The notes under the pieces were generated by a model that was not told where the DNA came from, did not search any database, and saw only the letters and a program-made list of their open reading frames with translations. A stretch of DNA of 64,000 nt, from positions 1-64,000 of IMG/VR virus record IMGVR_UViG_3300021185_002167; one strand, written 5' to 3'. This DNA comes from a virus. The position numbers were made by a program, and so were the translations under genes. This document shows, piece after piece, positions 1 through 64,000 of this stretch. The first letter of the stretch is position 1, and each line of letters starts with the position of its first letter.

Positions 1-1
1 T

Positions 2-853
2 AGTTCTTTAGTTAGTAGAATGAAAATTAAAGGTTCAACTGGAAACGTTGGTATTGGAATAGATGACCCTCAGCATGAACTTCAAGTATTTGGCCAACAA
101 CCGCGAATAAGTATAAGAGATTCAAGTAATGGCGGTGGCGGAACTTGGACTTTAAATAGAGAGATTGCTACTCTAGAATTTATGACTTCTGATACTACAG
201 GCATGGGACCACATGCCGTTGCAGAAATAAAAGTTGTTACCGGTACTGATGGACAAGCTAGTCCTCCCGGTGATATGACCTTTACTACTGCTAGTTATAA
301 CAATGCTCCAAACGAAAGAGGTCGTTTTACATATGGTGGAAGTTTTATAGTTGGTAATACGGCTGAACCAACGGGTAGTAACGGAGGTGGTTCAGGATTT
401 ATCGCAGATAGTGTAGGTAGAAAAAATCTGGTATTGGCAACAACAAGTACAAGTCTTATTGATGTAGCAAACTTTAGAAACCCAAATGGTACTGTAGGAA
501 CTATAAGAACTAATGGGTCAAGTACATCATATTACACCTCATCAGACTATAGATTAAAAGAAAATGTAGTTACAGATTGGGATGCAACAACAAGATTAAA
601 ACAATTAAAACCATCAAGGTTTAACTTTATAGCAGACGGTGATACTACTCTTGACGGTTTCTTAGCTCACGAAGTACAAGACATAGTTCCTGAAGCTACA
701 CACGGAACAAAGGATGAACTTGATAGCGATGGCAATCCTGAATATCAAGGTATCGATCACGCAAAACTTGTGCCGCTTTTAACTAAAGCACTACAAGAAG
801 CAATAACAAAAATAGAAGATTTAACAACAAGAATAGAAACATTAGAAGAATAG
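2..853 (+). CDS. Tail fibre C-terminal part with intramolecular chaperone (peptidase S74-like) domain; 5'-truncated by the window
   Basis: Frame open from position 2 (first ATG at 20); GNVGIG fibre repeat; TSSDYRLKENV autocleavage motif, GFLAHEVQ, C-terminal coiled coil. Confidence 0.85.
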   Translation, partial: SSLVSRMKIKGSTGNVGIGIDDPQHELQVFGQQPRISIRDSSNGGGGTWTLNREIATLEFMTSDTTGMGPHAVAEIKVVTGTDGQASPPGDMTFTTASYNNAPNERGRFTYGGSFIVGNTAEPTGSNGGGSGFIADSVGRKNLVLATTSTSLIDVANFRNPNGTVGTIRTNGSSTSYYTSSDYRLKENVVTDWDATTRLKQLKPSRFNFIADGDTTLDGFLAHEVQDIVPEATHGTKDELDSDGNPEYQGIDHAKLVPLLTKALQEAITKIEDLTTRIETLEE

Positions 854-855
854 GA

Positions 856-863
856 TATAAATA
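856..863 (+). promoter_or_regulatory. T4-type late promoter TATAAATA
   Basis: Exact gp55 consensus, 6 nt before the ATG at 870. Confidence 0.8.
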
Positions 864-869
864 AGTACT

Positions 870-3584
870 ATGGCATTTACAATAAACAGAAGATTATCTC
901 AACTATTAGACAGCAGTGGTCAGTTATTATCGGGTAAAATACCTAACGATTATATAACTACAGATCATATTGCTAATAATGCTATTACAACTTCAATGTT
1001 GCATACTGGTTTTTTAGTACCTTCAAGTAGCTTATCATCAATTGATACTGATAATGTTGAAGAAGGTTCAACAAATGTTTATTACACTGATGCTCGTGTA
1101 GGCACATACATTTCTGGTAACAGAAGCTATGGTAATATTACTACAACAGGATATCTTGCAGGACCTGCTACGTTTACAATCGATCCAGCTGGAGTAGGAG
1201 ACAATACTGGAACAGTCGTTATCGCTGGTAACTTACAGGTTGATGGAACTACAACTACTATTAATAGTACAACTCTTGCAGTTGATGACTTAAATTTAAC
1301 TTTAGCAAGTGGCGCAGCCGATTCATCTGCAGCAAATGGAGCTGGAATAACAATTGACGGCGCAAGTGCTACAATTACATACGATGGTACAAACGATGAG
1401 TGGGACTTTAACAAAGGTATACACATTAATAGTACTGACTCAATTAAATTACCAGTAGGTACAACAGCTCAAAGAAATAGTAGTCCAGTTGCAGGTATGT
1501 TTAGATATAATTCTACAACAGGAGAATTTGAAGGATACACTGATGCATGGGGTGCAATTGCTGGCGGTGGGAATGGCTCTTATTCAACAGATAAATTTAC
1601 TGCTACTTCAGGACAAACTAACTTTACACTTTCATCAACAGTCACTGACGAAGATAATCTTATCGTATTCGTTGATGGTGTATTTCAAGCACATGATACA
1701 TACACTGTTTCAGGAACAACGCTTATATTTTCTACTGGTATAGTTTTAAATAGAGTAGTTACAGTATATCACGTAACACCAGTTTCTATTGGTGTACCTT
1801 CAGATAATACCGTTACTTCAGCAAAACTAAGTGGCGCTTTAACAACACCTGGAGATTTAACTGTTCCTGGTTCAGGAGATGTTAATACAGGAATATTAGC
1901 AACACATTCACGTGCAGGTGTTGGTATGACACTAAGACTCAATAACACAAATAATGGCAGCGATAAAGGTTCAGGTATTAAATGGCAAAGCGGAGGATTT
2001 GATACTTCAGCAATAATAGGTCGTAGTGATGCGGCTGCAACATCAGGCGATTCTCCTGGTTATTTGACTTTACATACATCAGCCGATGGTACAGATAATT
2101 TAACAGAAAGAATGCGTATTGATTCATCAGGAAACGTTGGAATTGGAACAACTCCGCAATCAACTGTAGGGATAGTAGATATTGCAGGTTCTGCAACTAA
2201 CTATAATACCGCCCCTATGATTACTTTTAGAGATTCGACTGGAGCAGCTGATTCTAGAAACTGGAGTATAGGTAATATTGCGATTAACTATGGAGATTTT
2301 CATATTGGAGTTGGAAATTCAAATAGTGATTATTTTGATGCTACATCTCATTCAAAATTTATGATAAATAAAGATGGCAATGTTGGAATTGGAACGACTA
2401 GTCCTGCAACAGGTCTTGAAGTTGCTACTACAAACTATACTTTTGCAGGTACTAATTTTGATATATATGGATTATTTGGCGATACAAGTGGTGGTATCCG
2501 TTTAGGTGCAGATAGTAGTAATGAAGATTCTGTTATAGGAACGACAGGTACTAATAATCTTCAGTTTGTAACTTACAATGGTTCTGCTTGGGGAAGTCGA
2601 ATGACTCTAACCAATACAGGCAACTTGTTGGTAGGTAATACAGTTGTTAATCCTGCTAGTGGATTTGCTTCTCAAAAAGGTTTTGGTTATGCAGCATCAA
2701 CAGGTAAAGTTGAAATTGCTACAGATGCTAATGCTGCTGTTATGGAACTTGGCAAGAACAACTCTAATGATGGAAGTATCTTAGTATTTCGCAAACAATC
2801 TAATACAGTTGGAAGTATTGGTACTGAAGGTGGTGATATAGTTATTGGTACTGGTGATACAGCAGTGCAATTCGCTGATTCATTAGATTGTATTAGACCA
2901 TTCACATCTTCAGGTTCAGGTAATGGCGGTAGAGATAATGCGATTGATTTAGGTGCATCAGGTCAAAGATTTAAAGACCTACACCTTTCAAATAGAGCTA
3001 ATGTGGGACATGTTCATTTATCTAATGCTGGGAACTACACAAATAATCACGTCGGAGTATATGCAAACGGCACTGTTGTTAATACAGCAGCTAGCCAAGA
3101 TGGTTGGCTTATGCAAGGTGGTTACGGAAAGCTTAAATGGGACTCAACTGGAGTTATGTTAAATGGTATTACATATGAACCAAATAAACCTCACTGGTAT
3201 GGTAGTGTAACAAATACAAATGGTAGTGGAGTAGCAAATTCTGGAGTTGCATATACTGCTCTTAGTAACAATACTATTACAGGTTCAGTAGTAAGTGGCC
3301 AATTTAGACTTATTGCTCCTCATGGTGGATTGTATTTAATAAACTTTAATACTATCTGTGATACTACAACTGGAAGAATAGATAGTAGAGTTTTGGTAAA
3401 TGGCAACGTTGTTACTGAACAATTATCTGAAAATAATGGTACCGGCTACCATTATAGAGGTGTAAGTATTGTAGTAAAACTTGCATATAATGATTACGTA
3501 ACTTTTGTAAATGATGATTGGTACAACGCAACAGTAACAACTTTTGAGGCCTGGAGAACAGCCTCTATAACAATGATAGGATAA
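870..3584 (+). CDS. Tail fibre / virion structural protein
   Basis: Gly/Thr/Ser-rich; repeats ERMRIDSSGNVGIGTT, FMINKDGNVGIGTTSP; LPVGTTAQR...FRYNSTTGEFEGY motif; beta-rich C1q/TNF-like tip (GGLYLINF). Confidence 0.8.
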   Translation: MAFTINRRLSQLLDSSGQLLSGKIPNDYITTDHIANNAITTSMLHTGFLVPSSSLSSIDTDNVEEGSTNVYYTDARVGTYISGNRSYGNITTTGYLAGPATFTIDPAGVGDNTGTVVIAGNLQVDGTTTTINSTTLAVDDLNLTLASGAADSSAANGAGITIDGASATITYDGTNDEWDFNKGIHINSTDSIKLPVGTTAQRNSSPVAGMFRYNSTTGEFEGYTDAWGAIAGGGNGSYSTDKFTATSGQTNFTLSSTVTDEDNLIVFVDGVFQAHDTYTVSGTTLIFSTGIVLNRVVTVYHVTPVSIGVPSDNTVTSAKLSGALTTPGDLTVPGSGDVNTGILATHSRAGVGMTLRLNNTNNGSDKGSGIKWQSGGFDTSAIIGRSDAAATSGDSPGYLTLHTSADGTDNLTERMRIDSSGNVGIGTTPQSTVGIVDIAGSATNYNTAPMITFRDSTGAADSRNWSIGNIAINYGDFHIGVGNSNSDYFDATSHSKFMINKDGNVGIGTTSPATGLEVATTNYTFAGTNFDIYGLFGDTSGGIRLGADSSNEDSVIGTTGTNNLQFVTYNGSAWGSRMTLTNTGNLLVGNTVVNPASGFASQKGFGYAASTGKVEIATDANAAVMELGKNNSNDGSILVFRKQSNTVGSIGTEGGDIVIGTGDTAVQFADSLDCIRPFTSSGSGNGGRDNAIDLGASGQRFKDLHLSNRANVGHVHLSNAGNYTNNHVGVYANGTVVNTAASQDGWLMQGGYGKLKWDSTGVMLNGITYEPNKPHWYGSVTNTNGSGVANSGVAYTALSNNTITGSVVSGQFRLIAPHGGLYLINFNTICDTTTGRIDSRVLVNGNVVTEQLSENNGTGYHYRGVSIVVKLAYNDYVTFVNDDWYNATVTTFEAWRTASITMIG

Positions 3585-3589
3585 AAAAA

Positions 3590-3853
3590 ATGGCAATAAT
3601 AACAAATGAACTAACAAGTACAGATTATAAAGTATTTGAGTATGTAACTAATGACCCAACGGGTTGGGTAGAAGGCGCTATAATTAGTAGGCTTGCGATA
3701 GCAAAAAGCGAAATTTTAACGGCTTTAATGCAGCATTGTAATGAAAATGAAATTGCATTAGCTGTAGGAGAAGAAGCTCAAATAAATCAAGCATTCGAAT
3801 TAGATGTAGCACTAACTGTTACAGAAAGAAATGCTCTTTCAGATCTTTCCTAG
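3590..3853 (+). CDS. Small tail-fibre-associated protein (hypothetical)
   Basis: 87-aa ORF directly after the fibre gene. Confidence 0.55.
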   Translation: MAIITNELTSTDYKVFEYVTNDPTGWVEGAIISRLAIAKSEILTALMQHCNENEIALAVGEEAQINQAFELDVALTVTERNALSDLS

Positions 3854-3868
3854 TAAGGCTTAAACTGT

Positions 3869-3876
3869 TATAAATA
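3869..3876 (+). promoter_or_regulatory. Late promoter TATAAATA
   Basis: Exact consensus upstream of gp13. Confidence 0.8.
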
Positions 3877-3896
3877 GAATATAATAGGAAATAAAT

Positions 3897-4646
3897 ATGG
3901 CAGCACCAAATAGTAAAACAACACTTATCGATTATTGCTTACGTAATCTCGGAGCTCCTGTAATCGAAATTAATGTAGATGAAGATCAAATAGATGACAG
4001 AATAGACGAAGCTCTACAATTCTATCAGACTTATCATGCTGACTCTATAGAAAAATTCTATTTAAAACATGAAGTAACTCAGAATGATATTACAAATGGT
4101 TATATTACAACAAGTAATTTAATAACAGATGTTGTAAGAGTATTACCTATAAGAGATTCTGTAACATCAAGTGATATGTTTGATATAAGATATCAGATAC
4201 ATTTAAATGATATACATTCAGTTGGCTTTATGGGTAACCTTACTGATTACGTTATGTCGCAACAGTTTTTATCTCTTTTAGATGTCGTTCTTGACTCAGA
4301 TGAAAAACATATTAACTTTGATAGACATAAAAATAGAATCGATATCTTTATGGATTGGTCAGAAGAAGTTGTTGTAGGAGATTATTTAGTAGTTGAATGT
4401 TATCGTATAATAGACCCAGACACTTATACAGCAGTATATAACGATTATTTCTTAAAAAGATATGCAACAGCATTAATCAAAAGACAATGGGGTACAAACC
4501 TTATTAAATTCGAAGGAATGGTTATGCCGGGCGGTGTAACATTTAATGGACGTCAAATATTTGATGACGCAAACGAAGAAATAACAAAATTAGAAGAAGA
4601 GGCTAGACTTAACTGGGAACAGCCAGTCGACTTCATGACAGGATAA
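3897..4646 (+). CDS. gp13: Neck protein gp13
   Basis: LRNLGAPVIEINV, YNDYFLKRYATALIKRQWG, MPGGVTFNG motifs; synteny. Confidence 0.92.
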   Translation: MAAPNSKTTLIDYCLRNLGAPVIEINVDEDQIDDRIDEALQFYQTYHADSIEKFYLKHEVTQNDITNGYITTSNLITDVVRVLPIRDSVTSSDMFDIRYQIHLNDIHSVGFMGNLTDYVMSQQFLSLLDVVLDSDEKHINFDRHKNRIDIFMDWSEEVVVGDYLVVECYRIIDPDTYTAVYNDYFLKRYATALIKRQWGTNLIKFEGMVMPGGVTFNGRQIFDDANEEITKLEEEARLNWEQPVDFMTG

Positions 4647-4649
4647 AAC

Positions 4650-5594
4650 ATGCCGAGAAATGTATACTTTTCTCAGGCCGTTAAAAGTGAACAACACTTA
4701 TACGAAGACCTGATAATAGAATCACTAGGAATATATGGACAAGATGTCTATTACATTCCACGTACGCTTGTAAACAGAGATTCTATATTAGGCGAAGATC
4801 CAGCTTCAAGCTTTGATGATGCATATCTTCTTGAAATGTATATTGAAAATACTGAAGGGTTTGAAGGTTCAGGCGACTTATATTCTAAATTTGGTTTAGA
4901 AATACGAGACGATGCAACTTTTATAGTATCAAGAAGACGTTGGGAAACAAGAGTTGGTACTTTCTCAAGCAATGTAACAGATCCAAGACCTCAAGAAGGA
5001 GATTTAATCTTCTTACCAATGACAAATTCATTCTTTGAAATTAGTTATGTTGAAGATGATTCACCGTTTTATCAGTTATCTAACTTACCAGTATATAAAA
5101 TGCAATGTTCATTATTTGAATATAACGATGAAGATTTCGAAACTGGTGTTACATCAATTGATGAAGCAACATCAAAAGCTGCTTATCAAATGCCAATTGA
5201 TATTGCAATTACAGGTGGTAATCACTTCCAGGTTGGAGAGATAATAGAACAAGTTATAACTCCAGCAGATGGCGACATTCCAGCAGTTATAGTATATGGT
5301 GAGGTACAACAAAGAACAAAAGCTTCAGATATTTTAAGTAAGCTTTGGGTATCTAATATAGGAACATCGGGTACATCAATTGCAAAAGAATTTACAGTTG
5401 GTGGTGTAGTAACAGGCAGAACTTCAACTAATACTGGAACAGTAGCTACTATTTATAGTGATTTAACAGATACAACTGGAAGCGCTTGGGCTGCCGATGA
5501 AGCTGCTCAAAATATTGATTTTGAATTAGAAGCTGATGGATTTATTGATTTTTCTGAATCGAATCCATTTGGCGATCCATCGGAGACGTACTAA
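4650..5594 (+). CDS. gp14: Neck protein gp14
   Basis: GQDVYYIPR, SKFGLEIRD, PQEGDLI, PFYQL, ESNPFG; synteny. Confidence 0.92.
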   Translation: MPRNVYFSQAVKSEQHLYEDLIIESLGIYGQDVYYIPRTLVNRDSILGEDPASSFDDAYLLEMYIENTEGFEGSGDLYSKFGLEIRDDATFIVSRRRWETRVGTFSSNVTDPRPQEGDLIFLPMTNSFFEISYVEDDSPFYQLSNLPVYKMQCSLFEYNDEDFETGVTSIDEATSKAAYQMPIDIAITGGNHFQVGEIIEQVITPADGDIPAVIVYGEVQQRTKASDILSKLWVSNIGTSGTSIAKEFTVGGVVTGRTSTNTGTVATIYSDLTDTTGSAWAADEAAQNIDFELEADGFIDFSESNPFGDPSETY

Positions 5595-6343
5595 TGTTTG
5601 GTGACCATTTCTATCACGCAACAATGAGAAAGTCAGTAGCTGTCTTTGGCACATTATTTAATAACTTAAAAGTTATGAGAAAAGCCGCTGATGGAAGCGT
5701 ATTAAACCAAACAAGAGTACCATTAGCTTATGGACCTAAACAAAAATTCTTAGCTCGTCTTGATCAAGAAACTGGATTTGACGCTCAAATGGCGATTAAG
5801 TTACCAAGGATGGGATTTGAGATTACTGGTATTACTTTAGACCCAACTCAAAAAGGTGCTAAGAGAAATATAATATCCGAAACTCATGGTTCAGATATTA
5901 CTAAAAAGAAAACAATTAAACATTATACTTCATACGATATCGGTATGTCTTTATATGTACTTGTTAAAAATCAAGATGATGGACTACAAATTGTAGAACA
6001 AATTTTACCATACTTTCAACCAGAATATAATGTCACAATAACTCCGGTTGCAGGTTTTGATTATAAACAAGATGTATCAGTAATACTTGGAAGTGTTGCT
6101 ATTGATGACCAATATGAAGGAGACTTTTCAGAGAGAAGAGTACTTATATATCAATTAGATTTTACAATGAAGATGAAGTTCTTTGGTCCAACAGCTGACC
6201 AAAATATAATACGTGAAGTTAACTTAGACTTTCATGATAAAGATAATGTAGGAAGAACATTTGAGGAAATGGACTTTACTGTAGGTGGTACTGATGATGC
6301 TGATGATTACACTATTACTACTACAATTACTGAAGGTGGATAA
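5594..6343 (+). CDS. gp15: Tail sheath stabiliser/terminator gp15
   Basis: FGTLFNN, VPLAYGPKQKF, LPRMGFE, QIVEQILPYFQP. Confidence 0.92.
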   Translation: MFGDHFYHATMRKSVAVFGTLFNNLKVMRKAADGSVLNQTRVPLAYGPKQKFLARLDQETGFDAQMAIKLPRMGFEITGITLDPTQKGAKRNIISETHGSDITKKKTIKHYTSYDIGMSLYVLVKNQDDGLQIVEQILPYFQPEYNVTITPVAGFDYKQDVSVILGSVAIDDQYEGDFSERRVLIYQLDFTMKMKFFGPTADQNIIREVNLDFHDKDNVGRTFEEMDFTVGGTDDADDYTITTTITEGG

Positions 6344-6756
6344 TGGACAAGAAAGAAAAGATGACTGCGAGTTTAGAAAAGAACTTACCAACTATTAAAA
6401 AAGATAGACCAGTTAAAATAGATAAAGACATAAAAGACGATTATGACTTTTCACGTAAGACTTATAAAGACCTAATATATAACGGAACAAGGTCAATGGA
6501 TGTATTATCTGAACTTGCAATAGAATCAGAACATCCAAGAGCATTTGAAGTCCTTGCACAAACAATAAAGAATATAAGTGATGTTACTAAAAATCTTATG
6601 GATTTGCAAAAGCAAAAGAAAGATTTAACTAAAGAAGAAAGAGAAGAAGCAAAAACTGTGACAAATAACAATATGTTTGTGGGTAGTACTACTGACTTAC
6701 AAAGAATGTTATTAAATAAAGATAATGTAATCGATGCAACAGACAATAAAGAATAA
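6343..6756 (+). CDS. gp16: Terminase small subunit gp16
   Basis: EHPRAFEV, NNNMFVGSTTDL; precedes gp17. Confidence 0.9.
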   Translation: MDKKEKMTASLEKNLPTIKKDRPVKIDKDIKDDYDFSRKTYKDLIYNGTRSMDVLSELAIESEHPRAFEVLAQTIKNISDVTKNLMDLQKQKKDLTKEEREEAKTVTNNNMFVGSTTDLQRMLLNKDNVIDATDNKE

Positions 6757-8347
6757 TGAGTTTGGTTACTTAGGTAATCCAAATGTTAAGAGAGATGGTG
6801 TTCAATCATCTTTTACTAAAGAAGAGATTATCGAATATAAGAAGTGTATGGATTCGCCATCGTACTTTGCAAGAAACTATGTAAAAATTATATCACTTGA
6901 TGAGGGATTAGTACCATTTAATCTTTATCCATATCAAGAAGAAATGTTCGATCATTTTAAAGCAAATCGATTTTCTATAGTTTTAGCTTGTAGACAGAGT
7001 GGTAAATCAATATCATCAGTTGTATATCTCTTATGGTACGCTGTATTTCATCCTGAAAAGACTATTGCAGTTTTAGCTAATAAAGGTGCAGTTGCCAGAG
7101 AGATGTTAGCACGTATAACACTTGCATTAGAGAACCTACCATTCTTTTTACAGCCTGGATGTAAAGCTTTAAATAAAGGTAGTATTGAATTTAGTAATAA
7201 TTCTAAGATAATAGCTGCAGCTACAAGTGGTAGTTCTATTCGTGGTTTATCTATTAACTTACTTTTTTTAGATGAGTTTGCATTCGTTGAAAATGATGCA
7301 CAGTTTTATACATCTACATATCCTGTAGTATCAGCTGGTAGAGATACTCAGATTGTTATCACATCTACAGCAAATGGTATAGGTAATGTATATCATAAAC
7401 TATGGGAAGGAGCTGTACAGAAAACAAATGAGTTTAAACCTTTTAGAGTTGATTGGTGGGATGTTCCAGGAAGAGATGATAAGTGGAAACAACAAACAGT
7501 ATCAAATACATCCGAGTTACAGTTTGAACAAGAGTTTGGTAATACCTTTCATGGAAGAGGTAATACATTAATAGGTGCAAATTATTTACTTGCACAACAA
7601 AGTGTTGAGCCACAGTTTATAAAAGAGAATATCATGATATATTCTCAACCAGAACAAGAAGCTGAATATGTAATGTGCGTTGATGTTTCTAAAGGTAGAA
7701 ACCAAGACTATAGCACATTTACTATAATAGATGTAAGTAAACAGCCATTTGAACAGGTTGCTATTTTTAGAGATAATAATATATCACCAATGCTTTTACC
7801 AGATATCATATACAAGTATGCTAATCTATATAATGAAGCTTATGTTGTTGTAGAAAGTAACGATCAAGGTGGTGTAGTTTGTAATGGTTTATATTACGAT
7901 TTAGAATATGAAAACATGTTTGTAGAATCAAGTATTAAAGCAAATGCTCTTGGTGCTACAATGACACGAAGAGTAAAGCGTATTGGTTGTTCAACGATAA
8001 AAGATTTAATTGAACAAGGCAAACTTAAGATAAATGATGCTCAAACAATAATAGAAATGAGTACTTTTGTAAGTAAAGGGAATAGTTATATGGCTGTTGG
8101 ACCAAATCATGATGACCTTATGATGAACTTAGTTCTCTTTGCTTGGTTTACAACAACTGATGTATTTGAATCATTAACAAATATTGATATGAAAGATATG
8201 CTTTATAAAGAAAGATTAAAAGCTATTCAAGACGATATGTTACCTTTCGGTTTTGTCGAAAGTGGAAACTACGAAAAGGATAAATATACTAAAGACGATG
8301 ATGGTAACATTTGGTTCGAGCAAGAATGGACAGGAAATAACATATGA
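6734..8347 (+). CDS. gp17: Terminase large subunit gp17
   Basis: YLGNPN, Walker A RQSGKS, Walker B LLFLDEFAF, TSTANG, nuclease VDVSKG...DYS, HDDLMM. Confidence 0.96.
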   Translation: MQQTIKNNEFGYLGNPNVKRDGVQSSFTKEEIIEYKKCMDSPSYFARNYVKIISLDEGLVPFNLYPYQEEMFDHFKANRFSIVLACRQSGKSISSVVYLLWYAVFHPEKTIAVLANKGAVAREMLARITLALENLPFFLQPGCKALNKGSIEFSNNSKIIAAATSGSSIRGLSINLLFLDEFAFVENDAQFYTSTYPVVSAGRDTQIVITSTANGIGNVYHKLWEGAVQKTNEFKPFRVDWWDVPGRDDKWKQQTVSNTSELQFEQEFGNTFHGRGNTLIGANYLLAQQSVEPQFIKENIMIYSQPEQEAEYVMCVDVSKGRNQDYSTFTIIDVSKQPFEQVAIFRDNNISPMLLPDIIYKYANLYNEAYVVVESNDQGGVVCNGLYYDLEYENMFVESSIKANALGATMTRRVKRIGCSTIKDLIEQGKLKINDAQTIIEMSTFVSKGNSYMAVGPNHDDLMMNLVLFAWFTTTDVFESLTNIDMKDMLYKERLKAIQDDMLPFGFVESGNYEKDKYTKDDDGNIWFEQEWTGNNI

Positions 8348-9348
8348 AATACGAAATTTTAATACTTACACATTCACAAGCACATGTAAGAGATACTGAT
8401 TCTAAGGATTCAGGTAATCAATTATTGTTTATACAACAAGCCGCTAAACAAGGCATTAAGGTTCACACTGTAGATTTTCCAGGATTAGAAATTACTCAAA
8501 CAAAAGATGGCCATGTATTAACATCATATGCATTTGATAAAGATGGTCTTGTTATTATGCCAGATGATAAAGGCAATAAAGAAAAACAAAAGCCAATACT
8601 TATACATCCAGAAAAAACATTAATTATGCCAAGAGGTTTAGGAACAATAGGATTTACCGGTAATCGTAACTGGTATGACGAGATGAAAAACTTAGAGATG
8701 TTTGGTTATACATTAATTAACGATACTGAAGCATTTGATTTATGTAGTAGTAAATATTTAAGTTATCTTAAAATGGTAAAGAATAAAATACGTACTCCAA
8801 AGACAGTACCAATAACACATTCATCAGAAGTTGAAGAAGCAGTTGAAAAATTAAAGACAAGCTTTCCAATCGTACTTAAATCATCTACAGGTACTCAAAC
8901 TGGAGTAGGTGTTGTTATCGTAGAAAGTATGAGGTCATTAAGAGCTTTAGTTCAAATGATTCTTTTATATAATAAGAATTTACCACTTATAATACAAGAG
9001 TTTGTACCTATTGATTATGACATAAGAGTTCTTGTATGCGAAGGACAAATACTTGGTGCAATGAAGAGAGAAGTTATTTCAGGAGATGGTAGAAGTAATG
9101 TATCACTTGGAGCTGAAGCGGCAGAAATAGAACTTACAGATAAAGAAAAAGAAGAATCATTAAGAATAGCTCAAATATTTGGCACAAGATTAGCAGGTAT
9201 AGATTTATTACCAGCCGATAATAGAGAAAAGGATTTACCTTATTGTTTAGAGGTTAATTCAAATCCTGGCTTACAAGGTATTGAAAGATATGTTGGCGGT
9301 ATTACAAAACAATTTATAAACATGTTTAAGGATAAGGACATTTGGTAG
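8344..9348 (+). CDS. RimK-family ATP-grasp ligase
   Basis: IRTPKT, PIVLKSSTGTQTGVGV, IIQEFV, DIRVLV, RSNVSLG, AGIDLL, LEVNSNPG. Confidence 0.88.
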   Translation: MKYEILILTHSQAHVRDTDSKDSGNQLLFIQQAAKQGIKVHTVDFPGLEITQTKDGHVLTSYAFDKDGLVIMPDDKGNKEKQKPILIHPEKTLIMPRGLGTIGFTGNRNWYDEMKNLEMFGYTLINDTEAFDLCSSKYLSYLKMVKNKIRTPKTVPITHSSEVEEAVEKLKTSFPIVLKSSTGTQTGVGVVIVESMRSLRALVQMILLYNKNLPLIIQEFVPIDYDIRVLVCEGQILGAMKREVISGDGRSNVSLGAEAAEIELTDKEKEESLRIAQIFGTRLAGIDLLPADNREKDLPYCLEVNSNPGLQGIERYVGGITKQFINMFKDKDIW

Positions 9349-9364
9349 ATGAATATCATTTTAT

Positions 9365-9372
9365 TATAAATA
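9365..9372 (+). promoter_or_regulatory. Late promoter TATAAATA
   Basis: Exact consensus upstream of gp18. Confidence 0.8.
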
Positions 9373-9431
9373 AAAGTATGAATATTCTTATTATGAGACA
9401 TATTAACTAACTCAACAAAGAGGACAAAGCG

Positions 9432-11141
9432 ATGGCATTTCAAGTATCACCAGGCGTTCAGGTCAATGAGATCGACGCTACGAATGTAGTCCCAGCAGTA
9501 TCAACCAGCATTGGTGGATTTGCAGGAGCATTCAACTGGGGTCCTGTAGACCAAGTGATTACAGTAGGTTCAGAAAACGAACTTGCTTCAACATTTGGCG
9601 CTCCAGACGATTCCACAGCTAAATACTTCTTAGTAGCAGCATCTTTTCTTAAGTATGGCAATGCTCTAAAAGTAGTTCGAGTAGCTTCCGGTCATTTAAA
9701 CGCGACCGCGCAAGGTACAGGACAGCTGATAAAAAATGATGAAGATTATGTGAATAATTACGCTGACGGAAGTCTAGCCTTTGGTAATTGGGCAGCTAAA
9801 CATCCAGGAGTACTGGGTAATAGCATTAAGGTATCAATGGTTTCACAAGGTATATCAACGTATACTGACTGGACCTATGCTGACAACTTTGATGGCGCAC
9901 CGGGAACATCAACAGCAGCAACTGCAGTAGGAGTCACTAATGACGAACTACACGTAGCTGTTATAGATGAAGACGGCGCTATTTCAGGAACAGCTGGTAC
10001 TATATTAGAAACTTTTGGTTTCTTATCTCAAGCATCAGACGCAAAGAAAGACGACGGCACAACTAACTATTATAAAGATGTTATTAACAATCAGTCTAAT
10101 TATATTAGATGGATTGACCATGACACTAACTTATCTGAAGCAGGATTTACTTTAGCAGCAGCTAAAGCAGCTAATACTAATTCAGAAGGAGTAAGTACAT
10201 TTAATACTCATACTGCAGCTCTCGAAGCTTCACTTTCAGGTGGAACAGACGATAACGCTCCAACAACTGGAGAAATTGCATTAGGGTATGACTTATTAGA
10301 AGATGGCGAAACAGTAGATGTAAATCTATTATTTGCTTCTCCTGATGTCGATGGTTCAACAACAATTGCTAACGATTTAATATCAATAGTCAACAGTCGT
10401 AAAGATTGTATGGCTTTTGTATCGCCACCAATTGATGATTCAGTAAACACTTCAACACCACACACTGATGTTTTAGTTTTTGCAGACGCATTAACATCTA
10501 CTTCTTACGCTTCATGTGACTCAGGCGCAGTCTATGTATACGACAAATATAACGACGTATATAGATGGATTGGAGCTGCAGGTCATCACGCAGGATTATG
10601 TGCTAATACTGATTCAGTAGCAGATGCATGGTTCTCACCAGCAGGCGTAAATAGAGGTCAATTGTTAGGCATAACTAAATTAGCATACAATCCTACTAAA
10701 GCACAAAGAGACGCTTTATATAAAGGCAGAGTTAATCCATTAGTATCACTACCTGGACAAGGTACAATATTATTTGGTGACAAAACTTTATTAAGCAGAC
10801 CTTCAGCTTTTGATAGAATTAATGTTAGACGACTCTTCATCGCATTAGAGAAAGCGGTTAGCACAGCAGCTAAAGCGCAACTATTCGAGTTTAACGACGA
10901 ATTTACAAGAGCACAGTTCAGAAATTTAGTTGAACCGTTCTTAAGAGACGTCAAAGGTAGACGTGGACTTACAGACTTTTCAGTAGTTTGTGACGAAACT
11001 AACAACACTAGCGCAGTGATTGATGGTAATAAATTTGTAGCTGATATCTTTATCAAGCCTAACAGATCTATTAACTTCATAACATTGAGCTTTGTAGCAA
11101 CGAGATCCGGAGTTGAATTCTCCGAGATTTCAGGTTCATAG
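9432..11141 (+). CDS. gp18: Tail sheath protein gp18
   Basis: SPGVQVNEID, WFSPAG, GDKT...FDRINVRRLF, FEFNDEFTR. Confidence 0.96.
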   Translation: MAFQVSPGVQVNEIDATNVVPAVSTSIGGFAGAFNWGPVDQVITVGSENELASTFGAPDDSTAKYFLVAASFLKYGNALKVVRVASGHLNATAQGTGQLIKNDEDYVNNYADGSLAFGNWAAKHPGVLGNSIKVSMVSQGISTYTDWTYADNFDGAPGTSTAATAVGVTNDELHVAVIDEDGAISGTAGTILETFGFLSQASDAKKDDGTTNYYKDVINNQSNYIRWIDHDTNLSEAGFTLAAAKAANTNSEGVSTFNTHTAALEASLSGGTDDNAPTTGEIALGYDLLEDGETVDVNLLFASPDVDGSTTIANDLISIVNSRKDCMAFVSPPIDDSVNTSTPHTDVLVFADALTSTSYASCDSGAVYVYDKYNDVYRWIGAAGHHAGLCANTDSVADAWFSPAGVNRGQLLGITKLAYNPTKAQRDALYKGRVNPLVSLPGQGTILFGDKTLLSRPSAFDRINVRRLFIALEKAVSTAAKAQLFEFNDEFTRAQFRNLVEPFLRDVKGRRGLTDFSVVCDETNNTSAVIDGNKFVADIFIKPNRSINFITLSFVATRSGVEFSEISGS

Positions 11142-11153
11142 GAGGATTAGAAA

Positions 11154-11681
11154 ATGGCAATATTAGGCGTAGATGATTTTAAATCAAAACTAGTAGGCGG
11201 TGGAGCGAGATCCAACCTTTTTAAAGTAACTATGAACTATCCAAGTTATGCACAAGGTGATGTTGAACAAACATCCTTTATGTGTAAAACAGCTCAAATG
11301 CCTGCATCAATAATTGCACCTATCCCTGTATTATTCAGAGGTAGAACATTGCAAATTGCTGGTGACAGAACATTCGATCCTTGGACAATTACTGTAATCA
11401 ACGATGTTGATTTTAGTGTTCGTAACTCTATGGAAAGATGGATGAATGGTATTAATAATAATAACTCAAATACAGGATTATCTAATCCTACTGACTATCA
11501 AGCTGATGCAATTGTTGAACAATTGAATAAAGCTGGAGAAGTTACTAAGAGATACGACTTTAGAGGTCTATTCCCTACTAACATTTCTGAGATAGAAGTG
11601 AGTTATGATTCAGAAAATACTATTGAAGAGTTCACTGTTGAATTCCAAGTACAATACTGGGAATCTAACACTACTTCGTAG
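11154..11681 (+). CDS. gp19: Tail tube protein gp19
   Basis: GGARSNLF, AGDRTFDPWTITV, FPTNIS, IEEFTVEF. Confidence 0.95.
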   Translation: MAILGVDDFKSKLVGGGARSNLFKVTMNYPSYAQGDVEQTSFMCKTAQMPASIIAPIPVLFRGRTLQIAGDRTFDPWTITVINDVDFSVRNSMERWMNGINNNNSNTGLSNPTDYQADAIVEQLNKAGEVTKRYDFRGLFPTNISEIEVSYDSENTIEEFTVEFQVQYWESNTTS

Positions 11682-11684
11682 GTA

Positions 11685-11722
11685 TATAAATAATATTAGA
11701 CGAGGGGATATAATGTCCCCTC
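11685..11722 (+). promoter_or_regulatory. Late promoter followed by a 5'-leader hairpin
   Basis: TATAAATA 11685-11692; GAGGGGATA-TAA-TGTCCCCTC 11702-11722. Confidence 0.7.
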
Positions 11723-11742
11723 CGATAATGTGAGGAATAAAA

Positions 11743-13248
11743 ATGGCCGAATTATTTGGTTTCGAAATCAATAGAAAAACATCAAAGAGCAAGGAGCTTC
11801 TTCCTTCCTTTGTACCCAATACTGATGAGGACGGCGCAGGCGTTGTTCAAGCAGGCGGTCACTTTGGCGCTTACGTTGATATGGACGGCGACAAAGTTAA
11901 GAATGAAGTTGAATTAATTTATAAGTATAGAGATATATCAGCTCAGCCAGAGTGCGATGCTGCTATTGAAGATATTATAAATGAATCAATTGTTGGAGAT
12001 CATGATGAGGCTCCAGTTAATATAATATTAGATGAATTAGAAATTTCAGATAAATTAAAAGAAGCAGTTAAACATGAGTTTGATCAAGTATTAAAGCTTT
12101 TAAACTTTAATGCATATGCTCATGACATATACAGAAAATGGTATGTAGATGGTAGATTACCATATCATATTATAATAGACAATAAGAATCCTAAGAAAGG
12201 TATACAAGAGTTACGTTATATCGATCCTACCAAATTAAAGAAGGTGAAAGAGATCGAAGAAAAGACTGACCCTAAGACTGGAGCTAAGATTATAACAAAT
12301 CAAGAAGAGTTTTTTGTATTTGAAGACAAACAAATGATAGGTAATGAGCAAGGAATTAAAATATTCCCTGAAGCAATTGCTTATTGTACATCTGGTATAA
12401 TGGACCCAGGTAGGAAAAAAATATTATCTTATCTACATAAAGCATTAAAACCAGTTAACCAATTAAGAATGATGGAAGACTCATTGGTAATCTATAGGAT
12501 ATCAAGAGCTCCAGAACGTAGAATATTCTATATTGATGTTGGTAACTTACCTAAAGGTAAAGCTGAAGAATACCTAAGAGGTATTATGAATCAGTATAGA
12601 AACAAGTTAGTATATGATGCTAACACTGGTGATATTAAAGACGATAAAAAACATATGAGTATGTTAGAAGATTTCTTCTTACCACGAAGAGAAGGTGGAA
12701 GAGGAACTGAAATCACAACATTACCTGGTGGAGAAAACCTAGGTCAAATAGATGATATAGTATATTTTCAAAAGAAACTATATAAATCTTTAAATGTACC
12801 AGTTAATAGATTAGAACAAGAAGCTCAGTTTAGTCTTGGAAGAACATCCGAGATAACAAGAGACGAAGTCAAGTTTAAGAAGTTTATTGATAGGTTGAGA
12901 AAAAGATTCTCTGACTTATTCATGCAATTACTTAAAACACAACTCTTACTTAAAGGTGTTATTACCAAAGAAGATTGGAAAACATGGAAAGAAAGTATTG
13001 CTTTTAATTATATAGAAGACAACTACTTTTCAGAGTTAAAACAATCTGAAATGTTAAGAGAAAGATTCGATATGCTAGGTTCTCTCGATGAGTACGTAGG
13101 TAAATACATATCAAATGAATGGATACGTAAAAACGTATTAAGATTCTCAGACGATGAAATTGAAGAAATGCAAAAACAAATCGATCAAGAGAATAAAGAT
13201 GGTGAAAACGAAGTACCAGATGGCGATGACCCACGTTGGGATGGTTAA
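11743..13248 (+). CDS. gp20: Portal protein gp20
   Basis: YRISRAPERRIFYIDVGNLPK, LPRREGGRGTEITTLPGG, EITRDEVKF. Confidence 0.97.
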   Translation: MAELFGFEINRKTSKSKELLPSFVPNTDEDGAGVVQAGGHFGAYVDMDGDKVKNEVELIYKYRDISAQPECDAAIEDIINESIVGDHDEAPVNIILDELEISDKLKEAVKHEFDQVLKLLNFNAYAHDIYRKWYVDGRLPYHIIIDNKNPKKGIQELRYIDPTKLKKVKEIEEKTDPKTGAKIITNQEEFFVFEDKQMIGNEQGIKIFPEAIAYCTSGIMDPGRKKILSYLHKALKPVNQLRMMEDSLVIYRISRAPERRIFYIDVGNLPKGKAEEYLRGIMNQYRNKLVYDANTGDIKDDKKHMSMLEDFFLPRREGGRGTEITTLPGGENLGQIDDIVYFQKKLYKSLNVPVNRLEQEAQFSLGRTSEITRDEVKFKKFIDRLRKRFSDLFMQLLKTQLLLKGVITKEDWKTWKESIAFNYIEDNYFSELKQSEMLRERFDMLGSLDEYVGKYISNEWIRKNVLRFSDDEIEEMQKQIDQENKDGENEVPDGDDPRWDG

Positions 13249-13263
13249 TGGGACAAGAGTTTT

Positions 13264-13271
13264 TATAAATA
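13264..13271 (+). promoter_or_regulatory. Late promoter TATAAATA
   Basis: Exact consensus. Confidence 0.75.
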
Positions 13272-13291
13272 TATAAACAAGGTAGAAAAAA

Positions 13292-13465
13292 ATGAATACA
13301 AATGAATTGATTAAAAATTTAAATGATGGCGATAACGTTAATGCCAATAAACAGTTTAATACTATAATGGCAGATAAAATGACTGCCGCTATGGATGCTA
13401 AAAAGATAGAAATAGCATCTAGCTTGAATCAGGTAAATGCTGATTCTAACACAAACGAGGAATAA
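13292..13465 (+). CDS. Prohead core protein, gp67-like (not in the ORF track)
   Basis: 57 aa, MNTNELIKNL...FNTIMADKMTAAMDAKKIEIASSL; lies between portal and protease. Confidence 0.7.
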   Translation: MNTNELIKNLNDGDNVNANKQFNTIMADKMTAAMDAKKIEIASSLNQVNADSNTNEE

Positions 13466-13471
13466 TAATCC

Positions 13472-13696
13472 GTGCTATCATTTGTTGAATTAAGAGAAAA
13501 AGTTAAGCTTAAAGGCGGCGAAAAACAAGTCAAGTCTTATAAAGCTGGTAAACGAAAAGACAAAGAAGTTATCCTTACTAAAAAGGGTAACAATTTTGCT
13601 GTTTACGTAGATAGCGAACTTCTCGATAACGACTTCAAAACAGAAAAAGAAGCCGAAAAAGCAGCAAATGATATGTTAAAACTACTAGGTATCTAA
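13472..13696 (+). CDS. Small prohead core/internal protein (gp68 position)
   Basis: GTG start; MLSFVELRE targeting-like N-terminus; synteny. Confidence 0.55.
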   Translation: MLSFVELREKVKLKGGEKQVKSYKAGKRKDKEVILTKKGNNFAVYVDSELLDNDFKTEKEAEKAANDMLKLLGI

Positions 13697-14356
13697 ATGA
13701 AATTAATAACTGAATACGTAGAAAACAACTTAGATGTAATATGCGAAGCTAAGAAAGATGGCGAGAAAAGCTATTTTATCGAAGGTGTGTTTATGCAATC
13801 TAATAAAAAGAACAGAAATGGTCGTATATACGAAAAGAAAACTATGGAAAAAGCCGTAGAAAAATATATGGTCGAACAAGTTAGAACAGGGAGAGCTGTT
13901 GGAGAGTTAAATCATCCAGAAGGACCAACAGTTAACCTTGATAAAGTTTCACACAAAATCACAGATCTGCATTGGCAGGGAAATGATGTTGTAGGAAAGG
14001 CATCAATACTTAAAACCCCTATGGGAAAAATAGTCGAAGGACTACTCGAAGGTGGAGTTAAGCTTGGTGTATCAAGTCGTGGTATGGGAAGTCTTGTATC
14101 GAAGAATGGCGCTCAATATGTGGGAGATGACTTTATGTTATCAACTGTAGATATTGTTCAAGACCCTTCAGCTCCGTCGGCATTTGTCAACGGAATTATG
14201 GAAGGTGTTGAATGGGTATGGGATAATGGGCTAATTCGTCAACAAGATATTGAAGAAATTGAGACTGAAATAAGAAGCGCTCCTCGCAAAAATTTGCAAG
14301 AAGCTGAAATAAGAGCTTTTAAGAATTTCCTCTCTAAATTAAATCTAAAATCATAG
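13697..14356 (+). CDS. gp21: Prohead protease gp21
   Basis: NRNGRIY, GELNHP, GVSSRGMGS, DIVQDPSAPSA. Confidence 0.96.
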   Translation: MKLITEYVENNLDVICEAKKDGEKSYFIEGVFMQSNKKNRNGRIYEKKTMEKAVEKYMVEQVRTGRAVGELNHPEGPTVNLDKVSHKITDLHWQGNDVVGKASILKTPMGKIVEGLLEGGVKLGVSSRGMGSLVSKNGAQYVGDDFMLSTVDIVQDPSAPSAFVNGIMEGVEWVWDNGLIRQQDIEEIETEIRSAPRKNLQEAEIRAFKNFLSKLNLKS

Positions 14357-14368
14357 GAGACTATTATT

Positions 14369-15514
14369 ATGTCAGACGACGTTTTAAATAACGCTGAAGA
14401 AGTAGTAGAAACTGTTGAAGTTGAGCAAGAGCTTGTTGAAAATGAAAATATTTTAGACGAGGGAAAGCAAGAAGAAACTTATGGCAATGACAAGAAAAAG
14501 GTCAATGCTAGTAAGAAAAACGAAAGCGAAGAAGAAGAGGTTGACGAAGAAGACGATGAAGAGGAGATGAAAGAATCTGCTCCTAAAGTCGAAACCCCTA
14601 AAACTAAAGCTGGAGTAATTCAAGCAGCAGTAGATATGCTAAAAGCAGCAAAAAAAGAAGACGCGCAAAAGATGTTTGCAAAGTTAGTTACTATTGATGG
14701 TGAATCTGATTCATTAAAAACCGGCGATGACGCAGCTAACGCTGTGAAAGGCAAAATGGCAGAACCTAAAGCGAAAGCTAAGGTCGAGTCAATGGATTTT
14801 GACGAAGATATTGATGCAATCATCAAAGAGGAAGCTACACTTTCAGACGGATTCCGTGGAAAAGCCTCAGCAATTTTTGAAGCAGTACTTACAAGTAAGT
14901 TAAGCGAAGAAGTTGAGAGACTAGAAGCAGAATATGCGCAAAATTTAGAAGAAGAAGTATCGGAAGTTCAATCTTCATTAGTAGAAAAGGTAGATTCATA
15001 CCTTAACTACGTAGTTGAAGGATGGATGGAAGAGAATAAACTACAAGTTGAAACAGGTCTTAGGACTGAAATCGCTGAAGAGTTTATGACTTCTCTACAG
15101 TCAGTGTTCAAAGAACACTATATAGAAGTACCAGAAGGTAAAGTTGACTTAGTTGATGAACTCAGCGAACAAGTTACTGAACTCGAAGAAACTTTAAACA
15201 AAACCACAGAAGATAATATCAAACTACATAATTCAGTTCAATCTCACGAAAGAGCTTCAGTAGTAAGAGAACAATCTTCAGGGCTTGCAGAAACAGAAGC
15301 TGAGAAATTAGCATCTTTAGTAGAAGATATAGAATTCGATAGCAAAGATAACTTTGAAATGAAAGTTAAAGTTGTTAAAGAATCATACTTCGCAAAAGAA
15401 GTTACTGAATCAGTTGATGAAGTAGACAGCTTATTAGGAGAAGGAACAGTCGACGTAGACGTTTCAGATTCTATGAGTCAATACACACAAGCTATAACAC
15501 ATTATCAAAAATAA
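14369..15514 (+). CDS. gp22: Prohead scaffold gp22
   Basis: Acidic coiled coil; KASAIFEA, VDSYLNYVVEGWMEEN. Confidence 0.92.
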   Translation: MSDDVLNNAEEVVETVEVEQELVENENILDEGKQEETYGNDKKKVNASKKNESEEEEVDEEDDEEEMKESAPKVETPKTKAGVIQAAVDMLKAAKKEDAQKMFAKLVTIDGESDSLKTGDDAANAVKGKMAEPKAKAKVESMDFDEDIDAIIKEEATLSDGFRGKASAIFEAVLTSKLSEEVERLEAEYAQNLEEEVSEVQSSLVEKVDSYLNYVVEGWMEENKLQVETGLRTEIAEEFMTSLQSVFKEHYIEVPEGKVDLVDELSEQVTELEETLNKTTEDNIKLHNSVQSHERASVVREQSSGLAETEAEKLASLVEDIEFDSKDNFEMKVKVVKESYFAKEVTESVDEVDSLLGEGTVDVDVSDSMSQYTQAITHYQK

Positions 15515-15526
15515 GGGAAACTAAAA

Positions 15527-16852
15527 ATGTTTAACGCAGATAAAAACTTAATGGAAAAATGGGGTCCGGTTCTAAATCACGAATCAGCTCCTGAAATCCA
15601 AGACAATTACAAGAAAGCTGTTACAGCTAGATTGTTAGAAAACCAAGAGGTAAGTCTACAAGAAGAAAGAGCACAAGCACAAGGAAATTATATTTCTGAA
15701 GCTGCAGCACCAAATAACATTGGTGGTGGAAATATTGGAACTTTTGATCCAGTATTAATCTCTTTAGTTCGTAGAGCTATGCCAAACTTAATTGCTTATG
15801 ATATCGCTGGTGTTCAGCCAATGAGTGGACCTACTGGTCTTATCTTCGCAATGAAATCAAAATACTCAACTCAAGGTGGAACAGAGGCTTTATTCAATGA
15901 AGCTGATACTGAATTCACTGGTGTTACTGCACAACAAGCTGATCCAACCGGATTAAGTGGTGTTACAGATGCTGACACTGATGGTACTATTGCAGACGAA
16001 GCTGACACTGTGTCAACATTCGGTACTGGTTTAGCTACTTCAGCTGCAGAAAGACTTGGAGTTGGCGAAAGTGGTGATGGTTCATTCGGTGAGATGGCTT
16101 TCTCAATCGAAAAATCAACTGTTACAGCTAAGTCAAGAGCTCTAAAAGCTGAGTACACAATGGAATTAGCACAAGACCTTAAAGCAGTTCATGGATTGGA
16201 CGCTGAAGGCGAACTTGCTAACATCCTATCAGCAGAAATTCTTGCTGAAATTAACAGGGAAGTTGTTAGAACAATTCTAACTAAAGCTAAAATTGGCGCA
16301 CTTCAAACTTCAACTGCACTAAGTGGTGTATTTGATGTAAACACAGACTCCGACGGAAGATGGATGGTAGAAAGATTTAAAGGTCTTATCATGCAGATCG
16401 AAAGGGAATGTAACGTTATTGCTAAAGAAACAAGACGTGGAAAAGGTAATTTCATTATCTGTTCTTCAGACGTTGCTTCAGCTTTAGCAGCAGCTGGAAT
16501 GTTGGATTATACTCCTGCTCTAGCAGCTAACTTAAATGTTGATGACACAGGTAATACTTTTGCTGGTGTTCTTAACGGACGAGTTAAAGTTTATATCGAT
16601 CCATATGCTACTGTTGACTTTGTATGTGTAGGTTATAGAGGAACAAACCCGTATGACGCTGGTATGTTCTACTGTCCTTACGTACCATTAACAATGGTTA
16701 AAGCAGTTGGTGAGAATGACTTCCAACCAAGAATGGGATTCAAAACAAGGTACGGTATGGTTGCAAATCCATTCGTAGCTGCTGACGGAACTGGCTCAGA
16801 CAGATCTAATCAGTACTTCAGAATCTTCAGAGTTGACGACATTATGGTGTAA
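15527..16852 (+). CDS. gp23: Major capsid protein gp23
   Basis: LVRRAMPNLIAYDIAGVQPMSGPTG, KSRALKAEYT.ELAQDLKAVHG, FYCPYVPL, FQPRMGFKTRYG. Confidence 0.98.
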   Translation: MFNADKNLMEKWGPVLNHESAPEIQDNYKKAVTARLLENQEVSLQEERAQAQGNYISEAAAPNNIGGGNIGTFDPVLISLVRRAMPNLIAYDIAGVQPMSGPTGLIFAMKSKYSTQGGTEALFNEADTEFTGVTAQQADPTGLSGVTDADTDGTIADEADTVSTFGTGLATSAAERLGVGESGDGSFGEMAFSIEKSTVTAKSRALKAEYTMELAQDLKAVHGLDAEGELANILSAEILAEINREVVRTILTKAKIGALQTSTALSGVFDVNTDSDGRWMVERFKGLIMQIERECNVIAKETRRGKGNFIICSSDVASALAAAGMLDYTPALAANLNVDDTGNTFAGVLNGRVKVYIDPYATVDFVCVGYRGTNPYDAGMFYCPYVPLTMVKAVGENDFQPRMGFKTRYGMVANPFVAADGTGSDRSNQYFRIFRVDDIMV

Positions 16853-16879
16853 ACCGTAATTAGTTAAATCTAATTCTTT

Positions 16880-16907
16880 AAAGGGACTTTTCGGAGTCCC
16901 TTTTTTT
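16880..16907 (+). terminator. Rho-independent terminator with UUCG loop
   Basis: GGGACTT-TTCG-GAGTCCC followed by a T run. Confidence 0.9.
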
Positions 16908-16912
16908 ATGTG

Positions 16913-16920
16913 TATAAATA
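16913..16920 (+). promoter_or_regulatory. Late promoter TATAAATA
   Basis: Exact consensus just after the terminator. Confidence 0.75.
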
Positions 16921-16970
16921 ATAACGTAAGAATAAATCTTACGGACATACACACACACATGGAGGATATT

Positions 16971-17186
16971 ATGTCAAATACAAAATCAGGGTTCGAAATC
17001 AGAGCCGACTTACTACATCAAGCACAAGGCTTGCTAACAGATAATTATCAAAGAGAGGTAGATGCTATTTACGCTCATAACGATAGTTTTCCAAATGATA
17101 AGAAACCTTTACCACTAAGAGAAATTACTGGTGAAGAAGTTATCAGAACTGCAAGACAACTTAACGAGTTCGTAACTGAAAAGTAA
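16971..17186 (+). CDS. Hypothetical protein
   Basis: GGAGG at 16961 supports the ATG at 16971 rather than 16908. Confidence 0.7.
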   Translation: MSNTKSGFEIRADLLHQAQGLLTDNYQREVDAIYAHNDSFPNDKKPLPLREITGEEVIRTARQLNEFVTEK

Positions 17187-17193
17187 ACATAAC

Positions 17194-17210
17194 GGGGTCT
17201 AACTGACCCC
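17194..17210 (+). terminator. Hairpin, possible terminator
   Basis: GGGGTC-TAACT-GACCCC; weak U tract. Confidence 0.5.
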
Positions 17211-17231
17211 ACTAATTTTATAAATAGATAT

Positions 17232-17702
17232 ATGGCAACTTTAACTACAAACAAAAATTTCTTAAGTCCGGTAGGATTTCAGTTTAAAATTAATAGTACT
17301 CAATATGCAAATATGGAGTATTTCTGTGTTGCTGCAACTTTGCCAGGTATTAATATAACACCTGTTGAACAAGGTTATCGTGGAGTCAATTTAAGATTTA
17401 CAGGTGATAGACTTACATTTGATGACCTAGCGTTACGTATAAATGTAACAGAGAATTTAGAAAACTATATAGAGACATTCAATTGGATGCATAACTTAGC
17501 ACAAGCTGAAAAAAGCGAAGAGTTTAAAGTTGATGCTACACTGCTTGTTCTTTCATCGCATAACAATGTGGTAAAAGAAATAAAATTTAGTGGTGTATTT
17601 CCACAGAGTGTAAGTCCTATAGAGTTTGATTCTCAAGTAGAGAGCGTTGAATACGTTCAAATGGATGTAAGCTTTGCTTATACCAATTTCGAATTTGTAT
17701 AA
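17232..17702 (+). CDS. gp3: Tail completion/tube terminator gp3-like
   Basis: NFLSPVGF, LPGINI, GDRLTFDDL, FPQSVS; late promoter at 17219-17226. Confidence 0.85.
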   Translation: MATLTTNKNFLSPVGFQFKINSTQYANMEYFCVAATLPGINITPVEQGYRGVNLRFTGDRLTFDDLALRINVTENLENYIETFNWMHNLAQAEKSEEFKVDATLLVLSSHNNVVKEIKFSGVFPQSVSPIEFDSQVESVEYVQMDVSFAYTNFEFV

Positions 17703-17758
17703 GATATTTACAAATTCATTAAAATATAATATAATAGATACATAATAAATATAATAGT

Positions 17759-18205
17759 ATGAATAATTTGCAAACAATATTAGAGATGTGGAAAACCGAT
17801 TCGGTTATCGACGAAGTCAACTTAGATGAAACCTCAAGAGATTCAGCCAAACTACATGGCAAATACCTAGAACTACTTTCAATAAACAGAATGAAGCTTA
17901 AAAAAGCTGAGTTAGATTTTAAAGTAGTGCTTAAGGATAAATGGTTACATTACAACGGTAAGATGTCTAAAGAAGACATTGACGATAAAGGATGGGATTA
18001 CGATCCACTTAACGGTCTTACTGTACTTAAAGGCGATATGGATAGATACTATGACGCTGACCCATTGATTCAAGAATGGCAAGCAAAAATCCAATACCTT
18101 GAAGAACTCTGCTCAACTCTTAAAGAGATATTAGAGAACATAAAGTGGAGACATCAAAACATAAAGAACATGATTGAATGGAGAAAATTTACTAGCGGAA
18201 TCTAA
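17759..18205 (+). CDS. uvsY: Recombination mediator UvsY
   Basis: LHGKYL, RHQNIKNMIEWRKF; next to uvsW; promoter TTTACA(17707)-17-TATAAT(17730). Confidence 0.88.
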   Translation: MNNLQTILEMWKTDSVIDEVNLDETSRDSAKLHGKYLELLSINRMKLKKAELDFKVVLKDKWLHYNGKMSKEDIDDKGWDYDPLNGLTVLKGDMDRYYDADPLIQEWQAKIQYLEELCSTLKEILENIKWRHQNIKNMIEWRKFTSGI

Positions 18206-19701
18206 TGGATAAGATTACTATTCAAAAGAAGAACGAAGTCTTCTTACATATAAAAACAGACCCATCAATTGAGATGGAACTATCAGAGCATTTCCAATTC
18301 TTTGTACCTGGTTATAAATTTATGCCTGCGTATCGTAATAGAATGTGGGATGGTAAAATAAGACTTTTTGATAGTAGAAAGAAAACATTATACACAGGAT
18401 TACATAAATACTTGCAAGAGTTTTGTGACGTGAGGGATTATAAGCTAGAAGTGGTAGATTCACCTCAATACGGTGCACTCGAATCATCCCTAGAGCCTAA
18501 CATCGAAGGGCTATTATCCCAAATGTCCCTTTCTGTGAATGGAGGGGATATAATACCTAGACAATATCAGTTGGAGGGACTCTCGCACACGCTTTCAAAA
18601 GAGAAATCCTTATTACTATCACCTACTGCTTCTGGGAAGAGTTTAATCATATATTTAGCAATAAGATATTACCTTGATTGTTTTGATGGTAGCATTTTGC
18701 TGATAGTACCTACGACATCATTGGTAGAGCAAATGTACTCTGACTTCGGAGACTATTCAAGTAAGGATACTTGGTCTCATGAAGAATCATGCCATAAGAT
18801 ATATTCAGGTAGAGAAAAGTTTGGAGTAAAACAAAGAGTTATTATATCAACATGGCAGTCAATTTATAAATTACCTGGCAATTGGTTTTCCGGGTTTGGG
18901 ATGGTGATAGGAGATGAAGCACATAACTTTAAAGCAAAGTCACTTACAAGTATATTAGAAAAATGTACTGAAGCTAAATATCGTATTGGTACTACTGGAA
19001 CATTAGATGGTAGTCAAACTCATCAGCTCGTATTAGAAGGATTGTTTGGTCCTGTATATAAAGTTACGACTACAAAAGAGTTAATGGATAATAACGATTT
19101 AGCTCAATTAGAGATTAATATACTTATATTGAAATATAAAGAAGAGCTTTGTAAAGCAGTTGTGAAGAGTAAATATCAAGAAGAACTCGATTTTATCGTA
19201 AGGTATGAACCAAGAAATAACTTTATCTCTAACTTAGCATTAGACCAATCTGGTAATACTCTTATACTCTTTAATTATGTTGATAAGCATGGTAAACCAT
19301 TGCATTCATTATTACAAACAAAGATAGAAAAAGATAGAAAACTCTTTTATGTGTCAGGAGAAACCGATGTCGATACAAGAGAATCAATACGTGAGATTAC
19401 CGAGAAAGAAAAGAACGCAATTATCGTTGCAAGTATTGGCACTTTTTCTACTGGTATTAATATTCGTAATTTACACAACATCATATTTGCTAGCCCAAGT
19501 AAAAGCCAAATTAGAGTACTTCAGTCGATAGGCCGAGGTTTAAGGAAGAGTGAAGATGGCAGTGTAACAAAGATATATGATATTGCAGATGATTTACACT
19601 ATAAGTCTAAAAAGAATTATACATTACAACATGCTGCAGAAAGGATAAAGATATATTCGAAAGAACGTTTTAACTACAAGATGTTCGATATAGACATATA
19701 A
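18205..19701 (+). CDS. uvsW: SF2 helicase UvsW
   Basis: WDGKIRLF, SPTASGKS, DEAH, TTGT, QSIGRGLR. Confidence 0.95.
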   Translation: MDKITIQKKNEVFLHIKTDPSIEMELSEHFQFFVPGYKFMPAYRNRMWDGKIRLFDSRKKTLYTGLHKYLQEFCDVRDYKLEVVDSPQYGALESSLEPNIEGLLSQMSLSVNGGDIIPRQYQLEGLSHTLSKEKSLLLSPTASGKSLIIYLAIRYYLDCFDGSILLIVPTTSLVEQMYSDFGDYSSKDTWSHEESCHKIYSGREKFGVKQRVIISTWQSIYKLPGNWFSGFGMVIGDEAHNFKAKSLTSILEKCTEAKYRIGTTGTLDGSQTHQLVLEGLFGPVYKVTTTKELMDNNDLAQLEINILILKYKEELCKAVVKSKYQEELDFIVRYEPRNNFISNLALDQSGNTLILFNYVDKHGKPLHSLLQTKIEKDRKLFYVSGETDVDTRESIREITEKEKNAIIVASIGTFSTGINIRNLHNIIFASPSKSQIRVLQSIGRGLRKSEDGSVTKIYDIADDLHYKSKKNYTLQHAAERIKIYSKERFNYKMFDIDI

Positions 19702-19709
19702 ATAATAAT

Positions 19710-20102
19710 ATGGAAGGATTAAATATAAGACACTTTAAACTCATGAATGGTGAGGAAATAATAGGCTTACTTGCTGTAAAGAATGATGATAACTATATCA
19801 TTGAAAGACCAGTAAGACTTAATCCGGGAATGTTAGGTGGTATACAATTTAGCGCCTGGTTTCCTTTTTCAGAGAGTAAACAATTTAAAGTACTTAAAAG
19901 CGCAATCATACAGCACGTACCAATAGCAGAGTCTATAAAAGATACGTATGTTAATTTTGCTTTGAGTATGGATAAACCAATCAGTATACCTGATACAAGA
20001 TCTGATCAAGAACTCTTAGAAGAGTACGAAGATCGACTTGCTAACCAATATGCTGATGAAGGACTGCCCGAAGTAGATGACAAGAAGAGAACTATACATT
20101 AA
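19710..20102 (+). CDS. Sm-like fold hypothetical protein
   Basis: FKLMNGEEIIG pattern; late promoter at 19697-19704. Confidence 0.6.
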   Translation: MEGLNIRHFKLMNGEEIIGLLAVKNDDNYIIERPVRLNPGMLGGIQFSAWFPFSESKQFKVLKSAIIQHVPIAESIKDTYVNFALSMDKPISIPDTRSDQELLEEYEDRLANQYADEGLPEVDDKKRTIH

Positions 20103-20138
20103 TAGTTGCTATACCTCCATCCCTCCGGGTGATAATAT

Positions 20139-20167
20139 ATTATACCATAAAAACAAGCATTTGTAAA
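20139..20167 (-). promoter_or_regulatory. Leftward (antisense) sigma70-type promoter
   Basis: Minus strand reads (G)TTTACA-17 nt-TATAAT with TGG extension, the same architecture as the plus-strand early promoters. Confidence 0.75.
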
Positions 20168-20213
20168 CGGTTTTAGTGAAAATAATTAAATTAATTTTAT
20201 ATTCAATTAATCG

Positions 20214-20242
20214 TTTACATTTAGCCAAAAGTATGGTATAAT
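20214..20242 (+). promoter_or_regulatory. Early sigma70-type promoter for gp55
   Basis: TTTACA 20214-20219, 17 nt, TATAAT 20237-20242 (TGG-extended). Confidence 0.85.
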
Positions 20243-20266
20243 AATACATTATGGAGAAAAAATAAT

Positions 20267-20836
20267 ATGGTTAAACCTAAAGACAAACCACACTACGTAA
20301 ATAACAAAGAGTTTTCGCAGGCAGTCATGGACTATGCTATCGAAGCTCGAGAATGCAGATCTGCAGACAAACCTGTACCAACAGTAACTGATTACATTGC
20401 AACATGTTTTATTAGAATATCTGAAGGACTGTCTCACAGACCGAACTTTGTTCGGTACACTTATAGAGAAGAAATGGTTATGGATGCCGTTGAAAATTGC
20501 TTAAGAGCAATTGGTAACTATAACATTGAAACTGCTACAAGGACTGGAAAGCCGAATGCATTTAGTTATTTTACTCAAATATGCTACTTTGCATTTATTC
20601 GTAGAATTACCAAAGAAAAGAAACAACAAGATATTAAATTCAAATTCATTGAGAAGATGGGTATAGAAGATTTTGTTCAAATGGGTATGGATACCGAAGG
20701 AGCTGAACAAACTATGGCTTATGTTGATACGTTAAGACAAAGGATTGGTACTATACGTACAAAGGATGAAGCCATTAAGAAATTTGCAAAAGAGGAGAAG
20801 AAGCGAGAGAAAGAAAAACTTGAGCTGTTTATGTAA
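20267..20836 (+). CDS. gp55: Late sigma factor gp55
   Basis: HYVNNKEF, EGLSHRPNF..YTY.EEMVMDAVENC, NAFSYFTQICYFAFIRRI.KEKKQ. Confidence 0.95.
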   Translation: MVKPKDKPHYVNNKEFSQAVMDYAIEARECRSADKPVPTVTDYIATCFIRISEGLSHRPNFVRYTYREEMVMDAVENCLRAIGNYNIETATRTGKPNAFSYFTQICYFAFIRRITKEKKQQDIKFKFIEKMGIEDFVQMGMDTEGAEQTMAYVDTLRQRIGTIRTKDEAIKKFAKEEKKREKEKLELFM

Positions 20837-21018
20837 TGAAAAAAGTAAGTACAAAACAAAACCAAAGACATATACGTCTTATGAAGAAAAGAACACTACG
20901 TGAGGACAAAAGAAAAGTTGTAAGATCGAAAGTAGTTATTCAAATGAATAAAATTAAGATAGCTGGAAGAAGAATCCAAAAGGCTCAGAAAAGAATGATG
21001 AGACTTGCGAGAGGATGA
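20836..21018 (+). CDS. Small highly basic protein
   Basis: 60 aa, K/R-rich; overlaps both neighbours (coupled). Confidence 0.6.
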   Translation: MKKVSTKQNQRHIRLMKKRTLREDKRKVVRSKVVIQMNKIKIAGRRIQKAQKRMMRLARG

Positions 21019-22076
21019 AGGTAGCGATACTTAATGACACACACTGTGGAGTAAGAAACTCAAGTGACATATTTTTACAATATCAAGATAGATTCTATTC
21101 AGAAATATTCTTTCCATATTGTGAAGAGCATGGTATAAAGAATGTATTACATTTAGGAGATTATTATGAGCATCGTAAGTTTGTTAACTTTAAAGCTCTT
21201 CAAGCTAATCGTAAACATTTTCTAGAACCATTACGCGATCTTGGTATGACTATGGATATTATCCCTGGTAATCATGACGTGTATTTCAAAAACACAAATG
21301 AACTTTGTAGTTTAAAAGAACTCCTAGGTTACTTTACGTCTAATGTCAATATTATCATGAAGCCAACAGTGCTTGATTATGATGGTCTTGGTGTTGCAGT
21401 AATACCTTGGATTAACAATGGTAACTACGAAGAGTATACAAAGTGGGCTCTTAACTGTAACGCTCCTATTCTTGGAGCTCATTTAGAGTTAAAAGGATTT
21501 GATATGATGGCAGGAATGCCTAATCCACATGGTATGAGTGCTGATGTATTTTCAAGATTTGAAATGGTATTATCAGGTCATTTCCATACAAGAAGTTCTC
21601 AAGGTAACGTAACGTATCTTGGTTCTCAAATGGAGTTTACTTGGGCTGATGTTGATGACCCTAAGTTCTTTCATGTACTTGATACTGAAACAAGAGAGAT
21701 TACACCAGTGCGTAATCCTATTACTATGTTTAAGAAAGTAATCTATGATGATACAAAAACAGATTATGACAAAGTAGACATATCAGAGTATGAGAAAAAG
21801 TTCATCAAGCTGATTGTTATAAATAAAAATGACTTGTATATGTTTGATAAGTTTGTTGATAGATTACAAAACATTGAGACATATGAACTTAAGATAGCTG
21901 AAAGCTTCGAAGAGTATCTGGGAGAAAGCGTAGAAGACGAGAAAATATCCCTTGAAGATACAAACAACCTTTTAGATACTTATGTTGATGCAGTCGATAC
22001 CGACTTAGATAAAGAACATCTTAAAGTCGAATTGAGAAAACTATATACTGAAGCACAGAATCTAGAGGTAGTATGA
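21015..22076 (+). CDS. gp47: Recombination nuclease gp47 (Mre11/SbcD-like)
   Basis: DTHCG, HLGD, GNHD, SGHFH. Confidence 0.95.
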   Translation: MKVAILNDTHCGVRNSSDIFLQYQDRFYSEIFFPYCEEHGIKNVLHLGDYYEHRKFVNFKALQANRKHFLEPLRDLGMTMDIIPGNHDVYFKNTNELCSLKELLGYFTSNVNIIMKPTVLDYDGLGVAVIPWINNGNYEEYTKWALNCNAPILGAHLELKGFDMMAGMPNPHGMSADVFSRFEMVLSGHFHTRSSQGNVTYLGSQMEFTWADVDDPKFFHVLDTETREITPVRNPITMFKKVIYDDTKTDYDKVDISEYEKKFIKLIVINKNDLYMFDKFVDRLQNIETYELKIAESFEEYLGESVEDEKISLEDTNNLLDTYVDAVDTDLDKEHLKVELRKLYTEAQNLEVV

Positions 22077-23788
22077 TACATTTTAAATCATGTGAGTGGA
22101 AGAATTTTCTATCCACCGGAAGCGATCCAATAAAAATATTATTAGATAAAACACCATCAACGTTAATCGTTGGTCAGAATGGAGCAGGTAAATCAACTTT
22201 ACTCGATGCTCTTTCATTTGCACTCTTTGGTAAACCACATAGAGATATTAAGAAAGATCAGATGATTAATAGTATCAATAAAAAAGGTACATTAGTGACT
22301 GTTGAAATGACGATAGGAAGTCATGAATTTAAGATTATAAGAGGTATCAAACCAGGTAAGTTTGAAATCTATCAAAATGGTAACCTAATTAACCAGGCTT
22401 CCAATGCAAGAGATTATCAGAAGTTCCTTGAACAGAATATACTTAAGCTTAATCATAAATCATTTCACCAGGTAGTAGTACTTGGTTCATCTTCGTTTAT
22501 ACCATTCATGCAATTACCTGTTTGGTCAAGAAGAAACATTATCGAAGACTTATTAGATATCAATATATTCTCTAAGATGAATACATTGTTAAAAGAAAGA
22601 AACTCTAAGATTAAAGATGAGCTTACTGATATTAATCATCAAATCGATATCTTTAAAACAAAGATGGATTCTCAAAGTAAGTATATTAAAGACTTACAAG
22701 AACTTAATGATGATCAGATCGATAAGAAGAGATCGAGTATTGATGTCCATAAAGAAGAAATCAATAAACTATTTGATGAAAGTAAAACACTTGGTAAGAA
22801 TCTATCAGCTTCAATATCAACTGAAGAAAAACATAGTGGAGATATCGTAAAGAAAATGTCTCAACTTGATTCTTATGATATGCAATTTAATGCTAAAATT
22901 AAATCGCTTGTAGATGAGAGTAGATTCTATGAAGAGAATGACCAATGTCCTACATGCGATCAAGAAATAGAAGAGTCTAAAAAGGTCGAAAAGATAGAGT
23001 CAGTAAAACTTAAAGCAAAAGAAATTCAAACAGCTAAAGATGATTTATCTAAGAATATTGCTGAAATGAAAGCTGAACAGCAAGAAGTATCTAATAGTCT
23101 TAATAAGCTTCGTCAAAAACAATCAAAGATTAATAGTAACAACGATGCAATTGCGTTATTACAGAAAGAAGTTAATAAAGTACAAAAAGAGATTGATGGT
23201 CTACAAGGCCAAACTGGAGACGTATCAAAAGCAAAAATCGAACTTAGAGATTTAAGAAAGAATAAAGATACATCGACTGAAAAGAAACTCGAGTATGTAG
23301 AAGAAAGAACCTATAACGAAGTCATAGGAGAAATGCTTAAAGACACTGGTATCAAAACTAAAGTCATTAAACAATATCTACCTGTAATGAATAGATTGAT
23401 TAATCAATATTTACAGATACTTGATTTCTTTGTATCGTTTCATTTAGATGAAAACTTTAATGAGACAATCAGGTCAAGACATCGTGATTCGTTTAACTAT
23501 GCTTCTTTCTCTGAAGGAGAAAAACAAAGAATCGATTTAGCTTTACTCTTTACTTGGAGACAAATTGCTAAGATGAAAAATAGCGCAGCTTCGAATCTAC
23601 TCATATTAGACGAAACGTTTGATTCAAGTTTAGACATCGATGGTGTTGATAACTTAACTAAGATTCTCGATACTCTTGACGATGGAAGCAACGTGTTTAT
23701 CATATCGCATAAAGGCGATGTCTTAGAGAATAAGTTTCGAAGTAAGATCGAATTCTTTAAAGAAAGAAATTTCTCAAAGATTAAGTAA
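22073..23788 (+). CDS. gp46: Recombination ATPase gp46 (Rad50/SbcC-like)
   Basis: GQNGAGKST, CPTC hook, FSEGEKQRID, LILDE, ISH. Confidence 0.96.
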   Translation: MIHFKSCEWKNFLSTGSDPIKILLDKTPSTLIVGQNGAGKSTLLDALSFALFGKPHRDIKKDQMINSINKKGTLVTVEMTIGSHEFKIIRGIKPGKFEIYQNGNLINQASNARDYQKFLEQNILKLNHKSFHQVVVLGSSSFIPFMQLPVWSRRNIIEDLLDINIFSKMNTLLKERNSKIKDELTDINHQIDIFKTKMDSQSKYIKDLQELNDDQIDKKRSSIDVHKEEINKLFDESKTLGKNLSASISTEEKHSGDIVKKMSQLDSYDMQFNAKIKSLVDESRFYEENDQCPTCDQEIEESKKVEKIESVKLKAKEIQTAKDDLSKNIAEMKAEQQEVSNSLNKLRQKQSKINSNNDAIALLQKEVNKVQKEIDGLQGQTGDVSKAKIELRDLRKNKDTSTEKKLEYVEERTYNEVIGEMLKDTGIKTKVIKQYLPVMNRLINQYLQILDFFVSFHLDENFNETIRSRHRDSFNYASFSEGEKQRIDLALLFTWRQIAKMKNSAASNLLILDETFDSSLDIDGVDNLTKILDTLDDGSNVFIISHKGDVLENKFRSKIEFFKERNFSKIK

Positions 23789-23858
23789 GGGGCGCGACTA
23801 GGGTCAATCTCCTACTTGCAATAGGAGATACTGTGGGGCAGAACCACACGCTCCACCA
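23789..23858 (+). ncRNA. Atypical tRNA-Ala(UGC)-like / tmRNA tRNA-domain-like RNA
   Basis: Acceptor GGGGCG/CGCTCC with G3:U70, discriminator A, encoded CCA; 8-bp stem with loop CTTGCAA; T-arm TGTGG-GGCAGAA-CCACA. Confidence 0.7.
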
Positions 23859-23864
23859 CTCTTT

Positions 23865-23935
23865 GGAGCTGAAGTTCATGTGGAATGAACGACCTAAAGT
23901 TAGGTAAGTCGAAGGTTCGAATCCTTCCAGCTCCA
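23865..23935 (+). ncRNA. tRNA-like RNA lacking a 7-nt anticodon loop
   Basis: Acceptor GGAGCTG/CAGCTCC; D-arm GTTC..GAAC; ACCTA-AAGT-TAGGT; T-arm GAAGG-TTCGAAT-CCTTC; no encoded CCA. Confidence 0.75.
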
Positions 23936-23950
23936 CTTCCATTATGTGAG

Positions 23951-24024
23951 AACAACACTTTCTCACAATTATTTTCATTAATTTCACAAAAACCGTTTAC
24001 ATTTGCGCTGAAATAGTGTATAAT
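23951..24024 (+). promoter_or_regulatory. 37-bp repeat copy 1 plus early promoter
   Basis: AACAACACTTTCTCACAATTATTTTCATTAATTTCAC 23951-23987; TTTACA 23996, 17 nt, TATAAT 24019. Confidence 0.85.
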
Positions 24025-24048
24025 ATACATATAAGATAAGGAACAACT

Positions 24049-26214
24049 ATGATTAAACACAAAAGCACTCTCGCAAAACTTCTTGCTAAAGAAAATGTTA
24101 CTGTACAATATGGTAACTATTCAACAGCATGGTTTGACATTAAAGATAGAATACTCGGTCTTCCAATGTGGAAAGATATGGGTAGTGATGTAAGTGATTT
24201 ACTTATTGGCCATGAAGTTGGCCATGCGTTATTCACACCATACGAAGGTTGGCATGATAGCCCTGAAAAGCTACAAGGCTGTCCACGTACATATATCAAT
24301 GTAATCGAAGATGCAAGAATCGAAAGACATATCAAAGATTCTTATATTGGTCTAGTTGGTCCTATGGCAAGAGGCTATAAAAAGCTTTTTGATGATGGCT
24401 TCTTTGGAGAAGAGTTCACTACAATGAACTGGGACAAAGTAAAGCTTATCGATAAAATTAATCTTAAAGCTAAAGTTGGAGCTCATCTTGACGTTCCTTT
24501 AGACGACGTAGAGATTGAATACTACAACAGGGCAATGACAACTGAAACATTCGAAGAAGTTCTTGACCTAGTAAGAGATGTTCTTGCGTATACAAAAGAA
24601 AACGAAGAAGAGCTTATTGAAAAGCCAGAGCCACAAGAAGACGAGCCTGAAGTAGGTGATGACGAAAATAATAAAGACGAAATGACTCCACAAGGTCATG
24701 ACGATGCTGAAGGCGATCAACCTAAAGAAACTTTGTCAAACGAATCAGATGAAACAGAAGTTGAAGATGATGCACCACAAGAAAAGCAAAATGCTCAGAA
24801 TCCAGTAGATGATGACGTTGCAATTTCAGACTTAAACTTTAGACAAAGAGAGAAAAACTTACTCGATATAAGAGAAGACAATACACAAACTCTTATTGGT
24901 AACGAATTCAATAAAGACGTTTTTAATAAGATTGTTATACCTTATAAAGATCTTGCTCAACAAAGAAAAGAGAATTCTAATAAAAACCAAGAACATTCAG
25001 AATGGCTTGCTGATTTAGTAAACAAACAAGCTCTTGGTTACAAAGCGTATAGTAAAGCAGTAAAGAAAGATGTTAACTACGCAGTAAAAGAATTCGAAAT
25101 GAGAAAAGCTGCTTTTAGATACTCAAGATCTCAAACAGCTAAGACTGGTTCTATAGACGTAAACAAAGTATGGTCATATAAAACTAATGAAGACATATTC
25201 TCAAGAGTAACTCAGTTAGCTGATTCTAAAAATCATGGTATGGTTATGATTATAGACTTTTCAGGTTCTATGTGCGATGTCATGAACCATGTTTTAGATC
25301 AGCTCTTTCACCTAGTAACATTCTGTAAAGCAGTTAATATTCCATTCGAAGTATATGGATTCACAAGCTGTAATACATTACTTGGTGGTGGATATTCATG
25401 GGATGGCGATACTATCGACACTTCAAAACAACTTGACTCTGAGGTATATCACCAAAAACTTTCAATGCCACAGCTTGTAACGTCTAAGCTTAAAAAAGCT
25501 GACTTCGAAGAAGCAATGGAACATATCTTTTTAAGAAGTAGTCTCAGTTCAGAGCATTATGGAGAAAGATCTATTATGTCTCCAAACGAAGAGTATGGTT
25601 CAACACCTCTTAACGAAGCTCTTATTGCTTCACATAGAATTATTGATAGCTTTAAAAAGACTCATAATGTCGAAAACATGAATTTCGTTGTTATTTCAGA
25701 TGGAGATACTAATGGTACTTCGATTTGTAAAAAAGAAATTGGTGTGAACAGAGTTAAGACTCACCCAAGCTATTCAAGACATACTGAAATGAATATTAAC
25801 ATTATGGGTAAATCTGTAAAGCTTGCTGGCAATAGAAGAGAAGGTACTCAGTCTTTACTTAACAACCTTGCTAAAAGATTTAATACAACTAACATTGGAT
25901 TCTTTATTGCTAATGATGGTTCACAATTTAAAAGTAAAATCGCTGAAACACATGGTGAGTACTGGTTAGATGATGAACTACAAAAAGAGTACAATAAAGA
26001 ATTTAACAAGAAAAGATGCGTAACTCTTAAAGGCTTAGGCTATAAAGAACTTTATATTCTTAAGAGTAAAAATCTTTCAGTTGAAACTACTGACTTTAAT
26101 CCAGCTGAAGAAGCATCAAAAGGTCAGTTAACAACAGCATTTAAGAAGTTTAGTAAGTCTAAAAAGCTTAACAAAACACTATTAACTAATTTTGGTAAGA
26201 TAGTTGCTGAGTAA
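24049..26214 (+). CDS. Metallopeptidase-like + VWA protein (CobT-like partner of the AAA+ ATPase)
   Basis: HEVGH...NVIEDARIE; acidic linker; MIDAS DFSGS, GSTPL, ISDGD. Confidence 0.85.
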   Translation: MIKHKSTLAKLLAKENVTVQYGNYSTAWFDIKDRILGLPMWKDMGSDVSDLLIGHEVGHALFTPYEGWHDSPEKLQGCPRTYINVIEDARIERHIKDSYIGLVGPMARGYKKLFDDGFFGEEFTTMNWDKVKLIDKINLKAKVGAHLDVPLDDVEIEYYNRAMTTETFEEVLDLVRDVLAYTKENEEELIEKPEPQEDEPEVGDDENNKDEMTPQGHDDAEGDQPKETLSNESDETEVEDDAPQEKQNAQNPVDDDVAISDLNFRQREKNLLDIREDNTQTLIGNEFNKDVFNKIVIPYKDLAQQRKENSNKNQEHSEWLADLVNKQALGYKAYSKAVKKDVNYAVKEFEMRKAAFRYSRSQTAKTGSIDVNKVWSYKTNEDIFSRVTQLADSKNHGMVMIIDFSGSMCDVMNHVLDQLFHLVTFCKAVNIPFEVYGFTSCNTLLGGGYSWDGDTIDTSKQLDSEVYHQKLSMPQLVTSKLKKADFEEAMEHIFLRSSLSSEHYGERSIMSPNEEYGSTPLNEALIASHRIIDSFKKTHNVENMNFVVISDGDTNGTSICKKEIGVNRVKTHPSYSRHTEMNINIMGKSVKLAGNRREGTQSLLNNLAKRFNTTNIGFFIANDGSQFKSKIAETHGEYWLDDELQKEYNKEFNKKRCVTLKGLGYKELYILKSKNLSVETTDFNPAEEASKGQLTTAFKKFSKSKKLNKTLLTNFGKIVAE

Positions 26215-26215
26215 G

Positions 26216-26289
26216 AACAACACTTTCTCACAATTATTTTCACTAATTTCACAGAAACTGTTTACAACACCGTGAAACTATGGTATAAT
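26216..26289 (+). promoter_or_regulatory. 37-bp repeat copy 2 plus early promoter
   Basis: Repeat 26216-26252 (one mismatch); TTTACA 26261, 17 nt, TATAAT 26284. Confidence 0.85.
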
Positions 26290-26323
26290 ATACAGTATAA
26301 TAAATTGATAAGGAAACTATATT

Positions 26324-27454
26324 ATGAAAAACTTGAAAAAATCAACACAAATCATTTTGGAAGAGCTTGCTGTCAGATATCCTGACCAAACTCATTTCAG
26401 AAAAAATGCTATCGTCGAAATTGGCGAAAGCTTTGGATACACCGGCAAAGACTGGGATCCATTGATGAGCAAAACTAACAGAGTAAAAATTGGTACATAT
26501 GACCTCGAAGGTTTCATATCGCCAATTAGAGAAATCGTTTCTAATTCTGTAGTTCAACCAATCCCAGCAGCTGCAGCTCAAATGCAGTCAATTGTTAACG
26601 AAGAAAAGACTTTCGCAAAAACAGATCCTACATTTATTGCTTGGGGAGCATTCACTGACATCGTAAAAATCGTAAAGTCAAATATGTTTTACCCAACATA
26701 TATTTCAGGTCTTTCAGGCAATGGTAAAACATTCATGGTAGAACAAGCTTGCGCTAAAGTAGGCAAAGAATTTATCAGAGTTCAAATCAATCCTGAAACA
26801 GACGAGGATGATTTACTTGGTGGGTTCAGACTTATCAATGGAGAAACAGTTTTCTCTAAAGGTCCTGTTCTTAAAGCAATGGAGAATGGAGCAATCCTTC
26901 TCTTAGACGAAATCGATAGAGCAACAAACAAAATCATGTGCTTACAAGGAATCCTCGAAGGTAAACCAGTACTTGTCAAAAAGACTGGCGAAACAATATC
27001 GCCTGCAGAAGGATTCAATGTAATCGCAACTGCTAATACAAAAGGCAAAGGTTCTGAAGATGGCAGATTTACAGCGGCTTCAATCATTGATGATGCATTC
27101 CTTGAAAGGTTTACTATTTCAGTCGATCAACAGTTCCCTTCTCTTAACATTGAGAAAAAGATTGTTATTAAACACATGGAAAAGTTTGATTGCTTAGATA
27201 CTGACTTTGCTGAAAAGCTAGTTGTTTGGGCTGACATTATCAGAAAAACATTTTACGATGATGGTGTCGATGAAGTCATTTCAACAAGAAGACTTTGCCA
27301 CATTGTTCAAACGTTTTCGATCTTTAATAAAAGAGACAAAGCAATTGACTTATGTATTTCAAGGTTTGACGAAGATACAAAAGAAGCATTCCTTGACTTA
27401 TACAGTAAAGTAGATGCTGAACAAATTATAGCACCAGAGGAGTCAAATGTTTAA
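26324..27454 (+). CDS. MoxR/CobS-like AAA+ ATPase
   Basis: GLSGNGKT, DEDDLLGG, LLLDEID, ATANTKG, FLERF, ISTRRL. Confidence 0.9.
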   Translation: MKNLKKSTQIILEELAVRYPDQTHFRKNAIVEIGESFGYTGKDWDPLMSKTNRVKIGTYDLEGFISPIREIVSNSVVQPIPAAAAQMQSIVNEEKTFAKTDPTFIAWGAFTDIVKIVKSNMFYPTYISGLSGNGKTFMVEQACAKVGKEFIRVQINPETDEDDLLGGFRLINGETVFSKGPVLKAMENGAILLLDEIDRATNKIMCLQGILEGKPVLVKKTGETISPAEGFNVIATANTKGKGSEDGRFTAASIIDDAFLERFTISVDQQFPSLNIEKKIVIKHMEKFDCLDTDFAEKLVVWADIIRKTFYDDGVDEVISTRRLCHIVQTFSIFNKRDKAIDLCISRFDEDTKEAFLDLYSKVDAEQIIAPEESNV

Positions 27455-27740
27455 TAAGAAAACTAAAACAATAGATTATAAATTTAACGAGGGAGCTCTT
27501 ATTAAAGAGCTTCAGAGTTATATAGACAAAACTTATGGCGGTCACTATTCAAAGAATCAGTTTCAATCAACTGAATTCATTATTGATTGTGGACATGGCA
27601 TGGGCTTTGCGTTAGGTAACGTGCTGAAATACGCACAAAGGTATGGTAAAAAAGAAGGTCACAATCGAGCTGACTTACTAAAGATTCTACATTACAGTAT
27701 TATCGCTTTAAATTGCCATGACAAAAAAAATGAAAAATAA
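27447..27740 (+). CDS. DUF3310-like protein (possible nucleotide kinase)
   Basis: HY...GFALGNVLKYAQRYGKK...DLLKILHY. Confidence 0.7.
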   Translation: MFNKKTKTIDYKFNEGALIKELQSYIDKTYGGHYSKNQFQSTEFIIDCGHGMGFALGNVLKYAQRYGKKEGHNRADLLKILHYSIIALNCHDKKNEK

Positions 27741-27743
27741 TCG

Positions 27744-27772
27744 TTTACATTATGTGTAAACTATGGTATAAT
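27744..27772 (+). promoter_or_regulatory. Early-type promoter
   Basis: TTTACA-17-TATAAT. Confidence 0.8.
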
Positions 27773-27791
27773 ATATTATAACGGAGAAAAT

Positions 27792-28463
27792 ATGAACCTA
27801 TCAAACGACACCTTAAATGTGTTAAAAAACTTTGCAACAATTAATCCTAATGTTGTTTTCAAACCAGGACAAAAGTTAAAGACTATATCAGAGTCCAAAA
27901 CAATTCTAGCATCAGCTACGATTGTAGAAGACTTTCCACAAGAGTTTGGAGTCTATGACTTAAACGAATTCTTATCAGTCTTAAACTTGATTGATAATCC
28001 AACGTTGGATTTTGAAGAGAAAGCAGTATTAGTAACAGGTGGTGGACAAAAGATAAGATATTTCTTTTCAGAAAGCGATATCCTAACTACACCTCAAAAA
28101 GATATTCAGATGCCAGATCCAGAGCTTGGTGTTTCTATTGATGAAGATAAACTTAATCAAATAAGAAAAGCTGCTGCTGTACTTGGTCATACTGAACTAG
28201 CGATTACAGGCGACAATGGAATTGTTACAGCCTCTGTACTTGATACAAGAGACTCGACTTCCAATGTGTTTGAAATAGAGCTAGATAAAGACAACTCATG
28301 TAAAAATGAGTTTAACTTCGTGGTAAGTATTCCTAACTTGAAGTTACTACCAGGCGATTACTTTGTAAGCATCAGCTCAAAGCTAATCTCTAACTGGACT
28401 AATAGTAACTATCCGGTAGATTATTTTATCGCTCTTGAGAAGAACTCAAGCTACAATGTATAA
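27792..28463 (+). CDS. gp45: Sliding clamp gp45
   Basis: LKNFATIN, FGVYDLNEFL, NLKLLPGDY, YFIALE. Confidence 0.95.
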   Translation: MNLSNDTLNVLKNFATINPNVVFKPGQKLKTISESKTILASATIVEDFPQEFGVYDLNEFLSVLNLIDNPTLDFEEKAVLVTGGGQKIRYFFSESDILTTPQKDIQMPDPELGVSIDEDKLNQIRKAAAVLGHTELAITGDNGIVTASVLDTRDSTSNVFEIELDKDNSCKNEFNFVVSIPNLKLLPGDYFVSISSKLISNWTNSNYPVDYFIALEKNSSYNV

Positions 28464-28536
28464 ATATATTGTAGGAATGGAAGATGCCGCATGGGGCGGG
28501 TCTTCTTATTTTCGTAACTATGCATAGGAGAAGATT

Positions 28537-28794
28537 ATGTCAGAAGAAGTAAATAACGTTGAAACTGAAGCTGAAGAAAGCGTCCAGTTAAGTCTACAGG
28601 ACATCGCTACAATGGTACAAATAATTGATATTTGTTCTAAAAGAGGTGGATTTGAAGGCCCTGAGCTTGAAGCAGTTGGCGGTTTAAGAAACAGAACAGT
28701 AACGTTTCTAAACGCAGCTTCAAAAGGTAGTGAAACACCAGAAGGTCAAGTACCTGAAGTGGAAGCACCTGCTGAAGATTCAGCCGAAGGTTAA
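28537..28794 (+). CDS. Hypothetical acidic protein
   Basis: AGGAG SD; late promoter at 28459-28466 and a leader hairpin upstream. Confidence 0.65.
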   Translation: MSEEVNNVETEAEESVQLSLQDIATMVQIIDICSKRGGFEGPELEAVGGLRNRTVTFLNAASKGSETPEGQVPEVEAPAEDSAEG

Positions 28795-28843
28795 TACAAG
28801 AGGGGTGAAAGTCCCCTCAAATTTTTATTATAAAGGATATATT

Positions 28844-29101
28844 ATGAACAATACTGAAAAAGCCAATCTGCTCGAGGCTTTACAAAAAGGGCAAGTCACA
28901 GTCACATTTACAAAAATAGATACAGGCGACGTAAGAGTCATGCCATGTACTCTAAATCCAGAAATGCTTAAAGCAAATGGTGTTAAAACAGAAATCAACT
29001 ACACATCTAACTCAATGGAAGCTTTTCCAGTTTGGTCGTTAGACAAAAACGCATGGAGGTCTTTTAGGTTAGATACAGTTGAAGGTTGGGAGGTACTATA
29101 A
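28844..29101 (+). CDS. WYL/SH3-like (DUF2693-like) protein
   Basis: VTFTKIDTGDVRVMPCTL...WSLDKNAWRSFR; AAGGA SD supports the start at 28844. Confidence 0.65.
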   Translation: MNNTEKANLLEALQKGQVTVTFTKIDTGDVRVMPCTLNPEMLKANGVKTEINYTSNSMEAFPVWSLDKNAWRSFRLDTVEGWEVL

Positions 29102-30036
29102 TGAATGAATTCCTATGGGTCGAAAAGTATAGACCAAAGAAAGTAGAGGAATGTGTTCTCTCAACAGATCTAAGAAAGATCTTTCTCAATGTTGTTAACA
29201 AAGGCGAACTGCAAAACATGATGTTTACTGGTACTGCAGGTACTGGTAAGACCACAGTTGCAAGAGCTCTTTGTAATGAATTAGATTTAGACTATATCGT
29301 AATCAATGGTTCAGAAGAATCAGGTATCGATACTCTTAGAAACAAAATCAAACAATTCGCTTCGTCGGTTTCCTTATCAGGCGGCTACAAAGTCGTCATC
29401 TTAGACGAAGCGGATTACCTTAATCCACAATCCACTCAACCAGCTTTGCGTGGATTCATCGAAGAGTTTAGCAATAATTGTAGGTTCATACTTACATGCA
29501 ACTTTAAGAATCGTATTATAGAACCATTACATTCAAGATGTAGTGTTATTGAATTTACTATGCCAAAGAAAGAAAGAGATGCTTTGGCTGGTTTGTTCAT
29601 GCAAAGAGTACAACAAATCTTACAAGTTGAAAGTATTAATTCAGATCCAGCTGTTCTTGCTGAACTGATTATCAAATACTTTCCAGACTTTCGTAGAACA
29701 TTAAATGAGTTACAAAGATATTCAAACTTCGGTAAAATCGATAGTGGCATATTAGTTAACTCAACAGATATTAGTCTAGATACTCTGATGTCTTCTCTTA
29801 AACTTAAGGACTTTAAGAAGATGAGACATTGGGTTGCAGATAATATCGACACTGAACCCGCATCAATGTTTCGTAAAGTATACGATAACATGAACGAGTT
29901 CGTAGAGCCGCAGTCAATACCACAACTTGTATTGATTTTGGCTGATTATCAATATAAGAATAGCTTCGTAGCAGATCATGAACTTAATATGGTTGCTTGT
30001 CTAACTGAAGTTATGGCAGGAGTAAAATTCAAATGA
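29101..30036 (+). CDS. gp44: Clamp loader ATPase gp44
   Basis: LWVEKYRP, GTAGTGKTT, ILDEAD, LHSRC, FPDFR. Confidence 0.95.
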   Translation: MNEFLWVEKYRPKKVEECVLSTDLRKIFLNVVNKGELQNMMFTGTAGTGKTTVARALCNELDLDYIVINGSEESGIDTLRNKIKQFASSVSLSGGYKVVILDEADYLNPQSTQPALRGFIEEFSNNCRFILTCNFKNRIIEPLHSRCSVIEFTMPKKERDALAGLFMQRVQQILQVESINSDPAVLAELIIKYFPDFRRTLNELQRYSNFGKIDSGILVNSTDISLDTLMSSLKLKDFKKMRHWVADNIDTEPASMFRKVYDNMNEFVEPQSIPQLVLILADYQYKNSFVADHELNMVACLTEVMAGVKFK

Positions 30037-30236
30037 AAAAATTCAATATAAATCCATTGACTGGCGAACCAATCGAAATGGAAGAATCTAAATGGGACGT
30101 AGTAACAGTTCATTACGAAGGCTTTATAACTGAAAAGTATAGAGCAGTAAAGTATAATGATGATAATGTTATCGTTGCAGAAAGAAGTTTTAATACAAAA
30201 GAAATGGCAGAAGCTTATATCGCACAACAATCATGA
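30033..30236 (+). CDS. Hypothetical protein
   Basis: ATGA overlaps on both sides. Confidence 0.6.
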   Translation: MKKFNINPLTGEPIEMEESKWDVVTVHYEGFITEKYRAVKYNDDNVIVAERSFNTKEMAEAYIAQQS

Positions 30237-30610
30237 ACCCATTCGAATACTTAAAAGCAATCAACGAAACTAAGAAAGACATTATGGTAGATGATATTGC
30301 TGAAAAAGAATACAACGCATTTCTTATTAATCGTGGACTCTCATTCTTTAAGGATACTATCCTATATGCAAATGAAATGAACATCCACCATCACCTAGAT
30401 AATCGCGTTCAGTTTGATTTTTTTATAAATATAATTAGGAAGAAAAAGAGATGGTCCAAGTGGATTAAAGCAGATGACGTTGCTAATCTCGAACTCATCA
30501 AAGAATATTATGGATATAGTAATGAGAAAGCTAAATCTGCATTAACATTAATGAGTAATGAACAAATTGAACAATTGAAAATGAGGATTTATAAAGGTGG
30601 AAAACGATAA
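30233..30610 (+). CDS. gp62: Clamp loader subunit gp62
   Basis: FLINRGLS, ANEMN, EYYGYSNEKA. Confidence 0.9.
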   Translation: MNPFEYLKAINETKKDIMVDDIAEKEYNAFLINRGLSFFKDTILYANEMNIHHHLDNRVQFDFFINIIRKKKRWSKWIKADDVANLELIKEYYGYSNEKAKSALTLMSNEQIEQLKMRIYKGGKR

Positions 30611-31022
30611 CATTCAAATAACTGATTGGACTCCTGGCTCTATGCTAGAAGTTACTCTCAACGAACCAGACGACTTTTTAAAGATAAGAGAAACTCTTAC
30701 TCGAATAGGAGTCGCATCAAGAAAAGACCAGAAGCTATATCAGTCTTGCCATATATTACATAAGCAAGGTAGATACTTCATAACACATTTTAAAGAGCTC
30801 TTTCTTTTAGACGGAAAACCTTCTAGTCTATTAGAAAATGACATACATCGTAGAAATACGATTGCAACACTACTTGCAGATTGGGGACTTGTAACTATGG
30901 TCAATCCTGATCTTGCAAAAGAGATTGCTCCTTTAAGACAAATTAAGGTGATTCCCTTCAAGGAAAAATCTCAATGGGAGCTCTGTCCAAAATATAATAT
31001 AGGAAACACTCAAAAGGATTAG
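30597..31022 (+). CDS. regA: Translational repressor RegA
   Basis: DDFLKIRETLTRIG, LYQSCHILHKQGRYFITHFKELF, LLADWGL. Confidence 0.96.
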   Translation: MENDNIQITDWTPGSMLEVTLNEPDDFLKIRETLTRIGVASRKDQKLYQSCHILHKQGRYFITHFKELFLLDGKPSSLLENDIHRRNTIATLLADWGLVTMVNPDLAKEIAPLRQIKVIPFKEKSQWELCPKYNIGNTQKD

Positions 31023-31169
31023 ATGACAGGAAAAGAACAAACTAAAACACTTAAAAGATTAAACTTAATACCAAGAAACAGAATGATAGAAGAGCAAATA
31101 ACATTACTTAAATATATGTACATATTTGTCTCAGGAATTATTCTAGGTATATTTACACAAATTTTATAA
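31023..31169 (+). CDS. Small membrane protein (not in the ORF track)
   Basis: 48 aa with a C-terminal hydrophobic segment. Confidence 0.5.
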   Translation: MTGKEQTKTLKRLNLIPRNRMIEEQITLLKYMYIFVSGIILGIFTQIL

Positions 31170-31259
31170 ACTAGCTATCAAGCTATTATAAATATAATTG
31201 AAGAATGCGGTATTGGACCGGTTCTCAACAACCTTGCTATTATATAGGAGGAACTAAAA

Positions 31260-31715
31260 ATGGTAAGAAATACTTTGAACGTACCACGTTCACTATTCGT
31301 TGGATTTGACACATTATTTGAAGACCTGGAAAGGATTCATCAAAGTGCTAGATCTGGAAATGATAACTATCCACCACATAACGTTGTGAAAATCGATGAT
31401 GAAAAATTTCTCATCGAGCTAGCAGTTGCTGGATTTAAGGAAAGCGATATTAATATCGAACTTAAAGACGGTATACTGAAAGTCAAAGGAGAGGTGGAAC
31501 CAGCAGAACGTGAATACGCATATAAAGGTATATCGTCCCGCAAATTTGAGAAGTCCTTCCGACTCTCTGAATTTGTCGTAATAGACGGTGCTGATCTGAA
31601 GGATGGAATACTAGTGGTGTATGCCAGAGTAGAACTCCCAGAAGAGAAGCGTCCTAGGAAGATCAAATTAGGGTCTGCTGGGGCATCAAAGAAGAAAGAA
31701 TATCTCGTTGAATAG
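31260..31715 (+). CDS. Small heat-shock protein Hsp20
   Basis: NYPPHN, ELAVAGF, KGISSRKF, ADLKDGIL; late promoter at 31187-31194. Confidence 0.93.
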   Translation: MVRNTLNVPRSLFVGFDTLFEDLERIHQSARSGNDNYPPHNVVKIDDEKFLIELAVAGFKESDINIELKDGILKVKGEVEPAEREYAYKGISSRKFEKSFRLSEFVVIDGADLKDGILVVYARVELPEEKRPRKIKLGSAGASKKKEYLVE

Positions 31716-31778
31716 AGATAAACTGGCGAGCAGCGAAACTCAGTAGATATGTATAAAACACATTTACTGGAGAACAAC

Positions 31779-31919
31779 ATGAAACATATAATTCACATAG
31801 CTGAAAAGTATGATGACGTTGCCGAGGCCTTAAGAACAACTGCAGTTGCTATAGTAACAACTGGACTAATTTTAGGATTAGCACCAGCTTTAATGATAGC
31901 ACAAGCGGCCAGTTTTTAA
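31779..31919 (+). CDS. Small membrane protein (not in the ORF track)
   Basis: 46 aa; GGAG SD; hydrophobic C-terminal half. Confidence 0.55.
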   Translation: MKHIIHIAEKYDDVAEALRTTAVAIVTTGLILGLAPALMIAQAASF

Positions 31920-31936
31920 GACATTGACAATCATGC

Positions 31937-31966
31937 GGGGCTAAGAAATTAGCCCCAACCTTTTTG
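31937..31966 (+). terminator. Hairpin terminator
   Basis: GGGGCTAA-GAAA-TTAGCCCC followed by a T run. Confidence 0.65.
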
Positions 31967-31985
31967 AAATAAATTGAAATAATCG

Positions 31986-32014
31986 TTTACAAACGACTTA
32001 AACTATGGTATAAT
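31986..32014 (+). promoter_or_regulatory. Early-type promoter, probably giving a leaderless gp43 mRNA
   Basis: TTTACA 31986, TATAAT 32009-32014, ATG at 32021, no SD. Confidence 0.8.
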
Positions 32015-32020
32015 ATATAC

Positions 32021-34552
32021 ATGCTACAATACTACACAAACGTTTCTCGATATGGGAATCAAATTCTCCTAAGAGGATATGACCACGGTCGAAGAATCGA
32101 AAAGAAAATCAAATACGAACCAATTCTTTTTACATCAACTAATCTTAAGACTTCTTGGAAAGCTCTTGATGGTTCTCCTGTTGGTGTAGCAAATGCTGGT
32201 AAAAGATTCGAGTCAATGCGTACTGCGAATGAATATGTTACAGCAAACAAAGGAGTATCAGGTAAAACAATCTATGGAAATACAAAGTATATTCCTGCGT
32301 TTATCAATGACTACTACCCAGGCGATATAGAATTCAATCGTAACAAAATCAACGTAACCACCATCGATATCGAAGTACAATCTGATGATGGATTCCCTGA
32401 ACCAGAAAAAGCAGATCACAAAGTAACTGCAATCTGTATGAAGAGTAATATTGGAGAAACATATTACGTTTGGGGACTTGGTGATTACGATTCAGATAAA
32501 TCTTACATGAAAGACCACATGGTTGTATATCGTAAGTTTGATCGTGAAGATGATTTACTTATTAATTTTATTACGCACTGGTCATCTCAACAATATTGTC
32601 CAGATGTCGTAACAGGTTGGAACAGTCGATTCTTCGATATTCCATACCTTGTCAATCGTATTAATCGTATGCTTGGCGAAAGCTATGTCAAAAGACTTAG
32701 TCCTTGGGGATTAGTTGACAGACAAGAAATAACAAAGATGGGTAGAACACAAACTGCTTATGAGCTTAAAGGTATATCACAACTTGATTACTTAGACTTA
32801 TTTAAGAAGTTTGGCTACTCTTATGGTCCACAAGAATCGTATAAACTCGATCATATTGCACATGTTGTTCTTGGAGAAAAGAAACTTTCATACGAAGAAT
32901 ACTCTAATCTACATACTCTTTACAAATACAATCATCAAAAGTTTATTGATTACAATATCAAAGACGTTGAGCTTGTCGATCGTATCGAAGATAAACTTGG
33001 ATTGATTACTCTCTGTATGACAATGGCATATAAAGGTGGAGTCAATTACAATGATACCTTTGGTACTACTCTTATATGGGATACGATTATCTATCGTAAA
33101 CTCTTTCAAAACAACATTGTTGTACCATTCATCGAAGATAAAGTCAAATCAGATTATCCAGGTGGATTCGTAAAAGATCCGCATGTAGGAATACACGATA
33201 ATGTAGTATCATTCGATCTTAACTCGCTTTATCCTTCTATTATTATGCAATATAATATGTCGCCTGAAACAATTTCAAGTGGAGAGATTACTCAATTCGA
33301 TATTGAAAACGTACTTGCAAAAGGAGCAAGACCAGATAAACGTGGTAAAGCTCTTGCAGCAAATGGTCAATACTTTGAAACTAATCGACCAGGCATTGTT
33401 CCATTCATTATCGATGAGATGTATAAAGAACGTGTAGAAATCAAACAAGAAATGATTAATGCTCAAAAAGAATTACAAAAGGTCGATAAAGAAGATAAGC
33501 AAGAAATGTATCGTATAGAACGTAATATTGCAATTGCAGAAAACAGACAAATGTCGATTAAGATTCTTCTTAACTCTCTTTATGGCGCAATGGGTAATCG
33601 TTACTTTAGATTCTTTGACCAAAGAATTGCTGAAGCTATTACACTTACCGGACAGTTAACTATTCGTTGGGCTGAATACGCTCTTAACTCTTATCTTAAC
33701 AAAGCTTTAAAAAACACAACATGGAAAGACTATATTGTTGCAATCGATACTGATTCGCTTTATGTATCTCTTGACGATGTAGTAACAAAACTTAATCCTA
33801 AGAGTCCAATTGACTTTATGGATAAACTCAGTCAAGAAGCTCTTGAACCAGCTCTTGAATCTGCATACGCAGATCTTTATGACATGCTTGGTGGTGTAGA
33901 TAATCGTATGGTCATGAAACGTGAAGCAATCGCTGATCGTGCTCTTTGGACTGCAAAGAAACGTTATATAATGAATGTACATGACAACGAAGGAGTAAGA
34001 TACGCTGAACCAAAACTCAAAATCATGGGTATTGAAGCTATCAAATCTTCTACACCAGCTCCATGTCGTCAAGCGCTTAAAGATATCTTTCACGTTATCA
34101 TGAAAGAAGACGAAAAGTCAGTACAAGACGCGATTGAGCAATTTAAAAATCATTTCAAAACTCTTGACCCTGACCAAATCGCGTTTCCACGTGGAGTAAC
34201 TCAAGTCAAGAAGTGGCAGGATAGAAACAACCTCTATAAAAAAGGTACACCTATTCATGTTCGTGGTTCTATACTCTATAACAAGCTTGTAGAAGATATG
34301 TCACTTAAAAAGAAATACGAACAAATCAAAGCAGGCGAAAAGATTAAATTCTTGTATCTTCGTCAGCCTAATTCAATTCATGAAAATGTTATCTCATTCT
34401 CAGACTACTTACCAGAAGAGTTTGGCTTAAGAAAATATATCGATCATGAACTACAATTTCAAAAGACATTCCTAGATCCGATTCAACCGATCTTGGATGC
34501 TGTCGGTTGGACATCAGAAGAAGTAGCCAGCTTAGAGGACTTCTTTGGCTAA
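32021..34552 (+). CDS. gp43: Family B DNA polymerase gp43
   Basis: Exonuclease DIE, FDIPY, YNIKDV; polymerase SFDLNSLYPS, KILLNSLYG, DTDS, KKRY; C-terminus SLEDFFG. Confidence 0.98.
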   Translation: MLQYYTNVSRYGNQILLRGYDHGRRIEKKIKYEPILFTSTNLKTSWKALDGSPVGVANAGKRFESMRTANEYVTANKGVSGKTIYGNTKYIPAFINDYYPGDIEFNRNKINVTTIDIEVQSDDGFPEPEKADHKVTAICMKSNIGETYYVWGLGDYDSDKSYMKDHMVVYRKFDREDDLLINFITHWSSQQYCPDVVTGWNSRFFDIPYLVNRINRMLGESYVKRLSPWGLVDRQEITKMGRTQTAYELKGISQLDYLDLFKKFGYSYGPQESYKLDHIAHVVLGEKKLSYEEYSNLHTLYKYNHQKFIDYNIKDVELVDRIEDKLGLITLCMTMAYKGGVNYNDTFGTTLIWDTIIYRKLFQNNIVVPFIEDKVKSDYPGGFVKDPHVGIHDNVVSFDLNSLYPSIIMQYNMSPETISSGEITQFDIENVLAKGARPDKRGKALAANGQYFETNRPGIVPFIIDEMYKERVEIKQEMINAQKELQKVDKEDKQEMYRIERNIAIAENRQMSIKILLNSLYGAMGNRYFRFFDQRIAEAITLTGQLTIRWAEYALNSYLNKALKNTTWKDYIVAIDTDSLYVSLDDVVTKLNPKSPIDFMDKLSQEALEPALESAYADLYDMLGGVDNRMVMKREAIADRALWTAKKRYIMNVHDNEGVRYAEPKLKIMGIEAIKSSTPAPCRQALKDIFHVIMKEDEKSVQDAIEQFKNHFKTLDPDQIAFPRGVTQVKKWQDRNNLYKKGTPIHVRGSILYNKLVEDMSLKKKYEQIKAGEKIKFLYLRQPNSIHENVISFSDYLPEEFGLRKYIDHELQFQKTFLDPIQPILDAVGWTSEEVASLEDFFG

Positions 34553-34608
34553 AATAAATAAAATAAACCTTTACATTATACCTAAACTATGGTATAATAG
34601 ATATACAA

Positions 34609-34905
34609 ATGGAGAAAAATATGAAACTAATTAGACTATCCTCAGGAGAGGAAGTAGTTGGAACAGTCGTAGAAAATGGCGATTCAATTACTATTAAAGA
34701 TGGCTATTCACTTATACCTGCAGGCGAAGGCAAGATTGGCTTTATGCCTTTCATGGCTTACACTAAAGCAAGTGAAGGAATAGAAATCAAAAACGAATTC
34801 GTTATGTTTATTGTAGAACCTGTTGAGCAATTGCAAGAGCAGGTAAGAGCAATGTCAAGCGATATTATAACACCAACTAAACAAGGAATCATTACTAATG
34901 TCTAA
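34609..34905 (+). CDS. Sm-like fold hypothetical protein
   Basis: LIRLSSGEEVVG; promoter TTTACA 34570-17-TATAAT 34593; start may be 34621. Confidence 0.65.
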   Translation: MEKNMKLIRLSSGEEVVGTVVENGDSITIKDGYSLIPAGEGKIGFMPFMAYTKASEGIEIKNEFVMFIVEPVEQLQEQVRAMSSDIITPTKQGIITNV

Positions 34906-35311
34906 GAACTGGGTAAAAGATATAGAAGACATGCATTATAAGTATGGCGTAAAAAACTGGATGCATGAAAATCGTGACAATCCTGAAAAGCTACGTAGTT
35001 ACTTAGAATTCAGAATCAAATTTGTAAGAGAAGAACTTATGGAAACTGAAGCTGCACTTACACACAACGACTCAGAAGAAATCGTTGATGGTCTTATTGA
35101 CTTATGTGTTGTAGCAATTGGAACACTTGATGCATTTGGTATCGACGCTCATAAAGCATGGGATGAAGTACTTAAGGCAAATCTATCTAAAGAAGTTGGT
35201 GTAAAAGAGTCAAGGCCTAATCCACTTGGATTACCAGACTTAATTAAACCAGAAGGTTGGGAGGCTCCTTCTCACGAAGGAAATCATGGTAAGCTTAACG
35301 ATATTCGATAA
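34898..35311 (+). CDS. MazG-like/PRA-PH all-alpha NTP pyrophosphatase
   Basis: EELME...EIVDGLID acidic motif, ANLSK, KPEGW. Confidence 0.8.
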   Translation: MSKNWVKDIEDMHYKYGVKNWMHENRDNPEKLRSYLEFRIKFVREELMETEAALTHNDSEEIVDGLIDLCVVAIGTLDAFGIDAHKAWDEVLKANLSKEVGVKESRPNPLGLPDLIKPEGWEAPSHEGNHGKLNDIR

Positions 35312-36203
35312 TATATACGATAACAAAACTAATAAGCGTATGGACTATACAAGTTTCGACGAGTTCGAAACTATTCTCTATAAGCTATCTGAGTCTACTA
35401 AGTATCCAACAAAGAAAGATGCTCCTCTTTTGAGTCCAGCAATCTATCAACCAAATACCACTCGAGCCAATGACAATGTTACTGGTTGGGGTGGCTTTGG
35501 TATTCTTGATATCGATGACTATGAAGGCGATATGAAAGATATTGAATCTAAGTATGATAAGTATCGTTATGTATGTTATTCAACAGCTTCATCTACAATC
35601 GAAAATCCAAAGTTTCGATTAGTCTTTCCATTAACTACAAGCGTTGATAAAGAAGACATTAAGCATTTTTGGTATGCTTTAAACAAAGAGATTGGCGATA
35701 TCGCTGATGCTCAAACCAAAGACTTAAGCAGAATGTATTATGTACCTGCTAAATATAGAAATAGTTTTAACTTTATATTTTCTCATGACGGTGATACTAT
35801 GAATCCACATGACTTAATGAAGAAGTATCCATACGTTAAACCTAATCAAACAATGTTCGATCGTTTTCCTGAAGCAATACAAAAAGCTTTACTTGAAAGA
35901 AAACGAAGTGAATTAAACAATACAAATTACACATGGACATCATATCAAGATTGTCCTTTCGTTAATAAGAAACAAGTTGATGAATATAAAACTATAACCG
36001 GAACTGGTTGGTACTCAAAGATGTATCAAATCATGTTAACAACTGCTGGCAATGCTATGAGTAAAGGTTATCCTATTACACCAAAAGAAATCGAATATAT
36101 CTGCAGAGATTTAGATGCAGATACTGGTGGATGGTATGGTAAAAGAGGTTTAGAAAAAGAAGCAGCACGAGCGATTGAATTTGTGTTTAAAAATAACATA
36201 TAG
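35286..36203 (+). CDS. AEP-superfamily primase/polymerase-like protein
   Basis: ILDIDD, YSTASS...PKFRLVFPL, KDLSRMYYVP; helical C-domain. Confidence 0.65.
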   Translation: MVSLTIFDNIYDNKTNKRMDYTSFDEFETILYKLSESTKYPTKKDAPLLSPAIYQPNTTRANDNVTGWGGFGILDIDDYEGDMKDIESKYDKYRYVCYSTASSTIENPKFRLVFPLTTSVDKEDIKHFWYALNKEIGDIADAQTKDLSRMYYVPAKYRNSFNFIFSHDGDTMNPHDLMKKYPYVKPNQTMFDRFPEAIQKALLERKRSELNNTNYTWTSYQDCPFVNKKQVDEYKTITGTGWYSKMYQIMLTTAGNAMSKGYPITPKEIEYICRDLDADTGGWYGKRGLEKEAARAIEFVFKNNI

Positions 36204-36211
36204 GAGAATAT

Positions 36212-36283
36212 ATGGAACTTACATTATTAATAACAGGAATGGTTGTAGCTACAATTATTATAACATGGGCATCGATAAAATGA
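36212..36283 (+). CDS. 23-aa hydrophobic peptide (not in the ORF track)
   Basis: AGGAG SD; MELTLLITGMVVATIIITWASIK; TGA overlaps the next ATG. Confidence 0.55.
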   Translation: MELTLLITGMVVATIIITWASIK

Positions 36284-36801
36284 ATAGAAAGACACATCCA
36301 TTTAAAGCGTTTTTACAAGGAATGGCATTTGGAGCATTGCTTATGTTTATACTGTTACTACCAGGTAAATTAAAAGCAAGTGATGCTAACAATGATATTT
36401 ATTGTATGGCTCAAAACATATACTTTGAATCTGGTAATCAACCTCTTGCTGGTAAAGTTGCAGTAGGACATGTAGTACTTAATAGATTAAAACACATGAA
36501 TTATCCAGGTTCAGTTTGTGGAGTTGTATACCAAGCAAAACTAAAACAAAATTGGAAAGGTAATATGGTGCCAATACTGCATCAATGCCAATTCAGTTGG
36601 TACTGTGATGGAAAATCTGACAACCCAGTAGATAGTCCAACATGGTTAAAATCTCTGCATATTGCAAGAGATGTAATACAAGGAGCTTATCCGGATATTA
36701 CAGAGGGGTCAACACATTATCATAACGATAGTGTTTATCCTTATTGGGCTGAATCGTTAAATGAAACAGTCAATATTAATAATCACATATTTTACAAATA
36801 G
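36280..36801 (+). CDS. SleB/Hydrolase_2 cell wall hydrolase
   Basis: N-terminal hydrophobic segment; CMAQNIYFES, VVLNR, CQFSWYCDG, GSTHYH, HIFY. Confidence 0.9.
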   Translation: MNRKTHPFKAFLQGMAFGALLMFILLLPGKLKASDANNDIYCMAQNIYFESGNQPLAGKVAVGHVVLNRLKHMNYPGSVCGVVYQAKLKQNWKGNMVPILHQCQFSWYCDGKSDNPVDSPTWLKSLHIARDVIQGAYPDITEGSTHYHNDSVYPYWAESLNETVNINNHIFYK

Positions 36802-36810
36802 GAGATAAAC

Positions 36811-37074
36811 ATGAAAATGTTAGGAAACAACGTACTTATTACTGAAGTACAAGAAGAAAATCAATCATCAGGAGGAATCATACTTACTGAATCAATCGAT
36901 AATGCAAGTAAACCGGGACTAGTTCTATCGGTTTCTTTAGGAGCTGTAGGTCCACTTAGGTCAGGACAAAGAGTATTCTTAGATTGGTCAAAAGCAATGG
37001 CAGTAAATGTTGATGGAAAAGCAGCTGTTATTATTGACGCAGAACATGTCAAAGCAGTTATATCAGAAGAATAA
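36811..37074 (+). CDS. groES: GroES-like co-chaperonin
   Basis: MLGNNVLI, mobile loop SSGGIILT, HVKAVI. Confidence 0.8.
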   Translation: MKMLGNNVLITEVQEENQSSGGIILTESIDNASKPGLVLSVSLGAVGPLRSGQRVFLDWSKAMAVNVDGKAAVIIDAEHVKAVISEE

Positions 37075-37076
37075 TT

Positions 37077-37490
37077 ATGGATACGAAAAAAGAAAAGATG
37101 GGTGACATAGGCGAAAAGCTTGTGTTTGAGTATTACAATGGTACACAAAGTACGTATAAGTATGATAGTGAAAAGGATGGAATGATTGGTGAAGAAACTG
37201 CAGAAGTTAAGACACAAAATAGACATCCCTTTGGTTATTTTACAGTTAACACTGCTTGGAAAAATCAAGCTAAGAAATGTAAATCAGTTGACCGTCTTTT
37301 CTTTGTTGAGTATGATAGTTCTCCTGACGCAGTATTATGGGAATGTACTGATAGAGAAGATACAAAAATCATAACAACTAAAAACGGCAGAGTCATGGAA
37401 GGCTGGCCAATAAGTAAAATGAAACTTATAACTACTTTTAAAGGTAAAGGTGATGAGTTACGTAAACACACAAGTAGCAAAATATTTTAA
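37077..37490 (+). CDS. PD-(D/E)XK nuclease-like protein
   Basis: GDIGEKLV...KDG...AEVKTQ. Confidence 0.55.
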   Translation: MDTKKEKMGDIGEKLVFEYYNGTQSTYKYDSEKDGMIGEETAEVKTQNRHPFGYFTVNTAWKNQAKKCKSVDRLFFVEYDSSPDAVLWECTDREDTKIITTKNGRVMEGWPISKMKLITTFKGKGDELRKHTSSKIF

Positions 37491-37498
37491 AATAAACG

Positions 37499-37527
37499 TT
37501 TACATTTATGCCAAAGTATGGTATAAT
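37499..37527 (+). promoter_or_regulatory. Early-type promoter heading the modification island
   Basis: TTTACA-17-TATAAT. Confidence 0.8.
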
Positions 37528-37556
37528 AGATATATAAAATTAATTATGGAGACATT

Positions 37557-37886
37557 ATGAAAGAAAGCTTAAAAGTACTGCAAGAATGCGCAGAACTACA
37601 ATCAAAAAAATCACAGGACTATCAAAGTTCAGAATCAACAGTAGTACAAGCAATGCACTATAGACGTGGCGTTGATACAATACACGATATTATTCTTGGT
37701 AAAGTCATGAGAGCAACTTCATTACTCGAATCGCAAGATGAACCAAACTTCGAAAGTATCGAAGATACATACAAAGATATGATTAACTATTGTTCTTTTG
37801 CAGTTGCTTATTCACGTGGTAAAATGGAAGGCCAAGACCCAAACAGAGATATGTTCAATAACAGGATTCAAAATGCAAACGACTAA
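37557..37886 (+). CDS. Nucleotide-modification-associated all-alpha protein (Nmad1/DUF1599-like)
   Basis: LQSKKSQDY...ESIEDTYKDMINY. Confidence 0.7.
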   Translation: MKESLKVLQECAELQSKKSQDYQSSESTVVQAMHYRRGVDTIHDIILGKVMRATSLLESQDEPNFESIEDTYKDMINYCSFAVAYSRGKMEGQDPNRDMFNNRIQNAND

Positions 37887-38553
37887 AGATATAGCAGAGA
37901 TATTTACTAATGCTCTTGAAAGCAAACAGTTTACTAAAGATAAAACTGGTTGTAGAACAATTGAAATACTCGGTGCTTCTTTTCTTGCTGATAAGCCGTC
38001 AATATTTGGCGCTGTACAACAAAACTATGTTGATGCAGAAATTGAATGGTATGAATCTCGTTCTACTAACATTAACAAACTTGCCGAAATCTATGGAGTT
38101 CCAAAAGCTCCACTAGCTTGGATATATTCAGCTAATGACTATGGCGAAATCAATTCTAATTATGGTAAGCTTATCTTCGGTAAGAAATACTTTAAACAAT
38201 ATAAAAGAGTTCTTCAAGAATTATCTGAAGTAAACCCTGATTCACGTAGAGCGTCTATGATATATCAAAGACCAAGTATTTGGCATGAGTTTGACGAAGA
38301 TGGTAAGAATGATTTTATCTGTACAAATGCAGTAACATATTACATTCGTGATAAAAAACTACATTGCGTAGTTCAAATGCGTAGTAATGACGTTGTGTTT
38401 GGTTATAAGAATGATTATGCTTGGCAGCATTATGTTCTTAACAAATTAAGAAATGACTTGTATTACGATGGATATAAACTTGATGAAGGTGATATCATTT
38501 GGCAAGTACAAAACTTACATGTATACGAGAGACATTTTGACCTTATCAAATAA
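37873..38553 (+). CDS. gp42: dCMP hydroxymethylase (T4 gp42-like, thymidylate synthase fold)
   Basis: DKTG.RTIEILGASF, GEINSNYG, DSRRA, catalytic DFICTN, MRSNDVVFGYKNDYAWQ with Asp at the dCMP-specificity position (Asn in TS), LHVYERHF. Confidence 0.9.
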   Translation: MQTTKDIAEIFTNALESKQFTKDKTGCRTIEILGASFLADKPSIFGAVQQNYVDAEIEWYESRSTNINKLAEIYGVPKAPLAWIYSANDYGEINSNYGKLIFGKKYFKQYKRVLQELSEVNPDSRRASMIYQRPSIWHEFDEDGKNDFICTNAVTYYIRDKKLHCVVQMRSNDVVFGYKNDYAWQHYVLNKLRNDLYYDGYKLDEGDIIWQVQNLHVYERHFDLIK

Positions 38554-38983
38554 ATGGGATATACGATATCTCGATCTTGCAAAAGAAATTGCGTCATGGT
38601 CTAAAGACCCAAGCAAACAAATTGGTGCTGTCGCAATCGGTGAAAAAGGTCAAGTACTCGCTCAAGGATATAATGGATTCCCAAGAGGTATCGATGATTC
38701 AGAAGAAAAATACTTAGATAAAGAAACTAAGTATAAGTATGTAGTTCATGCAGAAATGAATTGTATATACAATGCAACATATAATGGAGTCTCACTACAA
38801 GGAGCGACTCTATATATTTCTGGACTTCCAACATGTAGTGAATGTGCAAAAGGATTAATTCAAGTAGGTGTCAAAAGAGTTGTATATCAAGCAGACGATA
38901 TACCAAACATTTGGGCAGAAAGTAATGAAAGAACTATTGATATGTTCAGTGAAGCGGATATAAGTTATGAGCGAATACAGTAA
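38537..38983 (+). CDS. cd: dCMP deaminase
   Basis: WSKDPS, GYNGFPRG, HAEMN, PTCSEC; probable TTG start at 38537. Confidence 0.92.
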   Translation: MTLSNKWDIRYLDLAKEIASWSKDPSKQIGAVAIGEKGQVLAQGYNGFPRGIDDSEEKYLDKETKYKYVVHAEMNCIYNATYNGVSLQGATLYISGLPTCSECAKGLIQVGVKRVVYQADDIPNIWAESNERTIDMFSEADISYERIQ

Positions 38984-39266
38984 AGAAGAACTAGAAAATT
39001 CAACCCGTATATTTAAGAGTGCAACTCCTAAGTATACAATTGATTGGTATATTAAATGGATAGCATCAGCTATTCTTTTAGTTGCTATGGCAAGCAGGTC
39101 TAATCCTGAACTTGCTCTCTATGACCAAACGTTTTCCTTAGTTGGAACATTCGGTTGGTTAATAGTAGCTCTCATCTGGAAAGATAGAGCATTGATAATT
39201 TTAAACACGGCAGCAGTCATTATCCTCGGAAGTGGTCTGATAAGTGTTATAACTAATAGTATATAG
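38967..39266 (+). CDS. Small multi-pass membrane protein
   Basis: Three hydrophobic segments; WKDRALIILN. Confidence 0.7.
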   Translation: MSEYSKEELENSTRIFKSATPKYTIDWYIKWIASAILLVAMASRSNPELALYDQTFSLVGTFGWLIVALIWKDRALIILNTAAVIILGSGLISVITNSI

Positions 39267-39328
39267 TGAGCTACTCTGGTAAGCCAGTCAAATTTCTCAC
39301 TCAAATAAACTGATATAAGGAGAAAAAT

Positions 39329-40627
39329 ATGTCATCAAAAATAAAAGCCGGTATCATAGGTGTCGGTTCATGCGCGAAATCTCTCGTAGAGGGAATTCAA
39401 TATTATAACGAAAATCCAGAAGACAAAATAGGTCTAATGTATGAAGATATCGGAGGATATTCAGTACACGACATCGAGTTTGTAGTTGGATTTGATATCG
39501 ACAAAAGGAAAGTAAACAAGAAATTGGCAAAGGCTTTAAGAGCTCAACCAAATTGTGCTATGGACCATGTCGATAAAATCAGTACGGATAGTAACACATC
39601 ATGTGTAACAAAAGATGCAATGGTTTATTCTGCTCCAGAAATGGACGGGATTGCGCCACATATGCATGACTATCCTGATGAAGTAACATTTGTAAATGGT
39701 GCTGTACCAGCTGAATCATTCGAAAGAACGGTTGAGTTATTACAATATCATAATGTAGATGTACTCATTAATTATTTACCAGTAGGTTCAGAAGAAGCTT
39801 CAAGGTATTGGATTGATGTTGCACTTGCAGCTGGTGTTCACTTCGTAAACTGTATTCCTACGTTGATTTCAACAGAAGATGCAACTGAGACTGAGCAAAG
39901 ATTTATCGATGCTGGGTTATCATTCATCGGTTCTGATATGAGATCTGCTTGGGGAGCATCAAGAATGTCTGAAGTTCTGCAAGGAGCTATGCTAGATTCT
40001 GGCTTAATGATTACTCAACATATTCAAATGAATATGGCAGCTGGTTCTACACAAGGACAAGAACATATAAGAACAGGAAGAACAGCAAATACTGACTTCT
40101 TGAATATGGCAAAACAATACAGATTAAAGAACAAACATATCTCAAAAGAGAATGTATTAAAAGGACAAAACATTGTAAGAGATGAATCTACTTCAGGTAT
40201 GACTCTCTTTGCTGGTCCTTCTTTAACTGTACAACAAAAACCAGGTGGAGATTATGTTTCATCTGATAACAAAATAGCTAACTTCGATATGGTAGCTTAT
40301 GGATTTGCAGGAGCAAGATATGAAATGTCAGCAAGACTTTCAGTTCAAGATTCGCCTAACTCAGGTGGAGTCGTTGTTTCAGCAATTAGATTCTGTAAGG
40401 TTGCTTCAGAGATGGGTATTGTTGGTTACTTAAGAGGACCTTCTGCGTGGACTCAAAAGACACCTCCAGTTCAACTTAAAACTGAAGATGCTAAATTCGA
40501 ATGTGATGCTTTAGCGAGAAGAGTCGTAACAGATATGACAAGACCTCAGCTTAAAGATAATAGACCTAAAGCAAAAGACTTGCTTTTTACATTTCAAGAT
40601 TCGGTAAATGACTATGAAAGTAAATAG
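39329..40627 (+). CDS. ino1: Myo-inositol-1-phosphate synthase family protein (divergent)
   Basis: GVGSCAKSLVEGIQYY, FDIDKRKV, NYLPVGSEEA, FVNCIP, NTDFLNM, ISK, DSPNSGG. Confidence 0.9.
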   Translation: MSSKIKAGIIGVGSCAKSLVEGIQYYNENPEDKIGLMYEDIGGYSVHDIEFVVGFDIDKRKVNKKLAKALRAQPNCAMDHVDKISTDSNTSCVTKDAMVYSAPEMDGIAPHMHDYPDEVTFVNGAVPAESFERTVELLQYHNVDVLINYLPVGSEEASRYWIDVALAAGVHFVNCIPTLISTEDATETEQRFIDAGLSFIGSDMRSAWGASRMSEVLQGAMLDSGLMITQHIQMNMAAGSTQGQEHIRTGRTANTDFLNMAKQYRLKNKHISKENVLKGQNIVRDESTSGMTLFAGPSLTVQQKPGGDYVSSDNKIANFDMVAYGFAGARYEMSARLSVQDSPNSGGVVVSAIRFCKVASEMGIVGYLRGPSAWTQKTPPVQLKTEDAKFECDALARRVVTDMTRPQLKDNRPKAKDLLFTFQDSVNDYESK

Positions 40628-41027
40628 TTTCGATATTGACGGTGTAATCTATTTCGGCGATGATGCCACTGGCGTGAGACCCTGTACTGGTGATGTAATC
40701 ATTACAGGGCGGCCATTCCATGATAGAGAAGCTACTATTAAAATGCTAGAATCAAGAGGGATATATAATACAGTGTATATGAATCCACTTGAAAGAGTAC
40801 AGCCAAATGTTAAAATCACAAATGGAATTAAAAATAATCCACTCTATGGTAGAAAAGCTTCAGGTATATTCAAAGGTCAAATGATTAACATGCTAAAAGA
40901 CCTTGGAGTAGAGATTCAAATGCATTTTGAAGATGACCCTATACAAATTAAAGAGATTCAAAAGAGATGTCCTAACGTTTCTATTGTACACTTAAAAAGA
41001 GATAATGAGGAACGTGTCAAGTATTAA
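40608..41027 (+). CDS. HAD-superfamily phosphatase (capless)
   Basis: FDIDGV motif I, ITGR motif II, Lys motif III, FEDD motif IV. Confidence 0.85.
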   Translation: MTMKVNSFDIDGVIYFGDDATGVRPCTGDVIITGRPFHDREATIKMLESRGIYNTVYMNPLERVQPNVKITNGIKNNPLYGRKASGIFKGQMINMLKDLGVEIQMHFEDDPIQIKEIQKRCPNVSIVHLKRDNEERVKY

Positions 41028-42078
41028 TTATAATTACGATTGGTTTAACTACGATAAAGAACTCATGAAAGAGTTCAATTGGTTTCTATATAAAGTTAAT
41101 CAACGATCAGGTATACAACTTGGTTATATTGATGAAGAATATAAGAACGTAAATCGTCATGGTAAAATCGATTATGGTCTTGGAGAAGACGTAGAGTATT
41201 TTCATCCAACAATAACACTTGATGATCGTATGAGATTTATAGGTCAAGAAATTGCAAGCTTAGATACTTCAATTATGAATATCGTTGGCAATACTTTTAT
41301 ATCTCATTTCTATGGTGGAAGAGGAGTTCATTTCTTAGCATCTGGTGAAGAGAATGTCTTTGTAGATTTTGATCGAATAGCAGATGGAGATAATGAGTAT
41401 ATCAACTTTGTTCGAAATAATTTAGATAAAGCAATTCAGAGTAAGCAACCTATATGGGGAACAACTGAATTGCATACATCTATACAAACTGCTGGTAGAA
41501 ACTATTGTAGACAAAAGTATAATGAACCAGATAGAAAGTTTCATGCTGTTGATGTATGTGAATGGGTATCTTCTTTTAGAGATACTGGATTCTTAGATCG
41601 AATGCAAAAATGTAATCATATGTCAGAAATATATGACTTACTGAGAGAACAACCTGGCATTGGACATTACTACGGATTTCATGGTGCAGCATCTTCATCG
41701 GTATTACCACAAATGAAGTATCATCATGACCAAAGATTCGTTGCACCAGGACCAGGAGCTGTCTATACTATTCAGCTTATGTGGCCAGATGCTCCAAAGA
41801 AACTATATGATGAAGCCATTTATTTTATGAGAGAGAATTCAGAAGAGATTGGACTTACTACTCATGTAGATTTTCATCCTAATGCATTTAATATAAATAA
41901 AACAGATGGTACAAAACTTTTTCAATATGAACAAGATTCTCTTAAATACTACGGAACTGAAGTATTGTCATGTCAGTTTGGAGTATATCTACAGATAAGA
42001 GAAGATGAAAAAGCTTGTGCACGTAGACGAGTAGCAAGAGTACAGAAGACAAATAATCTTACTGAATTTTTTGAATAA
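41005..42078 (+). CDS. aGPT-Pplase1 / amino acid:DNA transferase-like protein
   Basis: HhH-like PGIGHYYG, FVAPGPGA, E.LSCQF.VY motifs; C-terminus NNLTEFFE; the start may lie downstream. Confidence 0.7.
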   Translation: MRNVSSINYNYDWFNYDKELMKEFNWFLYKVNQRSGIQLGYIDEEYKNVNRHGKIDYGLGEDVEYFHPTITLDDRMRFIGQEIASLDTSIMNIVGNTFISHFYGGRGVHFLASGEENVFVDFDRIADGDNEYINFVRNNLDKAIQSKQPIWGTTELHTSIQTAGRNYCRQKYNEPDRKFHAVDVCEWVSSFRDTGFLDRMQKCNHMSEIYDLLREQPGIGHYYGFHGAASSSVLPQMKYHHDQRFVAPGPGAVYTIQLMWPDAPKKLYDEAIYFMRENSEEIGLTTHVDFHPNAFNINKTDGTKLFQYEQDSLKYYGTEVLSCQFGVYLQIREDEKACARRRVARVQKTNNLTEFFE

Positions 42079-42082
42079 AACG

Positions 42083-42111
42083 TTTACATTTGACTCAAAC
42101 TATGGTATAAT
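42083..42111 (+). promoter_or_regulatory. Early-type promoter (leaderless mRNA likely)
   Basis: TTTACA 42083, TATAAT 42106-42111, ATG 42118. Confidence 0.8.
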
Positions 42112-42117
42112 ATAACA

Positions 42118-43098
42118 ATGAAGAATATAATTAACTGTCCATTTATTCCGATAGCAAAGAGAGCTGCTTCGCATAGAGGAGCTCAAGGTGTTATGTATGG
42201 AGACCAGATTCGTGAAGCACACGGACATTGTGATGTCAATTACGGAGGTGTAATAGCTGACCACAACTCATACGACGCTCTTTGGGTATATCATGGGAAT
42301 GATTATTCAGGTGGATTAAATATGTTTGGAGGAGTATATGGCTTTCCTTACGTACAGAATACAGTCAATTTTTCTGAGTTCAAAGGTAAAGTCTATTCTA
42401 TTGGAATGGACTTTCCACCTTACCATGAAATGATAAAAACAAAGTTAGAATCAGCCAAAAGAGAAGTACAACCAGAATGGGCTAAAGTTAACTTACAAAA
42501 TTTAGAACGAATGTTTAATACTGCAGAAACAGTTAACTACATTCATCCAACTCGTAAAGTAGTAATAGGTGATAGTCATTCTATTTGCATGTATCGACCA
42601 GGTTGGACAGTAAACAGTGTTCCATTTAAAACATTGAATGGCGCTCTTAAAGAAGGATTCGATTCTTTTATTCCACATGAATACGATGAGCTTGAATGTT
42701 ACTTTGGTAATATAGATATAAGACATCATATTATAAGATTAAATGAAAAGGTAGAAGATCTAGCAGATAGATATATGGAAGAAGCAAGAAAATATAAAGC
42801 TACAATATATGAATTACTACCAATAGAAAACGAATCAAGAAAGATACCACAATCAGGTTATTATAAGAAAGAACCTTTTCATGGTTCATGGCAAGAAAGA
42901 ACAGATGCAAGAAATCAATTTAATGACTATATTGAAAAACAATATGGTATCAAAAGATGGACAAAACATCTATATAATCAAGAAGGAGAACTTGATTTTA
43001 AATATATGGAAAAACCGCAATCAATACATTTATCACGAGAGTTTTATCCATATTGGAATGGATTAGAGACCAATAATTTACAGGAGTTTTTTGGATGA
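42118..43098 (+). CDS. Two-domain protein with a C-terminal SGNH-like domain
   Basis: VVIGDSHS, FGNIDIRHH, SIHLS; C-terminus NNLQEFFG. Confidence 0.6.
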   Translation: MKNIINCPFIPIAKRAASHRGAQGVMYGDQIREAHGHCDVNYGGVIADHNSYDALWVYHGNDYSGGLNMFGGVYGFPYVQNTVNFSEFKGKVYSIGMDFPPYHEMIKTKLESAKREVQPEWAKVNLQNLERMFNTAETVNYIHPTRKVVIGDSHSICMYRPGWTVNSVPFKTLNGALKEGFDSFIPHEYDELECYFGNIDIRHHIIRLNEKVEDLADRYMEEARKYKATIYELLPIENESRKIPQSGYYKKEPFHGSWQERTDARNQFNDYIEKQYGIKRWTKHLYNQEGELDFKYMEKPQSIHLSREFYPYWNGLETNNLQEFFG

Positions 43099-44282
43099 GT
43101 TACGCAAGTATAGTACCACTTATAGGTGGAGAAACAATAGCAATGGAGAATGTCTTTAAAGAGAAGCCAAAGTATTTTCTTACTTTTGACGGCTTTCAAG
43201 ATAATGAATCTCACTTAAACAATTATTACAAACATGAGGTCCCGTATTTGAATCTCTCAGAGGGAGCGAGTTACACAGAAAAAGTTGATGTGATTAATAC
43301 AGTGTGCCCATGTGCGGGGCTTAGTTCCCTTAGTCCCTCTGCTTCAAGCACTAATCCAATGAACGAATGGATGTATAAATCAGCTGAATATGTACTTGGT
43401 GAAGTACAACCGAAAGTCTTTTGGGGAGAGAATGCTCCAAGGCTTGCAAGTAAGATGGGAGAACCTGTAGTAAAGAGATTACGAAAGATAGCAGAGAAGA
43501 ATGGTTATACAATGAGTATCTTTAAAACAAAATCTATATTACATGGATTAAGTCAAGTAAGAGATCGTACATTTTACTTCTTTTGGAAAGGAGACCAAGT
43601 ACCACTCTTTGATTACATATATGAACCACCTACAACAATTGCTGATGATATAAGAGCAGTCAAAAGATGTGATAATGACCCAATGAGTCAGATACTTTGC
43701 AATGACGCTATCCCATCAGAGAATCCATACTATAAATACGTACTAGAAGTATTAGAAGGTGGAATCACACATAAAGAGTTTCAAGATAAAATTGAAAAAA
43801 CTACTAATCCTATGGATTATATAGAAGAAAGAACAACTTATAAAGAAGTTGCAAAATGGATGAGAGAACATGGATATGATAATGTCGCAAAGAAATGCGA
43901 TAGACAATACCATAAGCTCAAGTCAGGTGGTAACATAATGAGAAAAACTACTGAGATTCCTAAAGATAAAATAGGAGCCTTTGTAGGTCATATGCCAACA
44001 TGCTTAACACATCCAGACGAAGACCGATATTTAACAGTAAGAGAAGCTTTATCGCTTATGAAGTTACCATTTAACTTTATACTGTTAAATCCTAAAAGGT
44101 CGTTGAACCACATATGTCAAAATGTACCAGTGACTACAGCTGAGCATCCTGCTCGAATGGTTCAAAAATATTTAAACAATCAGCTTGAGATGGTAGACAC
44201 AAAGTTCTTAGTTCAGGATAATAAAAAAAGAACCTATAATTTTGAAAAAAACAGTTTACAACTCACTGATTTTATGGTATAA
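43095..44282 (+). CDS. C5-cytosine DNA methyltransferase homologue with a degenerate SAM-binding motif
   Basis: PC (CPCAGLS), ENA, QVRDR, RYLTVREA; motif I IVPLIGG, motif X QNVP. Confidence 0.8.
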   Translation: MSYASIVPLIGGETIAMENVFKEKPKYFLTFDGFQDNESHLNNYYKHEVPYLNLSEGASYTEKVDVINTVCPCAGLSSLSPSASSTNPMNEWMYKSAEYVLGEVQPKVFWGENAPRLASKMGEPVVKRLRKIAEKNGYTMSIFKTKSILHGLSQVRDRTFYFFWKGDQVPLFDYIYEPPTTIADDIRAVKRCDNDPMSQILCNDAIPSENPYYKYVLEVLEGGITHKEFQDKIEKTTNPMDYIEERTTYKEVAKWMREHGYDNVAKKCDRQYHKLKSGGNIMRKTTEIPKDKIGAFVGHMPTCLTHPDEDRYLTVREALSLMKLPFNFILLNPKRSLNHICQNVPVTTAEHPARMVQKYLNNQLEMVDTKFLVQDNKKRTYNFEKNSLQLTDFMV

Positions 44283-44283
44283 T
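44255..44283 (+). promoter_or_regulatory. Early-type promoter for rpsU-uvsX
   Basis: TTTACA 44255-17-TATAAT 44278, within the end of the upstream gene. Confidence 0.75.
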
Positions 44284-44316
44284 AGTATATAAGAAAATAA
44301 AACAAAGGAGTGATAT

Positions 44317-44586
44317 ATGCCCAGTATTGATTTAAGGCCAAGGCCAAATCGAAATCCACGAGATAAAAGACCTGTCAAGGAAATGCCGTTTGACATTGGT
44401 TTAAGAAAATTTAAGAAAGCCTGTGAAAAGGCTGGCATCGTACAGGAAGTACGTAAAAGAGAGTTCTACGAAAAACCTACAGCTAAGAAGAAAAGACTCA
44501 AAGCTGAAGCTGTTTCTAGAAGTAGAAAACTACAAAGAATCAATGATTCATACAACAGGCCAAACAAAGCCAGGAGAAGAAAATAA
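44317..44586 (+). CDS. rpsU: Ribosomal protein bS21
   Basis: [32 protein letters not shown]. Confidence 0.92.
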
Positions 44587-45641
44587 TGTCTATAATGGAT
44601 AAATTAAAAAAGAATAGCAAAATCAAAGATAGCGCTATCCTAAAGGAGTCAGTATTATTCAGTAATAAGGACATCATACCAACCTCAGTACCAATGGTCA
44701 ATGTAGCTTTAAGTGGCGACATTGATGGTGGTCTTACATCAGGATTAACAGTACTTGCTGGTCCATCAAAGCATTTCAAAACATCATTTGCTTTATTGAT
44801 GGGTGCAGCATATCTTGAACAGTACGAAGATGCTGTTATGTTATTCTATGATTCAGAGTTTGGTTCACCTCAACAGTATTTCGAATCATTTGGTATCGAT
44901 ACTGATAGAGTATTACATACACCAATCACAGACGTCGAACAACTTAAGTTTGATTTAGTTGGTCAATTGGAGAATATCGAAAGAGACGATAAAGTCGTTA
45001 TTGTTATTGATTCAATTGGTAACCTAGCATCCAAGAAAGAATTGGAAGATGCTATCAACGAGAAATCAGTTGCTGATATGTCAAGAGCTAAAGCATTGAA
45101 GGGACTGTTCAGAATGGTCACTCCTTATCTTACTATGAAGAACATCCCTTTGCTTGCTGTGAATCATACTTATCAAGAGATGGGTTTATTTCCAAAGCAA
45201 GTTGTTGGTGGTGGAACAGGTATCTACTACTCAGCTGATAACATCTGGATTCTAGGTAGAAAGCAAGATAAAAAAGGAACTGAAATCAAAGGGTATCACT
45301 TTGTTATTAACGTTGAGAAATCAAGGTTTGTAAAAGAAAAGTCTAAGATACCTGTAAGTGTTACATGGGAAGGTGGTATCGAAACCTACTCAGGTCTACT
45401 TGAAGTCGCACTTGCTGGTGGCTATGTTACTAAACCAAATGTTGGTTGGTATGCAAAAGTCGATATGGAAACAGGCGAAATTGAAGAAACTAAAGTAAGA
45501 GAAAAAGATACATTACAGAAAAAATTCTGGACGCCAATCTTTGAAAATACTAACTTTAAAGAATTCGTAAAAACTTACTACTCAATAGGACACAAGCCAT
45601 TACTTGATATTGACTTAGACTTAGAGATAGATAATGTATAA
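44586..45641 (+). CDS. uvsX: RecA-like recombinase UvsX
   Basis: AGPSKHFKT, FYDSEFG, IDSIGNLASKKE, DMSRAK, GGGTG. Confidence 0.96.
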   Translation: MSIMDKLKKNSKIKDSAILKESVLFSNKDIIPTSVPMVNVALSGDIDGGLTSGLTVLAGPSKHFKTSFALLMGAAYLEQYEDAVMLFYDSEFGSPQQYFESFGIDTDRVLHTPITDVEQLKFDLVGQLENIERDDKVVIVIDSIGNLASKKELEDAINEKSVADMSRAKALKGLFRMVTPYLTMKNIPLLAVNHTYQEMGLFPKQVVGGGTGIYYSADNIWILGRKQDKKGTEIKGYHFVINVEKSRFVKEKSKIPVSVTWEGGIETYSGLLEVALAGGYVTKPNVGWYAKVDMETGEIEETKVREKDTLQKKFWTPIFENTNFKEFVKTYYSIGHKPLLDIDLDLEIDNV

Positions 45642-45996
45642 TGTTTCTGAAAAAGACTACTCAATAGTAGAAAATAATGAAAGCGCCTTCCAAGGCGTTC
45701 TTCTTAAGACTGGAACTTGGAAAGATGTAATAGTTGTCTATGGACAAGTTGGTATCAGAGAAGACGAATCTCTTGATATGGCAACACTTAGCTTTAATTA
45801 CACAGTCCAAGATCCAGCAGAATTTAGTATAGAAGAACTTGATAAAGACGAAACATTTAAAAATTATCTTGGTTCTATACTACAATATATAATATCAGAT
45901 TCTTTACAATACGCTGAAGAATCGAAACAAAAAATCATAGGAAAAGAAAATGACGAATCAACTACCGACACACATACTCAATCATCTTCTCAATAA
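45634..45996 (+). CDS. Hypothetical protein (gp40 position)
   Basis: Lies between uvsX and gp41. Confidence 0.55.
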   Translation: MYNVSEKDYSIVENNESAFQGVLLKTGTWKDVIVVYGQVGIREDESLDMATLSFNYTVQDPAEFSIEELDKDETFKNYLGSILQYIISDSLQYAEESKQKIIGKENDESTTDTHTQSSSQ

Positions 45997-47335
45997 TGAA
46001 GATTTTTGTAGACGTGTAGTACCTTATCTCAAGAATGAGTATTTCGAAGGTACACATAAAACGGTATTCGATCTTATTGTTTCTTTTGTAAGCAAACATA
46101 ATAAACTACCAACCTCAAAAATACTTGAGCTTGAACTTAAAAAGATTAATGCTCCTGAAGATGTGCTCAATAATGCATCAAGGTTGGTAAATGAAATAGC
46201 TGAAAAGTCCGATATAGATACTGATTATCTTTTAGATGAATCAGAAAAATGGTGTAAAGAGAGAGCAGTTTATAATGCTATCATGGATTCAATACAAATC
46301 ATAGATGGCAAAGACAACGAACGAAGTGAAGGTGCTATACCTGAAATACTTTCTGAAGCTCTTGGTGTTTCATTTGATGAAGCAATTGGCCATGACTATA
46401 TTGACAACTCAGAGGAAAGGTTTGAATTCTATAATAGAAAAGAAGATAGAATACCATTTGACCTTGATTACTTTAATAAGATTACGAAGGGGGGCTTGCC
46501 CAATAAGACCTTAAACATTGCGCTTGCAGGTACGGGCGTGGGCAAGTCCCTATTCATGTGCCATTGCGCAGCAGGTGTTCTTAATCAAGGTAAGAACGTT
46601 TTGTATATAACAATGGAAATGGCAGAGGAACGTATTGCAGAACGTGTCGATGCTAACTTAATGAATTTGCCGATTGAATCACTTGGGTCATTACCTAAAA
46701 ATGTATTCGATGATAAGATTGGTAAGATAGCGAAAGCTGCTACGGGTAAACTTATAGTTAAAGAATATCCTACTGGCTCAGCTCACACTGGTCATTTCAG
46801 AGCTTTACTTAATGAGCTTCGTCTCAAAAAGAACTTTAGTCCTGATATGATCTATATTGACTATTTAAATATTTGTGCGTCAAGTCGTATGAAAGGCATG
46901 GGCGGAAGTATAAATAGTTATACCTATATAAAAGCAATCGCGGAAGAACTTCGCGGTCTTGCTGTGGAATTCAATGTACCGATAGTTTCGGCAACTCAGA
47001 CCACGAGGTCTGGATTCAGTAATACTGATGTTGGACTTGAAGATACATCTGAATCTTTTGGTTTACCTGCAACGGCAGATTTGATGTTTGCTCTTATTTC
47101 AACAGAGGAACTCGAAGAACTTGGCCAAATAATGGTAAAACAATTGAAAAATCGTTATAACGATCCAACCAAATATAAGAGATTTGTAGTTGGCGTAGAT
47201 CGTTCCCGCATGAAACTATATGATGTAGAGGAGTCGGCTCAATCAGATATTATGTCTGACATGGTACCAGATAAGCCGATAAACAAGTTTGGTGAACGCG
47301 AAAGTAATGACTCGTTTGCCGACTTTAAAATATAA
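45950..47335 (+). CDS. gp41: Replicative helicase gp41
   Basis: AGTGVGKSLFMC, TMEMAEERIAER, IDYLNIC, SATQTTR, SESFGLPATAD, QLKNRY. Confidence 0.96.
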   Translation: MTNQLPTHILNHLLNNEDFCRRVVPYLKNEYFEGTHKTVFDLIVSFVSKHNKLPTSKILELELKKINAPEDVLNNASRLVNEIAEKSDIDTDYLLDESEKWCKERAVYNAIMDSIQIIDGKDNERSEGAIPEILSEALGVSFDEAIGHDYIDNSEERFEFYNRKEDRIPFDLDYFNKITKGGLPNKTLNIALAGTGVGKSLFMCHCAAGVLNQGKNVLYITMEMAEERIAERVDANLMNLPIESLGSLPKNVFDDKIGKIAKAATGKLIVKEYPTGSAHTGHFRALLNELRLKKNFSPDMIYIDYLNICASSRMKGMGGSINSYTYIKAIAEELRGLAVEFNVPIVSATQTTRSGFSNTDVGLEDTSESFGLPATADLMFALISTEELEELGQIMVKQLKNRYNDPTKYKRFVVGVDRSRMKLYDVEESAQSDIMSDMVPDKPINKFGERESNDSFADFKI

Positions 47336-47346
47336 AGGAGAAATAT

Positions 47347-47529
47347 ATGAATATGTTAAATACAGCAAAAGCATGGTTAATGGACCGATGGGCAGAACGC
47401 ACATCTTGGGACGGTGGACTTATAGTCGGCCTATCATTATCCTACCTATTACTAGGTGGACTTGTTGACTTAGTAGCTTGGGTAGCCCTTGCTTACGGTG
47501 TTTACACTTTTATTGCAAAAGAAGTATAA
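47347..47529 (+). CDS. Small membrane protein
   Basis: AGGAG SD; two hydrophobic segments. Confidence 0.65.
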   Translation: MNMLNTAKAWLMDRWAERTSWDGGLIVGLSLSYLLLGGLVDLVAWVALAYGVYTFIAKEV

Positions 47530-47554
47530 TAACCTTTTATTATGACAATTCGTG

Positions 47555-47579
47555 GGGGAGTTTCGACTCCCCTTTTTTT
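47555..47579 (+). terminator. Rho-independent terminator
   Basis: GGGGAGT-TTCG-ACTCCCC-TTTTTTT. Confidence 0.9.
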
Positions 47580-47583
47580 CACA

Positions 47584-47657
47584 AACAACACTTTCTCACA
47601 ATTATTTTCATTAATTTCACTCGAACCGTTTACAACTGCTCCCAACTGTGGTATAAT
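47584..47657 (+). promoter_or_regulatory. 37-bp repeat copy 3 plus early promoter
   Basis: Repeat 47584-47620 identical to copy 1; TTTACA 47629-17-TATAAT 47652. Confidence 0.85.
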
Positions 47658-47684
47658 ATAACTATATTCAGATAAGGAGCTAAT

Positions 47685-47879
47685 ATGACATACAAAGAAC
47701 AACCAATATCAATAACCGAAGAGGTTATTGCAATGAGCACCAGCGCAATTCTAAGAGAATTGGACGGTGGAATGAAACCAGGAATTTGCGAATCTTGGGA
47801 CGAAAGAGTCGGAATGACAGATAGAGATTGGGCTATCGAAAAATTAATAGCTAAAAGACTAAAGGAGGCAGGAGTATGA
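47685..47879 (+). CDS. Early hypothetical protein
   Basis: AAGGAG SD. Confidence 0.65.
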   Translation: MTYKEQPISITEEVIAMSTSAILRELDGGMKPGICESWDERVGMTDRDWAIEKLIAKRLKEAGV

Positions 47880-48082
47880 AATTATCAATGAGACATATCG
47901 CAACAGATATACCAGTAGATGTTGAACTAGATCTAGTAGAACAGAGCTGGGCTAAGGATAAAAATCCAACAACGCTTAATTTATCATGGGACAAACTTTG
48001 TGATTCAGTTGCACGAAGAACTGGCCATGACATACAAGGCAATTTTGAAATTGAAACTATAGATGGGAGGGTATTTCACTAA
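47876..48082 (+). CDS. Early hypothetical protein
   Basis: ATGA overlap; SD. Confidence 0.6.
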   Translation: MKLSMRHIATDIPVDVELDLVEQSWAKDKNPTTLNLSWDKLCDSVARRTGHDIQGNFEIETIDGRVFH

Positions 48083-48378
48083 TGAAAAGATCAACAAGTT
48101 ACGTAATGACAGTACACACAGGAAGCGCAGGCGATATGCTTGAACTCCAAAGACTCAGAAAAACCATAAGCACCGTAAATTTACATGCTAAAGAAAATGA
48201 AAAGGTTGCTTATATGAATCCAAGAGGAGCTAAGTTTCCTAGATACTATGTTAAATGTCAAGCAAGAGGTCCAAGAGCTAAGTTTGCAAAAGCATTAGGA
48301 AGACATCCTAGAGCTTTCGACCAGTCACTACCTCTTAAATTTGCGGAGAAAATGGATGTCTATGTCTATCAAAGATAA
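48082..48378 (+). CDS. Early basic hypothetical protein
   Basis: TAATG coupling; GGAGG SD. Confidence 0.6.
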   Translation: MKRSTSYVMTVHTGSAGDMLELQRLRKTISTVNLHAKENEKVAYMNPRGAKFPRYYVKCQARGPRAKFAKALGRHPRAFDQSLPLKFAEKMDVYVYQR

Positions 48379-48517
48379 AGCTTATAAAATAACAGCTAAG
48401 AAAAACCACAAAGTTGTCGCAGAATACCTCTATGAATTAGAGGAATCTGCTGCAGCATTTGCTAGTAAAATGAAAGAAAAAGGATATCAAGTTTGGGTTG
48501 AAAGAGTAAACATATGA
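48362..48517 (+). CDS. Hypothetical protein (not in the ORF track)
   Basis: 51 aa, MSIKDKAYKITAKK...; fills the gap. Confidence 0.5.
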   Translation: MSIKDKAYKITAKKNHKVVAEYLYELEESAAAFASKMKEKGYQVWVERVNI

Positions 48518-48687
48518 TTGAATATATTATACTTGCATTCATCATCGCGATATCAGGCTATCAAGCATTTCAACATGGAATCCGTGAAGGAGCTGAAAGA
48601 ACTTTAAGAAAACTTTCTGAAGAAGGAATCATCTTTGTTAAAGCTGGCGGAAATATACTACCCAATAAATTCTATACTAAAGATTAA
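48514..48687 (+). CDS. Small N-terminally anchored membrane protein (not in the ORF track)
   Basis: 57 aa, MIEYIILAFIIAISG...; ATGA overlap. Confidence 0.55.
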   Translation: MIEYIILAFIIAISGYQAFQHGIREGAERTLRKLSEEGIIFVKAGGNILPNKFYTKD

Positions 48688-48724
48688 TCTTTTATAAATA
48701 GATTTAATACATAGGAAACTGTTT

Positions 48725-49846
48725 ATGAAATCTTTAAAAAATTATATTTACGAAGCTAATCTGCAAGGAAGCACGACTAAATTCTCAGGAGCTTTAGGCG
48801 CGTTTAAACAATATGTTGAACTTAATCCTAAAAATGTAGAATTTAAAGTAGATAAAACAACAGTTTTAAGTAGAATGGATGGTTCATCAACTGACATTAC
48901 TGTTAAAAAAGGTACAACCTTTAACATAATGGATAGAGAAACTAAGCTTATTAAAAAGGTTGGTAGATCTGATGCAGTTAGAATTCAACTTACTGATAGA
49001 AAATTCAAACAATATCACGGTCAAGATTTTCTTCTTCCATTAAATAAGATACTTAAACCAACAGGTAAACAAGTAGAAGCTTTAGAAGTCGATATATCTG
49101 ATAAGAAAAATCCAAGAGTATTTACACCATTTAAAACTGGTCATGGCCATGAAGGTCAATTCACAGAAGCATGGATTAAACATACAGGTGATAGATGGCA
49201 GTTTGAATATAAGGGTAAAGAATATAAAGTATTAGCGTTGAGAGCTCCACTTGGAACTTTTAAAGGTAATCCAAAAACAGATGTTACAGTATTATTAGAT
49301 AAAGCACCTCCTAAGATGCCATCAAAAAAACTAAAATATAGTTTAAAAGCAGCAAATGCTACATACTTTGAAAATTGGATGTTGCCTAAAAGATTTATGG
49401 AAATCTTTGGTAAGAAAAAAGGTTCTCAAATACTCAATGATGGATTAAAGGATTTAAATACAACTGGTAAAATTGGTGGTACAGCAACTAAAACAAATTC
49501 AATTGCTCCTTTTATTTCTAAAAAATGGAATATAGGAGATAGATTAAATCCATCTGAAATGATGGAAGTAATCTCAGGAGATATAAAATTTGATGAAGGT
49601 GAAGGAGCAGCAAATGCTTTCTTTGGTGGTGATATACCTACCGGAGCAAATGCTCTTGAAGTTATATTATCAAATACTAAATCATCAAGTGATATGTCTA
49701 AAATAATAAAAGCTGGAATATCTATGAGAGGCTCTACTAAAATTGGTAACTTCTCTTGTTATGTTCAAGCTGACGATGGCAAATGGTATATTAGCATAGG
49801 TTATGGTAATATGTTTGATGTCGATAAGGAATATAGACTAGTATGA
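48725..49846 (+). CDS. Putative PD-(D/E)XK nuclease with a capsid-targeting-like N-terminus
   Basis: MKSLKNYIYE; GHGHE...PKTDV...YSLK; late promoter at 48693-48700. Confidence 0.5.
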   Translation: MKSLKNYIYEANLQGSTTKFSGALGAFKQYVELNPKNVEFKVDKTTVLSRMDGSSTDITVKKGTTFNIMDRETKLIKKVGRSDAVRIQLTDRKFKQYHGQDFLLPLNKILKPTGKQVEALEVDISDKKNPRVFTPFKTGHGHEGQFTEAWIKHTGDRWQFEYKGKEYKVLALRAPLGTFKGNPKTDVTVLLDKAPPKMPSKKLKYSLKAANATYFENWMLPKRFMEIFGKKKGSQILNDGLKDLNTTGKIGGTATKTNSIAPFISKKWNIGDRLNPSEMMEVISGDIKFDEGEGAANAFFGGDIPTGANALEVILSNTKSSSDMSKIIKAGISMRGSTKIGNFSCYVQADDGKWYISIGYGNMFDVDKEYRLV

Positions 49847-51084
49847 AATCACTAAAAAACTACTTATCTGAAGCCGCAGGAAAGAATACTCATATGACAC
49901 ATATTGAGGATTTAATCTTGGACGGCGGAGTTAAGGGGGCTCGCCAAGCTATCCTGGCGCTAAGATCTATGAGGGATATGTTGAGCGGTAATGCAAAAGC
50001 ACCAATGGACATTACTGTAAAGTGGGACGGAGCCCCCGCCGTATTTGCTGGAGAAGACCCAAGAGATGGTCAATTTTTCGTAGCAAAAAAAGGTATATTT
50101 AATGCCGACCCTAAAGTATATAAGAGTCATGCCGATATTGACGCTGATACTTCAGGGGATTTATCTAAAAAACTAAAACTTGCATTCGACCATTTAAAAG
50201 GTCTTGGTATCAAAGGTGTAATCCAAGGCGACTTTATGTTTGATTCAAGTGATTTAAAAAAGGAGAAAATAAATGGAGTTGGACATATTACTTTCCATCC
50301 TAATACTATCCTCTATGCTGTACCTCTTAATACGCCATTAGCCAAAGAAATACAAAGAGCTAAGATTGGTATTATATGGCACACATCATATAGCGGTGGT
50401 TCATTTGAAAGAATGTCAGCATCATTTGGTAAAGACATAGTTTCTAAATTAAAGAAAACACCAGATGTATTCATGGATGATGCAACACTTAAAGATCTAA
50501 GTGGTACTGCAACGCTTACAAAAGCTGATTCATTATTACTCAGTAAAAAGTTATCTGATGCTGGTAAGATATTTCAAAAGATATCATCAACAACTTTAAA
50601 AGAGATAGAGTCAAACAAAGAACTCAATCTTATAATTAACATATATAATAATACTAAGGTAAGAAATGGTCAACGTATTACAGATACGAAGAAGCATGCA
50701 ACTGGTTTAATTATGTTTGTAAGTGATCGTTATCAAAAACAGATAGATAAAAGAAGTTCTGATAAAGGTAAACAAATACAAATAGATAAAAGAGATGAAT
50801 TACTATCTTTCTTTAGTAAGAGTAACTTAAAAAACTTACAAAATGTGTTTGATTTACACAATTTAGTTACAGATAGCAAATTAATTATTATAAATAAACT
50901 AAACAAACTAAGTAAAATTGGTACGTTTGTAAAAACTAAGTCCGGATTTAAAGTAACCAACCCCGAAGGTTTTGTTGCTATAGATCGTATGGAAGGTGGA
51001 GCTGTTAAGTTAGTAGATAGATTAGAATTTTCTACAAATAACTTTAGCAAAGATATTATTAAAGGCTGGGATAATCCAGGCTAA
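49843..51084 (+). CDS. Ligase-like nucleotidyltransferase (KxDG) protein
   Basis: HMTHIED, TVKWDGAP, IQGDFMF, PEGFV, VKLVDR. Confidence 0.65.
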   Translation: MKSLKNYLSEAAGKNTHMTHIEDLILDGGVKGARQAILALRSMRDMLSGNAKAPMDITVKWDGAPAVFAGEDPRDGQFFVAKKGIFNADPKVYKSHADIDADTSGDLSKKLKLAFDHLKGLGIKGVIQGDFMFDSSDLKKEKINGVGHITFHPNTILYAVPLNTPLAKEIQRAKIGIIWHTSYSGGSFERMSASFGKDIVSKLKKTPDVFMDDATLKDLSGTATLTKADSLLLSKKLSDAGKIFQKISSTTLKEIESNKELNLIINIYNNTKVRNGQRITDTKKHATGLIMFVSDRYQKQIDKRSSDKGKQIQIDKRDELLSFFSKSNLKNLQNVFDLHNLVTDSKLIIINKLNKLSKIGTFVKTKSGFKVTNPEGFVAIDRMEGGAVKLVDRLEFSTNNFSKDIIKGWDNPG

Positions 51085-51103
51085 ATGGGAACCGAGGATA
51101 TAA

Positions 51104-52471
51104 ATGTCGATAAAATCATTCAGTGATTATGTAACTGAAAATACAAAAGAAATAACATTCGTATTTGGGCGATTTAATCCGCCTACGATTGGTCATGAAA
51201 AGTTATTCGATATGTTAAAGAAACAATCACGTGGTGGTTCATATCGTATATACGCATCTAAATCTGTAGATGCTAAGAAAAATCCTCTAGAATTCAAAGA
51301 TAAAATAAAATTTTTACGTAAAATGTTTCCTAAGCATGCTCGTAATGTAATGGCTGATAAAGATATTCGTACAGTACTCGATGTAGCAGTAAAATTGTAT
51401 GACCAAGGCTTTACCAAAGTTACTATGGTCGCAGGTAGCGATCGTGTAAGAGAGTTTAATATACTCCTTAATAAGTACAATGGTAAAGACGCTAAACACG
51501 GCTTTTACAATTTCGAAGGTGCAATAAATGTAGTAAGCGCAGGAGAAAGAGACCCAGATGCAGAAGGTGCAACTGGAATGTCTGCTTCTAAAATGCGCAT
51601 GACCGCTCAACAAAACGATTTAGCTGGTTTCGCGAAAGGGTTACCAGCTGATATCGATTCAAAAGAATTGTTTAATGCCGTAAGAAAAGGCATGGGACTT
51701 AAAGAAGAGAATACATTTAGACAGCATGTAGATTTACCAGTTGTTTCTCAAACAAGAGAAGAATATGTAAGTGGTAATCTATTTGAAGTTGGAGATACCG
51801 TTAATATAAAGGAATCATCAACAATAGGTCAAATAACAGTTTGTGGTACTAATTACGTAATAGTAGAATCAGAACTTGGTAGTAAAAGATATTGGTTAGA
51901 TTCTATAGAACTTGTTGAATATAATGAAGTTGGAACTGACTCAACAACAAAGAAATATTTAAATGATACTCCATTTAGCAAAGATATTAAATTAGCTTCT
52001 CATTGTAAAGAAGCAGAAGATACTCAAATAGGTAATAGAAAAGGTTCACAACCAGCTAAGTACTTTACAGGTCTTTCTAAATCTACTAAACTTAAGAGAG
52101 ATGCTCATTTTAAAAAGAAATCAACAAAGCCAGCACCAGGTGATGCAACAGCAAAGACTAAGCCATCATCTCATACAAAGAAATATAAACAAATGTATGG
52201 TGAGTGGAATGAACATTTAACGTTCGAAGATTACGTAATAGAAGCAAAGGGCGCTGACGCAGCATTAAAGAAAAAAGCTGATAAGTCAGGTATGCCATTA
52301 GCTATATTAAAGAAAGTTTTTCAAAGAGGAGTAGCAGCTTGGAAGACAGGTCATAGGCCTGGAACAAATGCCGTACAATGGGGATTGGCCAGAGTCAATT
52401 CATTCGTAACAAAATCCAGTGGAACCTGGGGTAAAGCAGATAAAGATTTAGCTGCAAAAGTAAGAGGATAA
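51104..52471 (+). CDS. Cytidylyltransferase/NMNAT-like (HIGH) protein with extra C-terminal domains
   Basis: FGRFNPPTIGH, VAGSDR, MSASKMR; C-terminal RGVAAW.TGHRPG...WGLARVNSF. Confidence 0.8.
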   Translation: MSIKSFSDYVTENTKEITFVFGRFNPPTIGHEKLFDMLKKQSRGGSYRIYASKSVDAKKNPLEFKDKIKFLRKMFPKHARNVMADKDIRTVLDVAVKLYDQGFTKVTMVAGSDRVREFNILLNKYNGKDAKHGFYNFEGAINVVSAGERDPDAEGATGMSASKMRMTAQQNDLAGFAKGLPADIDSKELFNAVRKGMGLKEENTFRQHVDLPVVSQTREEYVSGNLFEVGDTVNIKESSTIGQITVCGTNYVIVESELGSKRYWLDSIELVEYNEVGTDSTTKKYLNDTPFSKDIKLASHCKEAEDTQIGNRKGSQPAKYFTGLSKSTKLKRDAHFKKKSTKPAPGDATAKTKPSSHTKKYKQMYGEWNEHLTFEDYVIEAKGADAALKKKADKSGMPLAILKKVFQRGVAAWKTGHRPGTNAVQWGLARVNSFVTKSSGTWGKADKDLAAKVRG

Positions 52472-52477
52472 AAAAAA

Positions 52478-52720
52478 ATGAAAACGTTTTTTCAATTAAG
52501 AGAAGCAAGAGTTAAAAAGCTCACATTAGACTTTGATATGGGAGACCCAAGAAAACATTCATCTGATTGGCAGGAAGAGGATGTTTATATAGTCAACTGG
52601 AACAAGAGTAAAATGGAAGTAACTGTTGAAGGAGAACCAAAAGCTTTAGAACAATGGTTAGTAGGAACTTATGGGTATGATAAAAAAGAAGCTAAAGACG
52701 CTATGAGGACAGCAAAATGA
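52478..52720 (+). CDS. Putative internal head protein
   Basis: MKTFFQLRE N-terminus. Confidence 0.55.
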   Translation: MKTFFQLREARVKKLTLDFDMGDPRKHSSDWQEEDVYIVNWNKSKMEVTVEGEPKALEQWLVGTYGYDKKEAKDAMRTAK

Positions 52721-54003
52721 AGTTTAAAGAATTAAGAGAAGACTATAAAAAAGTCATAAAGATGTTTAGAGATAACGATTGGAAAAAAATCGTAACAAAG
52801 CATAGAAAAGCTATCGATGATTTTAGGAGCGGAAAGAGCGATTTACCTAAAAAGGTAGAAGATGATTTACTTGTATGGGCTATGAATAACAATGAAGCAC
52901 CTACTAAAGATCAAGCAGATGACTTTATACTAAGAATACTTGATGAAAATTATTTAAATGAATCAGTAGAAGAAATAACATCAGTTTTAGAAAAGGCATA
53001 TGACCAAAACGATGTAAAGAAAGTTCAACAACTTGAAAAGAAATTACAGGGTATGCTTAAAGAAGTAGAAAAAACTATGAAAGGTTCAGGTTTATCTGCT
53101 CCAGCATTCAATAATGTTCGTAGTGGTATTGTAAAAGGTCTTGACTCTATAAAGAAATTCTATAAAGTTGCAAACAATAGTAAAGCAGAGAGCATCGATG
53201 AAAAATATAAGAGCAAATATCCTTCATCTCTTGTAGCAGCTGCAGTTAAGATTGCAATTGATATGGGTGGTAATATGACAGGAGCTTATAAGAAAATCGA
53301 AAAAATGAAAAAAGGTTTAGCTGATGATTCTATGGTCAAAGATGCTTTAAGACAAGCAAATGAATCTGTTAACTTAGAAGTAACAGAAGGTAAAGATGAA
53401 AACGAAGTATCTCAAGCTATTAAGCTTGCAGCTCAAGCTGAATCTGGCAGAGACAAGAAAGACTATTTAGAAATTTCTAAATTGATTAAAGGTAGTAAGT
53501 ATGAAGCTGCAAGAGCTTATATTGCTAAACTAGATACTGTTGTACTAGAAGATCTTGTTGATATCATTATGCAATATGATAAAGTATTTAAAAAGATGTA
53601 CCCTAAAGTAAGACCTGGTAGTTTCATGGCAAGATTTGCAAGAGAAGATGTTAATGAAGCAATGTCAGATAAAGATAAAAAGAAAAGACTTGCTTTAATT
53701 AAAAAGGCTGTAGAGAAAATCAATAAGAAAAATGCTGATATGGCTAAGAAAGATGCATTAAAAATGATGAAAGATTCAGGTATGTTTGATGAATCAGTTA
53801 ATGAAGGTGTATACACAAAGAATGATGGTGGCGCTTTCGATGGTTTAAGAATAGCTAAATGGCTTGCTCATGAAGATGGCAAATCTTGGAGAAAGCTTGG
53901 CTATGGAGATACCGAAGGATATCTACAAGACGCAGCAGCTTTACTTAAAAAAGATAAATCAAAAGCAAAAGATATATTATCTCAGCCAACACCAAGGGAT
54001 TAA
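52717..54003 (+). CDS. Putative modular internal head protein
   Basis: MKFKELRE; repeated ESVxE/ESIDE linkers. Confidence 0.55.
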   Translation: MKFKELREDYKKVIKMFRDNDWKKIVTKHRKAIDDFRSGKSDLPKKVEDDLLVWAMNNNEAPTKDQADDFILRILDENYLNESVEEITSVLEKAYDQNDVKKVQQLEKKLQGMLKEVEKTMKGSGLSAPAFNNVRSGIVKGLDSIKKFYKVANNSKAESIDEKYKSKYPSSLVAAAVKIAIDMGGNMTGAYKKIEKMKKGLADDSMVKDALRQANESVNLEVTEGKDENEVSQAIKLAAQAESGRDKKDYLEISKLIKGSKYEAARAYIAKLDTVVLEDLVDIIMQYDKVFKKMYPKVRPGSFMARFAREDVNEAMSDKDKKKRLALIKKAVEKINKKNADMAKKDALKMMKDSGMFDESVNEGVYTKNDGGAFDGLRIAKWLAHEDGKSWRKLGYGDTEGYLQDAAALLKKDKSKAKDILSQPTPRD

Positions 54004-54005
54004 TA

Positions 54006-54548
54006 ATGAAATATAGAACATTAACAGAATCATATAAACAAATTGTAATAGGTGAAGATGGCCATGAACAATCTGCAAATGTTAAGAATCAATTAACAGG
54101 TTTAAAAAGAAATGCAGAACAATTATTGGCTCAAGTAAAACCTGATTCAGAGTATCCATCATGGTGGGTAAACAAATTGGTAAAGGCTAATGATTACCTT
54201 GATACCGCAAAGGACTTTTTACAGAATAAAGTTGACCAAGGACGGGTAGAAAATAAGGAAGAGGACACGAGAGACGAAATTATTGAAAGAATAAACTTTC
54301 ATAGTAAAAGTCCTGCTGAGAAAAAAGGCTCAGATTTCGATAGAAAATTAGAAATCAATGGTTATAAAAAGATCTTAAAGGCTATTGAGAAGATTAACAA
54401 AGACCACGAGAAGTTTCAATATAACAATCGTGCAGATGGCCCATCTAATATATTTAAAGGTCTACAACAGGTTGAAAGAACATGTTATGACATGATGCGA
54501 GAAATTGAACAAGGTAAATGGGATGGTAAAGTGGACTTAGAAGATTAA
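54006..54548 (+). CDS. Putative internal head protein
   Basis: MKYRTLTE; WWVNKLVKANDYL motif. Confidence 0.55.
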   Translation: MKYRTLTESYKQIVIGEDGHEQSANVKNQLTGLKRNAEQLLAQVKPDSEYPSWWVNKLVKANDYLDTAKDFLQNKVDQGRVENKEEDTRDEIIERINFHSKSPAEKKGSDFDRKLEINGYKKILKAIEKINKDHEKFQYNNRADGPSNIFKGLQQVERTCYDMMREIEQGKWDGKVDLED

Positions 54549-54549
54549 T

Positions 54550-54798
54550 ATGAAAACCTTTAAAGACATAAGAGAATCTAATATTGAAATAGACGAAGCT
54601 CCGTTAGTTGCTAATGATATGGATATATTAAACACTCTCTTTGCTAAGATTAAAGATGACATGTTTAAAAACAAAAGAAAAAAACAAAGCGAAAAGAACT
54701 GGCCTAACATGCAAATTCTATCAAAAATGGCAGGTTATGGTTTAACAAAAAAAGGGCAAGACAAGGATAGGTCATTTAGATACGACCTAAAGAAGTAA
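54550..54798 (+). CDS. Putative internal head protein
   Basis: MKTFKDIRE. Confidence 0.55.
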   Translation: MKTFKDIRESNIEIDEAPLVANDMDILNTLFAKIKDDMFKNKRKKQSEKNWPNMQILSKMAGYGLTKKGQDKDRSFRYDLKK

Positions 54799-54799
54799 T

Positions 54800-55255
54800 A
54801 TGGATTCATTTAAAGAACATTTAAACATTAATACAACTGTTAACGAAGAACAAATTAATGAAGAAATTGTAGGACTTATATGGACTATAGCTAAAGACTT
54901 ATTAACGATAAGTTGGAATATAAGTAAAATGAGTCTTGGTTATGCAGCTGGCGCAATAAGAGATAATGAAAAAGGTCCTGTATTAGATAGGATTAAAAAT
55001 GCATTTGATAAACAAGCAAGAGCTGAAAGGAAAGCTGAAAAGGTTGCTAAAAAAGCTAATAGACTTACTAAATATAAACAAGCTAGACAAAAATTGTTAA
55101 GTGCTCAAGATACTATTGCAAGAGAACAAAAGAAGATTAAAGCATTAGATAGAGCTGTTATAAGAAGAAACGCAGAACCTATTAATAAAATTAAAAAAGA
55201 TCTTGCTGATATGGCCAAAAAGCTTAAAGCAGCTGAGAAAAAACTACCAGTATGA
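54800..55255 (+). CDS. Putative internal head protein
   Basis: MDSFKEHL; basic coiled coil. Confidence 0.5.
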   Translation: MDSFKEHLNINTTVNEEQINEEIVGLIWTIAKDLLTISWNISKMSLGYAAGAIRDNEKGPVLDRIKNAFDKQARAERKAEKVAKKANRLTKYKQARQKLLSAQDTIAREQKKIKALDRAVIRRNAEPINKIKKDLADMAKKLKAAEKKLPV

Positions 55256-55608
55256 TTACCTTTGGAGACTATCTTATAGAAGGAGACGGCTTATGGGCTA
55301 ATATCCATAAGAAAAGAAAGTCTGGTAAGAAAATGAGAAAGCCTGGAAGTAAAGGCGCTCCAACAAAACAAGATTTTAAAAATGCTTCAGAAGGCGCTGG
55401 TAAGTATAAAGGCGAAACTTGGGAAGATGGTTATAAGAGAAGAGTCGTACCTACAACAGATTATAAGCATAAAGAAGATGGTTATAAATGGAGAATCAAA
55501 GGTAAAGAAAAAGACAATATATCTCTAAAGCTATATAAGACTAAACCTGATTTTGCTGAATATAAGAAACAGATGAAAAGAGTTGCGGGGCATGAATTCG
55601 GTGGATAA
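55252..55608 (+). CDS. Putative internal head protein
   Basis: MITFGDYLIE; GLWANIH.KR...MRKPGSKGAPT. Confidence 0.55.
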   Translation: MITFGDYLIEGDGLWANIHKKRKSGKKMRKPGSKGAPTKQDFKNASEGAGKYKGETWEDGYKRRVVPTTDYKHKEDGYKWRIKGKEKDNISLKLYKTKPDFAEYKKQMKRVAGHEFGG

Positions 55609-55963
55609 TTTTAAAGAACATATTGAAAAGAGTTTTGGTCTATATGAAGGAGTAACTGTTCCTTTAGAGATGCCAATGATTGAAGGACCAGAATTAAACA
55701 AACCTAAAAGGTCTTCAGGTCCAAGCAAATATGTTGTATACGTAAAGAATCCAAAAACGGGTAATGTAAAGAAGATTAACTTTGGTGACGCAAAAGGCGG
55801 ACTTACATCAAAGATAAATGATCGCGACGCTGCTCGTAACTTTGCTTCAAGACACAATTGTGATATGAAGAAAGATAAAATGAAAGCTGGTTATTGGGCA
55901 TGTAGGTTACCTAAGTATGCTAAAGAACTTGGCTTAAAAGGTGGAGGTAGTTACTTTTGGTAG
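55601..55963 (+). CDS. Basic hypothetical protein
   Basis: Probable GTG start (MDNFKEHIE); KYVVYVKNPKTGNVKKINFG, FASRHNC, AGYWAC. Confidence 0.65.
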   Translation: MDNFKEHIEKSFGLYEGVTVPLEMPMIEGPELNKPKRSSGPSKYVVYVKNPKTGNVKKINFGDAKGGLTSKINDRDAARNFASRHNCDMKKDKMKAGYWACRLPKYAKELGLKGGGSYFW

Positions 55964-56232
55964 ACCTTCCTTTTTTAGATGAATATACCTTAGATGGTAT
56001 AGTACGAGAATTCTTTGTCGATCGAGATGACGAAGAATACGTTTGGCATCGTGATAATGAACATCGTGAAATTGAAATACTCGAAGGTGAAGGTTGGTGT
56101 ATACAGTTTGATAACTGTTTACCATTTTTGTTACAACCAGGGATGATATTCGATATACCGAAGGGTGAATATCATAGAGTATTAAAAGGTGTTAACACCC
56201 TAAAATGTAGGATAATATCTAAAGATGGATAA
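55957..56232 (+). CDS. Cupin-fold protein
   Basis: WHRD.E.R.I.ILEG, IPKGEYHRV. Confidence 0.7.
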   Translation: MVDLPFLDEYTLDGIVREFFVDRDDEEYVWHRDNEHREIEILEGEGWCIQFDNCLPFLLQPGMIFDIPKGEYHRVLKGVNTLKCRIISKDG

Positions 56233-56536
56233 AGAAATGCAACAAGTATATACTGTTCAGTCTCAAAGGTTGGATAGAATCGAAGAGAAATTGGACCAAA
56301 TGGCTCAAGCGATAATAGCGCTTGCAAGAGCTGAAGAGAAAATTTCAACACTTGCGGAATTTAATAAGCAACAGGCTACTCAAGTTCAGTCGCTTATAAA
56401 TAGAATAGACAGAGTAGAGCAATTAGTGAATAGCAATGCAAGCACTGTCAATATTATAAACAGAATATTCTGGGTTATATTAGCTGGTTTAATATCAGCA
56501 GTAACTTGGGAATACATAGTTCATTTAAGTAATTAA
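56225..56536 (+). CDS. Coiled-coil protein with a C-terminal TM helix (holin/XhlA-like candidate)
   Basis: RLDRIEEKLD coiled coil; IFWVILAGLISAV. Confidence 0.55.
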   Translation: MDKEMQQVYTVQSQRLDRIEEKLDQMAQAIIALARAEEKISTLAEFNKQQATQVQSLINRIDRVEQLVNSNASTVNIINRIFWVILAGLISAVTWEYIVHLSN

Positions 56537-56548
56537 CGGAGAAAAAAA

Positions 56549-57865
56549 ATGAAATTCAATGACGACATAACAATGAGCATTGCTGCAGCAGTATCTAATG
56601 TGCTGGAAGGTAAAGCTCCGGAAGAAAAGAAAGAGGAAGTTAAATATCCTCATGACATGTTTCATCCTAAAACTGGCGAAAAAGAAGTCGCTAAAGATGA
56701 AGCAGGCCATAAAGCTCTTGCAGCTAAAGGTTATACCCATGATAAACCTAAAATGGAATCACCTGATCAGCCAAAAGCAAAAGGCGAAAAAGAGTTTAAA
56801 AAGATGCACGACGATAACGTTGAAGTATCTGGTGAAGCTCCAGATGGTGAAGTAACCAAAGCTAAAAAAGGTAACTACTATAAAGAAGAAGTAGAAGAAG
56901 TTACTATTAGTGTTAGCGAAAAGCTAAATAAAAGCGGTAAAGCTACTTTAGATATAGATTACATAGGCGGTAAAGATCTTACTAAAAAACTAGAAAAAAA
57001 GTTTAAAGTTAAAATCAAACAAACTGGTTCTACAACAGCTGATATAACAGGTGATAGAAAAAACATTATCAACCTTTTAAAGTCAGATGCTTATCTTATG
57101 GATGAAGATGAAATTGAAGATACATTCTCAGAGCTAACTGAAGATTATAATAAAAAAAATGAGCTAACTAGATTAAAAAGAATTGATAAAATGGCTATGC
57201 AAATAGGTAAAGAAATAAGAAATTTTCCTAGGGAACTTACTGACGATGGAACTGATGATAAAGACCTAGCTCAGGCTTTTTATGATATGAATACTGGTTT
57301 AGGAGATTTAGACAATGGAATCTCAGATTTTGAATATGCTTTAAAAAGACTTAAAGAATCAGTAGAAGACGAAGAAGTTGATGAAGAATCAGAGAAGCAA
57401 AAGAAATATCAAGCATTCTTTAATAAAGCTTTAAAGAAATTTGGTGTATCATCTCCTGCTGAATTAGAAGGCGATAAGAAAAAAGAATTCTTTGATTACA
57501 TTGATAAGAACTACGAAGCTACTGATGAGTCAGTCAAAGAAGACGTCAGAGACATGAAAAACTATAAAGATAGAGATCGTAAAGGTCATGAAGCTTATAT
57601 GAGTATTCAAGTTGTTAAAGGTAATACTAGCAATAAGTTTGATGATGGCTTCGGTTTTTCTAAAGCTGAGATGGTTATGATGGATAAACTTATTAGCAAA
57701 ATCAAGAATATGCACGTATCTAGTTTTGATGGTGGTTCTTCAGGGCCAGCTTCTTTAGAGTTCTACGGTGACGAAGCTTCTCTTAAGAAATTTATAGCAG
57801 ATAAAAATGTACAAAAGATTGTTAAGAAATACAAAGGTAAAGTATCAGGACCAAATAAGGCTTAA
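56549..57865 (+). CDS. Large acidic modular protein (possible internal head protein)
   Basis: Modules separated by EEVEE, ESVEDEE and DESVKE linkers. Confidence 0.5.
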   Translation: MKFNDDITMSIAAAVSNVLEGKAPEEKKEEVKYPHDMFHPKTGEKEVAKDEAGHKALAAKGYTHDKPKMESPDQPKAKGEKEFKKMHDDNVEVSGEAPDGEVTKAKKGNYYKEEVEEVTISVSEKLNKSGKATLDIDYIGGKDLTKKLEKKFKVKIKQTGSTTADITGDRKNIINLLKSDAYLMDEDEIEDTFSELTEDYNKKNELTRLKRIDKMAMQIGKEIRNFPRELTDDGTDDKDLAQAFYDMNTGLGDLDNGISDFEYALKRLKESVEDEEVDEESEKQKKYQAFFNKALKKFGVSSPAELEGDKKKEFFDYIDKNYEATDESVKEDVRDMKNYKDRDRKGHEAYMSIQVVKGNTSNKFDDGFGFSKAEMVMMDKLISKIKNMHVSSFDGGSSGPASLEFYGDEASLKKFIADKNVQKIVKKYKGKVSGPNKA

Positions 57866-57885
57866 TTATCTCTTATAGATAATAT

Positions 57886-58257
57886 ATGATGAAAATATTT
57901 GATGAATTGAATAGCAAAAATTTTAAACTTTTTGCAGCACAAAATTATAACAATCCGGAATGTACGGATGTTGAAGAATTTAAGCAAGATATGAGTAGGT
58001 TTAAGTACCTTAAAAGATTGCTAACACGTTATGAAGAACATGGTGAGTTACAAGAGAGACTTATTCTCAATCACATCATAGTTCTTTATAATGTATTTGG
58101 CATAGAATCTTGTAATAAAATGATGTGGTATAAGATAGATGACAATCACTATCAATATATCAAGCCATTTTTAGTTTATCTTCATTATCTACCAGAGGAT
58201 GAAAAGGTTGAGGTCGTAATGGACCCTAACATAGTAGAAGTATTAAGGAAACTTTGA
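57886..58257 (+). CDS. Conserved T4-like hypothetical protein
   Basis: YNNPEC, RFKYLKRL, ERLILNHIIVLYNVFG. Confidence 0.7.
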   Translation: MMKIFDELNSKNFKLFAAQNYNNPECTDVEEFKQDMSRFKYLKRLLTRYEEHGELQERLILNHIIVLYNVFGIESCNKMMWYKIDDNHYQYIKPFLVYLHYLPEDEKVEVVMDPNIVEVLRKL

Positions 58258-58847
58258 TGGGAATTATATCAAGAACAGGAGATTTGTTTTATGCGTTTCG
58301 ATTTTTGAAACTGCTCGTCACTCCGTTCGAAAAAACAAAAGCATTTGAGCTTGGTATAATCGACAAAGAAGGAAAAACTATTAAAAAAGGCGCTGCACGT
58401 GGAACACCAGAAGAAAAGTCAGCCTATACAGTATTCCATAGATTAGTATTTAATCTTAAGAGACTGATTGGTAAAGCGCCGGGTGGTAAATCCTTAGTAG
58501 CTCGTTATGGTGCTGCATTGTTTCTTATTAAAGAACATACAGGTATGTCAGATGGTAAACTCTTAAGAAGCTTAGAAAAAGCTTTAGACATGCCAATTGA
58601 AGATGAGCTTAACGAGAACTATTGGTATCAAGATCAAGAGTCAAGATTAATGCCTGGTAACTACGTGTTAACAGAAGATATGGCATCATCAACAACAGGC
58701 GAAATCATTGCACGAATAAATGAAAAGGTTATTGTAGATGATTTTAAAACACCTATTGGATGTGTATCGAATATAAATATCTATAAGGTATTACATTCGA
58801 AGACAAAGCAAGAGATATACGTAAGTAATAGAGATATAAAACGATGA
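58254..58847 (+). CDS. Conserved T4-like hypothetical protein
   Basis: RFLKLLVTPF, LGIIDKEG, YTVFHRLVFNLKR. Confidence 0.7.
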   Translation: MMGIISRTGDLFYAFRFLKLLVTPFEKTKAFELGIIDKEGKTIKKGAARGTPEEKSAYTVFHRLVFNLKRLIGKAPGGKSLVARYGAALFLIKEHTGMSDGKLLRSLEKALDMPIEDELNENYWYQDQESRLMPGNYVLTEDMASSTTGEIIARINEKVIVDDFKTPIGCVSNINIYKVLHSKTKQEIYVSNRDIKR

Positions 58848-59392
58848 TGACATTTAACGAATATAGCAATACTTTAGATGATAAAATTTTTAAAGATTTT
58901 TTACTTGAAAGTGGGCTTAACGAAGAAGAATTAAAAGAAAATTGGGGCTTATTAGCAAGACTAGCCGGTGGTGTTTTAACTGGCGCAAGAGTAATGTTAT
59001 GGAATAGAGCTACTAAAACTGCATTAAAAGGAGTTTTTGCAGTAGGAATTGTTCCAGCTGCAGTACTTGGTAGTGTAGCATCATTAGGTGCTATGCTTTG
59101 TAGTTGGTTAGCCTTAGATATGGAAACATGTGCTCAGCTTGCTAAAGCAATATATTATGTAGGAATTACAGTTGCAGGAGCTTTTATGGCTTTAATGGGT
59201 AAAAAAGCAGCATTAAAATTTATTAATTGGGCAAATAAAAATAGAATTGATATTCAAGTTAAAAATTTACAAAACAAGAAAAAGTTAACTAAAGCCGATT
59301 TAGAAACAATAAAAAAAATAGCTAGAAAATATAATACTAAACAAACTCTAGATAACAAAGGCCTTGAAAAATTTAGGAAAAAGATAGCATAA
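58844..59392 (+). CDS. Membrane-helix protein with a targeting-like N-terminus
   Basis: MTFNEY; central hydrophobic Gly/Ala helices. Confidence 0.55.
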   Translation: MMTFNEYSNTLDDKIFKDFLLESGLNEEELKENWGLLARLAGGVLTGARVMLWNRATKTALKGVFAVGIVPAAVLGSVASLGAMLCSWLALDMETCAQLAKAIYYVGITVAGAFMALMGKKAALKFINWANKNRIDIQVKNLQNKKKLTKADLETIKKIARKYNTKQTLDNKGLEKFRKKIA

Positions 59393-59625
59393 TGAAAAGG
59401 ACATTTAAAGAATTTGAAGGTATGTGGGAAGACGCAGCAGCTAATTCAGTAGCTGGCGGTGGTGTATCAATGCCATCAGACATGATGCCAAAAGCATCTC
59501 TTAAAAAACATAAAAAAAGAATCTATGACGGTAGAACCAAAGAAGGTAAAAAGTTTGTAGAAAGAATATTAGCAAGAAGAAATGCAAAAATCAGCGCAAT
59601 GGAAAAAAACGATGAAAACGTTTAA
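59392..59625 (+). CDS. Putative internal head protein
   Basis: MKRTFKEFE; EDAAANSV; YDGRTK. Confidence 0.55.
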   Translation: MKRTFKEFEGMWEDAAANSVAGGGVSMPSDMMPKASLKKHKKRIYDGRTKEGKKFVERILARRNAKISAMEKNDENV

Positions 59626-59905
59626 AGAATTTAAAAAAGATATCAGTGAAGCTTATAAGTTTGATAAAAACGACTTTAGGTATTGGAGATCAGGTGGTAT
59701 GGAACTTAAGCTAAGAAATGGCGCATACGGATCTGACGTTGAACAGGCATTTAAAAAGGCTGGATATGATGTGTATGGTAGAGATGTAGATATTAATAGA
59801 GATTCTATTAAGTTTAACTCATACAGTAAACATTGGGGAACAGACGATAAAAAAATACGTAAAGTAGTATTAAAAGTTCTTGGTGTAGATATAGAAAGAT
59901 TATAA
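59612..59905 (+). CDS. Putative internal head protein
   Basis: MKTFKEFKKDISE (start 59612). Confidence 0.55.
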   Translation: MKTFKEFKKDISEAYKFDKNDFRYWRSGGMELKLRNGAYGSDVEQAFKKAGYDVYGRDVDINRDSIKFNSYSKHWGTDDKKIRKVVLKVLGVDIERL

Positions 59906-59906
59906 T

Positions 59907-60149
59907 ATGAAAAATTTTATTATTAGCACGTGGGAAAAGATTCAATGGTTCTTAAGACTATTTCAAAAGAGGTATACTATATACGTATCATTTGATAGCC
60001 AATGGGGAAATGAAGACGATCAAGTATACATGCACGTAAGAAAAGTAATCAAAGCAAATTTCAAAGAATTAAAGTTTAGAACTGATGACAAAAGAGTTAT
60101 ACATATTAGAGGTATGCAAGGACTCAGATATAAGATAGAGGATGAATAG
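59907..60149 (+). CDS. Hypothetical protein
   Basis: 80-aa ORF in the operon. Confidence 0.55.
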   Translation: MKNFIISTWEKIQWFLRLFQKRYTIYVSFDSQWGNEDDQVYMHVRKVIKANFKELKFRTDDKRVIHIRGMQGLRYKIEDE

Positions 60150-60244
60150 TGATTAAAAAATTCATTAACGATATCAAAGAAGAGCTTAAATCTGCTCACT
60201 GGTTATGGTGGGTAGGATTAATTTGTTTATTGGTACTATTATAA
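60149..60244 (+). CDS. 31-aa membrane peptide (not in the ORF track)
   Basis: GTG start after GAGG; WLWWVGLICLLVLL. Confidence 0.4.
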   Translation: MIKKFINDIKEELKSAHWLWWVGLICLLVLL

Positions 60245-60257
60245 TAGAGGACAAATA

Positions 60258-60638
60258 ATGAATCAAATGTTTATTGGTATTATTCTTGTTATGGGATTAG
60301 GTGGTTATTATCTATATAACGAAAACCAAACACTCACTCAGAATAATATAAAATTAGAATCAGCTGTTGAAGAGCAAAAGCAAACAATGGCAATCATGAA
60401 AGAGCAATACGAAAAGCAAGGTAAAGCTCTCATGAATATGACTCGAGTTAATGCTCAAATAGAAGCTGAAAAGGCTGAATATTTAGCAATATTTTCTCGA
60501 CATAATTTAGATAACCTTGCATTAAAGAAACCAGGTCTCATTGAACTTAGATTTAATAAAGCAAGTGAAGGCGTAATGGAGGGACTCGAAGATGATACAG
60601 AAGTATTGTACAATCTCAGCACTAATCCTAGTAATTAG
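60258..60638 (+). CDS. Inner-membrane spanin (Rz-like)
   Basis: N-terminal TM plus coiled coil; overlaps a lipoprotein gene. Confidence 0.7.
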   Translation: MNQMFIGIILVMGLGGYYLYNENQTLTQNNIKLESAVEEQKQTMAIMKEQYEKQGKALMNMTRVNAQIEAEKAEYLAIFSRHNLDNLALKKPGLIELRFNKASEGVMEGLEDDTEVLYNLSTNPSN

Positions 60639-61101
60639 TAGTTGTAGTTTATTACCTACTAAACAAATAGATATAGTATCTAAGCCAGTGCAGATAGATA
60701 TTATGCAACCAGATTTACCACGACCAGTCGAACTTACAGCACCTCAATGGTATGTTGTATCTGAAGCAAGAATAACTAATCCATGTAAAAAGGTAGATGA
60801 TAAAAGACCTAAGGCTTGTGATTTATCTGAAAGAGAAAATCCAGATTGGCCTGAAGGTTATACATATCTTGATAGATTTTTAGATGATATGAAAGATCAG
60901 AATAACGGCGAAATTGTATTTGTTGCCACATCAGTTGGCGATTATAAAGTCATGGCAGAAGACATGCAAGAATTAAAACGATACATTAAACAGTTAGGCG
61001 AAGTAGTAATCTACTATCGAAGTGTTACCATGCCTAATGGTGATAAAGGTGTAGGAGTTGGTATCAAAACTCCTGAATCAGTATCAGAAATTCGCGGCTA
61101 A
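60592..61101 (+). CDS. Outer-membrane spanin (Rz1-like lipoprotein)
   Basis: Lipobox LVISSC; Pro-rich region. Confidence 0.7.
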   Translation: MIQKYCTISALILVISSCSLLPTKQIDIVSKPVQIDIMQPDLPRPVELTAPQWYVVSEARITNPCKKVDDKRPKACDLSERENPDWPEGYTYLDRFLDDMKDQNNGEIVFVATSVGDYKVMAEDMQELKRYIKQLGEVVIYYRSVTMPNGDKGVGVGIKTPESVSEIRG

Positions 61102-61118
61102 AAAACTTAAAATAAACG

Positions 61119-61147
61119 TTTACAAATGCCGCGTTTTGTGGTATAAT
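61119..61147 (+). promoter_or_regulatory. Early-type promoter
   Basis: TTTACA 61119-17-TATAAT 61142. Confidence 0.8.
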
Positions 61148-61157
61148 ATATAATATA

Positions 61158-63467
61158 ATGAATAAAGAAAACACTACAATTAACGTCACTAAAAGGGATG
61201 GTACAAATCAACCTTTTAATTTAGACAAAGTCCACAAAGTCCTTGAATGGGCGGTTGAAGATATCTCAGGCGTATCAATGTCTGAAATAGAACTCAAAGC
61301 GAATATACAACTATATGATAAGATAGAAGCTTATGATATACATGAGTTGTTAATCAAATCAGCTGCTGAGCTTATATCTGAACATACTCCAAACTATCAG
61401 TTTGTTGCAGCTCGTCTTATATCTTATAAGATGAGAAAAGAAGCTTATGGTAAATACACACCACCTGAGTTAAATACTATTATAGAAAGAAATATAGAAC
61501 TAGGTGTATATGACAGTGAAGTCACTCAAATGTATACTCAAGAAGAAATATCAGAACTCAGTGATTATATCAAACATGATAGAGACGATACATTTACATA
61601 TGCAGGTATGGAACAATTCAGAGGTAAGTATCTGGTTCAAGATAGAAGAACTAAAAAACTATTTGAAACTCCACAAGTATTGTATATGATGATTGCAATG
61701 ACTTTATTTGGTAAATACAAAGATAACAGATTAAAATACGTAAAGGACTATTATGATGCAACATCTCTCTTCTATATATCACTCCCTACGCCAATCATGG
61801 CAGGAGTTAGAACACCGACTCGACAATTCAGTTCTTGTGTTCTTATTGAATCAGGAGATTCCCTTGATTCTATTAATGCTACTGCTTCATCTATTGTTAA
61901 ATATATAAGTAAAAAAGCAGGTATAGGAATAGGAGCTGGTTCTATCAGAGCAAATGGCGCTAAGGTAGGAGATGGTTCAGTAGTTCATACAGGACTTATA
62001 CCATTTCTAAAATACTTTCAGTCAGCTGTTAAATCATGTTCACAAGGTGGAGTAAGAGGTGGAGCAGCTACTGTATATCTACCTTTATGGCATTATGAAT
62101 TTGAAGACTTAATCGTACTTAAAAACAATAAAGGTACTGATGAAACAAGAGTTCGTCACATGGATTATGCATTTCAATTTAACAAACTTATGTATGAAAG
62201 ACTTTTATCTGGCGGGAACATAACATTTTTCGATCCAAATGATGTACCTGGTTTATATGATGCATTTTTTGTAGATCAAGACAAATTTCAAGAGTTATAC
62301 GAAAAATACGAGAGAGCTCACAGTATAAGGAAAAAAACATTACCAGCTTTAGAAGTATTTCAATCATTCTTAACAGAAAGAAAAGATACTGGTAGGATAT
62401 ATCTTATGAATGTAGACCATGCTAACGATCATGGTTCATTTATACCAGAGAAAGCTCCTATCAAAATGAGTAACCTATGTTGCGAAATTGATTTACCTAC
62501 AACACCATTAGAAAGTAATGATGATACAGATGGAGAAATATCTCTTTGTACTTTATCAGCAATTAACTGGGGACTTATAAATGAAACACATGAATTTGAA
62601 AAATATTGCGACCTTACAGTACGTGCTCTTAATGAGTTATTGGACTACCAAGGCTATCCAATCGAAGCAGCAAAACAAGGGACTCTTAATAGAAGACCTT
62701 TGGGCGTTGGAATTATCAATCTTGCCTATTTTCTAGCTAAAAGAGGACTTAAATATGACGAATCAGCATACGAAGTTGTTGATGAATATGCTGAAGCTTG
62801 GTCATATTATTTGTTAAAAAGTTCAGCAAACCTTGCAGCTGAAAGAGGAAAATTGATATATAATACAGATACGAAATATTCTAAAGGAATACTTCCTATC
62901 GATACTTATAAGAGAGCGATAGATAATCTTATAGTGCATAGAGAGCGTTTACCGTGGGAAGAGTTAAGAGAACAACTCAGAGAAACTGGTATTAGAAACT
63001 CTACGCTAATGGCCTTGATGCCCGCTGAAACAAGCGCTCAGATAAGTAATAGTACGAATGGTATTGAACCACCAAGAGCATTGGTATCGTACAAACAAAG
63101 TAAAGATGGAGTGATGGCTCAGGTTGTGCCTGGATATCATCATCTTAAAAATAAATATGATTTACTCTGGGATCAAAAGTCTCCGGAGGGATATCTTGCA
63201 ATATGTGGTATATTACAAAAATATATTGACCAAGGAATCTCTGTAAATACATCTTATAATCCTGAACACTTTGAGGATAATAAGGTACCTATGTCAGTAA
63301 TGATAAAGGATTTAGTAACATCATATAAGTATGGATTAAAGCAATTATATTACTTCAACACATTTGATGGAGCTGGAGAAATGACTGATGGAGAAACTCA
63401 TCATGCCTACGACGGCAAGAGCGAAACATTTGTTGATGATGAGGATTGCGATTCATGCAAGATTTAA
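61158..63467 (+). CDS. nrdA: Class Ia ribonucleotide reductase alpha subunit
   Basis: ATP cone VTKRDG, RQFSSC, SQGGVRGG, SNLCCEI, LYY, C-terminal CDSC. Confidence 0.97.
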   Translation: MNKENTTINVTKRDGTNQPFNLDKVHKVLEWAVEDISGVSMSEIELKANIQLYDKIEAYDIHELLIKSAAELISEHTPNYQFVAARLISYKMRKEAYGKYTPPELNTIIERNIELGVYDSEVTQMYTQEEISELSDYIKHDRDDTFTYAGMEQFRGKYLVQDRRTKKLFETPQVLYMMIAMTLFGKYKDNRLKYVKDYYDATSLFYISLPTPIMAGVRTPTRQFSSCVLIESGDSLDSINATASSIVKYISKKAGIGIGAGSIRANGAKVGDGSVVHTGLIPFLKYFQSAVKSCSQGGVRGGAATVYLPLWHYEFEDLIVLKNNKGTDETRVRHMDYAFQFNKLMYERLLSGGNITFFDPNDVPGLYDAFFVDQDKFQELYEKYERAHSIRKKTLPALEVFQSFLTERKDTGRIYLMNVDHANDHGSFIPEKAPIKMSNLCCEIDLPTTPLESNDDTDGEISLCTLSAINWGLINETHEFEKYCDLTVRALNELLDYQGYPIEAAKQGTLNRRPLGVGIINLAYFLAKRGLKYDESAYEVVDEYAEAWSYYLLKSSANLAAERGKLIYNTDTKYSKGILPIDTYKRAIDNLIVHRERLPWEELREQLRETGIRNSTLMALMPAETSAQISNSTNGIEPPRALVSYKQSKDGVMAQVVPGYHHLKNKYDLLWDQKSPEGYLAICGILQKYIDQGISVNTSYNPEHFEDNKVPMSVMIKDLVTSYKYGLKQLYYFNTFDGAGEMTDGETHHAYDGKSETFVDDEDCDSCKI

Positions 63468-63688
63468 AGAAAAAAATAAACGACAGAATGGATATCCTAC
63501 AAGATTGGATGGAGCAGGATTACCATCTTAAAAGACCTGACGTTGTTTATGAACATACATTAACAGTAAGTAAATTCTGGCCTGTATTATCTGAAGAGGA
63601 TAGAGATTATATACAAGGCGTACAATTTGCAATTGATACAAAATCGAACATATCTTGGAGACCGAATGCCGATACTACAGAAAAATAA
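63446..63688 (+). CDS. Hypothetical protein between nrdA and nrdB
   Basis: 80-aa ORF overlapping both neighbours; start may be the second Met. Confidence 0.6.
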
Positions 63689-64000
63689 AAAATCACATCT
63701 AGAACGTAACATGTTTTTTGATAATGGTGTTGACATCGCAAGATACGATCAAGTCAAATATCCACAATTAGAAAAAATAACAGACAAACAACTTGGTTTC
63801 TTTTGGAGACCAGAAGAAGTAGATGTATCAAAAGATAAGAAAGACTTTTATGAGCTTTCAGAGCATGAGCAACATATCTTTACATCTAATCTTAAAAGAC
63901 AGATTGTTTTAGATAGTGTACAAGGACGAGCTCCTAATATGGCATTTCTTCCTATATGTTCTTTACCAGAAGTAGAGAACTGGGTAGAGACATGGTCATT
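63666..64000 (+). CDS. nrdB: Ribonucleotide reductase beta subunit (3'-truncated; not in the ORF track)
   Basis: MPILQK...RYDQVKY...[14 protein letters not shown]...[19 protein letters not shown]. Confidence 0.95.

Follow-up and report, generated by a model that had tools for sequence, protein, structure and literature searches.

Location and gene context

The window analysed here comprises the first 64,000 nt of the virus record IMGVR_UViG_3300021185_002167, which derives from a marine T4-like phage. A 70-nt alanine tRNA-like gene, hereafter the element, occupies positions 23789-23858 of the plus strand, including an encoded ACCA. It starts at 23789, directly 3′ of the stop codon of gp46, whose translation showed 47-50% identity in tblastn to the SbcC-like/gp46 proteins of Phage C48C1, Pelagibacter phage HTVC008M, and cyanomyophages. 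The neighbouring features are as follows.

22073-23788, plus strand: gp46 (SbcC-like recombination nuclease subunit), from the list of open reading frames; TAA stop codon at 23786-23788
23865-23935, plus strand: second tRNA-like gene, 6 nt downstream of the element; 43.4 bits with the Rfam tRNA model
23945-23977, plus strand: terminator-like hairpin (23945-23967) and T tract, from a consensus scan
23996-24024, plus strand: promoter TTTACA-17-TATAAT, from a consensus scan (11 of 12 matches), serving the next gene (ORF 24049-26214)

The second tRNA-like gene, which is probably in one transcript with the element, has a defective anticodon loop (6 nt or 4 nt) and is reported by ARAGORN only when the threshold is lowered, and then with an "anticodon" of 2 bases. 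The gp46 slot thus does hold non-decoding relics. An internally deleted tRNA was also observed in the gp46 slot of L013. The terminator-like hairpin would end a gp47-gp46-RNA transcription unit, and the promoter bounds the tRNA slot on its downstream side; relatives keep the same promoter and gene after the slot. In sister phages L004, L016, L018, and L024, a canonical tRNA-Ala(UGC) occupies exactly this slot. Every copy of the element abuts the gp46 stop codon; those of L097, L140, and L160 overlap it by one base, their first G also serving as the third letter of a TAG stop. The sequencing runs examined (three RNA libraries and one of DNA) were all in the form of assembled contigs. RNA-library contigs covering 23030-23839 and 23408-23876 span gp46 and the element, which indicates presence rather than transcription, ends, or level.

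Predicted fold of the element

A cloverleaf is both the minimum free energy structure and the centroid structure of 23789-23858 as calculated by RNAfold (−27.0 kcal/mol). The z-score of the fold is −3.21, and none of 200 dinucleotide shuffles was equally stable. The cloverleaf uses up all 70 nt in the arm order acceptor, D, anticodon, and T, with one linker base between the acceptor and D stems and a variable region of 2 nt. Its parts are listed below.

23789-23794 / 23849-23854, plus strand: acceptor stem, 6 bp; G3:U70 is 23791/23852
23796-23805, plus strand: D hairpin with a 3-bp stem, GAC/GUC (23796-23798 / 23803-23805)
23799-23802, plus strand: D loop, 4 nt, UAGG
23807-23814 / 23822-23829, plus strand: anticodon stem, 8 bp
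23815-23821, plus strand: anticodon loop, 7 nt, CUUGCAA; anticodon UGC at 23817-23819
23832-23836 / 23844-23848, plus strand: T stem, 5 bp, UGUGG/CCACA
23837-23843, plus strand: T loop, 7 nt, GGCAGAA
23855-23858, plus strand: 3′ end, with discriminator A (A73) at 23855 and encoded CCA at 23856-23858

The alanine acceptor identity is complete, with G3:U70 (G at 23791 and T at 23852) and A73 (23855), which are established identity marks of alanyl-tRNA synthetase (PMC3968760, PMC3590771). The 7-nt loop CUUGCAA has U33 and a purine at position 37, and it is invariant in the five variants described below. An earlier sequence-only reading of this DNA had pointed to the position after the gp46 stop codon, the Ala identity, the UGC anticodon in a 7-nt loop, the 6-bp acceptor, the 8-bp anticodon stem, and the GGCAGAA loop, and the coordinates and RNAfold confirmed all of these features.

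A standard tRNA has a 7-bp acceptor stem, a 4-bp D stem with a 7-11-nt loop, a 5-bp anticodon stem, a variable loop of 4-5 nt, and a T loop with the T-ψ-C-R-A sequence. The element departs from these dimensions in its 6-bp acceptor stem, 3-bp D stem with a 4-nt loop, 8-bp anticodon stem, and 2-nt variable region. Its T loop lacks U54, U55, and A58, which, like the 4-nt D loop, weighs against its being a working tRNA.

Response of standard finders and models

ARAGORN did not call the element at its default setting, with -ps80, or in mitochondrial mode. The Rfam gathering scan returned nothing at 23789-23858, and the Rfam tRNA model (RF00005) gave no match to the element even at E ≤ 10, with either 351 or 85 bases as input. 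Because both ARAGORN and the Rfam tRNA model miss it, the element is by score not an ordinary tRNA, in agreement with the sequence-only reading. The Rfam tmRNA models, which that reading had named as a check on a tmRNA origin, gave only about 9 bits: RF04321 on 23832-23873 scored 9.1 bits against a threshold of 47 (E 9.8), equal to the score of a nearby ordinary T arm, and no tmRNA model rose above threshold anywhere in G000, the phage's record. Model R1 gave 103.5 bits at the element and only 17 bits for the canonical tRNA-Ala of L004.

Close copies and selection

Copies lie in the same place in L097/L115, L133, L140, L153, and L160, and in the metagenome loci L155, L159, L166, and L167. Between the window and sister phage L097, the element is identical at 67 of 70 positions, the last 300 nt of gp46 at 228 of 300 (51 of 100 third codon positions), and the 70 nt following the element at 19 of 70. 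Judged from these comparisons, the element is under strong selection. Five distinct variants are paired in all 110 cells; two pairs are compensatory, and one has changed from U:A to U·G. Most copies have A:U as the middle pair of the D stem, L140/L159 have G:C there, and the copies are divided between C:G and U:A at the third pair of the anticodon stem. The CCA is replaced by CGA in L153/L155; therefore, an encoded CCA is not essential.

In the named phage collection, DNA searches with window positions 23000-25000 and 23700-24050 and with L232:978-1055 found no relative; the 23700-24050 query gave only T-arm matches of the second tRNA. Among the best 80 gp46 loci, which exclude L097, L133, L140, and L153, blastn-short of the element gave no match, and R1 gave, among the matches listed, only the window itself and a 17-bit canonical tRNA-Ala. 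The scan of metagenomes gave 13 matches (six true copies and seven chance matches). The scan of cellular genomes gave three matches, none with a cloverleaf, and thus found no cellular source.

A wider family of compact alanine tRNA-like genes

Model R1 also finds L302/L327 (78 bits), L328 (46 bits), L360 (43.5 bits), and L326 (35 bits). Ten compact relatives from five lineages were placed in an alignment (A3) that was fitted to the model structure and whose rows were pre-filtered for T-stem and acceptor pairing; in it, 97.3% of the cells pair, compared with 78.5% after shuffling and 40-51% when the partners are slid. Two-sided changes occur at 14 of the 22 pairs, a number reached by none of 500 shuffles, and they include all three pairs of the D stem and seven of the eight pairs of the anticodon stem. 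Acceptor pair 6 changes from G:C to A:U in three of the ten relatives, and G3:U70 is present in all ten. The homologues, both the five close variants and this wider set, thus show compensatory changes rather than decay, which was the covariation check suggested by the sequence-only reading.

In all five lineages the D stem and the anticodon stem total 11 pairs (3+8, 3+8, 4+7, 4+7, and 4+7), and a fixed distance from the anticodon to the elbow would demand such a constant sum. A loop YUUGCAM with the anticodon UGC is present in five of five D-hairpin lineages, as found by a scan that imposed no requirement on the anticodon loop. The acceptor and T stems together form a helix of 11 bp (6+5) in the window family and of 12 bp (6+6 or 7+5) in the four other compact lineages. 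Standard elongator tRNAs have a 12-bp acceptor/T helix, and bacterial EF-Tu is sensitive to that length. The 11-bp helix of the window family weighs against the reading as a working tRNA.

From these sequence features we propose a class, defined here as compact phage tRNA-Ala with a variant elbow. Its members have a D hairpin of 3-4 bp with the loop NAGG(G), an anticodon stem of 7-8 bp that brings the sum to 11, a variable region of 2-3 nt, the T loop GGCRGWA, an Ala acceptor, and the UGC anticodon. All of these are found in the window family, L302/L327, L328, L326, and L360, a membership that is partly shaped by the queries, because several searches required an Ala-type acceptor, T loop, or anticodon loop.

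In the complete phage G002 (118,695 bp), the compact gene follows tRNA-Ile(GAU) and precedes tRNA-Asn, with a 3-nt gap on either side, within the sole tRNA array of the genome, which has no other tRNA-Ala. Across the 14 loci with compact genes, none of the 101 tRNAs called by ARAGORN is a tRNA-Ala. Codon use in G000 is 28.9 (GCA), 31.1 (GCU), 3.5 (GCG), and 2.9 (GCC) per 1000, and GCA, GCU, and GCG together account for 95% of the phage alanine codons.

The variant elbow in ordinary phage tRNAs

We define the variant elbow as a short D loop containing UAG[G/U] together with the T loop GGCRGWA; it occurs in phage tRNAs of at least seven identities and in alphaproteobacterial tmRNA. A scan anchored on a canonical D arm gave 25 validated matches with the GGCRGWA loop, and all 25 are ordinary phage tRNAs with a complete cloverleaf (nine for Ile, five for Ala, four for Val, two each for Pro, Phe, and Asn, and one for Met). 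GGCAGAA, the sequence in the element, is the commonest form (13/25), and the D loop contains UAG in 15 of the 25. The 19 ARAGORN calls in L304 lack Ala, His, and Phe tRNAs; the tRNAs of these three identities, as read from the sequence, carry the variant loop. A specific association of the loop with Ala acceptors was considered and rejected, because it is also found in Ile, Val, Pro, Phe, Asn, Met, and His tRNAs; the Ala-only impression had come from searches demanding an Ala-type 3′ strand and was corrected by acceptor-free hairpin scans and D-arm-anchored scans. Because the loop is common to ordinary phage tRNAs of seven identities, the elbow does not tell a tmRNA from a tRNA. On these comparisons, the UAGG/GGCAGAA elbow is best described as a shared building block of phage tRNAs and alphaproteobacterial tmRNA and not as evidence for a tmRNA. 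Neither the compact RNA nor a variant elbow in phage tRNAs was found described in the abstracts and text passages searched.

Since ARAGORN misses variant-elbow genes, phage tRNA censuses, codon-usage arguments, and host assignments based on tRNAs may be biased. The tRNAscan-based counts in pelagimyophage surveys (PMC7029224) are one example.

Comparison with alphaproteobacterial tmRNA sequences

The tmRNA set comprised 99 loci with both halves found, 91 of which had in-register 5′ pieces. These loci are true alphaproteobacterial tmRNAs, as RF01849 gave 109-142 bits in the three of three tested. UAGG stands at nt 11-14 in 84 of the 91 in-register 5′ pieces, and the element has it there too. Over its first 17 nt, the element agrees with one common tmRNA variant at 13 positions, and its T loop matches GGCRGUA at six of seven. 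The T loop GGCRGUA and the missing D stem, both cited as tmRNA features in the sequence-only reading, hold true on real tmRNA sequences, although a text search of the literature did not find GGCRGUA as a written signature.

The tmRNA set has G18, A19, and C20 in 90 of 91 sequences and GGAC ahead of the T stem in 104 matches. These junctions, AUCGAC and GGAC, are missing from the element, which has AAU after the D stem and AUAC before the T stem. It also lacks an mRNA-like domain, a tag reading frame, helix 2, and the pseudoknots, and another tRNA-like gene follows 6 nt on. A hairpin-closed tmRNA-like RNA in L367 keeps the junction motifs and has no anticodon loop. An SmpB gene (PF01668) was found in none of five phage records and in 10 of 14 control genomes, a result that says nothing about binding. 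The proposal that the element is a tmRNA-derived domain is not supported: its elbow does match alphaproteobacterial tmRNA, but the same loop is found in 25 ordinary tRNAs, and the junctions, an unpaired D loop, and the mRNA-like part are missing.

Proposed function and alternatives

We consider that the element is probably (at roughly 60%) a working, structurally minimised tRNA-Ala(UGC). It would be transcribed as the tail of the gp47-gp46 message, which would end at the hairpin 23945-23967, and would be excised like an ordinary tRNA: RNase P would cut at the 5′ G beside the stop codon, and trimming of the 3′ end would stop at the encoded CCA. The host alanyl-tRNA synthetase would charge it through G3:U70 and A73, and it would decode GCA, GCU, and GCG. 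As shown by the alignments, the predicted tRNA core is rebuilt with length compensation, in which a short D hairpin is combined with a long anticodon stem and a variable region of 2-3 nt. At the corner of the L, the D loop UAGG and the T loop GGCAGAA probably replace the usual GG / T-ψ-C pair. We suggest that this elbow may alter how the RNA is recognised by a T-loop-reading factor of the host, for example a modification enzyme or a defence nuclease directed at tRNAs. The sequence-only reading had offered three functions; those of an SmpB/AlaRS decoy and of an anti-trans-translation factor found no support here, and an Ala tRNA, perhaps nuclease-resistant, appears to fit best.

A non-decoding tRNA-Ala decoy that soaks up a host factor (an anticodon- or T-loop-directed defence nuclease or a modification enzyme) seems unlikely. 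A conserved anticodon loop and Ala acceptor on a rebuilt body would suit recognition at the former sites and resistance to cleavage elsewhere, and the acceptor/T helix of the window family is non-standard at 11 bp. However, the constant 11-pair D and anticodon arm in five of five lineages is a ribosome-type constraint, the compact gene fills the tRNA-Ala place in arrays otherwise without one, and ordinary tRNAs with the same elbow form whole parts of phage tRNA sets. To our knowledge, there is no defence system aimed at tRNA-Ala, which also counts against a decoy. In its favour, tRNA-targeting defences and phage tRNAs countering them are documented (10.1101/2025.02.04.636281, PMC13096335). A tmRNA mimic, that is, an alanylated, SmpB-binding, hairpin-closed tRNA-like domain that titrates, blocks, or hijacks trans-translation, is also unlikely. 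It would account for the elbow match (the UAGG register, 13 of 17 5′ nt, and six of seven T-loop positions). SmpB binds the elbow, and the D/T-loop contacts are required for SmpB binding (PMC3968760); hairpin-closed forms without a tag exist in L367 and among jakobid mitochondrial tmRNAs (PMC3590771). The same T loop nevertheless occurs in all 25 ordinary phage tRNAs, with seven identities and with a D-loop UAG in 15. According to PMC3968760, SmpB keeps the D loop single-stranded and occupies the D/anticodon-stem site of a tRNA, but the D and anticodon stems of the element both exist and covary. The junctions near-invariant in the tmRNA set are missing, L367 keeps them and lacks an anticodon loop while all D-hairpin lineages retain the UGC loop, and the Rfam tmRNA models stay at 9 bits (E about 10).

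We regard it as very unlikely that the tRNA shape serves only as mRNA punctuation, namely as an RNase P / RNase Z cut site or as 3′ protection of the gp46 message. The RNA does abut the gp46 stop in every copy, overlapping the TAG in L097, L140, and L160, it lies upstream of the terminator-like hairpin, and RNA-library contigs bridge gp46 and the element, which as contigs carry little weight. Ordinary tRNAs of relatives abut or overlap likewise in the same slot, so the position is nonspecific. A cutting signal needs no anticodon loop, G3:U70, or CCA, yet these are conserved, and other compact lineages lie within tRNA arrays and not behind ORFs. A decaying tRNA-Ala pseudogene that folds by chance is hardly credible. 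The slot holds relics (the deleted tRNA in L013 and the 23865-23935 neighbour) and standard detectors reject the element, but 67 of its 70 positions are conserved beside third codon positions at 51 of 100, every stem change is compensated or wobble-compatible, and the architecture recurs in five lineages with differing stem sequences. The diverged flanks argue against the copies being assembly duplicates of one population.

A broader scenario, also unlikely in our estimation, is that the UAGG/GGCRGWA elbow is a dedicated recognition module and the compact Ala form serves twice. If so, the module would link alphaproteobacterial tmRNA with a large number of unannotated phage tRNAs that also carry it, would be read, or missed, by one host factor (e.g., SmpB or a T-loop-inspecting nuclease or enzyme), and would mark phages of alphaproteobacterial hosts such as SAR11. 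Among natural elongator-type tRNAs in the bacterial world, the compact Ala form would then be the smallest, acting as a GCN decoder and also as a donor of Ala that would enter stalled ribosomes or compete with tmRNA-SmpB in infected cells.

Under the preferred reading as a working tRNA-Ala, the element tests how little of the standard core the bacterial ribosome, EF-Tu, RNase P, and alanyl-tRNA synthetase need. Should the elbow escape or engage some host factor, it would open a new approach to the contest between phage and host over tRNAs. Compact, orthogonal-looking Ala tRNAs are also of practical interest for engineered translation.

Comparison with known systems

The canonical tRNA-Ala(UGC) of L004/L016/L018/L024 shares with the element the first five acceptor pairs with G3:U70, A73, CCA, a 7-nt loop (YUUGCAA), and a position abutting the gp46 stop codon. 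It differs in being 76 nt long with a TTCGA-type T loop, whereas the element has 70 nt, the altered arm sizes and single linker base described above, and GGCAGAA. Alphaproteobacterial tmRNA (the permuted two-piece form; RF01849/RF04321) has in common with the element the Ala acceptor with G3:U70, UAGG at nt 11-14, the T loop GGCRG-A, and an encoded ACCA. In contrast to it, the element has a covarying D stem and anticodon arm, is not permuted, and scores far under the Rfam thresholds.

The 8/4 and 9/3 allo-tRNAs are likewise non-canonical, occur in phage tRNA clusters, some of them in phages of Alphaproteobacteria, and, like the element, are missed or mis-scored by standard tools, as reported in PMC5389517. 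According to the same paper, they differ in having an altered split of the 12-bp acceptor/T branch and in being of Ser, His, Cys, or Sec types; the terms "T-loop" and "tRNAAla" were not found in its main text. A compact-core comparison class is formed by tRNA-Pyl and mammalian mitochondrial tRNA-Ser(UCN). The element departs from both in its Ala identity, its phage-borne location, and its UAGG/GGCAGAA elbow. Like the element, both link the acceptor stem to the D stem by a single base and have a small D loop. Their anticodon stem is likewise extended, their variable region short, and their T loop not of the T-ψ-C type, and their compensated, slimmed L still decodes. Their anticodon stems have 6 bp and their acceptor stems 7 bp, compared with 8 bp and 6 bp in the element. 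The element would be a bacterial-world counterpart of these "bizarre" mitochondrial and pyrrolysine tRNAs.

A compact tRNA-like gene flush with gp46

The element lies in a 128-kb virus record (CheckV completeness of 71%) from an uncultured marine T4-like phage. The upstream gene, gp46 (an SbcC-like recombination nuclease subunit), shows 47–50% identity to gp46 of Phage C48C1, Pelagibacter phage HTVC008M, and cyanomyophages. The gp46–element unit is bounded by a terminator-like hairpin and the promoter of the next gene.

22073–23788 (+), gp46, stop codon TAA
23789–23858 (+), the element, starting at the very next base
23945–23967, terminator-like hairpin
23996–24024, promoter of the next gene

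RNAfold gave a single dominant structure, in which the MFE and centroid structures coincide (−27.0 kcal/mol, z = −3.21); none of 200 shuffles matched this energy. A 6-bp acceptor stem with a G3:U70 pair is followed by a single linker base, a 3-bp D stem around a UAGG loop, another single base, an 8-bp anticodon stem with the loop CUUGCAA, a two-base variable region, a 5-bp T stem with the loop GGCAGAA, and A73 with CCA. The sequence-only reading had described this structure and its coordinates exactly, as judged by RNAfold, the sequence, and the ORF position. A score as an ordinary tRNA would have counted against its interpretation, but both ARAGORN and the Rfam tRNA model pass the element over. 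ARAGORN called no tRNAs in the window or across all 128 kb of the record, and the element was still uncalled with a lowered threshold or in mitochondrial mode. The Rfam tRNA model found nothing at E ≤ 10 in 351 or 85 bases around the element, and the permuted-tmRNA model gave 9.1 bits, the score of an ordinary T arm nearby.

Pattern scans located copies of the element at one site only, directly 3′ of gp46, in viral contigs (L097, identical to L115; L133; L140; L153) and metagenome contigs (L155, L159, L160, L166, and L167). Among five distinct variants, the middle D-stem pair changes from A:U to G:C, the third anticodon-stem pair from C:G to U:A, and one T-stem pair from U:A to U.G, together with two variable bases and one CCA base; pairing is kept in 110 of 110 cells. 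Between the window and L097, the element is identical at 67 of 70 positions, the last 300 nt of gp46 at 228 of 300, its third positions at 51 of 100, and the DNA 3′ of the element at 19 of 70, as in unrelated sequence. Because the element is so much better conserved than the gp46 third positions and the downstream DNA, neutral decay appears to be excluded by these alignments.

The tRNA slot behind gp46

We inspected 24 gp46 loci (L001–L024) by eye. The short interval that separates gp46 from the next gene (23789–24048 in the window) is a site for tRNA cassettes, whose inserts always lie upstream of one common TTTACA-17-TATAAT promoter. A canonical tRNA-Ala(UGC) fills the slot in four relatives (L004, L016, L018, and L024), and tRNA-Thr(UGU) or tRNA-Lys(UUU), identified from their anticodon loops, in others; elsewhere there are two tRNAs or an internally deleted relic (L013), and several relatives are empty. 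The slot genes either abut the gp46 stop or share one base with it. The compact gene thus occupies the place that a normal tRNA-Ala(UGC) has in sister phages.

At L097:3858, L140:11915, and L160:6365, and also in L010 and L012, the G that closes the gp46 stop codon TAG doubles as the first base of the tRNA. In these relatives, an RNase P cut would truncate the stop codon, potentially leaving a non-stop mRNA.

Six nucleotides 3′ of the element, a second tRNA-like gene (23865–23935, +; Rfam 43.4 bits) has a good acceptor, a D arm, and a TTCGAAT T arm. Its anticodon arm, ACCU-AAAGUU-AGGU, has a 6-nt loop, or a 4-nt loop on a 5-bp stem. The loop is CUUGUU (6 nt) in L133 and L166 and CUUAGUU (7 nt, anticodon UAG) in L007, on a body with a short variable arm. 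This gene could be decaying or specialised.

One compact design in five lineages

A class scan whose only terms were 5′ GGGGC, a D-region AGG, the T loop, and a loose 3′ strand returned 77 stretches; among them, 11 loci carry a T stem as well as an acceptor stem. Ten are compact genes of five lineages (the window family, L302/L327, L328, L326, and L360), and the remaining one is L367, discussed below. The lineages have little stem sequence in common but one design: a D hairpin of 3–4 bp with a UAGG, AAGG, or AAGGG loop, an anticodon stem of 7–8 bp, 2–3 variable bases, and 12 bp across the acceptor and T stems together (11 in the window family). Each of the five has 11 pairs in its D and anticodon stems combined and a 7-nt anticodon loop YUUGCAM (anticodon UGC), a loop that the scan did not require. 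A covariance model of the element's family, scoring 103.5 bits on the element itself, gives 35–78 bits for the other lineages.

Nine distinct scan sequences and L160, from the metagenome scan, were aligned. Pairing holds in 97.3% of cells, compared with a shuffle mean of 78.5% and 40–51% with partners slid, and 14 of 22 pairs show changes on both sides; no measure was reached in 500 shuffles. The alignment was fitted to the structure, and only rows with T-stem and acceptor pairing had been admitted to it; the D and anticodon stems, to which no filter was applied, hold 10 of the 14 covarying pairs.

The compact genes are located within phage tRNA arrays. In a complete phage genome (G002, 118,695 bp), the sole array reads Pro, Trp, Gln, Thr, Met, Ile, compact Ala, and Asn, with 3-nt spacers on either side of the Ala gene, and no other tRNA-Ala was found in the whole genome. 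The compact gene is directly 3′ of tRNA-Ile(GAU) (L326:2776–3007, corresponding to about 38,030–38,261 of G002), the Ile-Ala order of bacterial rRNA operon spacer tRNAs. Ala genes of normal size with the variant loop also occur, in L304/L315 (canonical body, Rfam tRNA 52 bits), L232/L267/L309, L292, L305, and L316.

Two related RNAs with an Ala-type acceptor lie inside large phage tRNA arrays (L175:~10072–10146, +; L222:~10261–10335, +). Both contain a GUGU/ACAC hairpin and the conserved stretch AAGGGCAGUAC, and a conserved 10-nt loop, AAAGCAAGGG, closes a stem that covaries between them (CUCGG/CCGAG versus CUAGG/CCUAG); neither has a clear T stem or an anticodon loop.

Comparison with alphaproteobacterial tmRNA

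Scanning for GGCRGTA, seven bases, and GCTCCACCA gave at least 120 matches. Among the 120 listed, 113 have a perfect 5-bp T stem and 104 are preceded by GGAC, 99 of these with a matching 5′ acceptor strand within 400 nt downstream, which on sequence is the permuted tmRNA gene layout. The Rfam alphaproteobacterial tmRNA model scored 109–142 bits on all three loci tested. The T-loop signature given in the sequence-only reading is thus borne out by real sequences. The string GGCRGUA is absent from the literature searched, where only partial statements of it are in print: GG in place of UU in the T loop of Reclinomonas mitochondrial tmRNA and U342 changed to G in Caulobacter (PMC1168896, in the portion available).

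The 99 tmRNAs, among the matches listed, have the 5′ consensus GGGGC-N-G-A-A-[C/A]-U-A-G-G-A-U-C-G-A-C, with AGG at bases 12–14 in 91. The element shares UAGG at bases 11–14 and six of seven T-loop positions, and its first 17 bases agree with the AAC variant at 13. We nevertheless rejected its identification as a tmRNA: it lacks the junctions AUCGAC (after the D loop) and GGAC (before the T stem), which scarcely vary across the tmRNA set, its D region is a covarying stem, and it leaves no space to accommodate helix 2, pseudoknots, and a tag reading frame. Moreover, SmpB is reported to keep the D loop unpaired and to fill the space that the D and anticodon stems take up in a tRNA (PMC3968760, in the part consulted), and L367, a genuine hairpin-closed, unpermuted tRNA-like domain, retains the AUCGAC and GGAAC junctions and has no anticodon loop.

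The 73-nt L367 RNA (L367:165–237, +) opens with GGGGCCG and AAGUAGGAUCGAC, continues with a GUAG-loop hairpin and GGAAC, and ends in a GGCAGUA T arm and CGGCUCCACCA; without a tag region, it looks like a bare tmRNA tRNA-like domain. IMG/VR viral contigs L176–L294 carry more than 100 alpha-type permuted tmRNA genes, a lower bound, with 17–229 nt between the CCA end and the 5′ piece among the matches listed. These loci may mark attachment sites of prophages, or the phages may carry tmRNAs of their own.

A variant elbow in ordinary phage tRNAs

The early scans required an Ala-type 3′ strand, which prompted a check for bias. Scans free of this requirement led us to drop the GGCRGWA loop as a mark specific to Ala or tmRNA. 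A hairpin scan of 3.4 Mb of collected locus DNA, with no acceptor requirement, found the loop in L304 tRNAs read as His(GUG) and Phe(GAA) and in further non-Ala cloverleaves in L223 and L241. A scan anchored on canonical D arms gave 25 distinct matches whose T stems are perfect. Each is a full cloverleaf: Ile(GAU) 7, Ala(UGC) 4, Val(UAC) 3, Pro 2, Phe 2, Asn 2, Ile(UAU) 2, Val(GAC) 1, Met-type CAU 1, and Ala(GGC) 1. The commonest T loop is that of the element, GGCAGAA (13 of 25), and 15 have UAG in a shortened D loop. These counts thus indicate that UAG[G/U]/GGCRGWA is an alternative elbow common to many phage tRNAs and alphaproteobacterial tmRNA. The tmRNA likeness seen in the sequence-only reading is real, but it is not specific to tmRNA.

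No GGC-type T loop occurs among 101 ARAGORN-called tRNAs across 14 variant-loop loci. In L304 (also L315, a 452-kb contig), cloverleaves read as Ala(UGC), His(GUG), and Phe(GAA) all have GGCRGWA T loops, and ARAGORN called 19 tRNAs in L304, none of them Ala, His, or Phe; it therefore under-counts the tRNAs of such phages. More broadly, these results point to an alternative elbow of tRNAs, shared with alphaproteobacterial tmRNA, that a widely used tRNA finder misses.

Interpretation and alternatives

We consider the element to be a putative working, slimmed tRNA-Ala(UGC), with a probability of about 0.6, because conservation covers both its identity elements and its anticodon loop, changes in arm length offset one another and so preserve the anticodon-to-elbow distance, it fills the tRNA-Ala place in the slot and in arrays, and ordinary tRNAs use its elbow, taken together with GCA, GCU, and GCG making up 95% of the Ala codons of the phage. 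The RNA-library data for the element consist of assembled contigs.

For EF-Tu binding, the acceptor/T helix of the window family, at 11 bp, is a serious concern. A decoy that takes no part in decoding has this helix on its side, as well as an anticodon loop and Ala acceptor kept while the body is rebuilt; the D and anticodon stems summing to 11 in every lineage and the tRNA-Ala place in arrays speak against it, and it seems unlikely to us. An SmpB or tmRNA mimic, the main idea of the sequence-only reading, would be in keeping with the shared UAGG register and T loop; with the same elbow in ordinary phage tRNAs and a paired D region, it is quite improbable. The position flush with gp46 would suit a mere processing signal, which is a very doubtful reading of a gene whose relatives in the other lineages stand within tRNA arrays and keep the UGC loop. 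A relic, such as that in the slot of L013, is scarcely credible given the conservation of the element.

In the parts of the literature searched, we came across no earlier account of this compact Ala tRNA or of phage tRNAs with the GGCRGWA elbow. The nearest printed work (PMC5389517) deals with bacterial and phage cloverleaves of the 8/4 and 9/3 types; judging from the portion of that paper available, they represent a different structural change from that of the element.
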